Translations under genes and position numbers: made by a program
Notes under the pieces: generated by a model
Told to the model about the DNA's origin: nothing
What the model saw: only the letters and a program-made list of their open reading frames with translations
The model's database searches: none
In this document: piece by piece, positions 1 through 58,057 of the stretch
Layout of the letters: every line of letters starts with the position of its first letter
Numbering within the stretch: the first letter of the stretch is position 1
Assembly (NCBI GenBank): GCA_049598495.1
Contig: JBMYNR010000006.1
Span: forward strand, 1 to 58,057
Source: Opitutales bacterium
GTDB lineage: Bacteria; Verrucomicrobiota; Verrucomicrobiia; Opitutales; Coraliomargaritaceae
Length of the DNA stretch: 58,057 nt
Reading direction: 5' to 3'

Positions 1-181
1 CATTATCGTCAAAAATTTAGATTATGAGCTTGTTTGAGACACAGTTGCTCTAAAGTCTGGGCTGTTAGCTAAGACAGTGACGAGGCTCTAAAGGGCGCAG
101 CCTGCCTTAGGATGCGTAGAACCTATTGCATTTAGCTGCGCCCGGCAAGGCATGTAAGGATACGTGCGAAATCGGCTTCTG

Positions 182-2980
<2,799 letters not shown>

Positions 2981-3006
2981 GAGTAGGAGTTAAGCTTGGG
3001 TTTGTT

Positions 3007-3391
3007 GGAACCGCGAATGGACGCGAAGAGACGCGAATGATTCAGAATGATTTTCGAGAACGATGCGTTCCCATTCTAGCTTTGGGCGCTTGAAATTTAT
3101 GATGAGTCCGACTTTGAGTCCGGTGATTTTCAGATAGTTGAGCATCTGGCACGTTCGATATTTCTAATCTGATTGATGACCTTTGTATCCACGATGACTG
3201 AGCCGAAAGCAATGAGGTCGGAGATATACTCCCCAACCTCCACGGTTTTGTAAATGACGTTAAAACGTTCCTATTGTGAATAAGCGATCTGACGGGTTCG
3301 AACTCAACGACGAGTGAGTTTTCATATGGTTTCTCGTGCTTTGCTATTAGGCCCATCAAATTCGCGTGTCTTCGCGTCCATTCGCGGTTCC
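3007..3391. repeat. 32-bp inverted repeat pair (3007-3038 / 3360-3391) enclosing a GxxExxY pseudogene
   Basis: Left arm GGAACCGCGAATGGACGCGAAGAGACGCGAAT matches the reverse complement of the right arm, GGAACCGCGAATGGACGCGAAGACACGCGAAT, at 31/32; each arm has three CGCGAA units 10 bp apart. Confidence 0.93.
3056..3338 (-). pseudogene. GxxExxY family protein (PD-(D/E)XK-like), degraded
   Basis: Manual translation across frames gives HEKPYENSLVVEFE / RQIAYSQ*ERFNVIYKTVEVGEYISDLIAFGSVIVDTKVINQIRNIER / QMLNYLKITGLKVGLIINFKRPKLEWERIVL; two frameshifts (~3295, ~3150), TAG at 3273-3271, N-terminus missing. Confidence 0.88.
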
Positions 3392-3403
3392 TCTGGAGCC
3401 AGT

Positions 3404-4504
3404 TTACAGGTTGGCCAGAACGGCGTCGCCCATGGCTTTTGTGCCAACGGCGTCGAGGCCGAAAGCGATGTCGCCCGTGCGAGTGCCAGAGGTAACGGCC
3501 TTTTCTACGGCTGCCTCGATAGCAGCGGCGGCTTCGAGTTCACCGAAACTATAGCGGAGCATGAGGGCGCCTGAGAGAATCTGTGCACAGGGGTTGGCTA
3601 TGCCTTGTCCAGCGATATCCGGAGCGGTCCCACCGGAAGGCTCATAGAGACCGAATGGAAAACCTAGACGGTTCTTATCTTCACCCAACGAAGCGGAGGC
3701 GAGCATTCCAAGAGAGCCACAGATCACGCCCATTTCGTCGGAGAGGATATCACCAAACATGTTTTCGGTAAAGAGGACGTCAAATTGGTTTGGATCGCGG
3801 GCCAGCTGCATAGCGGCGTTGTCGACATACATGTGGCTAAGTTCAATCTCGGGGGCATTCTTTGCGAAGTAATCGCTCACGACCTTGCGCCAGAGAACGG
3901 ACGTCTCAAGCACGTTGGCCTTATCAACCGAGCAGACGCGATTGCCCCGCGCCTTGGCTGTGTCGATCGCGACCTGCGCAATGCGCTCGATCTCGCTGGT
4001 CTTGTAAACCATCGTATCGATGGCCTGTTCTTCGCCGTTTTCGAGCGTTGTTGTGGATTTTGGCTGACCAAAGTAAATACCACCTGTCAGTTCACGAATG
4101 CAAACGATGTCGATGCCGTTCGGGATACGCTCCTGCTTGAGTGGAGATGCATCCGTCAATTGTGGGTAAAGTAGTCCCGGGCGAACGTTGGCATACAGGG
4201 AAAATGCCTTACGAATTGGAAGTAGAGCAGCACGCTCTGGCTGCTCTTTGGGTGGAAGGGACTCCCACTTTGGGCCACCAACAGAACCGAAGAGAATCGC
4301 TTCAGAGTTTTCGCAGATCTTTTGTGTGCTTTCCGGGAAAGCGTTGCCATGATTGTCGATAGCGATACCGCCGATGTCGGCATACTCATATTCAAGCGCG
4401 AAGCCGAATTTATCGCCAGCGGCTTTAAGTACATCGAGTGCGACGTCCATGACTTCAGGGCCGATCCCATCGCCGGGAAGAACTGCAAATTTTATGGTAT
4501 TCAT
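3404..4504 (-). CDS. leuB: 3-isopropylmalate dehydrogenase
   Basis: LPGDGIGPEV, VDKANVL, NMFGDILSD, EPSGGTAPDIAG; start placed at ATG 4504 (MNTIKF). Confidence 0.97.
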   Translation of the reverse strand: MNTIKFAVLPGDGIGPEVMDVALDVLKAAGDKFGFALEYEYADIGGIAIDNHGNAFPESTQKICENSEAILFGSVGGPKWESLPPKEQPERAALLPIRKAFSLYANVRPGLLYPQLTDASPLKQERIPNGIDIVCIRELTGGIYFGQPKSTTTLENGEEQAIDTMVYKTSEIERIAQVAIDTAKARGNRVCSVDKANVLETSVLWRKVVSDYFAKNAPEIELSHMYVDNAAMQLARDPNQFDVLFTENMFGDILSDEMGVICGSLGMLASASLGEDKNRLGFPFGLYEPSGGTAPDIAGQGIANPCAQILSGALMLRYSFGELEAAAAIEAAVEKAVTSGTRTGDIAFGLDAVGTKAMGDAVLANL

Positions 4505-4750
4505 AGGTTTTTTTGGAAAAACGGAGTAATCTGAGCTAGAGCGGGGCACCTTCAAGACTTTTCGCAGCTTGCGAAGGCATTCCGCATGCCAGGCAGGATG
4601 CTTCTCTGATTCGCCTAGAATTGAGGCTTCAATTAAGGGTTTTCACTCTCATATGTGTTAATTAATGACTTGAGCCCATCATGGCGCATACCTTTGTTGG
4701 TTCTCTCTCAGGTATCTGCGCCTGACTTATTACAATAAACCCAACTACAC

Positions 4751-6091
4751 ATGACGAAGAAAACACTCTGTATGTTTACATTCCTTGCGACGGCACTGTT
4801 GCCGGGGATGTTATTCGCCCAAGACATCGAATTGCACGCGTGCACTGAGGAGGCCGCAATGGTGGTCTCGGAGGTGGTCGAGGCCGTGGATTCCGGCACG
4901 ACAGCCTGGATGCTCACTGCGACCGTGCTCGTATTATTCATGACACTGCCCGGACTGGCACTATTCTACGGTGGTCTCGTGCGTGCACAGAACGTGCTAT
5001 CTGTTTTGATGCACTGCTTCGCGATCGCTTGCTTGGCCTCGGTTCTTTGGATTGCGATACTCTACACGATGGCATTCGCTCCAGGATGTAGCGGCTGGTT
5101 CGGTGGTTTTGAGCATCTCGGACTTAAGGGCATCAGCATTGAGAGCATGCAAGGCAATTTTCCTGAAACGATCTTTATTATGTTTCAAATGACTTTTGCC
5201 ATCATCACTCCCGGCTTGATCGTTGGTGCATTCGTTGAGCGCATGAAGTTTGGCGCGATTCTTCTCTTTACGGCTCTCTGGCTGATCTTTGTCTATGCCC
5301 CTGTCACTTACTGGGTCTGGGGCGGCGGTTGGCTCTTTGAAGCCGGTGTGATTGACCTCGCCGGTGGTATCGTCGTTCACGCTACGGCAGGTGTATCGGC
5401 TCTGCTCTTGGCTAAAATGTTGGGGCCGCGCGATGGTTTCCCAAAGAAACTCCATATTCCGCATCACCCTGCGATGGTGATGATCGGCGCGTCGATGCTT
5501 TGGGTCGGTTGGTTCGGCTTTAACGCCGGTAGTCAACTAGCAGCCAATGGCAACGCAGGCATGACTATGCTGGTTACTCACATCTCGGCCGCGGTCGCTA
5601 GTTTGACCTGGATGACGATCGAATGGATCAAGAACGGCAAGCCTGGTCTCGTTGGTATTGTCACCGGCATGGTGGCTGGTCTTGCCACGATTACTCCGGC
5701 TTCCGGTAACGTGGGGCCGCTCGGTGCGGTTTGCCTCGGTTTCCTCGCGGGTATCGTTTGCTATTTCGCATGTGGCATAGTCAAGGGCAAGCTCAAGATC
5801 GATGACTCACTCGATGTATTTGCTGTGCACGGTGTCGGCGGTATCATGGGGACGGTCTTGGTGGCTGTTTTTGGCACGGCTGCCTTCGGTGGCACAGGAG
5901 TCGACGATATGAATGCGCAATTGATGATACAACTCAAAGCACTAGGTGCAGTTGTGGCTTGGTCAGTTATCGCGACCTTCATTATTGTTATGGTTTGCAA
6001 GTTCACCACAGGTCTGCGCGTCTCCCAGGATGTGGAATACACAGGTCTCGACCAATCAGAACACGGTGAAACCTCATATCAATTTGAATAA
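4751..6091 (+). CDS. amt: ammonium transporter (Amt family)
   Basis: PGLALFYGGLVR, FQMTFAIIT, WVGWFGFNAGS, twin His (VVHATAG, AVHGVGG); N-terminal signal-like segment; adjacent to a PII gene. Confidence 0.97.
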   Translation: MTKKTLCMFTFLATALLPGMLFAQDIELHACTEEAAMVVSEVVEAVDSGTTAWMLTATVLVLFMTLPGLALFYGGLVRAQNVLSVLMHCFAIACLASVLWIAILYTMAFAPGCSGWFGGFEHLGLKGISIESMQGNFPETIFIMFQMTFAIITPGLIVGAFVERMKFGAILLFTALWLIFVYAPVTYWVWGGGWLFEAGVIDLAGGIVVHATAGVSALLLAKMLGPRDGFPKKLHIPHHPAMVMIGASMLWVGWFGFNAGSQLAANGNAGMTMLVTHISAAVASLTWMTIEWIKNGKPGLVGIVTGMVAGLATITPASGNVGPLGAVCLGFLAGIVCYFACGIVKGKLKIDDSLDVFAVHGVGGIMGTVLVAVFGTAAFGGTGVDDMNAQLMIQLKALGAVVAWSVIATFIIVMVCKFTTGLRVSQDVEYTGLDQSEHGETSYQFE

Positions 6092-6113
6092 TTCGATTAT
6101 TACCTCAAAATAG

Positions 6114-6461
<348 letters not shown>

Positions 6462-6484
6462 GTCTCCGATTTCGTGATTTGAAC

Positions 6485-6518
6485 AAGCGGTCTCTGTGCA
6501 CACAGGGGCCGCTTTTTT
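6485..6518 (+). terminator. intrinsic terminator of amt-glnK
   Basis: AAGCGGTCTCTGTG-CA-CACAGGGGCCGCTT stem followed by a T tract. Confidence 0.8.
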
Positions 6519-6566
6519 GTTTCCAAATGGCTTTGCTTCCCGGTGACTTTCATTCACATTAAAGCG

Positions 6567-7670
6567 ATGCCAAAGAAAAAAGTTGCTCGCAAATCCTCTA
6601 CCAAGGGAACCAAAGCATACACCGCACCCGAATTCCTTGTCGACTTGCTCAACGCCCGTTCACCGACGGGCGCCGAATATGAGGCCCAGGCAGTGGTTGA
6701 CCATTACGTGGAGAAGGAGGTAGATGAATACCGCCGCGACACGATGGGGAATCGCTTTGCCACGGTGAACCCGGATGGCGACCCAAGTATTTTATTTGCG
6801 GGACATATTGATGAGCTCGGACTCATCGTGACCTATATTAATGAAAAGGGCTTTCTCTATTTCGATACGCTGGGCGGGCACGACAAAACGATGATCTCGG
6901 GCCGTCGTGTCTCAATTCTAACGAAGAACGGTGTGGTCAAAGGCGTGACAGGGAAACGCGCCATCCATTTGATGAGTTCGGCCGACCGGAAGAAAGTCCC
7001 GGAAACACATGAAATATGGATTGATATCGGTGTGAAGTCCCGAGCAGAGGCGGAGAAATTTATTCGGATTGGGGATCCGGCGGTATACGACCAGAGCTTC
7101 GAATTAATCCGGGGCAGCGTCGGAGTGGCCCGTGCCTTCGACGACAAGGCGGGTGCGTATGCCGTGCTTGAGGCCGTGCGCCGATTAAACAATGTTAAAT
7201 TAGCAGCTCGAGTCACCGCTGCTGCAACGACTCAGGAAGAAATCGGAACCCGTGGCGCCATGACGGCAGCCAACGCAGAGAATCCCGATTTTGCAATTGC
7301 GGTCGATGTCGGACATGCCACCGATTCACCGGATTGCGATCACCGAAAATATGGTAACTTTAGCCAAGGTAGCGGCCCGATTGTATGTCGAGGCCCGAAT
7401 ATCAACCCGGTGATATTTGAGCGCATCATACAGTGTGCGAAAAAAAACAAGATACCTTATCAGATAGAGGCCGATCCGCGCCCAACCGGAACCGACGCAC
7501 GCGCGATTCAAGTGGCTCGGGCAGGTATTGCCACCGGGCTTTTATCAATTCCACTGCGCTATATGCACACGCCGAGCGAGATGGTTGACTTGGAGGACGT
7601 GGAGCACACCGTTCAACTACTCGTGGCCGTAGCTCGATCGCTGAAGAAGGGTGAGCGGGGCATCTGGTAG
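6567..7670 (+). CDS. M42 family metallopeptidase
   Basis: AGHIDELG, RAFDDKAG, QEEIGTRGA, TGTDA, RYMHTPSE; start at ATG 6567 (MPKKK). Confidence 0.92.
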   Translation: MPKKKVARKSSTKGTKAYTAPEFLVDLLNARSPTGAEYEAQAVVDHYVEKEVDEYRRDTMGNRFATVNPDGDPSILFAGHIDELGLIVTYINEKGFLYFDTLGGHDKTMISGRRVSILTKNGVVKGVTGKRAIHLMSSADRKKVPETHEIWIDIGVKSRAEAEKFIRIGDPAVYDQSFELIRGSVGVARAFDDKAGAYAVLEAVRRLNNVKLAARVTAAATTQEEIGTRGAMTAANAENPDFAIAVDVGHATDSPDCDHRKYGNFSQGSGPIVCRGPNINPVIFERIIQCAKKNKIPYQIEADPRPTGTDARAIQVARAGIATGLLSIPLRYMHTPSEMVDLEDVEHTVQLLVAVARSLKKGERGIW

Positions 7671-7673
7671 CCA

Positions 7674-8351
7674 CTAGCTGCGCTTTCTCAAGACGACGAC
7701 GCTTTCCGAGAGGAAATCGGGATCGTCGAAGCCATACTGCCTCGCAATGAACTTGAAGCTCCTATCGCTATAAAAAGCGACATGCGTGGAATCGTTTCGG
7801 TAGTGCCAAGTGTCGAAGTCGAGACCGGTATGATAGCGGCTCGTCATAACACCCAACCAGCCGTCGGGCTTCAGTAGGTTGGCGAGTTTTTTAAACTCCT
7901 GATTGGGGTGATAGAAATGTTCGGCCGCCTCTGAACAAGTGATAAAGTCATAGCGTTGCTCAAAGACCGAATCATCCCGGTGAAAAAATGGATCGTAGTG
8001 TTCACAGCCGAATCCGGACTCTTGAGCCATCAAGTGTAATGTAGGGCCGGGCCCGGACCCGTAGTCGAGTCCACGTGCGCCCGGAACGAGCCTGTGCTTC
8101 AACGGCTCCCATAGGCGCCCGAGAAACGCCCGATAGTTCGGGTCCTCGGGTTTGTTGTTATGTTGCTCGTAGTGCGCGTGCTCAGCCTTCAGACGGAGCC
8201 GATCTTTGGGATCGAGCCAGATAAGGTCGCATTTATCACAGATCCGGTAGCGCCAACCCCGGGCTTCATCGGAATGAAAATATCTGCCCGGGCCCAAGCA
8301 CAGCGGGCAGTTTTGAGATGAAGTGATGTTATTAGAGTCCACTAATTCCAC
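7674..8351 (-). CDS. class I SAM-dependent methyltransferase with N-terminal Zn-binding CxxC pairs
   Basis: CPLC...CDKC, LDYGSGPGP, YDPFF, EHF; start uncertain. Confidence 0.85.
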   Translation of the reverse strand: MELVDSNNITSSQNCPLCLGPGRYFHSDEARGWRYRICDKCDLIWLDPKDRLRLKAEHAHYEQHNNKPEDPNYRAFLGRLWEPLKHRLVPGARGLDYGSGPGPTLHLMAQESGFGCEHYDPFFHRDDSVFEQRYDFITCSEAAEHFYHPNQEFKKLANLLKPDGWLGVMTSRYHTGLDFDTWHYRNDSTHVAFYSDRSFKFIARQYGFDDPDFLSESVVVLRKRS

Positions 8352-8408
8352 GAATCAACACGAAGATTTTTAGCGAAGTCAGTCCGTGTCAATTTGTTCG
8401 ATTCGTGG
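8348..8408. repeat. short cargo-less inverted repeat with periodic CACGAA units
   Basis: CCACGAATC (8348-8356) pairs with GATTCGTGG (8400-8408) and AACA with TGTT; the left arm repeats CACGAA at 10-bp spacing. Confidence 0.6.
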
Positions 8409-8417
8409 GCAATCCAA

Positions 8418-9302
8418 TCAAGCCTTGTAGATTTTAAGCAAGGCGTCGGCGATTTCGGAAGGATTACGCGCAATAGAGACGCCTGCATCTTCCATGGCGG
8501 CGAACTTGGCCTCGGCTGTGCCGGCCCCACTGGAGGAGACGATGGCACCGGCGTGACCCATGGTGCGACCCTTCGGCGCGGAGGCACCCGCAATGAAGCC
8601 CGCGACAGGCTTCTTCACGTGCTCCTTGATGTAAGCACATGCTTCTTCCTCGGCACTACCACCAATCTCTCCGATCATAATGATGGCATCGGTTTCCGGG
8701 TCTTCGTTGAACATGCGGACGGCGTCAGTCTGCGAAGTGCCGTTGATCGGGTCCCCACCGATACCGATACAGGTCGACTGGCCGTGCCCCTTCTGGGTGA
8801 GTTGCCAGACTGCCTCGTAGGTGAGGGTACCAGAGCGAGAAACAACACCGACACGCCCAGGCTTATGAATATAGCCCGGCATGATCCCGATCTTACACTC
8901 GCCGGGAGTGATGATACCGGGACAGTTCGGTCCGATTAGACGAGTCTTTGTGTTATGAAAATAGAGACGGCGACGAACCTCGGCCATATCACGAACAGGG
9001 ACCCCTTCGGTGATGCAAATGACCAGCGGGATTTCGGCTTCGATCGCTTCGAGGATCGAATCGGCTGCGAATGCGGGTGGCACATAGATAACCGAGGCGT
9101 TGGCACCGTGCTCTTTTACCGCCTCTTCGACTGTATTGCAAACAGGCACCTTGTCTTCCCAGATTTGGCCGCCTTTACCCGGAGTGACTCCGGCGACGAC
9201 ATTGGTTCCGTATTCGATGCATTGCTGCGTGTGGAAGGTGCCGGTCTTGCCAGTGATTCCCTGGACGACAAGGCGAGTGTCTTTGTTGACTAAAATACTC
9301 AT
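8418..9302 (-). CDS. sucD: succinyl-CoA ligase alpha subunit
   Basis: [31 protein letters not shown] phospho-His motif. Confidence 0.98.
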
Positions 9303-9333
9303 TACAAATCTCTTTTAGGTCTCCTGCTTAGGA

Positions 9334-10524
9334 TTAAGCCTTGGTTTTGACTTTTTCGACGATGATCTCGGCCGCTTCCGCAAGGCTATCCGCCGGCGTG
9401 AGAGCCACGCCACTTTCGCGGAGGATCTTTTTGCCCGCATCTACGTTGGTCCCCTCGAGGCGAACGACGAGTGGCACTTGGATGTCTACGTTCTTGGCGG
9501 CAGCAACAATACCGCGTGCGATGACGTCACACTTCATGATGCCTCCGAAAATGTTGACGAGGATGCCTTCCACATTGGGATCGGATAGGATGATCTTGAA
9601 GGCCGCCGTGACTTGATCCTCATTCGCACCACCACCAACATCGAGGAAGTTGGCGGGCTCACCGCCACAGCTCTTGATAATATCCATTGTAGCCATCGCC
9701 AGACCCGCTCCGTTCACCATACAGGCAATATTGCCATCGAGTGCGATGTAAGCGAGGTGGTGCTTCGAGGCTTCAATCTCCTTCTGGTCCTCCTCATTTA
9801 GGTCACGGAGTTGTTGAATATCCGGGTGCTGAAAAATGGCGTTACCATCGAAGGAAACCTTCGCATCCAGTGCTAGGATCTGCCCCTGCGTCGTCATGAC
9901 AAGTGGGTTCACTTCAACCAGCATGGCGTTCTTTTCCCAGAACATCCGATACATACCGTTGAGAACACGTGCGAACTGCTTCACCTGATCACCCTCGAAG
10001 CCAAGTGCGAAAGCAACGCGACGGCAATGGTAGTCACGGAGCCCCATAGTTGGTGAAATGGGGACCCTTACGATCTTGTCGGGTGACTCTTCGGCCACGG
10101 CCTCAATATCCATGCCGCCCTCGGTCGAGGCGATGATCATGGATTGAGCCGTTTCACGATCCATGACGATGGCGAGGTAATATTCGTGCTCAATATCGCA
10201 GGCCTCGGTGATGTAGAGTGTCTGAACCTTACGACCCTCAGGGCCGGTCTGTTTGGTGATCAGCGTGTTATCGAGCATATGATTGGCAGCATCGAGCGCA
10301 GCATCACGACCGTTCACAACCTTCACACCGCCCTGGTAGCCATCGGTAAATGTACCTTTGCCTCGCCCGCCGGCATGAATTTGAGCCTTCACGACGATCA
10401 TGTCGTCGCCAAGTTGCGAAATAGCTGTTTCTACCTCGGGGATATTCGTGGCCGAATACCCCCGAGGGACGGGCACTCCATAGTCATCAAGAAGGCGCTT
10501 GGCCTGAAATTCGTGAATATTCAT
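9334..10524 (-). CDS. sucC: succinyl-CoA ligase beta subunit
   Basis: MNIHEFQAK start, [38 protein letters not shown]. Confidence 0.98.
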
Positions 10525-10633
10525 CGATGTATTCTTTAATAAAAAACGGGATAGCGTAGCTAGATGGCGACGACTGTCGAAAGGTGCAACCACTTTTGGC
10601 TATTTTTCTAAAAAAAGGGAATCTTATCGCATC

Positions 10634-11698
10634 TCACAGGGCACAGCCTCGGGAGGTTTCACAATTCGGACGGGCGACCAGGCCCTTGATAGGTTCATCC
10701 GGAAAGGCTTTTTCAGCTCGGCCACCTTCCAATAGATGCCGGTCGCAGATCGCATCGAGTTCCTCCTTAGAGCGGGCTCGCCGCATGTCATGAAGAAAAT
10801 GGCCGTCCCGATCGACCCCAAGGCCCACAAAATTGAGGAATTTTTTCATATGGTTAATATGATAAACACCGCTCACATCAGGCCGCGTTGTTGCCAGGAT
10901 AAGATCATCAATATATTGACGTACGTCCTGTAGGGTCGGCCGGAAGATGGGCTTGCCGGCGGCGTGTTCGCGCCACTGTCTAAAGATCCATGGATTACGA
11001 ATACAGGATCTCCCAATCATCAGCCCGGCCGCCTTCGTTTCGTTGAGCACCCACTGACCCTTAGCTATAGATGTGATATTCCCATTTGCAAGAACAGGGC
11101 AGGACAGGCGTTCCGTCGCGCGTTTGATATACTCGTAATGGACCTCACTTCGGTAGGCCTCCTTGACAGTGCGAGCATGGAGACTAACCAGGTCGACCCC
11201 GTGTTTTTCAATCAAACTTAGGATTGTTTCAAAGTGCTCGTCACCGTCGAACCCGATGCGCATTTTTACTGTGAAGCGGCCCTCGACAGCTGAACGCATG
11301 CAGCCCAAAACTTCGTCCACTTTTTCTGGCTCACGCAGTAAGCCACCGCCAACATTCTTCTTGTATACCTTTGGGGCCGGACAGCCCATGTTTAGGTCGA
11401 TCCCCGCGACCGGTAATTTAGCTGCTTCAATAGCATGGACCGTACGTCTAAGATCGGGCAGGCTCTCGCCGATCAGCTGTGCAAACACGGGGCGTCCTGT
11501 GCCGTGCTCGCAAATCGAATCGACAATGTGCTGCTCGAGTGCGGAATGTCCGTGAACACGAAAATACTCGGTAAAGAGTAGGTCCGGCGCCCCATATTTC
11601 CCGAGGAGACGCATAAAGGGCAGGGTAGTGACATCCTGCATGGGCGCTAAAGCCGTCCACGCTTGGCCCGGAATCATTGCGTCGGGTAGGGGGATCAT
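10634..11698 (-). CDS. tRNA-dihydrouridine synthase family protein
   Basis: LAPMQDVT, DLNMGCPAPKV, TVKMRIG, LHART, ANGNI, MIGR. Confidence 0.92.
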   Translation of the reverse strand: MIPLPDAMIPGQAWTALAPMQDVTTLPFMRLLGKYGAPDLLFTEYFRVHGHSALEQHIVDSICEHGTGRPVFAQLIGESLPDLRRTVHAIEAAKLPVAGIDLNMGCPAPKVYKKNVGGGLLREPEKVDEVLGCMRSAVEGRFTVKMRIGFDGDEHFETILSLIEKHGVDLVSLHARTVKEAYRSEVHYEYIKRATERLSCPVLANGNITSIAKGQWVLNETKAAGLMIGRSCIRNPWIFRQWREHAAGKPIFRPTLQDVRQYIDDLILATTRPDVSGVYHINHMKKFLNFVGLGVDRDGHFLHDMRRARSKEELDAICDRHLLEGGRAEKAFPDEPIKGLVARPNCETSRGCAL

Positions 11699-11774
11699 CG
11701 TTTTCGTGAATGGTAACGTGTTGAATATTGTTTATGCTCTTTCAATAGTCCAATAAACAACATCGCGCGACCAC

Positions 11775-12221
11775 TCATTCCTGGTTCTGCTCAAGGATCT
11801 TCTCGAGAATAGCCGTCATGTCGTCGACTGACTCGATGACCGAGTTAGCTACATAGATCGGCTTCCCGGAGCTGAGCGCCAGCATCATGGAGTCACTCGG
11901 GCGCGCATCTAACTCGATGATCTTGTGCCCTAACTCGTTTTCCATCGAGACGATGAGGCGTGCAAAAAAAGTGCCTTGATCCACATCATTGATGATCACG
12001 CGTTCGACTTCGGCACCGAGTCCGTCAAGAAGGGTAACCATTAATTCATGCGTTAGGGGGCGCTCATTTTGCTCTCCGTTGACGGCACGTTGAATGGACA
12101 TGCCGACGCCTTGATCGACATAAATCACGAAGGTCTTCTCATCCGTCCCGAGAAAGACGGCGCAACCATTTGAAGTGGGCATGACGCCCTTAATAAGAAC
12201 TGGAACGACTTGATTATCCAT
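11775..12221 (-). CDS. bifunctional nuclease family (DUF151)
   Basis: RPLTHEL, GTFFARL, DARPSD. Confidence 0.9.
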   Translation of the reverse strand: MDNQVVPVLIKGVMPTSNGCAVFLGTDEKTFVIYVDQGVGMSIQRAVNGEQNERPLTHELMVTLLDGLGAEVERVIINDVDQGTFFARLIVSMENELGHKIIELDARPSDSMMLALSSGKPIYVANSVIESVDDMTAILEKILEQNQE

Positions 12222-12278
12222 CTATCAGAATTGTATTCGATTACGACAGTGCTTCAAGAGATAAGCGTGAGGTCGTTG

Positions 12279-13649
12279 CTACAGTCCGGGGAGATTTGTG
12301 GGGAGATCGCTCATCTGGCCACCTTCACCCATCTGTGCTTTCATCGCCTTCATCATCTTGCGGCCTTTGCCGCCGCGCATCATCTTCATCATTTTCTGCA
12401 TCTGGTTGAACTGCTTGAGTAGCGCGTTGACATCACGCACCTGCACGCCTGAACCGTTGGCGATACGTTTGAGTCGGCTGCCTCTAAGAAGTCTTGGCGC
12501 TCGCCTTTCCTGGATGGTCATCGACTGGATAATGGCCTCTGTCCGCGCCATTTTCTTCTCCTCTTCATCACCGACTTCGATACCGCTCATACCCGGCATC
12601 ATGCCCATAATCGAGCCGAGGGAGCCCATTTTCTTGACCTGCTGCATTTGCGCGAGGAAATCTTCCAGGTTAAAATCAGCCTTGCGCATTTTTTCAGCCA
12701 TGCGCTCCGCCTCGCCCTGGTCGATCGTCTCCTGCGCTTTTTCGACCAGTGACACGACGTCACCCATACCAAGGATACGAGACGCCATCCGATCTGGATG
12801 GAAGATGTCAAACTCGTCCGCCTTCTCCCCTGTGCCGATGAACTTGATAGGCACATTCGATATGGACTTCATAGACAGGGCAGCCCCGCCACGGGCGTCG
12901 CCGTCTAACTTAGTCAAAACGATACCCGTACAATCAACGGCTTCGTGAAAATGCTTGGCAACATTAACCGCCTCCTGACCGAGGGCCGCATCGGCAACGA
13001 GTAGAATCTCGTCCGGTTGAACGGCCGATTTTAGGCGTTTGATCTCCTCGATCAAATCCTCGTCAACCTGAAGCCGGCCGGCTGTATCGAAAATGATTAG
13101 ATTGGCTTCAGCCTGCTTGGCGGCATCGAGGCCTCGCTTACCGATGGTAACGACATCCTTTTCGTTACGGTCCCCATAGAAAGCACAGCCTTCGTTATTA
13201 GCGAGGGCTTCGAGTTGGTCGATTGCAGCAGGGCGATAGACATCACAGGCGACAAGTGCGGGACGGTAGTCGCGTTTCTTAGCCAAATAGCGAGCGAGCT
13301 TCCCGCTACTGGTCGTTTTGCCTGAACCGTGCAGGCCGACCATCATAATCCTAAGGGGCTTTTTATCCTCAAGATCAGTGGCACCTGCTCCCAGAAGTTT
13401 CACTAGTTCATCATTGATTATTTTGATGATCTGTTGCCCCGGAGTCACGGACTTAAGTACTTTTTGACCGATGCACTGCTCCTTGACCTGGGCAACAAAC
13501 TCACGGGCCACCTTAAAATGAACATCGGCAGAGAGCAGGGCCTGCCGCACTTCTTTGAGCGCATCAGCCATGTTCTCTTCGCTCAGTTTACCAACGCCGC
13601 GCAGGTTGCGAAGTGCGTTACCCAATTTATCTGTTAAACTCTCTAGCAT
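12279..13649 (-). CDS. ffh: signal recognition particle protein
   Basis: [28 protein letters not shown], Met-rich M domain, RIANGSG. Confidence 0.98.
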
Positions 13650-13692
13650 ATTTGATTATGCTCTTGTGCCTAGCAGGCAAACAAGGGCTGGC

Positions 13693-13925
13693 AACGGGAA
13701 AGTGATGATTCTTCTCCGTCGATGGTCATCCTCACTTCCCGTTTTGTAGTCGTATACGTTTGGCGCTTCGTCGTCAAAACCGGGGCCGGGTAGCGCAAAC
13801 TACGACCATGCTTCCGCCATGCACGGCTCACAAGGGTATAAACTCCCGATCGGTCGTGTGCAGGGAGTCGGAATTTCTGACAGCATCAACGAGGTCGCGA
13901 GACCCTCCATGCAGCATCCTTTTTC
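13693..13925. ncRNA. candidate structured RNA of unknown class
   Basis: Three consecutive stem domains in a ~240-nt gap with no convincing ORF, including GGTC-GCGA-GACC (GNRA loop on +) and CTCCC/GGGAG; no family motif recognised. Confidence 0.3.
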
Positions 13926-13935
13926 TATACCCCAC

Positions 13936-13966
13936 AAAAAAGCCTTATGACGTATCACAAGGCCTT
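13936..13966 (-). terminator. intrinsic terminator after the acidic hypothetical gene
   Basis: Minus strand AGGCCTTGTGA-TACG-TCATAAGGCTT then TTTT; UACG tetraloop. Confidence 0.8.
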
Positions 13967-13986
13967 GGGTAAATTTTGCAAGCAAG

Positions 13987-14721
13987 CTACTTATTATTGT
14001 CCTGGTCGACCTCATCGGGCGGGGCGGTGGTTTCTTCGTATTCCTCCTCCTCTTCCTCTTCGTCCCACTTCATGGTTTCGTCCTCCTCGATCTTCTCGTT
14101 CGTGTCTGCATCTTCAACATCGGCAAGATCCTTTTCCAGTGCCTCGTCCTCCGATTTGGGCGTGACTTCTTCATCCTCGTCGAGTGCGAAGCCTTCGGGG
14201 ACGTATTCCAGGATGGACGTTAGTTCGGAGAAAAAATGGGTTGCTCGGCCCTCCATAAAGTCAGCATTTTGTGCCTCACGAATTTCATCCTCAAGTTCTT
14301 CCACCGTCAGTTGCTGGGAGAAGTCGATCAAGTCGTTCAACATCTTGACCCGAAGCTTGGTCAGATGATCGAGCAGGTCCGCGTAGGGCCCCTTTTCTTC
14401 ATCAAGCACATCGGGTAGGGCGAAGAGAGGGTCTTCGCATTCCAGGACACTATCTTCTATGCGCTTCAGGAGTACGGTTTTATCCTTCTCTACATTATCA
14501 ATTCCGAATGAATAGAAGGCATCATCGACAAGCTCATTTTGAAGACCGTAATCGGTAAGTGGCTCCATCAATTCAACAACGTGTTGAAACTGCCGTGGAT
14601 CAATGATTCCGAGTCCGTCGATGTCCCAGTGAATCGGATCACTGATCTCATTGATCCACCAGTTCATATCTTCGCCCAGTCGGGCTTTGCACCAAGTCAG
14701 TTTCGTAGTAGGTTTCGACAT
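13987..14721 (-). CDS. hypothetical, highly acidic protein
   Basis: ~244 aa from ATG 14721 (MSKPTTKL); D/E-rich C-terminus; followed by a terminator. Confidence 0.85.
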   Translation of the reverse strand: MSKPTTKLTWCKARLGEDMNWWINEISDPIHWDIDGLGIIDPRQFQHVVELMEPLTDYGLQNELVDDAFYSFGIDNVEKDKTVLLKRIEDSVLECEDPLFALPDVLDEEKGPYADLLDHLTKLRVKMLNDLIDFSQQLTVEELEDEIREAQNADFMEGRATHFFSELTSILEYVPEGFALDEDEEVTPKSEDEALEKDLADVEDADTNEKIEEDETMKWDEEEEEEEYEETTAPPDEVDQDNNK

Positions 14722-14911
14722 ACAATAAGGAGCCGTTCGGCGAAAAATAAAGGGAGTTGTGTGGCACCACATATTTTGGCGCCTTCTAGGGGTAAAAGCT
14801 CCCCATTCGGCTTTGTAAAGTGATTTGTCATAAATTTTTTCTCAGCGTCTTTTTCATTGTTTTGTTAAATGGCCACGTTAGGTTCGCCAATTTCAATAGA
14901 TACGCTTAAAT

Positions 14912-15976
14912 ATGGGATTTATTTACGAGAACCTTATACGCCCCGCGCTCTTCCGAATGGAACCGGAGCAGGCCCATGATCGCGGGCGCAATGCACTCAT
15001 GGCGATGGGCGCATTCCCCACGCTTTGTAAAATAATCCGCCACTACAATTTGGTAAAGGAGGACAAGCCAATCAAACTCTTTGGTCTTGAATTTGCCAAT
15101 CGAGTCGGGCTCGCCGCCGGCATGGATAAGGACGGTGAGTTTCCCCGTGCGATCGAGGCACTCGGCTTCGGACACGCGGAAGTCGGCACTGTTACACCGA
15201 AAGAGCAACCTGGGAATTCGCGACCAAGGCTGTTTCGCTATCCTGAGGCAAAGTCGCTCATCAACCGTATGGGCTTTAATAATAAGGGCGCTGAACACAT
15301 GCTCCGTGCACTCCAGAAAAACTACCCAAAGGGGAAGCGTGGCATGCCCGTTGGAGTTAATATCGGCAAGGCAAGGATCACACCCCTAGAGCAGGCGGTA
15401 GAGGACTACCTGACATGCTTTCAAATACTCGCAGATCAGGCCGATTATTTTACAATCAATATCAGCAGCCCGAATACACAGGGCTTACGCGACCTTCAAA
15501 GTGAGACTTACCTCCGAGATCTGTTAAAGACGCTCAAAGATGAAAATATGAGCTACGCGAAAAAACTTGGCCGTGCAGCACATCCGTTGCTCTTGAAGAT
15601 TGCGCCGGATCTAAATTACAGGGAGATCGATGGTATCCTCTCAGTGCTCTTAGATCTGGGATACGACGGTGTCATCGCTACGAACACAACGATTGCACGT
15701 CCGAGTGGATTTTTCAGCCCTGAAGCCGGTGGCCTTAGCGGTGGTGACTTCATCGCCAAACGTTCGAACGATGTGATTAACTACATCTATAAAGCGACGG
15801 AAGGGAAGCTGCCAATTATCGGTGTCGGCGGGATTGATTCGGTTGAATCTGCCGGCCAGAAGATTGATGCAGGCGCATCTCTCGTGCAGATCTATACGGG
15901 GTGGGTCTATCGAGGCCCCTTCTTTGCCCGCGAGCTTGCCAAAGCCCTGAAGTCGAAGGGCGAAGATTGGATCTAG
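14912..15976 (+). CDS. pyrD: quinone-dependent dihydroorotate dehydrogenase
   Basis: GLAAGMDK, INRMGFNN, NISSPNT, KIAPDL, ATNTT, GGLSG, IGVGGI. Confidence 0.97.
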   Translation: MGFIYENLIRPALFRMEPEQAHDRGRNALMAMGAFPTLCKIIRHYNLVKEDKPIKLFGLEFANRVGLAAGMDKDGEFPRAIEALGFGHAEVGTVTPKEQPGNSRPRLFRYPEAKSLINRMGFNNKGAEHMLRALQKNYPKGKRGMPVGVNIGKARITPLEQAVEDYLTCFQILADQADYFTINISSPNTQGLRDLQSETYLRDLLKTLKDENMSYAKKLGRAAHPLLLKIAPDLNYREIDGILSVLLDLGYDGVIATNTTIARPSGFFSPEAGGLSGGDFIAKRSNDVINYIYKATEGKLPIIGVGGIDSVESAGQKIDAGASLVQIYTGWVYRGPFFARELAKALKSKGEDWI

Positions 15977-15980
15977 AGAC

Positions 15981-17387
15981 CTAGGTGCTGTGAAGTGCGT
16001 TCCCGTCAACCGCGAGAGCTGCTTCCTTCATTGCTTCGCTTAACGTTGGGTGAGCATGTACCGTGCGCGCTAAATCCTCTGCGCTGCCGCCGTATTCCAT
16101 ATGAGTGACGGCAGATGCAATGAGTTCGGAAGCATTTTTGGCAATAACTTGGACACCTAGAATCCTATCCGTCTTTTTGCAGGCTATGACTTTTGCGAAA
16201 CCATCCGTTGCATCGGTAGCGATGGCACGTCCGTTGCCGGCAAAGTTGAATTTACCTGACTTGAACTCAATACCAGCCTCTCTAGCGGCAGCTTCTGTCA
16301 GTCCGACGCTGGCGATTTCGGGCTCGGTATAAATGACGTTCGGAATCACATCGTAATTCACGTGTCCCGCCTGTCCCGCGATAGACTCTACGCAGGCGAC
16401 AGCCTCTTCCTCGGCTTTATGAGCGAGCATAGGGCCGGGAATGACATCACCAATCGCAAAAATACCATCCGCCACAGTCTGAAAATGCTCACCGACGGGG
16501 ATACGGCCCTTCTCATCGGTCTCAATACCAACGGCCTCCAGTCCCAATAGATCGGTGTAGGGCTTACGGCCAACCGCAACAAGGATCTTATCAGCCTCAA
16601 TCTCCATCGTATCGTCGTTCTTCTCGACGGTGAGAATATGCTTTCCCTTCTCCTTCTTCGCACCTGTGACCTTGGTCTTCAGGTGAAAGCTAAGTCCCTG
16701 CTTCTTAAATAGGCGCTCGGCCATCTTTGAGACATCCTTATCGAAGCTCGGTGCAATATTCGGTAAAAACTCTACGACATCGACCCTCGCGCCGAGGCGT
16801 GCCCAGACAGAGCCAAGTTCGAGACCAATCGCACCCGCGCCAACGACAGCTAGTTTTTCCGGAACCTTGTCGAATGCAATAGCCTGATCACTGCTCACGA
16901 CAGCCTCGCCGTCGAATTTCAGGAAGGGCAGCTCGATGGACGCGGAGCCGGTGGCGATGATGATGTTCTTTCCGTGCAGCAAGGTCTCATCGTTGGCCTC
17001 CTTGACCCGCACTTGATCGCCGCCAGCTAGCATGCCAAGTCCCTTAAAAACCTTGATCTTGTTGGCCTTCATTAAATGTTGAACGCCCCCGCGCAGCTGA
17101 TCGACCGTTTTGTTCTTTTTCTCCATCAGCTTCGAAATGCTAATCGAGAGATTGGTTAGGTCGATGCCGTGGGCCTCGGCACCATGGCCCGCAAAGTGAT
17201 ACATCTCGGTTGAGTGCAAAAGCGCCTTGCTCGGGATACATCCGACGTTCAGACAAGTGCCGCCGAGGTGCTTGTCTTTTTCGACAATAGCGGTCTTGAG
17301 GCCGAGTTGAGCGCCGCGAATTGCAGCAACATAGCCTCCAGGGCCAGAGCCGATGACGACGAGATCAAAGTGGTTTTCTTCGGACAT
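15981..17387 (-). CDS. lpdA: dihydrolipoyl dehydrogenase
   Basis: [28 protein letters not shown]. Confidence 0.98.
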
Positions 17388-17412
17388 AAGGGAGATAATG
17401 AATGAGTGATAG

Positions 17413-18645
17413 CTAAATGCCGAATAAAAGCCGAGACGGGTCTTCGATCGCTTCCTTCACTTTGACTAAGAAGGTGACGGCTTCCTTGCCGTCGATCAAG
17501 CGATGGTCATAGCTTAGAGCCAGATACATCATCGGGCGCACTACAATCTCTCCGTTAACCACTACCGCCCGCTCGGTTATATTATGAAGTCCGAGTATCG
17601 CAGGCTGCGGATGGTTAACAATCGGTGTACTTAGCATCGAGCCGTAAATGCCACCATTGGAAATTGTGAAGACACCGCCTTCCAAATCGCTCATTTGAAT
17701 CTTACCCTCACGGGCTGCCTTCGCAAAGCCCACGATGTCGCTTTCGATTTCGGCGAATCCCTTCTGGTCGCATTCACGCAAAACAGGCACCATCAAACCT
17801 TTGTCCGTGCCCACGGCGACTCCGATGTCGTAGAAGTGGTGCGTGACAATTTCATTGCCCTCGATTCGCGCGTTGACCTGTGGCACGGCTTGAAGAGCGT
17901 GAGTGACGGCTTTCGTGAAGAAGGACATGAAGCCGAGCTTAATCCCGTGACGTTCAACAAACTTCTCTTGGTGTTCTTTGCGAAGCCGCATAACCGCGCT
18001 CATATCGACTTCGTTAAAGGTGGTCAGCATGGCCGCTTCCTGCGTCGCCATCACGAGACGCTCAGCAATCTTGCGACGCAGTGGACTCATCTTCTTTCGT
18101 GTTTCACGCTCGGCGACAGGCACAGCAGATTCACTTCCCGGATTGGGAGTGGGAGTGGATGAGGCGGGGCTTTGTGCCGCTTCCAGAATATCCCCCTTAG
18201 TCACACGGCCATCCTTGCCCGAACCCGAGATGTCTTTCACATCTACCCCGGTCTCGGCGGCAGCCTTGCGGGATGCTGGTGACAGCGTCGCTTCAGGATC
18301 AACCTTCGGCGCCGGGGTAGCCGCGGCAATTGGCGTTACCGCATCTGCGGGTCCGGGAACGGCAGCCTCAGCCGGCACTTCAGTTTCTGCTCTAGCTATA
18401 GCACCTTCAGCATTCTCATCAATTGTGGCCACGATCTGGCCGATTTCGACCTCTTCGTCAGCATCGACCTTGATTGAGATGACCCCACTCACTTCGGCGT
18501 TTGCCTCCGAGGTGATCTTGTCCGTTTCCAGTTCGTAGAGAACCTGATCTTTTTCGACGTAGTCACCGTCTTTGACATGCCATGCGGAGAGGATGCCACT
18601 ACTAATGGACTCACCCATTGCGGGAATTTTTACTTCGGTAGCCAT
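17413..18645 (-). CDS. sucB: 2-oxoglutarate dehydrogenase E2 (succinyltransferase)
   Basis: Lipoyl [26 protein letters not shown]. Confidence 0.97.
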
Positions 18646-18695
18646 TTTACAGAATCATGCTGATGTTAGTGAGTAAGAGAGGCGAGGTTCACAAC

Positions 18696-21434
18696 TTAGG
18701 CCATGAAGGCTTGGGCAATGATCTTAGCCTGTTCGTGTTTATGTAGGGCCAACGAGCCAACGGCCGGACTGGCCGATTCCTTGCGGCCGACGTAGCTGGG
18801 CACTTGTTTAATCGTTTCCATCAGGCGTGGAAACATGAAGCTCCAACCACCCATATTCTTGGGTTCTTCCTGGCACCAAACGATACTCTCTGCGTTGCGA
18901 TAGTTCGCCGTGATGCGTTTGAGCAGATCCTCGTTTAGCGGGTAGAACTGCTCGATCCGAACGATCGCGGTGTCGTCCAGTTTGTTGTCAATCCGGTAGG
19001 TGTTCAAATCGTAATAGATTTTACCTGAGCAGAATACCACTCGGTTTACCTTAGAATTTTCTGCCAGATCGTCGTCGAGAATAGACCAGAATTCATTGTC
19101 GGTAAAATCCTCCACCTTGGAGACGCAGTCCTTATGCCGAAGTAGGCTTTTGGGCGACATGATGATCAAGGGCTTCTTAAATTCACGCTTCATCTGCCTG
19201 CGTATAAGGTGAAAATACTGAGCCGGAGTGGTGATGTTGCAGACCTGTATATTGTTCTGCGCGCAGGCCTGCAGGAAACGCTCAAGGCGAGCGGAAGAGT
19301 GCTCAGGGCCTTGCCCTTCATAGCCATGTGGCAGTAGCATGACAAGCCCACTTAAGCGGCCCCATTTGGACTCACTACTCGTTATGAACTGGTCAATAAT
19401 CACCTGGGCACCGTTCACAAAGTCGCCGAATTGTGCCTCCCAAATGCACAGCATCTGGGGGTAATCAAGCGAGTAACCGTAATCAAATCCAAGCACTGCC
19501 GCTTCTGATAATAGCGAATTGTGCACGCAAAATTGAGCCTGCCCATCCTTTAAGTCGAGCAGGGGGACATACTTTTCCCGAGTCTGGATATCGTAGAGGA
19601 CTGAATGGCGATGGCTAAAAGTGCCACGCTCACAGTCCTGACCACTTAAACGAACAGGGGTGCCGTCTATCAGTAGACTGCCGAATGCCAATGCCTCTCC
19701 CATGCCCCAGTCGATTCCTGTGTTATCGATGAAGGCTTTTAGCTTCGCGTTGAGCTGTCGAAGAATCTTCCGATTCGCGTTAAAACCCTCCGGCACATAG
19801 GCAAGTTGCTCGGCGATGTGACGCAGTGATTCCACGGTTACGCTGGTATCAAAGCCCCTGAAACTATATGGTGGTTGCTTTTTCGCACTCGATTCAGCGA
19901 AAGGATCATGATCACGGTTTTCCTGCGCTTTGGCAGCTTCAAAGGCCGCATCGAGCCTTTGGTGGTAATCCTTCTCAATTGCGAGCACCTCAGCTTCGGT
20001 GAAATCTCCGACTTCAATCATCCGCCGAGCGAGTGCCCGCCCGATGCGGGGCATTTCCGATATTTTCTTGTAGAGTAGGGGTTGGGTGAAAGCGGGCTCA
20101 TCCGATTCATTATGGCCGTGCTTACGCCAACAATACATGTCAATCACCACGTCACAGCCAAAGGTCTGACGGTAGTCAAATGCCGCCTCGCAGGCCGCAA
20201 TCACCGCAAGTGGGTCATTTCCGTTCACATGAAAAATGGGCGCCTCTACGATCTTAGCTACGTCAGTGCAATAGCGACTCGATCGTGCGTCCGAGGGGTC
20301 GGTCGTGAAGCCGATTTGATTATTGATGACAATATGTATCGTACCACCCGTGCGGTAGCCCTTCAGTTGAGAAAAATTGAATACTTCGGCAACGATCCCT
20401 TGTCCGGCAATCGCGGCATCTCCATGAATCAAGACAGGCAGGACGCGCTTGCGATCCAGATCACCTCTTATTCGCTGCCGGGCCCGTGCTTTGCCCTCAA
20501 CAACCGCATCCACGGCTTCTAGATGGCTCGGGTTTGCTGCGAGACGAATTTCAACTTCACGACCTCCGCTTGTTTTTCTCTTCGTCTCAAAACCAAGATG
20601 ATATTTAACGTCGCCATCGCCGTGAATGGCGTCGGGAACATAATTCTCTGAAAATTCGCGAAAAATATAGTCGAGAGATTTTCCAAGAAAGTTGGCAAGG
20701 ACATTGAGTCGTCCACGGTGCGCCATACCCATGACGATTTCGTCCACCTCATTTTTATCACAGCGCTCAAAGATGCTCTCAAGGCAGGCAATCAGGGTTT
20801 CGCCGCCCTCCAGTGAAAATCTCTTTTGACCTACGTAGCGAGTTTGGAGGAAGTTTTCAAAGTCCTCCGCCTGGATGATGTTTCGGAGGATTCGATGCTT
20901 CTCTTCCTTGGAAAAACGCGGAATGAAACACTCCGGCTCGATCCGCGCCTGAATCCATCGGCGCTTAGGCGTCTCCTGGATGTGTATATATTCACATCCT
21001 ATCGTATGGCAGTAGGTTTTTTGCAGCCGATCGATTAACTCGCGGAGTGTCATTTCGGTACCACCTAAGTAATTGCCGGTATGAAAAAGGCGATCGAGGT
21101 CGGACTCATCAAAGCCCAAGCGTTCCAGTGTTAGACGGGGATTGGTCGGCACTTCGACTGTCAGTGGATTGAAGCCGGCAATTGTATGGCCGATTGACCG
21201 ATAGGCATAAATAAGCCCTATCGCCCGCGTCTGTTTGGTCGCATCGCTATCCGCTTGGGGCGGGGCGGCCTGACTTCTGTCGCCCTGAGGTCGGATCACA
21301 TCCTGTGCGAGCTCAAAGCCCTCGAAGAATGCGCGCCATTCGGAGTCGAGCAATTCAGGACTCGTGCGCCATATTTCGTAATTATCGTCGATCAAGTCGG
21401 CGTTCCAGCGATTCGCGATAGTCGTATGGGTCAT
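18696..21434 (-). CDS. sucA: 2-oxoglutarate dehydrogenase E1
   Basis: [53 protein letters not shown]. Confidence 0.98.
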
Positions 21435-21697
21435 GCCACAATTCAGGTGATAAAAAAACAGATAACTACACGTATTAGCTAATCAAATATAAACGCCTTC
21501 GATCTGTTGTTATTCATATCGCTAATACTAGGGCGGCCCAAATCAAAGTATTCCTGTCGTTTTTCTCTTGATGTAAAGATATTTGAGAGGTGAGTCGGAA
21601 TGTTGAAATGGGGCGAGCCAACTGACTCCCAATGGGGTGCATGGTCGCTTACTCGGTGATCTTGATACCTATGAATTTTCAGGTAATAGGTGGACAG

Positions 21698-22600
21698 CTA
21701 AAGCACATTGCCCGTGTTGAATAGCAGCGCTGCATTGCTTCCGAGTATCGATTGGATGCAGCTTTCGCTAAGGCCCGACTCATTTCGAATCTGTTCGAGA
21801 AACCGACTCATGCGAGGTTGCTTATCCTGCTTCGGGTAAAGCCGAAGTGGAAAATCCGAACCGTAGAGAATCTTCCCCCGACCGACCATTTCAACTATTC
21901 TCTTAAATATATTGAGCTCGTAGAGAAGAGGGCTGGCCGCTGTATCATAAAAGACGTTCTTCAGGATGTTCCGCATATTGGAGTTCTGTTCGAAAAAAGG
22001 CAGGCCGCCGCCCCAATGCGCCAGTATTATCTTTAAGTTCGGCTGCGCCTTGGCCATATGGACAAACTCGACGAGAGGCGTTGGGATCGCCGAGGGGTGC
22101 TCCTGACCAGCCGCACCTGTTACGTGGAAACAGATCGGCCAGTCGTGTGCCGTGCACCATTCCAGCATTTCCAACCAGTGTTTGCGGTTTTTTCCGAGAC
22201 CTTGCACCCCAATATGTAGCTCGCCCACACCGCGAAACCCGAGAGACTCTGCGGCTTCGAGTTGTTTAATTACACTCTCGTTCGGAAGAATCGCGGCAAA
22301 TCCCAGGAGGCGTCCTGCCGATGCCTCCATCCACTCGGCCATGACTTCGTTGTGCCAGCGACAAGTGGCCTCATGCTCCCAATACCAGCCTTGTAGAACG
22401 GCCTGATCGACACCCGAAGCATCCATCGCCTCCAGCATACCCGAAATCGTTGACCAGCCTTGAATCGAGGGGCGTCCTTCGGGTGCGACTAAGTCCGCCC
22501 AGTGTGCTTCGTTCCTAGCGATGGCCCATGTGCGCGGATCCCCCGCGATCACCTGTGGGTAGGCGTGTGTATGGCAATCGATAATTGGAGGATTCGACAT
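21698..22600 (-). CDS. amidohydrolase family protein
   Basis: IDCHTH, ILAHWGGG, YDTAA, LYGSDFP. Confidence 0.88.
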   Translation of the reverse strand: MSNPPIIDCHTHAYPQVIAGDPRTWAIARNEAHWADLVAPEGRPSIQGWSTISGMLEAMDASGVDQAVLQGWYWEHEATCRWHNEVMAEWMEASAGRLLGFAAILPNESVIKQLEAAESLGFRGVGELHIGVQGLGKNRKHWLEMLEWCTAHDWPICFHVTGAAGQEHPSAIPTPLVEFVHMAKAQPNLKIILAHWGGGLPFFEQNSNMRNILKNVFYDTAASPLLYELNIFKRIVEMVGRGKILYGSDFPLRLYPKQDKQPRMSRFLEQIRNESGLSESCIQSILGSNAALLFNTGNVL

Positions 22601-22662
22601 AATGAATTCAAATTTTCATTTGAAGATTTCATAGGGTATAGTGCAATAAAGATAGCAACACG

Positions 22663-23475
22663 ATGCCTGAATTAGCTGAAGTCGAATACTACCGAAAACA
22701 ATGGCTTCCCGGAGAGAGGATGCGGGTGCGTGCAGTTTATTTGAATGCAGGCAAGCGTATCTTCCGAGGGGTGAATACGTCTATGCTTGCCAACAATCTC
22801 ACCGGACAGCGCCTCGAAAGTTCCTCTACGCATGGCAAGCAGATGTGCTTTCGCTTTGGCCAGTCACACTGGCTAGGAGTTCACCTCGGGATGACCGGAA
22901 CCATGCATGCGCGCGAAGCTTCAGTGACTCCTGCAAAGCACGATCACTTAATCTTGGCAATGGAGGAGGGATCTCAACTTGTTTTTAGCGACCCCAGAAT
23001 GTTTGGACGTATCCTTTATTCATATACGCCAGGAACTCCGGGATGGTGGTCTGATCTACCGCCGGAGATTTTATCAGATAGCTTTACGCTGGAGCATATG
23101 GCAGCCTTTTTCAAACGTCGCTGCAAATCACCGATCAAGGCGGTACTTCTCATCCAGGACTTCTTTCCCGGTGTTGGCAACTGGATGGCCGACGAAATTC
23201 TCTGGCGGGCACGCATCCATCCCGCCACGCATGCAGGACGTATTGGTCCATCCAAACAAGTTGTTCTATACGAATCAGTTCTTGAGGTTTGCCGAGACGC
23301 CTTACGTATTATTGGAGAGAATTGGAGCACGCCCCCGGATCACTGGTTATTTAATCATCGATGGAAGGGTGGTGGCGTCTGCCCGAAGACGGGAGCACCG
23401 TTATCCCGAGCGAAGATTGGTGGTCGTACCACCTGTTGGTCCTCCAAGTGGCAAAACTATCGCGGCGTGAAGTAG
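22663..23475 (+). CDS. Fpg/Nei family DNA glycosylase
   Basis: MPELAEVE, HGK, HLGMTG, DPRMFG, GVGNWMADEIL, GGRTT. Confidence 0.93.
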   Translation: MPELAEVEYYRKQWLPGERMRVRAVYLNAGKRIFRGVNTSMLANNLTGQRLESSSTHGKQMCFRFGQSHWLGVHLGMTGTMHAREASVTPAKHDHLILAMEEGSQLVFSDPRMFGRILYSYTPGTPGWWSDLPPEILSDSFTLEHMAAFFKRRCKSPIKAVLLIQDFFPGVGNWMADEILWRARIHPATHAGRIGPSKQVVLYESVLEVCRDALRIIGENWSTPPDHWLFNHRWKGGGVCPKTGAPLSRAKIGGRTTCWSSKWQNYRGVK

Positions 23476-23530
23476 ATTCGCTGCATTTTATGTTCGCGCA
23501 AATGCAGCTTCTGCTCGCACAATCTGAGCC

Positions 23531-24085
23531 TTGAGTAAGACGAAATCATTGCAACCGAATCTCTACCTTGTCGGATTCATGGGCGTTGGAAAGTCGGCAA
23601 TAGGCCGGCGTGCCGCCCGTGAGTTGGGCTTTCGCTTTATTGATTCAGACCAGGAGATCGAAAAAGTTGAAAATCGAACAATCCCCGAGATCTTTGAGCG
23701 GGATGGAGAGGCCCATTTCCGTGAACTTGAACGCAAGTTTATAGAAACAGGGCACCCCGATTCCAATTGTGTGATCTCATGTGGCGGTGGTCTTGTTGTT
23801 CAACCGGGAATGAAGGAGTTACTCAAAAGCAAGGGCGTTGTGATTTGTCTCTTCGCATCGCCCGAAAGCATTGTTGAGCGGACGAGTCGAAATAGGAACC
23901 GACCCTTACTCAACGTAGAAAACCCGGAAGCACGGGTCAGAGAGCTGCTCAAGGAGCGCGAACCTATTTATATGGATTCGGGAGCCTGCATCACGACTGA
24001 AAGGCGCACGATTCCGGAGGTAGTTCGGCATATGATCAGAACCTACCGCGCAAGTACGGGTAGCTTCAGGAAATCGCAGGCCTAA
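23531..24085 (+). CDS. aroK: shikimate kinase
   Basis: GFMGVGKS P-loop, DSD, GEAHFRELE, CGGG, RPLL; TTG start. Confidence 0.93.
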   Translation: MSKTKSLQPNLYLVGFMGVGKSAIGRRAARELGFRFIDSDQEIEKVENRTIPEIFERDGEAHFRELERKFIETGHPDSNCVISCGGGLVVQPGMKELLKSKGVVICLFASPESIVERTSRNRNRPLLNVENPEARVRELLKEREPIYMDSGACITTERRTIPEVVRHMIRTYRASTGSFRKSQA

Positions 24086-24502
24086 TCAGCGAGATTCGGA
24101 ATCAGCCCATGCGGATTCAATCAACATCAGGAGATCTCCAGGGGGGCGCTGCCCCTTGCCGTTGCGATCCATAAAGCCGTGGCTTGACTGGCCTGTTGCC
24201 AGGACCTCGTCGCCGCGACGCACCTCGTATTCAAAGTGCATACGCACACGCGGCTTCTTTTTCATGAAGAGGTGAATATCCAAATGATCGTCGAAGCGTG
24301 CCGGACTCCTATATTCGGCACTCACACTGAGGACGGGAAGGAAAAGACCGCGCGCCTCGATCTCACTATATGGGATACCGATCTGGTCCAGCATTTGAAT
24401 CCGAGCCGTCTCAAACCAGACCAGATAGTTACTATGATAAACCACATCCATGCGGTCGGTTTCGGCGTAGCGAACACGAATCTTTGAAACACTATGAATC
24501 AT
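24086..24502 (-). CDS. acyl-CoA thioesterase (YbgC/4HBT family)
   Basis: RVRYAETDRMDVVYHSNYLVWFE. Confidence 0.92.
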   Translation of the reverse strand: MIHSVSKIRVRYAETDRMDVVYHSNYLVWFETARIQMLDQIGIPYSEIEARGLFLPVLSVSAEYRSPARFDDHLDIHLFMKKKPRVRMHFEYEVRRGDEVLATGQSSHGFMDRNGKGQRPPGDLLMLIESAWADSESR

Positions 24503-25167
24503 GATGACAGATCAAGCGCTTCAGAAAGTTCAGGCAAGCCCGCAAAGGCGGCGCAGGCCCCCGCCTCGAGTAGTTCATCCACAGCGTGAGCACCCGTAGC
24601 CACGCAGTAACAAGCGATACCGATTTTTTGTGCTACGGCGACGTCGGTCGGCGAGTCGCCTACGATTACAGCATTATCCTTTTTTGCATCGATGCGCTTA
24701 AGAACGTATTCCGTAAGCGCTGCCTCGGGTTTGTTCCACTCGGTATCACCACTACCTACACAGTTGGGAATATACTTCGAAAAGCCGGCATAGCGACTGA
24801 CCTTACGCGCAGTGTCCCCATGTTTATTCGTAAAGAGAGCCTGCGGTATGCGCGCCTTGTAAGCTTTTTCAATTAATTCCATGCCACCGGTTAAAATAAT
24901 CAAGCCGTCAAACATAACGGTAGGGAATAACTCACGGAAGGCACGCCCAGCGGCATCCAGCTCTATTTCCGGAACGAAGAGTCGCATGGTTGAGGACATG
25001 GGGCCGCCAAGGCTCCGCTTGATCACATCAGGATCAGGATCGGCGTAGCCCATTTTTTTGATGACCTGCGTGTAGCAATGGATAATCGCCGCCGTCTGGT
25101 CGATCAATGTGCCGTCCAAATCCCATAGGATTGCGCTGGGGCGGGGGAGAGATGGCTCACTTTTCAT
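24499..25167 (-). CDS. HAD family hydrolase (phosphoglycolate phosphatase-like)
   Basis: WDLDGTLID, FTNK, KP, VGDSPTD. Confidence 0.9.
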   Translation of the reverse strand: MKSEPSLPRPSAILWDLDGTLIDQTAAIIHCYTQVIKKMGYADPDPDVIKRSLGGPMSSTMRLFVPEIELDAAGRAFRELFPTVMFDGLIILTGGMELIEKAYKARIPQALFTNKHGDTARKVSRYAGFSKYIPNCVGSGDTEWNKPEAALTEYVLKRIDAKKDNAVIVGDSPTDVAVAQKIGIACYCVATGAHAVDELLEAGACAAFAGLPELSEALDLSS

Positions 25168-25838
25168 TAGATTGAATCTACCAATGGTCTATCGAGACCA
25201 AAGAGTTTTTGCCCAAGATCATAGAGATCCGAATAGATGCGTTCGCGGTCGATGCATTCCGACAGCGAGTCGATGTCGTGACTCCCGGTTGCCACGAGAT
25301 AGCAGGGCACGCAACCACCCTCGGCGGCAGCCGCATCGTAAGGCGAGTCGCCTATTATAATGGCCTCCTCTGAGGCACAGTCCATTTTCTCCAATGCATA
25401 GGCTGTAAAAATCGGATCGGGTTTTCGGTAAGGGCAATCCGAGTCACCTGTCCCGACAATGGTATCAAGCCAATGATCCAGTCCCAAATGTTCGAGCACT
25501 GCACGAGTATGGTCCACAAACTTATTGGTAAACACTCCGATACGGGCACCTCGCTCTTTAAGCGATTTGAGAATCCACATAGCGCCAGGCAGGGCGAATA
25601 CATCTTCGAAAATGTGTTCATTGAAATGATCTCGAAAATGAAGAATCGCCGCCTCTAGATCCTTCTTGCCACAAAGTTTTTCCAAGGTAACGGCAGCGGA
25701 GCCACCAACCGTAGCACGAACGGTAGCGTAATCACTCTCGGGTAGTCCGAGTTGCTTTTGTGCATAGACCACGCTCCTATGGATCGTCGAAAAGTGATCA
25801 ATCAATGTTCCGTCCAGATCAAATAGGATGTATTGCAT
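25167..25838 (-). CDS. HAD family hydrolase (phosphoglycolate phosphatase-like), tandem paralogue
   Basis: FDLDGTLID, FTNK, KPDP, IGDSPYD; start at ATG 25838 (MQYILF). Confidence 0.9.
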   Translation of the reverse strand: MQYILFDLDGTLIDHFSTIHRSVVYAQKQLGLPESDYATVRATVGGSAAVTLEKLCGKKDLEAAILHFRDHFNEHIFEDVFALPGAMWILKSLKERGARIGVFTNKFVDHTRAVLEHLGLDHWLDTIVGTGDSDCPYRKPDPIFTAYALEKMDCASEEAIIIGDSPYDAAAAEGGCVPCYLVATGSHDIDSLSECIDRERIYSDLYDLGQKLFGLDRPLVDSI

Positions 25839-25943
25839 GTTAAAAAGTGCTTTATTCTGGAGAGGATTCACCACAGTTATAGAGGCATATGCATGCGGTG
25901 TTTGTTCTCTTTGGCAAGCGTTGGTGTGTCGTCGGATCAAACT

Positions 25944-27227
25944 ATGATGAAATCGATACAGAAAGCGGACTGGAATGCACGCCGGAAGGGTGCCGATATA
26001 TGGAAGTTGCTGGGACCTGGGATTCTCGTTGCCTGCGCTGCGGTAGGCGGCTCCCACTTGGTCTGGTCGACACGGGCAGGCGCTGAGTTCGGCTGGTCTT
26101 TGCTCTGGTTGGTGCTGCTTGCAAATACGCTAAAATTTCCCTTCTTTCTCTATGGTCAGAGATATGCCGCCGCTACAGGAGAGAGTCTATTGGCAGGATA
26201 TAAGCGGCTTGGTGTCGGCTACGTATGGATATTTCTCATCGTCAATATCCTAACAGGCACCATCAATATCGCTGGCGTCAGTATGCTGACCGGTGCCTTG
26301 CTTTCTGGTTACGGAAACACCGCAATCCCAATTCCGCACGTCACGGTTGGCGTCCTCATGACTTGCGCATTCCTGCTCATCCTTGGTCACTATAAATTGC
26401 TCGACGGATTAGCCAAAGTGATCATCGCCATACTGGGTATCAGTACGATCGCCGCGGTCGCCTTCGCAATTCCCAATCGTCCCGATATGGCGGCCGACTT
26501 TGTCGCCCCGAGCGCCTATCATTGGGCCTCCTTCGCATTTATAATCAGCCTGCTCGGGTGGATGCCGGCGCCCATCGATCTCTCAGCATGGTCCTCCCTC
26601 TGGATGTTCAGTCGTAAAAAACAGACGGGGCATTTCGCCACCGTAAAGGAGTCTTCCATCGACTTCTACATCGGCTATCTCTCGGCCGTTTTCCTAGCCG
26701 TGCTTTTCCTTGCCTTAGGTGTTCTTGTCATGTTCGGCACGGGCGAGAGTTTTGCGGCCGGCGGGGTCGGCTTATCCCAGCAGCTCGTCAATCTCTATGC
26801 TGTAACAATCGGGGACTAGTCCCGATGGCTCATCCTTTCGGCCGCCTTTGTCACCATGTTCAGCACCTCGCTGACCTGCCTCGACGGTTATCCGCGCTCG
26901 CTGTCTGCCTGTTGCGTTTTAATCAAGGGCCTCCCGCAGGAGAATTTTGATCGCATTCGAACGGTTTGGATTCTCGTTTCGACCATACTTTCGAGCATCG
27001 TCGTCCTCTTCTTCGTTAAGAATCTCCTGCAGCTTCTCAGCTTCGCCGCAATCATTTCCTTCATGACTTCACCGATCCTCGCGTATATCAACTACCGGGT
27101 CATGAGCGGCGAAAACGTACCGGAAGCACATCGACCGGGCCCTGTCCTTAAAACACTCAGCTGGGCCGGTTTGCTTTTCTTTACTTTGATGACACTTGGC
27201 TATCTCTACGTCACCTTCGTGCGTTAG
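25944..27227 (+). pseudogene. NRAMP-like (APC superfamily) transporter interrupted by an in-frame TAG at 26817-26819
   Basis: LGPGILVACAAVGGSHLVWSTRAGA, GWMPAP; the two ORFs are in frame and join as YAVTIGD*SRWLILSAAFVTMFST, giving ~427 aa. Confidence 0.8.
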
Positions 27228-27459
27228 TTCTACTTAGTTAAATTCCCGATTCAAAGAATTGTAGCACGATGACGATAGTCATTGTGAGCCGTTCCTATCG
27301 ATATAATACTGGCGATGTTCATTCAGCTGCCCAAGGGGCGCCCGCTTCATTCTCCCTTCGGACTTCGCCATCTACGCACTTCCGTGCTCCGTCGCCAGCG
27401 TTCGGCACAGAAATCTGTATTCAAAATCCTAAACTCTCCAATCTAACTAAGTAGAACTA
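27225..27459. mobile_element. MITE-like element, 235 bp, with TA-ended terminal inverted repeats
   Basis: TAGTTCTACTTAGTTA (27225-27240) and TAACTAAGTAGAACTA (27444-27459) form a perfect 16-bp IR (19/20 when extended); no convincing ORF inside. Confidence 0.75.
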
Positions 27460-27831
27460 GTCCGGCGTCTCAAGATCGACGTAGTCCTCGGGAACGAAGC
27501 GGGGCGTGCAGAGCGCCAGAAAGATCAAATCCTCGTCACCCGTATTTCGAATCCGTTGACGGCAGCACGGTGGAATCAAAACCACATCGCCGGCCCGCAC
27601 GACTTGGGCCGCTAACTCGCCGACCTCGACCTCGCCGGAACCGCTTAGGATCACGTAGCGCTCCGTCGACTCCTGCAGATGATGCCATCTGGTCGTGACG
27701 CCGGGCTCAACCCGCGCCCGCGCAATTGAGAGCGCCGCATCGTCCTCCGCATTCAAAAGCTCGGTTATATGGCAGAGCTCCTCGGTGAAATACTCACCAA
27801 TCAAGTCTTCAATAACGATCTTCGGGTCCAT
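27457..27831 (-). CDS. cupin domain protein
   Basis: TRWHHL...ERYVILSGSG...GDVVLIPP...QRIRNTG. Confidence 0.9.
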   Translation of the reverse strand: MDPKIVIEDLIGEYFTEELCHITELLNAEDDAALSIARARVEPGVTTRWHHLQESTERYVILSGSGEVEVGELAAQVVRAGDVVLIPPCCRQRIRNTGDEDLIFLALCTPRFVPEDYVDLETPD

Positions 27832-27843
27832 TTTGCCTGTGGG

Positions 27844-28554
27844 CTAGCTCCGCTCACCTTCGACTGGTTTAGGTTTTTTGTGCATAATTCTCCGAAGCAA
27901 AATGACGGTCAGATCAAGCAAGGCGAAGATCGCAGAAACCACTAGAAAGAGGATGGTAAAAAAGACCGGATATAGGAAATACCCGATTCCCCAATAGCCA
28001 TCATCGACACCAAAGAAAATGAGCTTAGGCTCGAGTGCGGCAATCTCCGGATCTAGCGAAAGCGTTTCAACCACGATTCTGTAATCCTGATCTGTCTCGA
28101 ACGGGATGCGGCGTCCCTTTTCAACAGATAGTGCGCTGTAGCCATGCTCAAGATAACGAAACGCGAATCCATAACTCTTAGTGAACTCTCTTAATGAATA
28201 CACTTTGTCGCGTAGTAACTGGCCATTCGCGTCTTCGATGAAAACCCGAATGGAAGAGTCTGTCCCAGATGTTCCGAGCAGACCAAGTAAGCGGCCCGAA
28301 GGATGTCTTATATAGGTGTCGGCCGCACCTTCCCAAAACGCGACTTGAGTCATGTATCCTGTGCTGTGGAAGTTATTTGAAATTACTTCGACTGTGCTTC
28401 CAGCGACCAGAGGGATAGGAATTTCTACAGGTATGATCTTCTTCTCCAGTCGATGGTATTGAATAACCTTGTTTGCTCCGAACCCCAAACAGAGAACGGC
28501 AATTGAAAGATAGAAAAGCGGTCTGATTTTCACGATCAACGGGGTCGATTCCAA
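27844..28554 (-). CDS. hypothetical membrane protein
   Basis: 236-aa ORF with N- and C-terminal hydrophobic helices; start uncertain. Confidence 0.65.
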   Translation of the reverse strand: MESTPLIVKIRPLFYLSIAVLCLGFGANKVIQYHRLEKKIIPVEIPIPLVAGSTVEVISNNFHSTGYMTQVAFWEGAADTYIRHPSGRLLGLLGTSGTDSSIRVFIEDANGQLLRDKVYSLREFTKSYGFAFRYLEHGYSALSVEKGRRIPFETDQDYRIVVETLSLDPEIAALEPKLIFFGVDDGYWGIGYFLYPVFFTILFLVVSAIFALLDLTVILLRRIMHKKPKPVEGERS

Positions 28555-28572
28555 TACATGGTCGACACAGCC

Positions 28573-29859
28573 CTACTGCTGCAGAATGAAGGGCTGGACT
28601 GCGCTGAGCATCCGCTCGGGAACGGAGGCGACGAGGTAAAAGCCTTCGTTGCGGGCCTCTTCTTTACGAACACCGCCCTCACGGTGTAGACGGGCCACAA
28701 GATCGTAGCGCTCGTGGGGGATCAACAGGCGCAACTGAGCGAAGTCGGCCTCGATAATGGCTTCCATCCGGTCCTGCAGGGCTTCGATGCCTTCGCCTGT
28801 GTGGGCGCTAATGAAGAGAGCTTCGGGGTGCTTCAAGCGGAGATCCTCTCGGGTGGCCTCATCCCAGAGGGCATCCACCTTATTAAAGACCGTGATAATC
28901 TTCTTATTCCTGGCTCCAAGTTCCTTGAGCACCGAGAGAGTGGTTTCTGCGTGGGCATCGACCTCGGGACTATTCACATCAAGAACATGCAGCAAGAAAT
29001 TGGAAACAATTGCTTCCTCAAGAGTCGCCTTAAACGCATCCACGAGACGGTGGGGAAGGTTACGGACGAAACCAACCGTATCGGTAATCACCATCGGTTG
29101 CCCCGAGGGGAGGGGGCATCGCCTGGAAGTGGGATCGAGTGTGGCAAAGAGTTTATCCTCCGCCAAGATATCGGAGTTGGTCAGTTTATTGAGAAGAGAG
29201 GATTTGCCCGCATTGGTGTAGCCGACAATGGCACAGGTCGGCACGGGGACAGTCATCCGCTTCTTCCGCTGGGTCTCACGGTGCTGGATAACGCTCTCGA
29301 GCTCGCGCTTCACCCGAGCAATCTGGGTGCGCACCATCCGTTGGTCGAGCTCGAGCTGAGTTTCACCCGCATCTCGCTGCATGGCGCCACCGCCACGTTG
29401 ACGGCTGAGGTGGGTCCATGCGCTTTTCAGACGGGGCAGATTGTGCTCCAACCTCGCGAGCTCAACTTGAAGCACGGCCTCCTTGGTCTGTGCGCGGTCG
29501 CCGAAAATATCGAGAATGACTTCCTGTCGGTCGATGACGAGAATCTTGTCTTCCGCAAGTTGCTCCCAATTTCGTTGCTGTGCAGGTGTCAGTTCATTGT
29601 CGAAAATGATGACATCGCAATTATGCGCCTTGGCCTCGGCCACCAGTTCTTCAGCCTTACCTGAGCCGACGAGGAGCTTGGCTTGGGGTTTACGGATCGG
29701 AACGAGTCGCTCGTGAATAATCCCGAATCCGACTGTATTGACCAGTTCACGCAACTCATCCAGTAGACTTCTTGTATTACTGGTGGTATCATCAGGCAGT
29801 GTCACGCCTATAAGCATGGCGCGCTCGACGATGGTCGGTCTCTCTTTGACGTCGTGCAT
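28573..29859 (-). CDS. hflX: GTPase HflX
   Basis: GETQLELD, GYTNAGKSS, LFATLDPT, DTVGF, NKVD. Confidence 0.97.
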   Translation of the reverse strand: MHDVKERPTIVERAMLIGVTLPDDTTSNTRSLLDELRELVNTVGFGIIHERLVPIRKPQAKLLVGSGKAEELVAEAKAHNCDVIIFDNELTPAQQRNWEQLAEDKILVIDRQEVILDIFGDRAQTKEAVLQVELARLEHNLPRLKSAWTHLSRQRGGGAMQRDAGETQLELDQRMVRTQIARVKRELESVIQHRETQRKKRMTVPVPTCAIVGYTNAGKSSLLNKLTNSDILAEDKLFATLDPTSRRCPLPSGQPMVITDTVGFVRNLPHRLVDAFKATLEEAIVSNFLLHVLDVNSPEVDAHAETTLSVLKELGARNKKIITVFNKVDALWDEATREDLRLKHPEALFISAHTGEGIEALQDRMEAIIEADFAQLRLLIPHERYDLVARLHREGGVRKEEARNEGFYLVASVPERMLSAVQPFILQQ

Positions 29860-29991
29860 TTGAGGAAGGGAGCATGGAACGTAGAAGACTTCTAAAGGAA
29901 ATCCACTACGAAATCGAACTTATTGAACGAAGCAGGTATAGAAACGAAAAGGGCACCCTAATAGCCAGATTGAAGGAACCCAGTTTGACTC

Positions 29992-30016
29992 GGGCGTCGC
30001 TAGCGGCACCCCTACG
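29992..30016 (-). repeat. GTAG-type REP-like palindrome
   Basis: Minus strand CGTAGGGGTGCCGCTAGCGACGCCC: a GTAG foot plus an imperfect GC-rich hairpin. Confidence 0.5.
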
Positions 30017-30082
30017 GAACAGTGTTCGATGCGGGGCATTTTTTGATTCGCTAGAGCGGTGGATTTCCTTTCTCTTGTCGGC

Positions 30083-30766
30083 ATGCTCCAAGCTTCCGAT
30101 TTTTTCGAATTTCCGTCTTCGCTTCCCTTTGCCTCAAAATTCCCCCCCGAGGCGGCACCTTGGGAGTGGTTACCTCAGATCAAGGAGGCACTGGCCGCTC
30201 ATACGTTTGCACCTGTGTCCACAGAGTTGCCTGCGGGCCTGGAAGTTATCGGTGATGTTTACATCCACCCAACTGTGTCACTGCCGGCCTTTGGTTCAAT
30301 CAAGGGCCCTGCGTATATTGGCGAAGGCTGTGAACTGCGTCCTGGAGTATTTATCCGGGGCAATGTCATCGCAGGCAAGGGCTGCGTGCTTGGGAATTCC
30401 TGCGAATTCAAGAACTGCCTGCTCTTAGATGGCGCTCAAGTGCCTCATTTTAGCTACGTCGGCGATAGTATTTTGGGTCATGCTGCACATTTGGGTGCAG
30501 GTGCCATCTGCTCCAACCTTCGTCTCGACCAGGCCGATGTGGCCGTCACGCTGCCCGATGGTTCGCGGCAAACAACAGGTCTGCGTAAGCTCGGTGCGAT
30601 TGTGGGCGATGGAGCAGAGGTAGGGTGCAATGCCGTTTTGAATCCGGGGGCCATCTTGGGGAAGCGCTCACTTGTCATGCCCTCAATGGCCTTTCGTGGT
30701 TCGCTTGCCGCGGAAACCATTGCTTTTCACAAAGAGCCAATCCGGACGGCCCCGCGAACGAACTAG
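30083..30766 (+). CDS. hexapeptide-repeat acyltransferase (GlmU C-terminal-like)
   Basis: GPAYIG, GNSCEFKN, PHFSYVGDSILG, HLGAG, RKLGAIVGD; no nucleotidyltransferase domain; start at ATG 30083. Confidence 0.85.
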   Translation: MLQASDFFEFPSSLPFASKFPPEAAPWEWLPQIKEALAAHTFAPVSTELPAGLEVIGDVYIHPTVSLPAFGSIKGPAYIGEGCELRPGVFIRGNVIAGKGCVLGNSCEFKNCLLLDGAQVPHFSYVGDSILGHAAHLGAGAICSNLRLDQADVAVTLPDGSRQTTGLRKLGAIVGDGAEVGCNAVLNPGAILGKRSLVMPSMAFRGSLAAETIAFHKEPIRTAPRTN

Positions 30767-30769
30767 TCG

Positions 30770-31396
30770 ATGCACGCTCAACCCTATGGTGATCGTGGTT
30801 GGTTGATCACTGATATGAGTGATCACGAGCGGGCCAATTGCCTCGACGCGCTGGAGGAGGCCCTTCCGGCCGGATGCGAAGAGTATGTGGTCGGCTACGA
30901 TAGTGTGTTGCTGGTTGGAGAGCCGTATGTTCTAAAGGATGCAATCGCTGGCTTGATTGATGATTCAAGCGGAAACGGCGCCGGAACTTCGCCTCGGACG
31001 ATAGAAATCCCCGTCCACTATGACGGCTCTGATCTGAAGTCAGTGGCGGAGACGATCGGCGTGCCAATCGATGAAGTGATCTCACGGCACAGCGCACCTG
31101 TCTACACGGTCCGCATGATGGGCTTCAGTCCGGGTTTTCCGTATCTCGACGGGCTTCATCCATCTTTGGTGCTCGAGCGCCGAGCCTCGCCGCGGGTCCG
31201 GATCGAGCCGGGCAGTGTCGCGATTGGCGGTCCGCACGCAGGGGTTTATACCGTAGCCAGTCCGGGGGGCTGGCATATCCTCGGGCGCACCCACGCCAAG
31301 CTCTTCCAACCCGATGCCGCAAAGGGTGATCGTATCGTTCCTTCAGAAGTTTTCGCCCTTTCGGTCGGCGATCACGTTCAATTCAGGCCCGTCTAA
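30770..31396 (+). CDS. pxpB: 5-oxoprolinase subunit B family
   Basis: IPVHYDGSDL, GFSPGFPYL, GSVAIGG, SPGGWHILGRT. Confidence 0.88.
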   Translation: MHAQPYGDRGWLITDMSDHERANCLDALEEALPAGCEEYVVGYDSVLLVGEPYVLKDAIAGLIDDSSGNGAGTSPRTIEIPVHYDGSDLKSVAETIGVPIDEVISRHSAPVYTVRMMGFSPGFPYLDGLHPSLVLERRASPRVRIEPGSVAIGGPHAGVYTVASPGGWHILGRTHAKLFQPDAAKGDRIVPSEVFALSVGDHVQFRPV

Positions 31397-31397
31397 G

Positions 31398-32243
31398 ATG
31401 TTGCTCGAAATCGAACGAACCGGGGTACTCATGAACCTGCAGGACGACGGGCGTAGCGGCTGGCGACGCTTCGGTGTGCCTGCGGCCGGAGCGATGGATC
31501 GCGCGGCGATGTCGATGGCCAACACGCTCTTAGGGAACACAGCTGAGGTGCCCGTCTTGGAGGTTGCTCATTTGGGTGCACGGATACGAGTCCTAAAGGA
31601 CACTTGGTTGAGTATCGCGGGTGCGGATCACTGCAGTGGCTTAGCAGCCGGCACGGCACGGCGTTTCAAGGCAGGCGAGTTACTCGAGTGGGATCAACGA
31701 TCAACGGCGGTATTCAGTTACCTCGCTGTTCCAGGTGGCTTCGATTCAGAACAATGGTTTGGAAGCGCATGCTCAGATCCACGCAACGGCCTTGGTCGAC
31801 CATTAAGAACAGGTGCGATTTTGGACTCACTCGGCGGGATCAACGAATCAGGGGTCGCGCGACGTTTGAGCACAGAGCCGCTGAGCTCGATCTCCGGCGA
31901 AACGCATTTTGAGATGTTCCCCGGTCCCCAGTTTGATTTAATTCGCGAGAAAAGTCGGGCACTTCTCGCCGATTCTACTTGGACGGTCTCGACCCAGTCC
32001 GATCGAACGGGTTATCGCCTGAACGGCCCCGCAATAACCGCGGCGCCCATGACTTCAAGCGAACCCGTGCTACCGGGCAGCTTTCAGATTCCGGGCAACG
32101 GCTTACCGATTGTAACGATGCACGATGGGCCTACGGTCGGCGGCTACGTCAAACTGGCGGTCTTAAAGTCATCCGATCTCGACCGCTTTGCTCAATGTGC
32201 ACCAGGCACCAAAATAACTTTCTCATGGCTTCAATCCTCTTGA
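31398..32243 (+). CDS. pxpC: 5-oxoprolinase subunit C family
   Basis: QDDGRSG...GVPAAGAMD, SDRTGYRL, QIPGNGLP, TVGGY. Confidence 0.88.
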   Translation: MLLEIERTGVLMNLQDDGRSGWRRFGVPAAGAMDRAAMSMANTLLGNTAEVPVLEVAHLGARIRVLKDTWLSIAGADHCSGLAAGTARRFKAGELLEWDQRSTAVFSYLAVPGGFDSEQWFGSACSDPRNGLGRPLRTGAILDSLGGINESGVARRLSTEPLSSISGETHFEMFPGPQFDLIREKSRALLADSTWTVSTQSDRTGYRLNGPAITAAPMTSSEPVLPGSFQIPGNGLPIVTMHDGPTVGGYVKLAVLKSSDLDRFAQCAPGTKITFSWLQSS

Positions 32244-32938
32244 ATTGCGATCTCGGTGAAAACGAGCCGATCGAACAGACCACGACTCTGCTCGACGCGG
32301 TCGATGCAGTAAGCATCTGTTGCGGCTATCACGCGGGGAATCGCGAAAAGACCTCGCGGACCATCGGACTGGCCAAAGCGAAGGATGTTCTCATCGGCGC
32401 ACACCCTGGACTCGCCCATGCGGGTGGTCGTGGCGATAGTCTACCCTCAGTGGCAGAATTTGAATTACTCCTCCAGACCCAACTCGGCTTCTTCAAAACG
32501 CTGGCGAAAGAGCAGGGCGCCACACTTGCCTATGTAAAATTGCATGGATGCCTCTACCATGCAGTCGAGCAACTCGCCCCCTTGCGCGAGAGCTTTCTCA
32601 ATTGCATTCGTAATCTGGAGGGCAAAATAGCTGTCGTCGTGCTGGCGGGAGGGGCGACCGCTCGGGAGGCCAGGGAGAACAATATTGCGATTTACGAGGA
32701 GATCTTTGCCGATCGCGCCTACACATCGACTGGACAGCTCGTACCAAGATCCGAACCTGGAGCCGTGCTCTCGGGCGCGGAGGCCCTTGACCGTTTTGAA
32801 GCCTGGCTAAAGGCAGGGCATATGCCCGTTGTCGACGGGGCCCCCATTGAGTTGTCGGGCGACATGGTCTGTGTCCATGGCGACACACTGGATGCCGTAG
32901 AATTGATCTCGAGCTTGCGCGAACTCTGCGCCGGCTGA
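32225..32938 (+). CDS. pxpA: 5-oxoprolinase subunit A (LamB/YcsF)
   Basis: LNCDLGE, CGYHAG, GAHPG, EIFADRAY, CVHGD. Confidence 0.9.
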   Translation: MASILLNCDLGENEPIEQTTTLLDAVDAVSICCGYHAGNREKTSRTIGLAKAKDVLIGAHPGLAHAGGRGDSLPSVAEFELLLQTQLGFFKTLAKEQGATLAYVKLHGCLYHAVEQLAPLRESFLNCIRNLEGKIAVVVLAGGATAREARENNIAIYEEIFADRAYTSTGQLVPRSEPGAVLSGAEALDRFEAWLKAGHMPVVDGAPIELSGDMVCVHGDTLDAVELISSLRELCAG

Positions 32939-33002
32939 TTTGGCCATATTCCAAAATAATTTAAGCTAGCATCGATCACGCAGCTCGGTAATTTCCAGTT
33001 CA

Positions 33003-34247
33003 GTGAAGACGAAAAAACAGAAAAAAGCGGCGAGGGAACTCCTGCATGCTGCTCACAAGGTGTATCATTACCGCCGTGATGTGACCGCGAAGGACAGGCT
33101 CATCGAATTGGACCAGCGTATCGCTGAGCTCGAAAAACATTACCGTGATCCATCCGTCTTGCCTGCCACATTAAGCGCCTCAATGGATCGCGTCGATGCG
33201 CTTCTTCGAAAGATCGGCGGCAAGATGTATCCGAAGACCTTCTGGAATGATAACATCGAGGTGGCGCTCGTCGCGGCTATTGTCGTGATTGGAATCCGAA
33301 CCTTCTTTTTTCAACCCTTCATCATCCCCACGAATTCGATGTATCCGACTTACAGCGGCATGAATTCGGTCATCTACGAGAACGGCAAAAGTCCTAGCGC
33401 AGTGCATCGGGCCTTTCGTTTTCTTACACTTGGAGCTCGACACAAATCTCTCGAGGCGAGGACTAGCGGTCGTGTGCAAGTCCCCATGATCTTGACGGCA
33501 AATGGACCGAGCATGCAGGTGCGGAAGGTAAAGGGGAAAAAGTTCTTCATCATTCCAACCGTTCTGGCAGAATACACATTACTTGTCGGCGGTGTGCCTC
33601 ATACTATCAAGGTACCGGCGGATTTTGACATGCAGTCTACCATCCTGGAGACTTACCCGAATACAAAGCCTGTTCCAATCAATGGAGGCACCGCTTATGT
33701 GCTCGATTTAGACACGCAGCTAAAAAAGGGTGAATCTATCTTAAGTTTTGATATTACTCTAGGTGACGCACTTTTTGTCGATCGGTTCAGTTATCACTTT
33801 AAGCGCCCTAAGGCAGGCGACCCATTCGTCTTTCGAACGCGCAACATCCCGGGGATCGAAGGCCATCCAGGTGATACCGTTGATAAATACTATATCAAGC
33901 GCATCGCAGGCGTAGGCGGTGAATCATTGGAAATTACTGAAGACGGGAGGCTACTTGCTAATGACGAGCAACGCAGCGAAGTGTCGGCCTTTACACGTAA
34001 TGCAGCCAAGGAGGGCGAATATGGCGGCTACGAATACCCGAAATCAGACCCTCTTAAACCGCCACAGCTTTTGACCGGTGTCGGCGTGAAAAACGATATC
34101 CCAACGGGTAACTATGTTGCACTGGGCGACAACTCAGCCAATAGCCTAGACAGTCGTTATTGGGGCTTCGTTCCCGAAAAGTCAGTGATCGGAAAGGCGA
34201 TATTTATCTACTATCCGTTCACTAAACGCTGGGGATTTGCGGAATAG
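33003..34247 (+). CDS. lepB: signal peptidase I
   Basis: QPFIIPTNSMYPT (catalytic Ser), YIKR (catalytic Lys), GDNSANSLDSRYWGFVP. Confidence 0.93.
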   Translation: MKTKKQKKAARELLHAAHKVYHYRRDVTAKDRLIELDQRIAELEKHYRDPSVLPATLSASMDRVDALLRKIGGKMYPKTFWNDNIEVALVAAIVVIGIRTFFFQPFIIPTNSMYPTYSGMNSVIYENGKSPSAVHRAFRFLTLGARHKSLEARTSGRVQVPMILTANGPSMQVRKVKGKKFFIIPTVLAEYTLLVGGVPHTIKVPADFDMQSTILETYPNTKPVPINGGTAYVLDLDTQLKKGESILSFDITLGDALFVDRFSYHFKRPKAGDPFVFRTRNIPGIEGHPGDTVDKYYIKRIAGVGGESLEITEDGRLLANDEQRSEVSAFTRNAAKEGEYGGYEYPKSDPLKPPQLLTGVGVKNDIPTGNYVALGDNSANSLDSRYWGFVPEKSVIGKAIFIYYPFTKRWGFAE

Positions 34248-34315
34248 GCTATTAATTTGCTTACCTGTGATATCGGCGAGATCCTTTACGGACACCCATC
34301 GTCTTCTTTACATGT

Positions 34316-34343
34316 AATACGCACAATATATATTATGTCTAAT
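34316..34343. other. dif-like XerCD recombination site
   Basis: AATACGCACAA-TATATA-TTATGTCTAAT compared with E. coli dif GGTGCGCATAA-TGTATA-TTATGTTAAAT; intergenic; KOPS-like octamers converge on it. Confidence 0.75.
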
Positions 34344-34425
34344 TTATAACTCGGCTCCTGAAGGGCTCTCCCTACCGCCACGTTCACGGATTCATCGACC
34401 TAACTTCTATTCGAGCATATCATCC

Positions 34426-35958
34426 ATGACCCATGCATCGACACCACTTTACAACTGGCTGAACGAACGCGCCGCGGGCGTCTTGCTTCATCTGAGTTCC
34501 CTGCCGTCCGATACCGGGATCGGTAATCTGGGGCCCGGCGCCTATCACCACATTGACTTCCTCTACCGCTCAGGCATGTCCGTCTGGCAGATGTGTCCCC
34601 TCGGCCCGACGGGTTATGGCGATTCCCCTTATCAGTGTTTTTCCGCTTTTGCGGGAAATCCCTATTTTATTGATTTTCAGCCATTACTACATGAAGGCCT
34701 GATAAGAACCGAGGAATTTACCTGTCTCCAAAATCTCCCACGCGATCATGTTGATTATGGAGCGCTTTACCAATCGATATGGCCTCTGCTTCGCGTGGCC
34801 TTTGATCGTTTTAAAAAATCCAGGAAGCGACAGTTTCAGGATTATGGAAGCTTTAGTCAGTTCAGGAAGTCACATGAATTTTGGCTAAACGATTACACCC
34901 GCTTCATCGCACTAAAAGAGCATTTTGGGGGCACGTGCTGGCTGAACTGGCCTGCTGAATTTCGAAGTGCAGCAAGCGCGAAAAAACAGGATCTGCCGGT
35001 CGCAGTCGAAAAATCAGCTGAGGCGCACGCGTTCTTTCAATATCTCTTCTATTCTCAACTTGCTCAGTTACGCGCCTATGCCGGCAGCAAGGGTGTCGAG
35101 ATTATGGGCGACGCCCCTATTTTCGTGGCCCTCGACAGTGCCGATGTGTGGGCTAATCCGGAACTTTTTCAGCTTAAAGACAGCGGGCGACCGGAGGCAG
35201 TCGCCGGTGTACCGCCCGACTACTTCTCGGCGAATGGACAGCTCTGGGGCAACCCGCTCTATGACTGGTCGGCTCATGAAGCGTCCGGCTTCGCGTGGTG
35301 GATTCAGCGCATTCAATCCAACCTGGAGTTCTATGACATTGTGCGCCTCGACCACTTTCGCGGCTTCGAATCTTACTGGTCAGTCCCGGCGGATGAAACA
35401 ACGGCCGTGAATGGTAAATGGATCCCCTGCCCGGGACTGAAGCTCTTCAAAGAAATACACAAGGCCTGCCCCGACGCGAAATTGGTGGCGGAAGACCTCG
35501 GCGTTATTACTGAAGAGGTCAATGCGCTTCGCGAAGCAACAGGTCTTCCTGGGATGGCGGTGCTCCAGTTCGCATTTGGCGGCGAGCCGGGCAACGCTTA
35601 CCTACCTCACAACTATATGCGCAACTGCGTAGCCTATTCAGGAACGCACGACAATGACACCACACTCGGTTGGTATCGAACGGTCGACGACGCGACGAAG
35701 GACCATGTGCGGCGCTACCTCAACGTTACGGGCGATGAAGTTGCATGGGATCTGATCCGCGCCGCAATCAGGTCGAGCGCACATTTAGCGGTCTTCCCCC
35801 TACAGGATCTGATGAGTCTCGGCAGTGAGACCCGCTTGAACACCCCGGGTGCCCCTGTCGGCAACTGGCAGTGGCGTTATCAGCCGGATCAACTGGAAGC
35901 ACTTCAACGCGAAAGCGCGCCCTACCTAAAGGCCCAGCTTGAGCTATACGGTCGCTAA
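34426..35958 (+). CDS. malQ: 4-alpha-glucanotransferase (GH77)
   Basis: GVLLHLSSLP, DSPY, AGVPPDYFS..GQLWGNP, RLDHFRGF, AEDLG, GTHDNDT. Confidence 0.97.
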   Translation: MTHASTPLYNWLNERAAGVLLHLSSLPSDTGIGNLGPGAYHHIDFLYRSGMSVWQMCPLGPTGYGDSPYQCFSAFAGNPYFIDFQPLLHEGLIRTEEFTCLQNLPRDHVDYGALYQSIWPLLRVAFDRFKKSRKRQFQDYGSFSQFRKSHEFWLNDYTRFIALKEHFGGTCWLNWPAEFRSAASAKKQDLPVAVEKSAEAHAFFQYLFYSQLAQLRAYAGSKGVEIMGDAPIFVALDSADVWANPELFQLKDSGRPEAVAGVPPDYFSANGQLWGNPLYDWSAHEASGFAWWIQRIQSNLEFYDIVRLDHFRGFESYWSVPADETTAVNGKWIPCPGLKLFKEIHKACPDAKLVAEDLGVITEEVNALREATGLPGMAVLQFAFGGEPGNAYLPHNYMRNCVAYSGTHDNDTTLGWYRTVDDATKDHVRRYLNVTGDEVAWDLIRAAIRSSAHLAVFPLQDLMSLGSETRLNTPGAPVGNWQWRYQPDQLEALQRESAPYLKAQLELYGR

Positions 35959-36010
35959 GCACCCTTCCCTGACTCCACGCTGGAGTATTCTGTATTCAAG
36001 CTGACTCAAA

Positions 36011-36757
36011 TTAGAGCACGTTACAGATGTAGCGTGCCTCGACGCCTCGACATCGAGGGTGCGACTTCATGATTTGTTCAAGGTTTTCTTTAAGTCTTCG
36101 ATCATCAAACACTTGATCACAAAAAGCCAGAACCCTATTCTCGTATCCGTCTATTTGATACATAATACGTTCCGGAAACCGCTTAGCAAGCAGTACATCC
36201 CTTAAAATCGGAAAATGGGGCACCTTGTCAGGTTCTATCATATTGAAAATTAACATGCCTCCTGGTTTTAGTCGCCGACTGATAGCCTCACACCAATCAG
36301 GATCCATCGGGACACAGCGAACTGGAACACCATCGTTTTCGCCGTAAAGATCTTCAATAATGACATCATAAAGGTCATTCGTATCCCCTTCATGTATCCA
36401 CTCGACCGCATCAGCTGAGACGAGTTCGCAATGCTCTGAGCATTCGAAGAAACCGTCTGCGATTGAAAGATGAATCGGGTCCAGTTCGACGCCCACTATG
36501 CGCTGCGGCTGAACAAGTTCGGCAATCTGCCGCCCGACAGCACCCGCCCCGAACCCAAGAATAAGAACATCGTCTATCGTCCTTGCCGGACGATGGAGCG
36601 TTGGCAGTGTGATCAGATCCCAGATCGACCCTGCGAGCGGACGGTTCGGGTTCCACTGTGAGTGGTTCACCCCGTTACGATACAATCGAACGGAGGCGCC
36701 GGCAGTGCGCACTTCGTAAAGCTTACCTTCGATGTTCTGTTCCCAAATCGTCGCCAT
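36011..36757 (-). CDS. spermidine synthase-like SAM-dependent methyltransferase
   Basis: VLILGFGAGA, VELDP, DA, DVIIEDLY, LKPGG. Confidence 0.8.
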   Translation of the reverse strand: MATIWEQNIEGKLYEVRTAGASVRLYRNGVNHSQWNPNRPLAGSIWDLITLPTLHRPARTIDDVLILGFGAGAVGRQIAELVQPQRIVGVELDPIHLSIADGFFECSEHCELVSADAVEWIHEGDTNDLYDVIIEDLYGENDGVPVRCVPMDPDWCEAISRRLKPGGMLIFNMIEPDKVPHFPILRDVLLAKRFPERIMYQIDGYENRVLAFCDQVFDDRRLKENLEQIMKSHPRCRGVEARYICNVL

Positions 36758-36763
36758 GCAGAT

Positions 36764-38158
36764 TCATCGTTTCAATTTTCGATCGACCATGGCGTGTGCC
36801 TCTTCAGGCACCCAATCATGCCAGCTATCGTTATTGGTTTGAATCATCTTCACTATCTGACGCCCGGTATTGGCAAGAAGTGCCGGGTCGCCTACCCCAA
36901 CGGCACGGATACGATTATTCTGAACGAGATGGCGATAGAAATACTGCCAGTTTTCTGGTGCCTTGAAATTATCAGCGGTTACTAGCTCCATACTTCTTGT
37001 GTTGTGCCAAGGATAAACGAAGAGCTGAACGCGGTTCTTAAAAAGCCTGCCGAAGGACTCAAGCACACCGCCAGCCAGATTCTGAGACCATTTTGCTTTG
37101 AACAATTCATTGAGCAGGCCGATACTAAGAATCATGCCTATTGGCTCGGCGGTGTAGCGACTCAGGTAGGATGCAATCCGGTGAAACTCCGCACTCCGAC
37201 TGATAAGAACCGTCTTGCCGAGTGCCTGCAATGCGTCCGCACGGTCGATAAAATCCTCATGATCGACCGCCCCATCTCTTAGGAGATTATTCATACTAAT
37301 CTCGCAAATCTCCAACGAGCGTTCCCTCTCAGAATCGCTCATTACTTCAGAGAATAGTGCCCTCGACTGACGTATCATGTCCAGATGAAGCTTGAGTACG
37401 GGGTCGAAGCTGCCCCGAAGCAGCAAAATTGGACGCTTGTAGAGCGCATCGGCTGCCTGCACGATCTCACCGTCCTGGTTAAACATGGCCGCATCGGTGA
37501 GTCCACTTTGCACGAGCTGCAGCGCACAAAGGCGATTATCCACATAGCGAAAACCCTCGCCCGAAAAGCGAAGCATATCCACCTCGACGCTTCCCTTGTG
37601 CACGCCGTCGTCCAGAGATTCGACAAACTCATGGAGACTTTCTCGATGATAGAAGGCTGCATGAATCAGATTCACCCCGACCTTGCCAAGTGCCTCCATC
37701 TGGTCGGCATTCGTCTCGTCGAGAAGTCGCACGTGGACCACAATATCACAAGGCTTGCTTTCCGGCTTCAGCTGCAGGCGGATCCCCAACCAACCGTGGC
37801 ATTCGCCTGAATCCTTGTAGCCGCGCGCCCGCACCGTATTACAAAAGGAGAAAAAGGTAGTATCCTTGCCTCGACTTGGACCGAGTCGCTCTTCGAGCAG
37901 GTTGTATTCGTATTCGAGCATGGACTGCAAGCGATCTTCCGAAACGTATCGAGACGCCTTTCCGTAAAGAACATCACTCATGGTCATATCATATGCAGAA
38001 ATCGTTTTTGCGACGGTCCCAGCACTGCCCGATGCTCGAAAAAACCAGTTGGCCGTCTCCTGCCCTGCACCAATTTCAGCAAAAACACCGTAGCGCCCGC
38101 GATCCAAGTTGATCGCTAATGCTTTTTCATAGGTATCCACGTGCACTTCTTCAGCCAT
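36764..38158 (-). CDS. uncharacterised protein with a C-terminal nucleotidyltransferase-like fold
   Basis: AEIGAGQE, AGTVAKTISAYDM, RGSFDPV..H resembling NadD-type motifs. Confidence 0.7.
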   Translation of the reverse strand: MAEEVHVDTYEKALAINLDRGRYGVFAEIGAGQETANWFFRASGSAGTVAKTISAYDMTMSDVLYGKASRYVSEDRLQSMLEYEYNLLEERLGPSRGKDTTFFSFCNTVRARGYKDSGECHGWLGIRLQLKPESKPCDIVVHVRLLDETNADQMEALGKVGVNLIHAAFYHRESLHEFVESLDDGVHKGSVEVDMLRFSGEGFRYVDNRLCALQLVQSGLTDAAMFNQDGEIVQAADALYKRPILLLRGSFDPVLKLHLDMIRQSRALFSEVMSDSERERSLEICEISMNNLLRDGAVDHEDFIDRADALQALGKTVLISRSAEFHRIASYLSRYTAEPIGMILSIGLLNELFKAKWSQNLAGGVLESFGRLFKNRVQLFVYPWHNTRSMELVTADNFKAPENWQYFYRHLVQNNRIRAVGVGDPALLANTGRQIVKMIQTNNDSWHDWVPEEAHAMVDRKLKR

Positions 38159-38324
38159 ATAGAACTTGCTATGCGAGGAGGCTCGTATGGCAAACTGTAA
38201 GTGACATCATTCGAGATAAGAATTGAATAGATTTCTCAGAAAACACTTTACACAAACGAATCCTCTACATTTATTCCCGCCTTTCTTGAGCGAGTCTTTC
38301 CTCAAGAAACCTCAGATTATTTAT

Positions 38325-38401
<77 letters not shown>

Positions 38402-38404
38402 TTT

Positions 38405-38434
38405 AAAAGCCATCTCGAAAGAGGTGGCTTTTTT
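38405..38434 (+). terminator. intrinsic terminator after the tRNA
   Basis: AAAAGCCATCTC-GAAA-GAGGTGGCTTTTTT. Confidence 0.9.
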
Positions 38435-38564
38435 ATACAGGTGCAAATCGGAGTTGGAGCACTGGTTCTAATGGGCCATCAGCGATCGACCGAACCATCT
38501 TTAATTAGTGGTCGCGCTATTAGCGACTAGCAGATTCTGAACCATGCGTATTTTGGCGCTATAT

Positions 38565-39413
38565 TTAGGCGCTCGAGCAAAGATAGACATCGAATCGGTT
38601 GCGCTTCCCAACGAGTTGATAGCTCGGTTTTCTCCCACCCAAAGGATCCGACAAGCGCGGGCGCTTAACCACAACTCGACGGATACACGCAGCCAAGGAT
38701 GCCTCCAAAAGTTCGGCCGCGTCTCCATCATCGCCGACCAGATCGTGGAAGATGCGCATTTCCTTTTTAACCAAGGCAGACTTAGTCCGCGTGGGGAACA
38801 TGGGATCCAGATAGATTACATCCGGTATCGAGTTGGCATTGATCGGCGACAGGCTCTCCCGGGCATCGCCCTCAATTAGATGCATCCGATTAAGCGTCGC
38901 GAAAAAGCCCTCGTCGGCGCATTCCGCTACGCGCGCATAAGTCAGTGCGTGTCGCAACAAGGCGCGAACTTCAGGAACGCGCTCGAACATCGTCACAGGG
39001 CAACCGAGACTTGCGAGCATGAAGGCATCTCGCCCTAGGCCGGCAGTGGCATCCCAGACATGCGGAGCTAGGCCCGAACCAAGCCCAACCGCTTTCGCGA
39101 TCATCTGGCGCTTGCCCCCACCCTTCGTCCGGCGGTAATTTAGAGTCGGATCCAAGAAATCGGCAGAAATAGTGACCATGCCGTCGTTCGTCAGTTGAGC
39201 CAGTAAAAGTCGATCGCCGTAGAAAAGAAAAAGATACCCTATCCTCTCTCCTGCATCAATAAATCTTTCACGAAGGTCTGACTCGAGAGCTTTGGACCTC
39301 AAGGAAAGAAGCAAGGAGTCATCGACAAGCTGGCAACCGAGAAATCGCGCCAAAGCTTGAGCCTCGCGGTTGCTACCCGAATGCATACAAATGACTGCCT
39401 TAGTGCGGCTCAT
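38565..39413 (-). CDS. rsmJ: 16S rRNA m2G1516 methyltransferase-like
   Basis: DATAGLGRDAF, DVIYLDPMFP, KSALVKKEM, RVVVKRP. Confidence 0.9.
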   Translation of the reverse strand: MSRTKAVICMHSGSNREAQALARFLGCQLVDDSLLLSLRSKALESDLRERFIDAGERIGYLFLFYGDRLLLAQLTNDGMVTISADFLDPTLNYRRTKGGGKRQMIAKAVGLGSGLAPHVWDATAGLGRDAFMLASLGCPVTMFERVPEVRALLRHALTYARVAECADEGFFATLNRMHLIEGDARESLSPINANSIPDVIYLDPMFPTRTKSALVKKEMRIFHDLVGDDGDAAELLEASLAACIRRVVVKRPRLSDPLGGRKPSYQLVGKRNRFDVYLCSSA

Positions 39414-39531
39414 TCTGGGCGAAGATGGCGACGAATGGTGAGCTGATGTAGCATCTTAAGAGCTAGAGTTGTTTTTATGCATTTTGCAAAAAGATTGCGA
39501 ACAGGCTTGTTGACGTATTCATACTCTCAGA

Positions 39532-40821
39532 ATGATAGTGTTCGAGTTATGGGGAGAATGGCTACTTCCCTCTAAAGCCTTTCTGGTGTCTGATGCCTGG
39601 CAACTCGCCATACTGGCTGGGCTTTTACTTTTAGGAGCCTTCGCGGCTAAACGTCTACATGTGGATGATGTCGCCGAAAAAACGACACCCTCACTTTGGC
39701 TCAAGCGGAACTCCGGCTTCCTTGCGACTTGGATGATCACGACAGGTCTCACTCTGCTGTTTTCGAAGATTGGCTGGAGCGATTCCTTTTTTCGTTTCTT
39801 TTCTTTTCTTGGCGGCCTCTGGATTGCGATAGGCTTAATTTGCAGTCTCTTAAAGGACCGCTTTTGGGCGCGCTCGGTAGCTTTTGTGCTCTATGTTGTG
39901 TCGACGATCCAGGCGATCTCCTACTCCGAAGGCAGTCTCGAGGCGATGAAGTCTGTGGAGTTTAATCTCGGCTCCATAAAGGTATCAGCTTGGGGCGCCA
40001 CCGCTGGCATACTTGCTTTTGCTTTAACACTCTGGATTAGTCTCGGTCTCGCGCGGATTATTGAGAATCAGATTCAAGGACAACGTCGACTGAGCCCTTC
40101 TCTACGAGTTCTCATTGTGAAGATAATTCGCATCGTTTTCATTATCGTTGCGAGCATGGTGGCCTTGAGTTCGATGGGAATTAATCTTTCGAGTCTCACG
40201 GTGCTTGGAGGTGCGATCGGATTAGGCCTCGGCTTCGGGCTTCAAAAGGTAGTTTCGAATTTTGTTAGTGGCGTGATTCTTCTGTTGGACAACTCCATCA
40301 AGCCCGGCGATGTGATTGAAATCGACAAGACATACGGATGGGTGAACAACCTCCGCGCACGTTACGCTTCTGTTATCACTCGCGACGGTACAGAGCATTT
40401 GATTCCAAACGAGGACCTGATCACCAGGCGGGTGATCAACTGGTCCTTCACCGATGAGCTAGTCCGGCTAAAGGTTCCAATCGGTGTTTCCTATAAAGAA
40501 GACCCGCATGAATGCATTCGCTTGATTCTCATAGCGGCCAAGAGTCATGAGCGGGTCCTCGCGGAACCAGCTCCAGTATGCCTACTCAAAGGCTTTGGCG
40601 ACAGCTCCGTGAATCTTGAACTGCGCTTCTGGATTGCAGATCCCGCAAACGGTGTCTCCAACGTGAAGAGTAAGGTGCTGCTAGGGGTATGGGATATCTT
40701 GAAGGAGAATCATATTGAGATCCCCTATCCACAACGTGACCTGCACATTCGCTCCAGTGAAGTCGAGTTGGTTACCCGCAGAGAACCAGACCCTGATCTG
40801 AAGCATGAAAAAGGCGAGTAA
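39532..40821 (+). CDS. MscS family mechanosensitive channel
   Basis: [42 protein letters not shown]. Confidence 0.93.
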
Positions 40822-41566
40822 GCGACGACTGGATGAACTCTTGGTTGCGCAGGGACTGGCCGAATCCCGTTCGCAGGCGAAGGCGTTGATTTTGGCGGGT
40901 AAGGTAAAATTAGGGACCGAACGGCTCGACAAACCCGGACGCAGTTTGCCGGAGGACTCAGTTTTGACCGTTGAAAGGCCACCCCGTTTCGTCAGTCGCG
41001 GCGGCGAAAAACTAGAAGGCTTCCTTGAGCACTTCGAACTCTCGATGGAAGGTATGCATATTTTGGATGTGGGTGCGTCTACCGGCGGCTTTACTGATTG
41101 TTGCTTACAAAGGGGGGCAATCAGTGCCACCTGTGTGGATGTCGGGCGGGCGCAGATGCACAACCGCTTACTTCGTGACGAACGCGTCACAAATCTTGAA
41201 AAGACCAACGCTCGCCACCTCCAAGCAGGGGATCTACCGAGGGAAGAATATCCTCGGATCGTGATGGACCTCTCTTTCATCTCCTTGACCAAGATACTTC
41301 CGGTCGTCTGGCCCTTTTTGGAGAGGGATGGCGCCCTCGTTGCCCTGGTCAAACCCCAGTTTGAGGCCGAAAAGCACGAGGTCGATGCGGGGCGCGGCGT
41401 TATTCGAGATGCCTCTGTTCAAGAGCGAGTCCTGGAACAGATCACGAATTTTGCATTAGCTCAATTATCCGGCGCGGAGCTAATCGGAAAAATGGATTCT
41501 CCGATCACAGGCACTGACGGGAACCGTGAATTCCTGCTGGGGCTACGCCGTGTGGTCGATGCGTGA
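40805..41566 (+). CDS. tlyA: TlyA family RNA methyltransferase
   Basis: S4-like [43 protein letters not shown]. Confidence 0.95.
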
Positions 41567-41625
41567 GGTAATTTCGGAAAATTTCGCTTTGACAGTCGGA
41601 GTGCGCTGAATTCTTAGTATCCAAC

Positions 41626-41874
41626 ATGGAAAATGCACCTTACCAAAAACTATTAACTAAAAAGCACCTTGCGCTGGGTGTCGTGTTGACGGTTGGTGTC
41701 TACGTTTTGATGTCTTGGTTGTTGATCCCCTTCACTTTTTCACCCGATCCGCTTGTCGCGCTGCTACAGGCCTGCTTCACAGCCATTCCCATCACAGCCG
41801 TCTTCTGGTTCGCGTATCATATGTTCATGGTCGTCCTCATCGACCAGAAGAAACAAAAGGAGCAATCCAAGTAA
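41626..41874 (+). CDS. small two-helix membrane protein
   Basis: 82 aa with two hydrophobic segments; TTGACA upstream; terminator downstream. Confidence 0.75.
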   Translation: MENAPYQKLLTKKHLALGVVLTVGVYVLMSWLLIPFTFSPDPLVALLQACFTAIPITAVFWFAYHMFMVVLIDQKKQKEQSK

Positions 41875-41898
41875 TATTGTCTGATATAAGACAGTTTG

Positions 41899-41926
41899 AA
41901 AACCACCCTGCTCGGGTGGTTTTTTT
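41899..41926. terminator. probably bidirectional terminator
   Basis: AAAACCACCC-TGCTC-GGGTGGTTTTTTT between convergent genes. Confidence 0.85.
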
Positions 41927-42767
41927 ATAGATCGTCCCATTCATCGAAGTCCGCCTGGCGACGCTTCTTCTCCACGCGAGCACCTACCCAGATGGCCAGT
42001 TCGTAGAGAGCATACATAAACCCGGTTGTCATCGGCAGAGAAATGAAATCCCCCCCGGGGGTAAGAAAGGCGGCGAAGATCATCAGTCCGACAAAGACTG
42101 CTCGCCGGACCGCTCTAAGCTTCTCTACCGGAAGCACACCGAGGTAGACCAATATCACAATGATAAGCGGAAACTGAAAAAAAGCGCCCGTCGCCAATGA
42201 AAACCAAACCACCATGCTGTAGTAGTCGGAGGCCGCCCAGAACAGATCGAAGCCAAAGAACATATTAAGTCGAACCGAGAAGGACAATGTGAGCGGTAGA
42301 ATAACAAAGAATGCAAATGCGACGCCTGAAAGAAAAAGGAGAAAAGCCGCAAAACAGGCCGGGCGAACGACCTGTCGCTCCGAGTTCGTAAGACCAGGGG
42401 CGACAAAGCCTGCGAGGAAATAAAGGACAAAGGGCATTGAGAGTGTAAGACCCGATAGAAAAGCAATTTGGATGAAGACCGAAATCACCCCCATTGGGCG
42501 GTATGTGATCAGATTCTCATCGGCCAATTCGACCGAACCGTAAGCCGTGGCAATAGGAAGCTTCAAGAAAGCGGCAATATCGCCGATGAAAACGGTGGCC
42601 ATAATGATGCCAACTAGAAATGCGAGCAAACTACGACCAACGGTCCAGCGAAATTCCTCGAGATGCTCAAGAAAGCTCATGCCATCCACCACCTCCTCCT
42701 CATAGTCGTCGAATGTTTCGCCATCGTCCGAATAAGGCGCCTCTTCCTTGTCGCTAAAATCTGCCAT
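41925..42767 (-). CDS. tatC: twin-arginine translocase subunit TatC
   Basis: [29 protein letters not shown]. Confidence 0.93.
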
Positions 42768-43001
42768 TGGGTATTATTCCTTGTCGGGTATTCGTCACCC
42801 GGGCAACTCCAATGCTCCCAAAATCAGGAAAAATCAGCTGGATTCCATCTAGGCGACAGCCAGCCAGGATCTTTCACAAGTGGAAATGCTAATCCATTGA
42901 CAGGCAGCGTTAAATGCCTTTGCTACCACCTTTTCTCAAACTGCCCTACTCTACGAGTGAAGCAACAACCCAATTCGATCCAACAAATCAGGTCGTAAGT
43001 T

Positions 43002-45740
<2,739 letters not shown>

Positions 45741-45762
45741 TCGAGCGATTCAACCTAATTTC

Positions 45763-45790
45763 AAAGCCCCTCCATTCGGAGGGGCTTTTT
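45763..45790 (+). terminator. intrinsic terminator of ppdK
   Basis: AAAGCCCCTCC-ATTC-GGAGGGGCTTTTT. Confidence 0.9.
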
Positions 45791-46034
45791 CTTGCGCTCT
45801 GCCTCAATCGGTGTCGCCCATGTGTAATTATCTTTTTCCTACGGATCGACCGCTTGACACGGCGTGGCTCAACGAGTGAAGACGGCTGGTCGATACCGAG
45901 TCGACCACCACCCAGCCAACAGAATAAAGACAACGCAGCCGGAGTGAATTCCTGCCAAAATATCGGCAATGCAATCATACGGCGGATCTCTGGCAAATGC
46001 TTGCGTTCGGCAAAAGCTGCTCTAACTCAAAGAG

Positions 46035-46925
46035 GTGCTCAGCTGTTATTACCACTCCGACTACTTCCTGCCTCTTCCGGAAGGGCACCCCTTCCCTATG
46101 GAAAAATTTCCGGACGCCTATCAGCTGGTTAAAGAGTATGTCGAAGTCTTCGAGCCTATGGTGTTGGCCCGTGAGGATCTTCACCGTGTGCACCTCCCTG
46201 TATACCTCAATTCGGTGAATACTGAATTGAGTAGTTATGACCGCAATCGACTGGGCCTACCATCGGACACACGCCTTCTCGAGCGCTCTATACTCGAAAC
46301 CGCAGGAACTGTCTCAGCCACCCTTACAGCGTTGCACGAGGGTGCAGCAGCCAACCTTGCAGGCGGCACGCATCACGCGTTTCCCGACCGAGGATTAGGA
46401 TTCTGCGTATTGAACGATGTCGCGGTGGCTATCGAATACCTCAGAGCACACGACCGTAAGCCGGATCAGATCCTAATCGTTGATACGGATGCCCACCAAG
46501 GGAACGCCAACCACGCTTTTTACAGGGCTGAGCCCAGCGTATTTACCTACTCGATCCACGTCGGAAAAAACTACCCAGCGAAGAAAGAGCCGGGTGACAT
46601 GGATGTACCACTGGATCGCTTCGTTTCCGGGGATGGCTACCTGCAGAAACTCACCGATACGCTACCGAATGCGTTCAAGCAAACAGAGCCTGACCTCGTC
46701 TTTTGGATCAGTGGGGCGGACACGCACGTGGACGATCGATTCGGTCAAATGAGTATGACTGACGCTCAGATGGAGAAACGCGATAAGTTTGTGATCGAGT
46801 TGTGTCGGAAGTTCCACACACCAACAGTCATTCTCTATGGAGGCGGCTACAATAAGATACCCGGAAAAACGGGCTGGCTGCATGCCCAGTCCATCCTGCG
46901 GGCCGCGGAGGAATTTTCAATCTAG
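46035..46925 (+). CDS. histone deacetylase family protein
   Basis: [31 protein letters not shown]. Confidence 0.92.
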
Positions 46926-46932
46926 GCCTGAT

Positions 46933-47481
46933 TCAATACGGCGGTGGCACCGGGCGAATATTGCCGTTGAATAGACGCCTATATATTTCGTTCTTCGCCG
47001 GTTTAACCTGTGCCAGATTGAAACTCTTGCTGGCGACGTAATATGGGCCGTAGCGGTAGGAAGCCGCAAGGAGTGGATAACTGAAACGATCGTTTTGATT
47101 AAGGTAGTCCCGACAGAACACGAGATACTCGATGGACACACGTATATTCGTTTTCCAGTCCCAGGCATGGCGATAGGGTTCATCAGAGACTTCGGCCCAT
47201 GCCTGACGCGTCAATTGCATCATGCCGCGCGCCACAGAGCTGCTCGCCCGCGCATCCAATCCACTCTCAGCCCAAGCCAAAGCATATACGAACTCTGGAT
47301 CGAGGCCTCGCGGAGGGGCCTGCTTCTGTATGTAAGACCAAACTTGCTCAGGTGATATTTGCTCCTGCCTCTCTCCCATTGTATAACGCAAAATAAGCGT
47401 CAGGATGCCCACTATGAGAGCGATTGCGAGCGCTAGCCGGAACAGAATACGCTCATCACGAAGGTAGCGAGGACCTAGCAT
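46933..47481 (-). CDS. membrane-anchored lytic transglycosylase (SLT domain)
   Basis: N-terminal TM helix; AESG, ARGMMQL, N..V..YL, ASY..GP. Confidence 0.85.
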   Translation of the reverse strand: MLGPRYLRDERILFRLALAIALIVGILTLILRYTMGERQEQISPEQVWSYIQKQAPPRGLDPEFVYALAWAESGLDARASSSVARGMMQLTRQAWAEVSDEPYRHAWDWKTNIRVSIEYLVFCRDYLNQNDRFSYPLLAASYRYGPYYVASKSFNLAQVKPAKNEIYRRLFNGNIRPVPPPY

Positions 47482-47523
47482 TTTAAATTAAAAGAAAAGG
47501 AATAATCCCCACTAGATAGTCCA

Positions 47524-48360
47524 CTAGCTCTTAAAGCGACGCCCTTTAAGACTTAGTTTTTTTGTCGGTCTTGGACGCGACAGGTTCAAGCCTGAGCGAA
47601 ACCCTAAAACATCATTAAATGGCTTTGGGAGTGGAGATTCCGCTTCGAAAGAACGCAGCTTGCCCTTAAAGCTATAATCTACAATCGTCTGCGCCGAATG
47701 AAGCATCATACGCTTAGTATCTGTGAGTGAGTAGACCTCACGATTGAAGCTAAAACTTCCATAAGTGCGGTCGCCGATAATTGGAAAGCCGTGCTTTTTA
47801 CATTGAACGCGAAGCTGGTGAGTGCGTCCTGTAACTGGCATCAATTTTAGCAACGCAATCGGTAAGCCTCCCGGAGGTGATTTCACTACCTGGTAGCGCG
47901 TCTTTGCAGAAACACGTAGGGCATCTTTAATAAAGCGTTTACCGCGCTGCACACTTTTTCTAAGCTTATCCGCCCAGACACCACTGGGAATACTAGGGAC
48001 CCCACGGACCAGCGCGTAGTATGTTTTGGTGATTTTGTGCGAGGCAAATACCCGCTTGATCGTTTCACTGATTTCTAAATTGGTCCCAATCAGAATGACC
48101 CCGGAAGTCGGTGAGTCCAGGCGATTAATCAGCCAAGCTTTTTGCTCATTACCTAATTCGTCTTTCCAGGAATAGCACTCCTGTTGCTCATTGTAATCGG
48201 CATCGAGAAGCGAGCGCTCCTTCTCATCCGAGGCGTTCGGATGTGACAAAGCACCTGCAGGTTTCTCCAGAGCGACCAAGCCGTCCTCATTGTGCGCGAG
48301 AAGACGAACCCCTTTGTTTAAGGGAAGCTGATCAACTAAACTGACTTGCTGGGCGGACAC
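47524..48360 (-). CDS. RluA family pseudouridine synthase
   Basis: KPAG, NRLDSPTSG, TGRTHQLRV, PIIGD..YG, LH. Confidence 0.93.
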   Translation of the reverse strand: MSAQQVSLVDQLPLNKGVRLLAHNEDGLVALEKPAGALSHPNASDEKERSLLDADYNEQQECYSWKDELGNEQKAWLINRLDSPTSGVILIGTNLEISETIKRVFASHKITKTYYALVRGVPSIPSGVWADKLRKSVQRGKRFIKDALRVSAKTRYQVVKSPPGGLPIALLKLMPVTGRTHQLRVQCKKHGFPIIGDRTYGSFSFNREVYSLTDTKRMMLHSAQTIVDYSFKGKLRSFEAESPLPKPFNDVLGFRSGLNLSRPRPTKKLSLKGRRFKS

Positions 48361-48421
48361 GGGTATCTAAATTCTCTGTTTTGACGGAAAGCTCAACATA
48401 GAATCTGTCTGATTTTTAATA

Positions 48422-49540
48422 CTAACGGTAGTGGAACATAATGTTCAGTGTGCGCTTCTCCCCAAAAACTTGGACCATCTCCCGCGTCCATGGCCGAAAA
48501 GGCGTGCGCTTGGTAATCGCACTCTCGCAAATCACTGTGGCAATCTCACTAGCGGTGGAACTGAGCGTCTTCACATCCTCAACGCGGCCGTCTGAAAAGA
48601 TGGTCAACTGAACATGCACCCGAGTAGCCGTATCTATTGGCTGAAAAAACTCAATCTCATGATACCAACCCGTCTGGATTGCCGCGTAGAACTGCTGCTG
48701 ATACTCGCCAAATTCACTGAACGTGGCATCAATTGCGATATTGCCCCTACGACTCGCCGATCCACGTGAGCGCATTAAGGGTCCCGTAATGAGTTCCGGA
48801 GCCAAACGCGGGCGAGCCCTCGGTTGCGGTTGAGCCTCGGTGCTACCCCCACCTCCATCGGCCACAGGAAGATTCTGTGCGTCTACCGCTGGCGGTTGAT
48901 AGACTGCAATCGGTGACTCAGGGTCAGGATTCTGGAAAATCTGAGTCGCCTCACCGATGAGATCGACTCGACTGCCGGGTCCTTCCTCGGCCACTGCTTC
49001 CTGTTGTATGAAATCAGGCGCGGGCAAGGGCTGCGCAGGTCGAGGGATCGCCGGTTCGGTCGGGCTCCCCGCTTCGCCCCCTTCGTTACCCTCTCCCTTA
49101 CCTTTGGGAGCCGCGGGCGCATACACACCGGGTTGAAGAGGCGGTACGGACACCAGAGTGCCCTGAAGGATCTTCTGAGAGTCCTCATCGCCTTCAATAT
49201 TGGGTTGGTTCAGCGCATCTTCGAGCGGGCTTAGGTCGGCCGCTTGCTGATTTCTGAATGAATACTGATTTGTCAGGTCGGGTGTATTATCCGGTGCCTC
49301 AGGATTGGCCTCGACAAAGCGCATATCATCTTGAGTGACTAAACGAATCTCATAGGTCGTCTCTTTGTTGGCATTCGCAGCATCGCCTCCCAATTGCATG
49401 ATTTGATCGGGAAGCACTAAAACCACGGCGAGATGCACTAAAATCGCCCCAAACAGTGCAATGGAGAGCGGCCACTTCGAATCTTCGAACGAGTGGGTCC
49501 AGACCGCATCTGCGCTTAATTCTATTGGAGTGCCTGTCAC
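48422..49540 (-). CDS. TonB/TolA-like protein
   Basis: Single TM helix with His, long Pro-rich linker, compact C-terminal domain (DGRV...PFRPW). Confidence 0.7.
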   Translation of the reverse strand: MTGTPIELSADAVWTHSFEDSKWPLSIALFGAILVHLAVVLVLPDQIMQLGGDAANANKETTYEIRLVTQDDMRFVEANPEAPDNTPDLTNQYSFRNQQAADLSPLEDALNQPNIEGDEDSQKILQGTLVSVPPLQPGVYAPAAPKGKGEGNEGGEAGSPTEPAIPRPAQPLPAPDFIQQEAVAEEGPGSRVDLIGEATQIFQNPDPESPIAVYQPPAVDAQNLPVADGGGGSTEAQPQPRARPRLAPELITGPLMRSRGSASRRGNIAIDATFSEFGEYQQQFYAAIQTGWYHEIEFFQPIDTATRVHVQLTIFSDGRVEDVKTLSSTASEIATVICESAITKRTPFRPWTREMVQVFGEKRTLNIMFHYR

Positions 49541-49554
49541 AGGACGGATAATCT

Positions 49555-50160
49555 CTAGGATGATTGTGAGAAACAGAACCCTAGCTTCTCAAACGTGGAC
49601 AGGAGTGCTTGAATTGGCAAGCCCATCACATTCTCCACTGAGCCATCAACCGAATCAATAATGAGTTGCCGGCCCTCCTGAATACCGTAAGCACCCGCCT
49701 TGTCCAGTGGGTTGACCTGCTCAAAATACTCTTCGATGCCCGCCGCATCCAGTGTGCGAAAGTGCACCTCGCTGCGCTCAACAAAGCAATGCTGTAAACC
49801 ACCGTCGAGCCAGTAGAGTGCGACCGCCGTATAGACCGTATGCCTGCGCCCGCTCAACATTCTTAACATCCGACGGGCGTCATCCATATCAATTGGCTTA
49901 CTTAGGATGTGTTCATCAAGTGCAACCGTCGTGTCCGAACCCAAAACCAAGGCATCGGTGAGTTCATTTGCTAAAGTCGACGCTTTTAGCCGTGCATTTT
50001 TCAAAACCATTTCTACGGGTCCATCCCTTCCCGTATCGTCTTCTTCAACATGCGTCGGTCGTATTTCAAAACTCAACCCCATACCTCTCATGAGTTCGGC
50101 ACGTCTTGGAGATGCCGAAGCCAAGTAGAGCTTGGTAGGTTTTTCAGACATGGTTGCCAT
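49555..50160 (-). CDS. maf: Maf family nucleoside triphosphate pyrophosphatase
   Basis: [32 protein letters not shown]; start at 50160 or 50151. Confidence 0.93.
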
Positions 50161-50384
50161 TTGAGAACAGACTCCACTGCAATGATCGAACCAGCAGGCA
50201 GTCCCGCTGAGGAAAAACCCATCCCCAAGGCGGTAAGCCGGACAATAGTATTTGAGCGAAAGTCTTGTATTCTCTGAACATTGGAAAATAGTCCCTAATT
50301 CGGTCGGTAGGATGGAATATATGATACATCCAGCATGAATTCCATTTTGCAAGCCACAGTTGAATGAATCGTTTTAGAATATCC

Positions 50385-52028
50385 ATGAAAGTAGGCATTG
50401 CTCAGATAAACACGATTGTCGGCGATCTAGCCGGCAACAGAGCCTTAATTCTCCAGTCCTACAAGGAACTGGTGGCCGAGGGTGCTGATTTGGTCCTGTA
50501 TCCAGAACTTACTGTCTGCGGCTACCCGCCACGTGACCTGCTTTTTAAGAGCCGATTTGTCGCCGACACCAGGGCTACGCTCCAATCAATCGCCGAAGAG
50601 ATTCGTGAAGTTCCCGCTATCATCGGTTACGTCGAAGATCGCGACCCTCGCTCAGTGGGTCGTCCCTTCTACAATGCCGCTGCATGGTGCGAGTCGGGCT
50701 CAATTAAGATTGTTGCCCGAAAATCCCTTCTACCAAGTTACGATGTCTTTGATGAAGAACGCTACTTCGAACCAGCCGAAGCCCCGACAATCCATGAGTG
50801 GAAGGGAAAACGAATCGGGATCACCATTTGCGAGGATATCTGGAACAACCCAGAAGTGCCGACGAGTCGTCGCTACTGCGAGGATCCGCTAGCTGTCATG
50901 GCGAAAAAGCAGCTCGATTTATTGGTGAATTTGTCGGCCAGCCCATGGCACGAGGGGAAGAACGAGGCTCGGGAACCACTTGTTCGTGACGCCTCCGAAC
51001 GTTGCGGCTGCCCTGCGGTATATTGCAATGCAGTTGGTGGCAATGATGAGCTGATCTTTGATGGAGGCAGTATTGTAGCCCACCACGAACGAGGCTTAAT
51101 TGCGGGACTCGCCGCCTTCCGGGAGGATAAGCACATAGTCAATCTCGACGATCCGGCTGGATACATTTCCGAGCATTTCAACCCAAGGGGAAATGCTGCC
51201 ACCCAGGACGCTCTCGTTCTTGGTCTACGAGATTACGCACACAAGAGTGGATTCAAAAAAGGGCTCATCGGCCTCTCTGGCGGCATTGATTCAGCAGTCG
51301 TGGCCGCCTTAGCCGCAGAAGCCCTCGGGCCGGAAAATATAATCGGCATTGCCCTACCCTCCGCTATCTCCAGTCAACATAGCCGTAATGATGCAGCCAG
51401 GCTCGCAACGAACCTTGGAATTGAATATCATGAGGTCGACATCGCGCCAACGGTTGCTTCCGCAGAATCTGCACTCGGGGATCTCTTTGCTGGCCATGAG
51501 TCCGATGTCACAGAGGAAAACATTCAAGCTCGAGCACGCGGCCTCCTCCTGATGGCCATGTCGAATAAGTTTGGTGCCCTCTTGCTGACAACAGGCAACA
51601 AGAGTGAAATCTCGGTGGGCTATTGCACCCTCTATGGCGATATGTGCGGTGGTCTCGCAGTCATTTCTGACCTACCAAAAATGAAGGTCTATGCACTCGC
51701 CCGTCATATCAATTCGAAGCGTGAGGTGATCCCCCTGAATACGATTGAAAAGCCACCCTCGGCCGAGCTTCGCCTGGATCAGAAGGACGAAGACTCTCTT
51801 CCACCCTATCCCGTGCTAGACGGTATCCTCCGCCTCTACGTCGAAGAGGGACTTTCCCGAGCCGAGATCGTCGATAAGGGCTACGAGAGCGATGTCGTCG
51901 ACGACATCGTAAGGAAGGTTGATCTCAATGAATACAAACGCAAGCAGGCTGCACCCGGCCTCAAGACCACACCGCTTGCATTCGGTGTCGGACGCCGCAT
52001 ACCCATCGTCCAGAAGTATGTGAACTAG
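50385..52028 (+). CDS. nadE: glutamine-dependent NAD+ synthetase
   Basis: Nitrilase-type domain (PEL, K, ICEDIW) plus [28 protein letters not shown]. Confidence 0.96.
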
Positions 52029-52195
52029 GGATGCATATAAGGCATCAAGAAAGATGATAAAACTTGAAGCCTGATCAGAGCAAGTTATCGATTGCGCGAT
52101 ACGAGTTCATCGAACACTGGGCCTGAGCTTCATTAAGTCGTTTAGCAGAACAACATAAGTTAGCTTTCTTTCCTGATTTCCTTACCCCCGAATGT

Positions 52196-53473
52196 ATGAC
52201 TTCCTCATCTGATCTTTTTTCCCGCGCTCAGAAGCTCATTCCCGGGGGCGTTAATTCACCCGTTCGTGCTTTCCGCTCTGTTGGCGGGGCGCCCTTCTTC
52301 ACCGAACGAGCCGAAGGCGCCCATCTCTACACGGCAGACGGCGAGAAACTGATTGATTTCGTATGCACCTGGGGTCCCGCTATACATGGACATAACGACC
52401 CGGATGTGCGGGCCGCGATTGTAAAAGCACTTGAGAATGGCACCAGTTTCGGCACACCAAATCCTTACGAGGTTGAGATGGCAGAACTCATTGTCGAGTT
52501 ACTACCCTCCGTCGAAAAAGTCCGCATGTGTAACTCGGGCACAGAGGCCACCATGTCAGCAATCCGTCTCGCCCGCGGACACACGGGGCGGAGCAAGATC
52601 ATCAAGTTTGCCGGTTGTTACCATGGCCATGTGGATTCGCTACTCGTCAAGGCAGGATCCGGTGCCCTAACTCTGGGAAATCCGGACAGTGCGGGCATTC
52701 CATCCGGCTTTGCCGCAGAGACCATTGTCCTTGATTACAACGACGCTGATGGCGCGAGAGCCGCATTCGCGGAGCACGGCGATGATATCGCCGCCATCAT
52801 CGTGGAGCCCTACCCGGCCAATTGTGGCTTCATTCTTCCGGATGACGGCTACCTCGAGTTATTGCGAGAACTCTGCACCGCCAATGGCAGTGTTTTGATT
52901 TTCGATGAAGTCATGACCGGCTTTCGTCTCGCTCTTGGCGGTGTCCAGCAGCGGATTGGCATCACGCCCGATCTAACCGCGATGGGTAAGATTATCGGCG
53001 GCGGACTACCCGTGGGTGCCTTTGGGGGAAAGACTGAAATTATGGATCAGTTGGCCCCACTCGGCCCGGTGTATCAGGCAGGCACGCTAAGCGGCAACCC
53101 ATTGGCCATGGCAGCGGGGATCGCCGCGCTTAAGAAGCTTAAAGATATGAACCCCTACCCGCTCTTTGAAAAACTCGGCACGCAGATTAGGGATGCCCTG
53201 CTTGATGCAGCCAAGGAAAAGGGCCTTCCGCTGCAAGTCCCTCAAATCGGTTCTATGTTCGCGCTCTTTTTCAGCGAAACGCCTGTTCGAAATTTTAAGG
53301 ATGCCACCTCCAGTCAGACGGAACAATTTGCCAAGCTATTCAAATATGCCCTCTCCAACGGTATCTATTTGCCTCCTTCAGCCTACGAGACCTGTTTCAT
53401 TTGCACCGCTCACGACGGCATAGATATTGAAAAAGCCGCCGAAGTCCTCTCATCAGGCATTCGTGCACTCTAG
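52196..53473 (+). CDS. hemL: glutamate-1-semialdehyde 2,1-aminomutase
   Basis: [49 protein letters not shown]. Confidence 0.98.
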
Positions 53474-53896
53474 TCTCACCTAATGGAGCGCCTCGAAGGC
53501 CTGCGTCACCTTTGAGGAAATATACGCTGTTTGTGATAATAGGCTCTGGCAAGCTTCCACGTAGCGGTGCGAGCCGCACAATTACAGACGAACAGGTGCA
53601 ACAGGCTGCCACAATGACCTTGGTAGAAAAGCCTGGGATGCGCCCCCACGGGAACATACACTTCACCCCGACCTACAGCTCCTGCCTCAATCCAGTCAAA
53701 GGCTTCTTCAGAATCATAACCGATAAGCAAATACGCAGAGCACCGTTCAATAGCCTCAAATCACTTCGAGAGGCGATTGACACGTTTATTCATAAATACA
53801 ATAAAGACCCGAAGCTATCCATGTGGGCTGCGGACGCCGATCTGACCATCGGGAAAGTTCAAAAATTTGTAGCGAGCTTCGCTGACACGACTCTAG
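53470..53896 (+). mobile_element. internally deleted IS630-family remnant
   Basis: ORF 53512-53934 joins an N-terminal-like piece (LPRSGASRTITDEQV...TL) to a C-terminal piece (HFTPTYSSCLNPVKGFF...IRR); CTAG at both putative ends. Confidence 0.8.
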
Positions 53897-53955
53897 TGCG
53901 TGAGTATCGGATTTCAGCGTTTGCAATTCATTAAGGTAAAATCAGTCTACTCCTT

Positions 53956-54414
53956 ATGAAAGCCAACCTCTTGTATTTGATCACTCTCCTCTCGTTTGTC
54001 ACCGGGACTTCCCTGAGTGCCCACTGCCAGGTGCCCTGCGGTATCTTCGACGACGAAGCTAAATTTGACGAATTCAATCAGCATGTGGCGACCATTGGCA
54101 AATCGACACGCCTGATTCGTGAAATTGCCGCAAAAGATCACCTCAGCGCTCTGGATCGCCAACAATTGATCCGTTGGACTTTGGAAAAGGAAGTCCATGC
54201 TCAAAAGATCATCTCGGAAACAGCCGACTATTTCCTCGCGCAACGGGTCAAGCCAGGTACGGATCATTACGCAGAAAAGCTTGAATTGCTCCATCATATC
54301 ATCGTTGAGGCAATGAAATCAAAACAGTCAGTGGAAAATGCACCCGTTGAGTCCCTTGCCAAAAAGATCGCGGCCTTCCGAAACCTCTATCTCCTCCACG
54401 ACCCGACACACTGA
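53956..54414 (+). CDS. sodN: nickel superoxide dismutase with signal peptide
   Basis: Hydrophobic leader ending SLSA, then Ni-hook HCQVPCGIF; KEVHAQKI, YFLAQRVK, KSKQ. Confidence 0.9.
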   Translation: MKANLLYLITLLSFVTGTSLSAHCQVPCGIFDDEAKFDEFNQHVATIGKSTRLIREIAAKDHLSALDRQQLIRWTLEKEVHAQKIISETADYFLAQRVKPGTDHYAEKLELLHHIIVEAMKSKQSVENAPVESLAKKIAAFRNLYLLHDPTH

Positions 54415-54724
54415 CATGCTTTGCGCAAAGGACACCCTGAAGGGCGCACGCCAACGTTTAGGATACGCAAAGCCATTATGCCGATTTATAAAATTATTGA
54501 ACCTTTCGTGCAGCGATCTTGATGAGCAACGCAAGGCGCCCAATTAGGAGGGCACCAAGTTGCATGACTGATCGAGGAACGCCACGACCTCTTCAATATC
54601 TCGTATCGAAGGACGTGGCTGAGAGTTGGGCTGGCAAGACGGATACCAATAGAATCGGGCATTGACTCCCCTTCCGCCGACTTCTGACTACCCATTTTCA
54701 CATTTAATATCTCCATTTTAACAA

Positions 54725-56566
54725 ATGAAAGACATGTCTCCGCTCGAGGAACTCCGCCACTCATGCTCGCACGTGCTCGCCACCGCGATCCTTCGGCTCT
54801 ACCCGGAAACAAAACTCGACATCGGTCCGCCCACTGAAAGCGGCTTTTACTACGACATCGACCTCGAAAAGAAGCTGGACGCCGAGGACCTCGAGGCCAT
54901 CGAGGCAGAAATGAAGACTGTGATCAAAGAGAACCAAAAGTTCGAGCGTATCGAATGTTCTCGCGAGGAGGCGATTGAGAAGATCAAGGCGATTGGCCAA
55001 GAGCGCTACAAACTCGGGCGTTTGGACGACATTCCAGCAGGCGACCAGGTCAGTTTCTACCGTAATGGTGAGTTTCTCGACCTCTGCGCGGGACCCCACG
55101 TGAACTATACGAAAAAAATTAAAGCGTTCAAACTTCTCTCCATTGCGGGCGCCTACCACCGTGGCGACGAGAACAACAAGCAACTCCAGCGCATCTACGG
55201 TACTGCTTTCGCGAGCAAGGACGAGCTTGCCCAATACCTTGAACAACTCGAACAGGCCAAAGCGCGTGACCACCGAAAACTCGGAAAAGAACTCAAGCTC
55301 TTCCATATCGACGAAGCCGTCGGTTCGGGCATGGTGCTTTGGACAGCAAACGGTGCCGTCATCCGGCAGGAATTGCAGAATTTCATCGCCGAAGAATTGC
55401 GCATGGCCGATTACGACCAGGTATTTACACCACACATCGGGAAGCTAGACCTCTACCGCACTTCAGGCCACTTCCCCTACTACAAGGATTCACAGTTCCC
55501 CCCGATTGTTGAACCCGGTACGGTCGAGCGCCTGGCTCGGGAGGGCTGCTCCTGCGCCGACCTTTCCAACCAACTCGATTCGGGCGAGATCGACGGCTAT
55601 CTACTCAAACCGATGAACTGCCCCATGCACATCAAGCTGTTTGACAGCCAGCCGCACTCCTACCGGGACCTGCCCGTCCGTCTGGCCGAGTTTGGCACTG
55701 TCTATCGCTGGGAGCAGTCCGGGGAACTCAACGGCATGACCCGTGTGCGTGGCTTCACTCAGGACGATGCGCACATATTCTGCACCGAGGATCAGATCGG
55801 TGATGAAATCAAAGGCTGCCTCGATCTTGTCAAACTTGTCTTTAAGACCCTTGGCATGACAGATTACCGTGTCCGCATCGGTCTGCGCGACCCGGACTCC
55901 ACAAAATACGTGGGCGATGCCGAAAAATGGGATAAAGCCGAAGGCGCCCTCCGTGATGCCGCCAAGACGCTCGGCGTCGATTTTATAGAAGAACCAGGTG
56001 AAGCCGCTTTCTACGGACCTAAGATCGATTTCGTTGTTAAGGATGTAATTGGACGGGAATGGCAACTTGGCACCGTACAGGTCGACTACAACCTGCCGGA
56101 ACGCTTCAAACTCAACTACATCGGCCCGGACAACGAGAAACACCGCCCGGTTATGATTCACCGCGCCCCCTTCGGATCGATGGAGCGATTCTGCGGCGTC
56201 CTTATCGAGCACTTTGCCGGTAATTTCCCAACCTGGCTCGCCCCCGAACAAGTCCGTATTCTCCCCATGAATGACGAGCTCGTGCCACAAGCCCGCGAGA
56301 TCGAAAAACTCTACAAGGCCGCCAAGATTCGAGTGACCGTCGACGCCGTGGCCGATAAGCTCGGCGCCAAGATTCGCAAGTGTCACGTCGACAAAGTGCC
56401 TCACTTCCTCGTAATCGGCCGTAAGGAGGCCGAGGACGGCCTCGTCAAGGTCAACTCCCGCACGAACAAGTCACTCGAAGGTCTCAAGAAGCCTGACGCG
56501 TTTCTGGCGGAACTCCTTCAGAACATTGCCAACAAGGCGCTTCCTGAACCAAAGGAGGAGAACTGA
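54725..56566 (+). CDS. thrS: threonine--tRNA ligase
   Basis: RHSCSH, DLCAGPH, RDHRKLG, KPMNCP, RVRGFTQDDAH, AFYGPKID, HRAPFGSMERF. Confidence 0.98.
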   Translation: MKDMSPLEELRHSCSHVLATAILRLYPETKLDIGPPTESGFYYDIDLEKKLDAEDLEAIEAEMKTVIKENQKFERIECSREEAIEKIKAIGQERYKLGRLDDIPAGDQVSFYRNGEFLDLCAGPHVNYTKKIKAFKLLSIAGAYHRGDENNKQLQRIYGTAFASKDELAQYLEQLEQAKARDHRKLGKELKLFHIDEAVGSGMVLWTANGAVIRQELQNFIAEELRMADYDQVFTPHIGKLDLYRTSGHFPYYKDSQFPPIVEPGTVERLAREGCSCADLSNQLDSGEIDGYLLKPMNCPMHIKLFDSQPHSYRDLPVRLAEFGTVYRWEQSGELNGMTRVRGFTQDDAHIFCTEDQIGDEIKGCLDLVKLVFKTLGMTDYRVRIGLRDPDSTKYVGDAEKWDKAEGALRDAAKTLGVDFIEEPGEAAFYGPKIDFVVKDVIGREWQLGTVQVDYNLPERFKLNYIGPDNEKHRPVMIHRAPFGSMERFCGVLIEHFAGNFPTWLAPEQVRILPMNDELVPQAREIEKLYKAAKIRVTVDAVADKLGAKIRKCHVDKVPHFLVIGRKEAEDGLVKVNSRTNKSLEGLKKPDAFLAELLQNIANKALPEPKEEN

Positions 56567-56639
56567 CGCTAAGCTCGCCGATGGCCTTGCCTGACTTTGA
56601 AAATGAACCCGCAAAATACGTCAGATAGGTCCTGCTTTA

Positions 56640-56793
56640 ACCGCTTATCACCGCTTATGTGAATCCTCATCCGAGCATAGCGACAAGACGGGATGCTCCG
56701 CAGACCGGAGCATTGAGGATTCAATCCGCATGAATCCCATCAGAATTTTTTCCATCAGAGTCAGATTAGAGGTCAGAAGCGGTGATCAGCGGT
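56640..56793. repeat. nested inverted-repeat element
   Basis: ACCGCTTATCACCGCTT (56640-56656) / AAGCGGTGATCAGCGGT (56777-56793) match at 16/17; inner TGAATCCTCA/TGAGGATTCA and ATGCTCCG/CGGAGCAT stems. Confidence 0.75.
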
Positions 56794-57002
56794 ATAAAAA
56801 TACGGCCCTTAAATCCTAAGCTCCTTTGCCCCATGTCCCCGAGCGTTGGGGTGGAGCAAATGTTTGTCATAACGATCAACCGAGGGCAGCGGGCCCTCGA
56901 AATACTCAAGGGCGAATAAAAGCGACATTTGCCTCCAGAACGGGGTTGATTTTTCAAATCAAAACTTACAAATTTCGATTCCATGCGGAGCTACCGCGGT
57001 TT

Positions 57003-57689
57003 ATGAGCGATCCAAATTTCGACCATTTTGAAGGCGACTGGGAAGAGTTTTCCGGTGAGCCAAACTGGAGCGAATCTCAGTGGCGGAACTACCTGAAGGG
57101 TTCCGATCGAGACACTGCTCGCTTCCTGTCAATCTACAACAGTGTGAAGGACGAGCCCAATCACCTCGACAAAGTGGCCTCACTAATGGGCTGGGACACC
57201 GAAGATATCTCAATGACGGAGGAGTTCAATTTCAGTGAACTGGAAGAGAACGAATCATCGCCGGCAGAGAACGATGGGGCTCCCTATACACTACACCGAC
57301 ATCCCGTCTTTGTTGTTTCCCGCTCACTCTACCGCTACCTCCACAAGAGCTGGGAGCACTACCTCAGCCATAGCGAGGGCCATGTTTCCGCCAAGCTTAG
57401 CTGGGACTACGCAAACAGCCTGCACCAAGCTGAAATGAATGTTTTATTGTCCATTCAAGCTCTGGATCTTGGAGATTTCGGGCTCTCTATATGCCATCTA
57501 AAAAATAGTTTGAGTGCATTGAACCAGACCTTGTCTCTTCTCAACCAAGTCGCACACCCCAATCAGTCCTTTGTTGACGGATTTCGACACGAGGCGCGTA
57601 TCCGCCTCTACGACCTGCGTGAACTCTGGATTCGAGTGATGGGTGACTGCCGGCATGAATGTCAGCGTCGCCCCGGCGAGCAGGACTAG
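57003..57689 (+). CDS. hypothetical protein (acidic N-terminus, helical C-terminus)
   Basis: 228 aa from ATG 57003 (MSDPNFDHF); protein-like composition. Confidence 0.8.
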   Translation: MSDPNFDHFEGDWEEFSGEPNWSESQWRNYLKGSDRDTARFLSIYNSVKDEPNHLDKVASLMGWDTEDISMTEEFNFSELEENESSPAENDGAPYTLHRHPVFVVSRSLYRYLHKSWEHYLSHSEGHVSAKLSWDYANSLHQAEMNVLLSIQALDLGDFGLSICHLKNSLSALNQTLSLLNQVAHPNQSFVDGFRHEARIRLYDLRELWIRVMGDCRHECQRRPGEQD

Positions 57690-57830
57690 GCAGTGCCTGC
57701 TCCTGGCTCCTCAACCGCGCTTCGCCCGCGCAGCACAAACGACCGCCCACGCCGGCGCCACTTAAAATTAGCCCAGGCCGGTGATCCATGAATTTGGATG
57801 TGACTACCCACTGGCGTAAAAGCACGAATT

Positions 57831-58000
57831 GCGGCGTGAAGCCGCTCGCTACGGGTTGCTCTGTGGTCTCAGTTCCGGCCTGAAGCAGGCATTCCACTTC
57901 AAAGAATGTTTCGCCTGCTTGAGGTAGGGTTGCTGCCGGACGGCGCAGTCCAACGTTGAGAGCGCGTGGAGCTTTGTTGGAGTTCGGCCTTTAGGCCGTC
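57831..58000. repeat. cluster of degenerate REP-like palindromes
   Basis: GCGGCGTGAAGCCGCTCGCTAC (GTAG foot on minus); CCTGAAGCAGGC/GCCTGCTTGAGG; GTTGGAGTTCGGCCTTTAGGCCG. Confidence 0.55.
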
Positions 58001-58057
58001 TGATTCCATATTTTGAGAGCTTTCCATCACTACACCCGGCACGACGTAGCGAACCTG

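Follow-up and report, generated by a model that had tools for sequence, protein, structure and literature searches.

A periodic-arm cassette with a broken GxxExxY gene at a leuB–alaS junction whose occupants are exchanged as whole alleles

Intervening sequences of 23S rRNA, which hold an ORF within an inverted repeat inside a conserved transcript, are excised by RNase III. REPIN/RAYT systems combine a single-copy nuclease gene, an HUH Y1 transposase, with its own dispersed extragenic inverted doublets of palindromic repeats (PMC3116915). Free-standing homing endonucleases of phages are small nuclease genes lying between conserved genes (PMC2988022), and the homing enzyme I-Ssp6803I is of the PD-(D/E)XK type (PMC3424549). 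Horizontal-transfer hotspots free of mobile genetic elements turn over alleles between two core genes (PMC5635113), and intergenic TAACTGA heptamers have been described as direct repeats with a proposed translational role, a mobile repeat-binding protein being one option that their author raises (PMC4679880). For PF13366, the protein family of the gene reported below, many transfers are noted and the function is given as unknown (PMC3424549).

Here we describe an inverted-repeat cassette between leuB and alaS in a 58,057-nt stretch of DNA from a marine Opitutales bacterium (Coraliomargaritaceae; GCA_049598495.1, contig JBMYNR010000006.1, positions 1 to 58,057; hereafter the window), and find that the occupant of this junction is exchanged as a whole allele between strains, species and genera. 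Cassettes that move by replacing the occupant of the same spot are apparently an undescribed kind of selfish DNA; in the literature searched, mainly the main texts of freely readable journals, no account turned up of GxxExxY or four-helix-bundle genes flanked by such arms.

A broken GxxExxY gene between inverted arms

The two window arms, each 32 nt long, are complementary at 31 of 32 positions and separated by 321 nt, with CGCGAA units starting at 3012, 3022 and 3032 and mirror units at 3361, 3371 and 3381 (Table 1). Their local inverted-repeat score is 59, compared with a top score of 22 among 200 shuffles, and a codon-shuffled genome control gave one inverted repeat of at least 36 in 862 kb. 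leuB, the cassette gene and alaS all lie on the minus strand, the cassette starting 12 nt past the leuB stop codon (3404-3406) and ending 26 nt ahead of the alaS ATG (2980). A sequence-only reading of the window had reported a 31/32 inverted repeat with three CGCGAA units at 10-bp spacing, together with these distances and this co-orientation, and the arm coordinates and shuffle scores bear it out. No sigma-70 site or terminator was found at the window arms, and an Rfam search of the window element returned no match. An 11-pair hairpin within the dead cargo (3214-3240, minus strand) scored as terminator-like.

Profile searches against the families which that reading had named identified the cargo: PF13366 matches at 3139-3303 and 3062-3163, both above the family cut-off, and TIGR04256 matches the same pieces at E 2.5e-6 and 1.8e-7, below its own cut-off. 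The gene keeps its start codon (3381), which lies within the upstream arm, and about 12 N-terminal codons; what is missing is an internal piece of ~59 nt after ~3343, which takes out the G of GxxExxY. Further damage consists of two one-base deletions (~3295 and ~3150) and a TAG at 3271-3273, making three frameshifts in all because the internal deletion also shifts the frame. The earlier description of this gene was thus right about the family and the TAG, and wrong in counting two frameshifts and in taking the N-terminus to be lost. Judged by its sequence, the window copy is a pseudogene, with no intact frame carrying the GxxExxY motif. The TAG is absent from the X5 allele of the cassette.

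Table 1 Features of the leuB–alaS junction in the window
Feature	Position	Strand	Evidence
leuB, isopropylmalate dehydrogenase family, upstream host gene	3404..4504	-	PF00180 E 5.9e-132 and ORF
leuB last ~25 nt, presumed to travel with the cassette	3404..3428	-	X13/X4 joints; mismatch burst in close pairs
Upstream arm: AACC and three CGCGAA(T/G) units, 10-bp period; cargo ATG at 3381 inside	3360..3391	-	
GxxExxY gene N-terminus, about 12 codons retained	3344..3381	-	Alignment with intact homologues L027, L170
~59-nt deletion site (near 3343), then ExxY piece in shifted frame	3297..3343	-	Alignment with intact homologues
Nuclease-core piece, D and DxK kept; frameshift near 3295, TAG 3271-3273	3150..3296	-	PF13366 match, one TAG
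C-terminal piece (QxxxY ... GLIINFKRPKLEWERI) past frameshift near 3150	3040..3149	-	PF13366 match 3062-3163
Downstream arm, repeats the upstream arm in inverted orientation; single C-C mismatch; T>G change mirrored at 3028/3370	3007..3038	+	
alaS first 9 codons, synonymous variant; presumed travelling tract	2955..2980	-	X13 contig comparison
alaS, alanyl-tRNA synthetase, downstream host gene	182..2980	-	PF01411 E 4e-183

The nearest relative of the window cargo is that of L195 (257 of 319 nt), whose host alaS is 75.5% identical, and hosts at 87-88% alaS identity to the window carry other cassettes. Counting positions that do not vary among six intact relatives, the window has changed at 2 of 47 in the arms and 6 of 148 in the cargo, an equal rate; the earlier impression of intact arms around a decayed cargo therefore holds for indels and fails for substitutions. 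The two arm changes mirror each other (3028/3370), which suggests a single arm-to-arm copying event. The window cassette is probably a dead, decaying passenger awaiting replacement.

An intact homologue from the same junction scores 128 bits on TIGR04256, and the cargo matches PF13366 only. The structural model of the intact homologue (pLDDT 93) is a minimal PD-(D/E)XK core whose best structure matches are BpuSI and Cas4 SSO0001 at Z 7.6 (rmsd 2.9 over 95 and 3.9 over 102 aligned residues, respectively), with Hjc at Z 6.4 and lambda-type exonucleases also among the nearest folds (Z 6-7.6). None of these stands out, and nothing in the structure search reached Z 8 or Foldseek E ≤ 0.001. E36, Y39, D75 and K87 are invariant in 103 homologues, and Q99 and Y103 nearly so. 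With the modelled fold, the E...D...(D/E)xK residues and QxxxY of PD-(D/E)XK enzymes, the intact homologue is a putative nuclease. T7 endonuclease I appeared in a PDB sequence search at E 0.5, which is not evidence, and that search found nothing significant. The family is very large (35,842 clusters at 50% identity, E ≤ 0.001) and rare on plasmids (6 of 72,556), and searches of limited sensitivity found no relatives in viral contigs or annotated phages. Many of the top representatives (P0001-P0046) are 250-295 aa long with two tandem GxxExxY domains, which hints at a dimeric working unit.

The leuB–alaS occupant is exchanged as a whole allele

We took alaS start regions from 90 genomes (30 loci of 40 matches and 60 of 64 further matches), and the slot census covers the 87 of these with leuB upstream in the same stretch. 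A protein-based scan gave mostly distant alaS loci, with leuB upstream in 6 of 80, and was excluded from the tree. Across the census, 31 slots hold a GxxExxY gene, 20 a four-helix-bundle gene (assigned by TIGR02436) with 7-bp arms, 1 another ORF and 35 no gene; the gene-less slots comprise 4 with arms only, 14 with remnants and 17 in which the spacer is short, the extreme being genes that overlap by 4 nt. Relatives of the window do, then, have the empty or near-empty alleles that the sequence-only reading had suggested looking for. All 52 cargo genes are co-oriented with their hosts. By a crude test 12 of the 31 slot GxxExxY genes, about a third, are broken (L166 and L193 being borderline), and in intact ones the ATG lies within the upstream arm. 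Full-length near homologues number 24 among 101 family genomes, one per genome, and 20 of them sit at leuB–alaS. The metK–ahcY, gatA–gatB and pheS–pheT junctions vary likewise and are less often filled.

Several spacers have features of their own. The single other ORF (L031:1043-1441, plus strand; 132 aa) lies within 9-bp periodic arms, constituting a third cargo type, and has no Pfam or NCBIfam match. The 824-nt spacer of L015 carries the four-helix gene end, right arm and first 21 nt of alaS in triplicate, joined through ~10-nt microhomology. In L164, L181, L195, L035 and L239, extra arms of another type are stacked beside the current cassette, apparently from earlier occupants. In L033, where no leuB lies within 1.5 kb, heptamers of the four-helix-arm type are greatly expanded 500 nt upstream of alaS and form longer repeats.

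On a host tree built without the 45 nt adjoining the junction, for which changes are unrooted and bootstrap support is not fully settled, the six slot states need 33 changes against a shuffled mean of 48, indicating some clustering of slot states. Starred branches require a minimum of 16 changes for GxxExxY and of 11 for four-helix cassettes. The slot GxxExxY genes form about five groups (5 changes versus 24 shuffled) on a quick tree of 115 columns from which five short rows were excluded.

We compared close host pairs chosen by hand, six with different cassettes and nine same-spacer controls. Four of the six showed a burst of mismatches within the last 19-25 nt of leuB: 9 mismatches in its last 30 nt in L018/L019 (hosts 1.1% apart, different cargo families; p 3e-11) and 5 in L167/L168 (hosts 1.3% apart, different cassettes; p 4e-5), P values that are overstated because the genomes are related, as well as 12 at the leuB end in L154/L160 and 11 in L149/L155, with 6 more in the alaS start. 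The other two pairs showed no significant burst (p 0.18 and 0.42), and the controls were flat in seven of nine cases and weakly raised in two. Pooled over pairs that are not independent, mismatch in the last 15 nt of leuB was 0.355 for 55 different-spacer pairs versus 0.113 for 13 same-spacer pairs. At gatA–gatB, a GxxExxY and a gene-less allele differ by 10 mismatches in the last 40 nt (one event), compared with 0-4 in five same-spacer pairs. The C-terminal codons of leuB are loosely constrained, which counts against reading the burst as exchange, and short tracts are also what back-crossing leaves behind an ordinary double crossover.

Other alleles come from within the species of the window. 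A strain in run X13, ~99% identical in leuB and alaS, departs from the window sequence at 2954 and rejoins it at 3429, and a contig from run X4 has its joint at 2954/3426. The X13 alaS start is a synonymous recoding, with 10 differences in 26 nt versus 6 in the preceding 455 nt (counted by eye), and the window's own variant of alaS codons 7-9 recurs in four other hosts. The cassette lacks cover in runs X8 and X13, which alone proves nothing. One contig from run X5, single and of low depth, joins 3029 to 3368 on opposite strands, that is, an interior inversion with its crossover in the arms; none of the 52 cargo-bearing slot alleles has inverted cargo. Metagenome contigs, searched for exact matches, yielded no near-identical strain. 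The 3' part of the window leuB is 80-84% identical to its nearest hosts versus 87-89% for alaS, possibly marking a longer imported tract.

In L191, three units stand head to tail, each made up of 40 nt from the leuB end, then a cassette, then 37 nt from the alaS start. Re-entry of a circle, or of a linear piece with ends ~47 and ~56 nt beyond the arms, would be expected to give such an array. This flank-containing array is one case in 112 spacers, comes from an assembled genome and may have arisen by illegitimate duplication or in assembly; the L015 repeat looks like a microhomology duplication. Around GxxExxY arms, the diagnostic differences that lie farthest out are 35-55 nt away, and L018/L019 have a few more mismatches to -54. 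We found no target-site duplication in 66 loci, and the direct repeats in 3 of these were all neighbouring repeat copies. Because the boundaries of exchanged and dispersed copies lie 15-55 nt beyond the arms, the element does not end at its arms. The leuB-end bursts and the flank-carrying L191 array show allele replacement through short flank homology rather than an insertion sequence bounded by its arms, and crossovers in the conserved gene ends put the moving unit at the cassette together with ~20-55 nt from leuB and as much as ~37 nt from alaS.

Arm repeats, dispersed doublets and further cassettes

The consensus of 63 distinct arm pairs opens with AACC and continues with three RCNRAT cores in a 10-bp period, spelled AACC(RCNRAT-NN-A)x3; the two arms together act like six copies of one protein-type heptamer, CRCNRAT. 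A 9-bp period in five arm pairs corresponds to one protein clade, and arm type clusters on the protein tree (18 changes versus 33 shuffled). These patterns show the arms as arrays of one putative heptamer site that follows the lineage of the cargo. In other genomes, 67 of 80 close homologues had a flanking inverted repeat scoring at least 28, versus 0 of 78 displaced controls; only 9 of the 80 sit at leuB–alaS. An enrichment of periodic repeats around homologues had been put forward for checking by the sequence-only reading, and together with the empty alleles it supports that reading's minimal, transposase-less mobile cassette. What it missed is that the moving unit extends past the arms and that the slot is shared with unrelated four-helix-bundle cassettes.

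Arms also occur without a gene. Genomes with a full-length near homologue (24) have a median of 8.5 further arm hits versus 1 in the other 77, and the dispersed arm type matches the slot gene type in 19 genomes, mismatches it in 5 and ties in 6; counter-cases are 13 genomes that have at least 8 arm hits, one of them 113, and no full-length near homologue. Gene-less doublets of the putative sites are thereby shown to be dispersed in genomes with the cognate gene. Fifteen short doublets that we inspected measure 78-164 nt, 11 of them lie within 37 nt of a stop codon, and their loops match neither cargo. Both within-genome pairs compared (15 stretches) share 15-40 nt beyond the arms. In genome G073 (L399, L400; 1.9 Mb), with 113 arm matches, near-identical gene-less 140-nt doublets occur, and the query used found no full-length near homologue. 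The window genome has no dispersed arms of the cassette type beyond its own two.

The window genome (1.75 Mb) contains 10 GxxExxY loci. At 7 of them an inverted repeat outscores every shuffle, and the unit sequence differs from locus to locus; the other 3 have no significant inverted repeat. It also has nine four-helix-bundle matches, several with 6-7-bp periodic arms. All 33 long neighbour ORFs found beside the 18 other cassettes are co-oriented, and the named neighbours are mostly housekeeping genes (metK, gatA, pheS, trkA–trkH, gyrB–gyrA, and nuo and glutamate synthase subunits). Like most control genomes, the host has ComEC and DprA. Contigs C1, C2, C3, C5, C7, C9, C15, C20, C23 and C24 carry several short, classical REP-like hairpin families and four Y1 transposase hits (PF01797), both separate from the arm cassettes; the four hits lie on contigs other than that of the window.

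Candidate mechanisms and relation to known systems

On our best reading, the cassettes are a family of small selfish arm–GxxExxY–arm units at housekeeping-operon junctions, REPIN/RAYT-like in kind and with a homing-like, site-faithful spread. That the nuclease binds its cognate arms and cuts nearby, feeding host recombination, is the best explanation we can offer, and we give it about an even chance of being right. An intact PD-(D/E)XK protein would bind its three-unit arms as DNA and cut at the arms or some tens of bases outside them. The freed piece, with short homology at its ends, would re-enter the same junction in other cells via host recombination following DNA uptake, yielding site-faithful spread, tandem arrays and inversions, and rarer illegitimate events would seed new junctions and gene-less doublets. 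The main weakness of this nuclease mechanism is that four-helix cassettes, which have no nuclease, turn over at the junction with identical breakpoints; swapping therefore does not require the nuclease. A bolder version, which we consider rather unlikely, posits a class of self-targeting mobile DNA: each small protein (GxxExxY, four-helix or other) would read its own arms, the nuclease would excise the cassette ~45-55 bp beyond them, and the piece would home to the same junction across genera and displace rivals, with gene-less doublets and four-helix cassettes exploiting or resisting the process. If true, two very large uncharacterised families would gain a function, and intergenic heptamer repeats would be explained.

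The junction may alternatively be a passive micro-hotspot, an account that we rate as plausible in outline and on balance improbable. Host double crossover in the flanking core genes would move the alleles, selection on cargo (for example, for defence or regulation) would drive their turnover, the arms would be self-operators and the nuclease would play no part in movement. All the swap signatures fit the hotspot model independent of mobile elements, as outlined in PMC5635113; the four-helix cassettes, which lack a nuclease, swap equally; and an ATG inside the upstream arm of intact slot genes suits an operator. This account nevertheless leaves unexplained why gene-less doublets follow the resident gene type, why one genome holds multiple copies of them and why at least five separate GxxExxY lineages entered the slot, and 12 broken copies among 31 are unlike a gene under steady selection.

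Free-standing intronless homing seems considerably less probable. Here the nuclease would cut a recipient leuB end or spacer that is recoded in the donor, repair would copy the cassette, and four-helix and gene-less alleles would be immune. The nuclease fold with its invariant catalytic residues, the co-conversion of the flanking gene end (seen in four of six close pairs at leuB–alaS and in one gatA–gatB event) and the cycle of gain, decay and replacement all fit, and an intergenic position with co-conversion is among the marks described in PMC2988022. Against it, homing assigns no role to arms that co-vary with the protein and disperse; proteins 60-70% identical sit at many unrelated junctions, so that no conserved host target is evident; and the unrooted host tree gives no direction of replacement.

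An RNA intervening sequence is a poor candidate, to which we attach a small probability. The arms would pair in the leuB–alaS mRNA and loop out the cargo, to be cut by RNase III or to stabilise the message, with the stem selected after gene death, much as the sequence-only reading had suggested in proposing that the stem is retained as an RNA processing or stability element. The predicted stem is strong (z = −5.98), the neighbours of the 18 other cassettes are all co-oriented, the sister cargo family PF05635 is named for the 23S rRNA intervening-sequence protein, and the mirrored 3028/3370 change could be compensatory. Against this, mismatches read on the transcribed strand are not enriched in G-U, with 60 G-U versus 85 A-C in 63 GxxExxY arm pairs, and 14 versus 33 in 17 four-helix pairs. 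Wobble-type mismatches are somewhat commoner on the non-transcribed strand (85 versus 60; 33 versus 14), among loci that are not independent. Concordance at the two variable core purines is 0.93 from one arm to the other and equally high for unpaired units and for units within an arm (n = 58), so core covariation is not register-specific, and the arm spacer positions are nearly independent between arms. In the window, arms have diverged as fast as cargo; many relatives run the operon without a stem, and there is no Rfam match. RNA runs, in the form of contigs, contained at most 0.10 of the sequence words of the stretch. We therefore rejected stem retention. Concordance in all registers is instead consistent with the other role that had been suggested for the arms, as phased, putative binding sites, and the arm patterns would fit sites read by a protein on DNA rather than a selected RNA helix. 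Least credible is a degenerate IS or MITE with the arms as terminal inverted repeats and a transposase in trans: the element is bounded by inverted repeats, measures ~385 nt and has internally deleted and gene-less derivatives, yet it carries no transposase, shows no target duplication in 66 loci and is single-copy per genome with orientation and site fixed, and its apparent breakpoints, 15-55 nt outside the arms, largely refute this reading.

Cutting at cognate arms, the explanation we prefer, can be addressed at this locus, which offers a cognate-arm substrate, alleles that compete in nature and a cut zone predicted to lie 35-55 nt beyond the arms, making GxxExxY function directly testable with one 15-kDa protein and 150-bp DNA. 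More generally, junctions between essential operon genes can be re-used slots in which unrelated cassettes replace each other and, in doing so, rewrite the terminal codons of the upstream gene; this has implications for pangenome hotspots and for gene-end phylogenies.

Among known systems, 23S rRNA intervening sequences share the ORF within an inverted repeat, and PF05635/TIGR02436 is the alternative cargo here; the present slot is an mRNA operon junction, and its statistics show no selection for an RNA stem. Like free-standing homing endonucleases as described in PMC2988022, the cassettes place a small nuclease gene between conserved genes, with flank co-conversion and frequent decay, whereas they are chromosomal rather than phage-borne, have repeat arms and share their site with nuclease-less competitors. 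The hotspots of PMC5635113 likewise show high allele turnover and recombination in the gene ends with no integrase or transposase, all of which we found at leuB–alaS; relative to that account, the slot here is a one-gene, ~0.5-kb site within an operon, exchange crosses genera with tracts of tens of bases, and each occupant is boxed by periodic arms. The TAACTGA repeats are also heptamer arrays in housekeeping operons near start codons with a patchy distribution, and the gene-less gatA–gatB allele of L240/L242 has units related to them, whereas the part of PMC4679880 drawn on here does not connect them with inverted pairs, with cargo genes or with the swapping of alleles. The likeness to REPIN/RAYT, as described in PMC3116915, lies in a single-copy nuclease gene with its own dispersed extragenic inverted doublets, the doublet type following the gene, which we see in relatives of the window. 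The differences from that description are that the partner is a GxxExxY PD-(D/E)XK protein instead of an HUH Y1 transposase, and that each arm is three tandem non-palindromic units instead of a palindrome. Unlike REPIN/RAYT in the same account, the cassette gene sits inside the doublet and is exchanged horizontally at a fixed junction, and an unrelated cargo family, the four-helix bundle, uses the same design.
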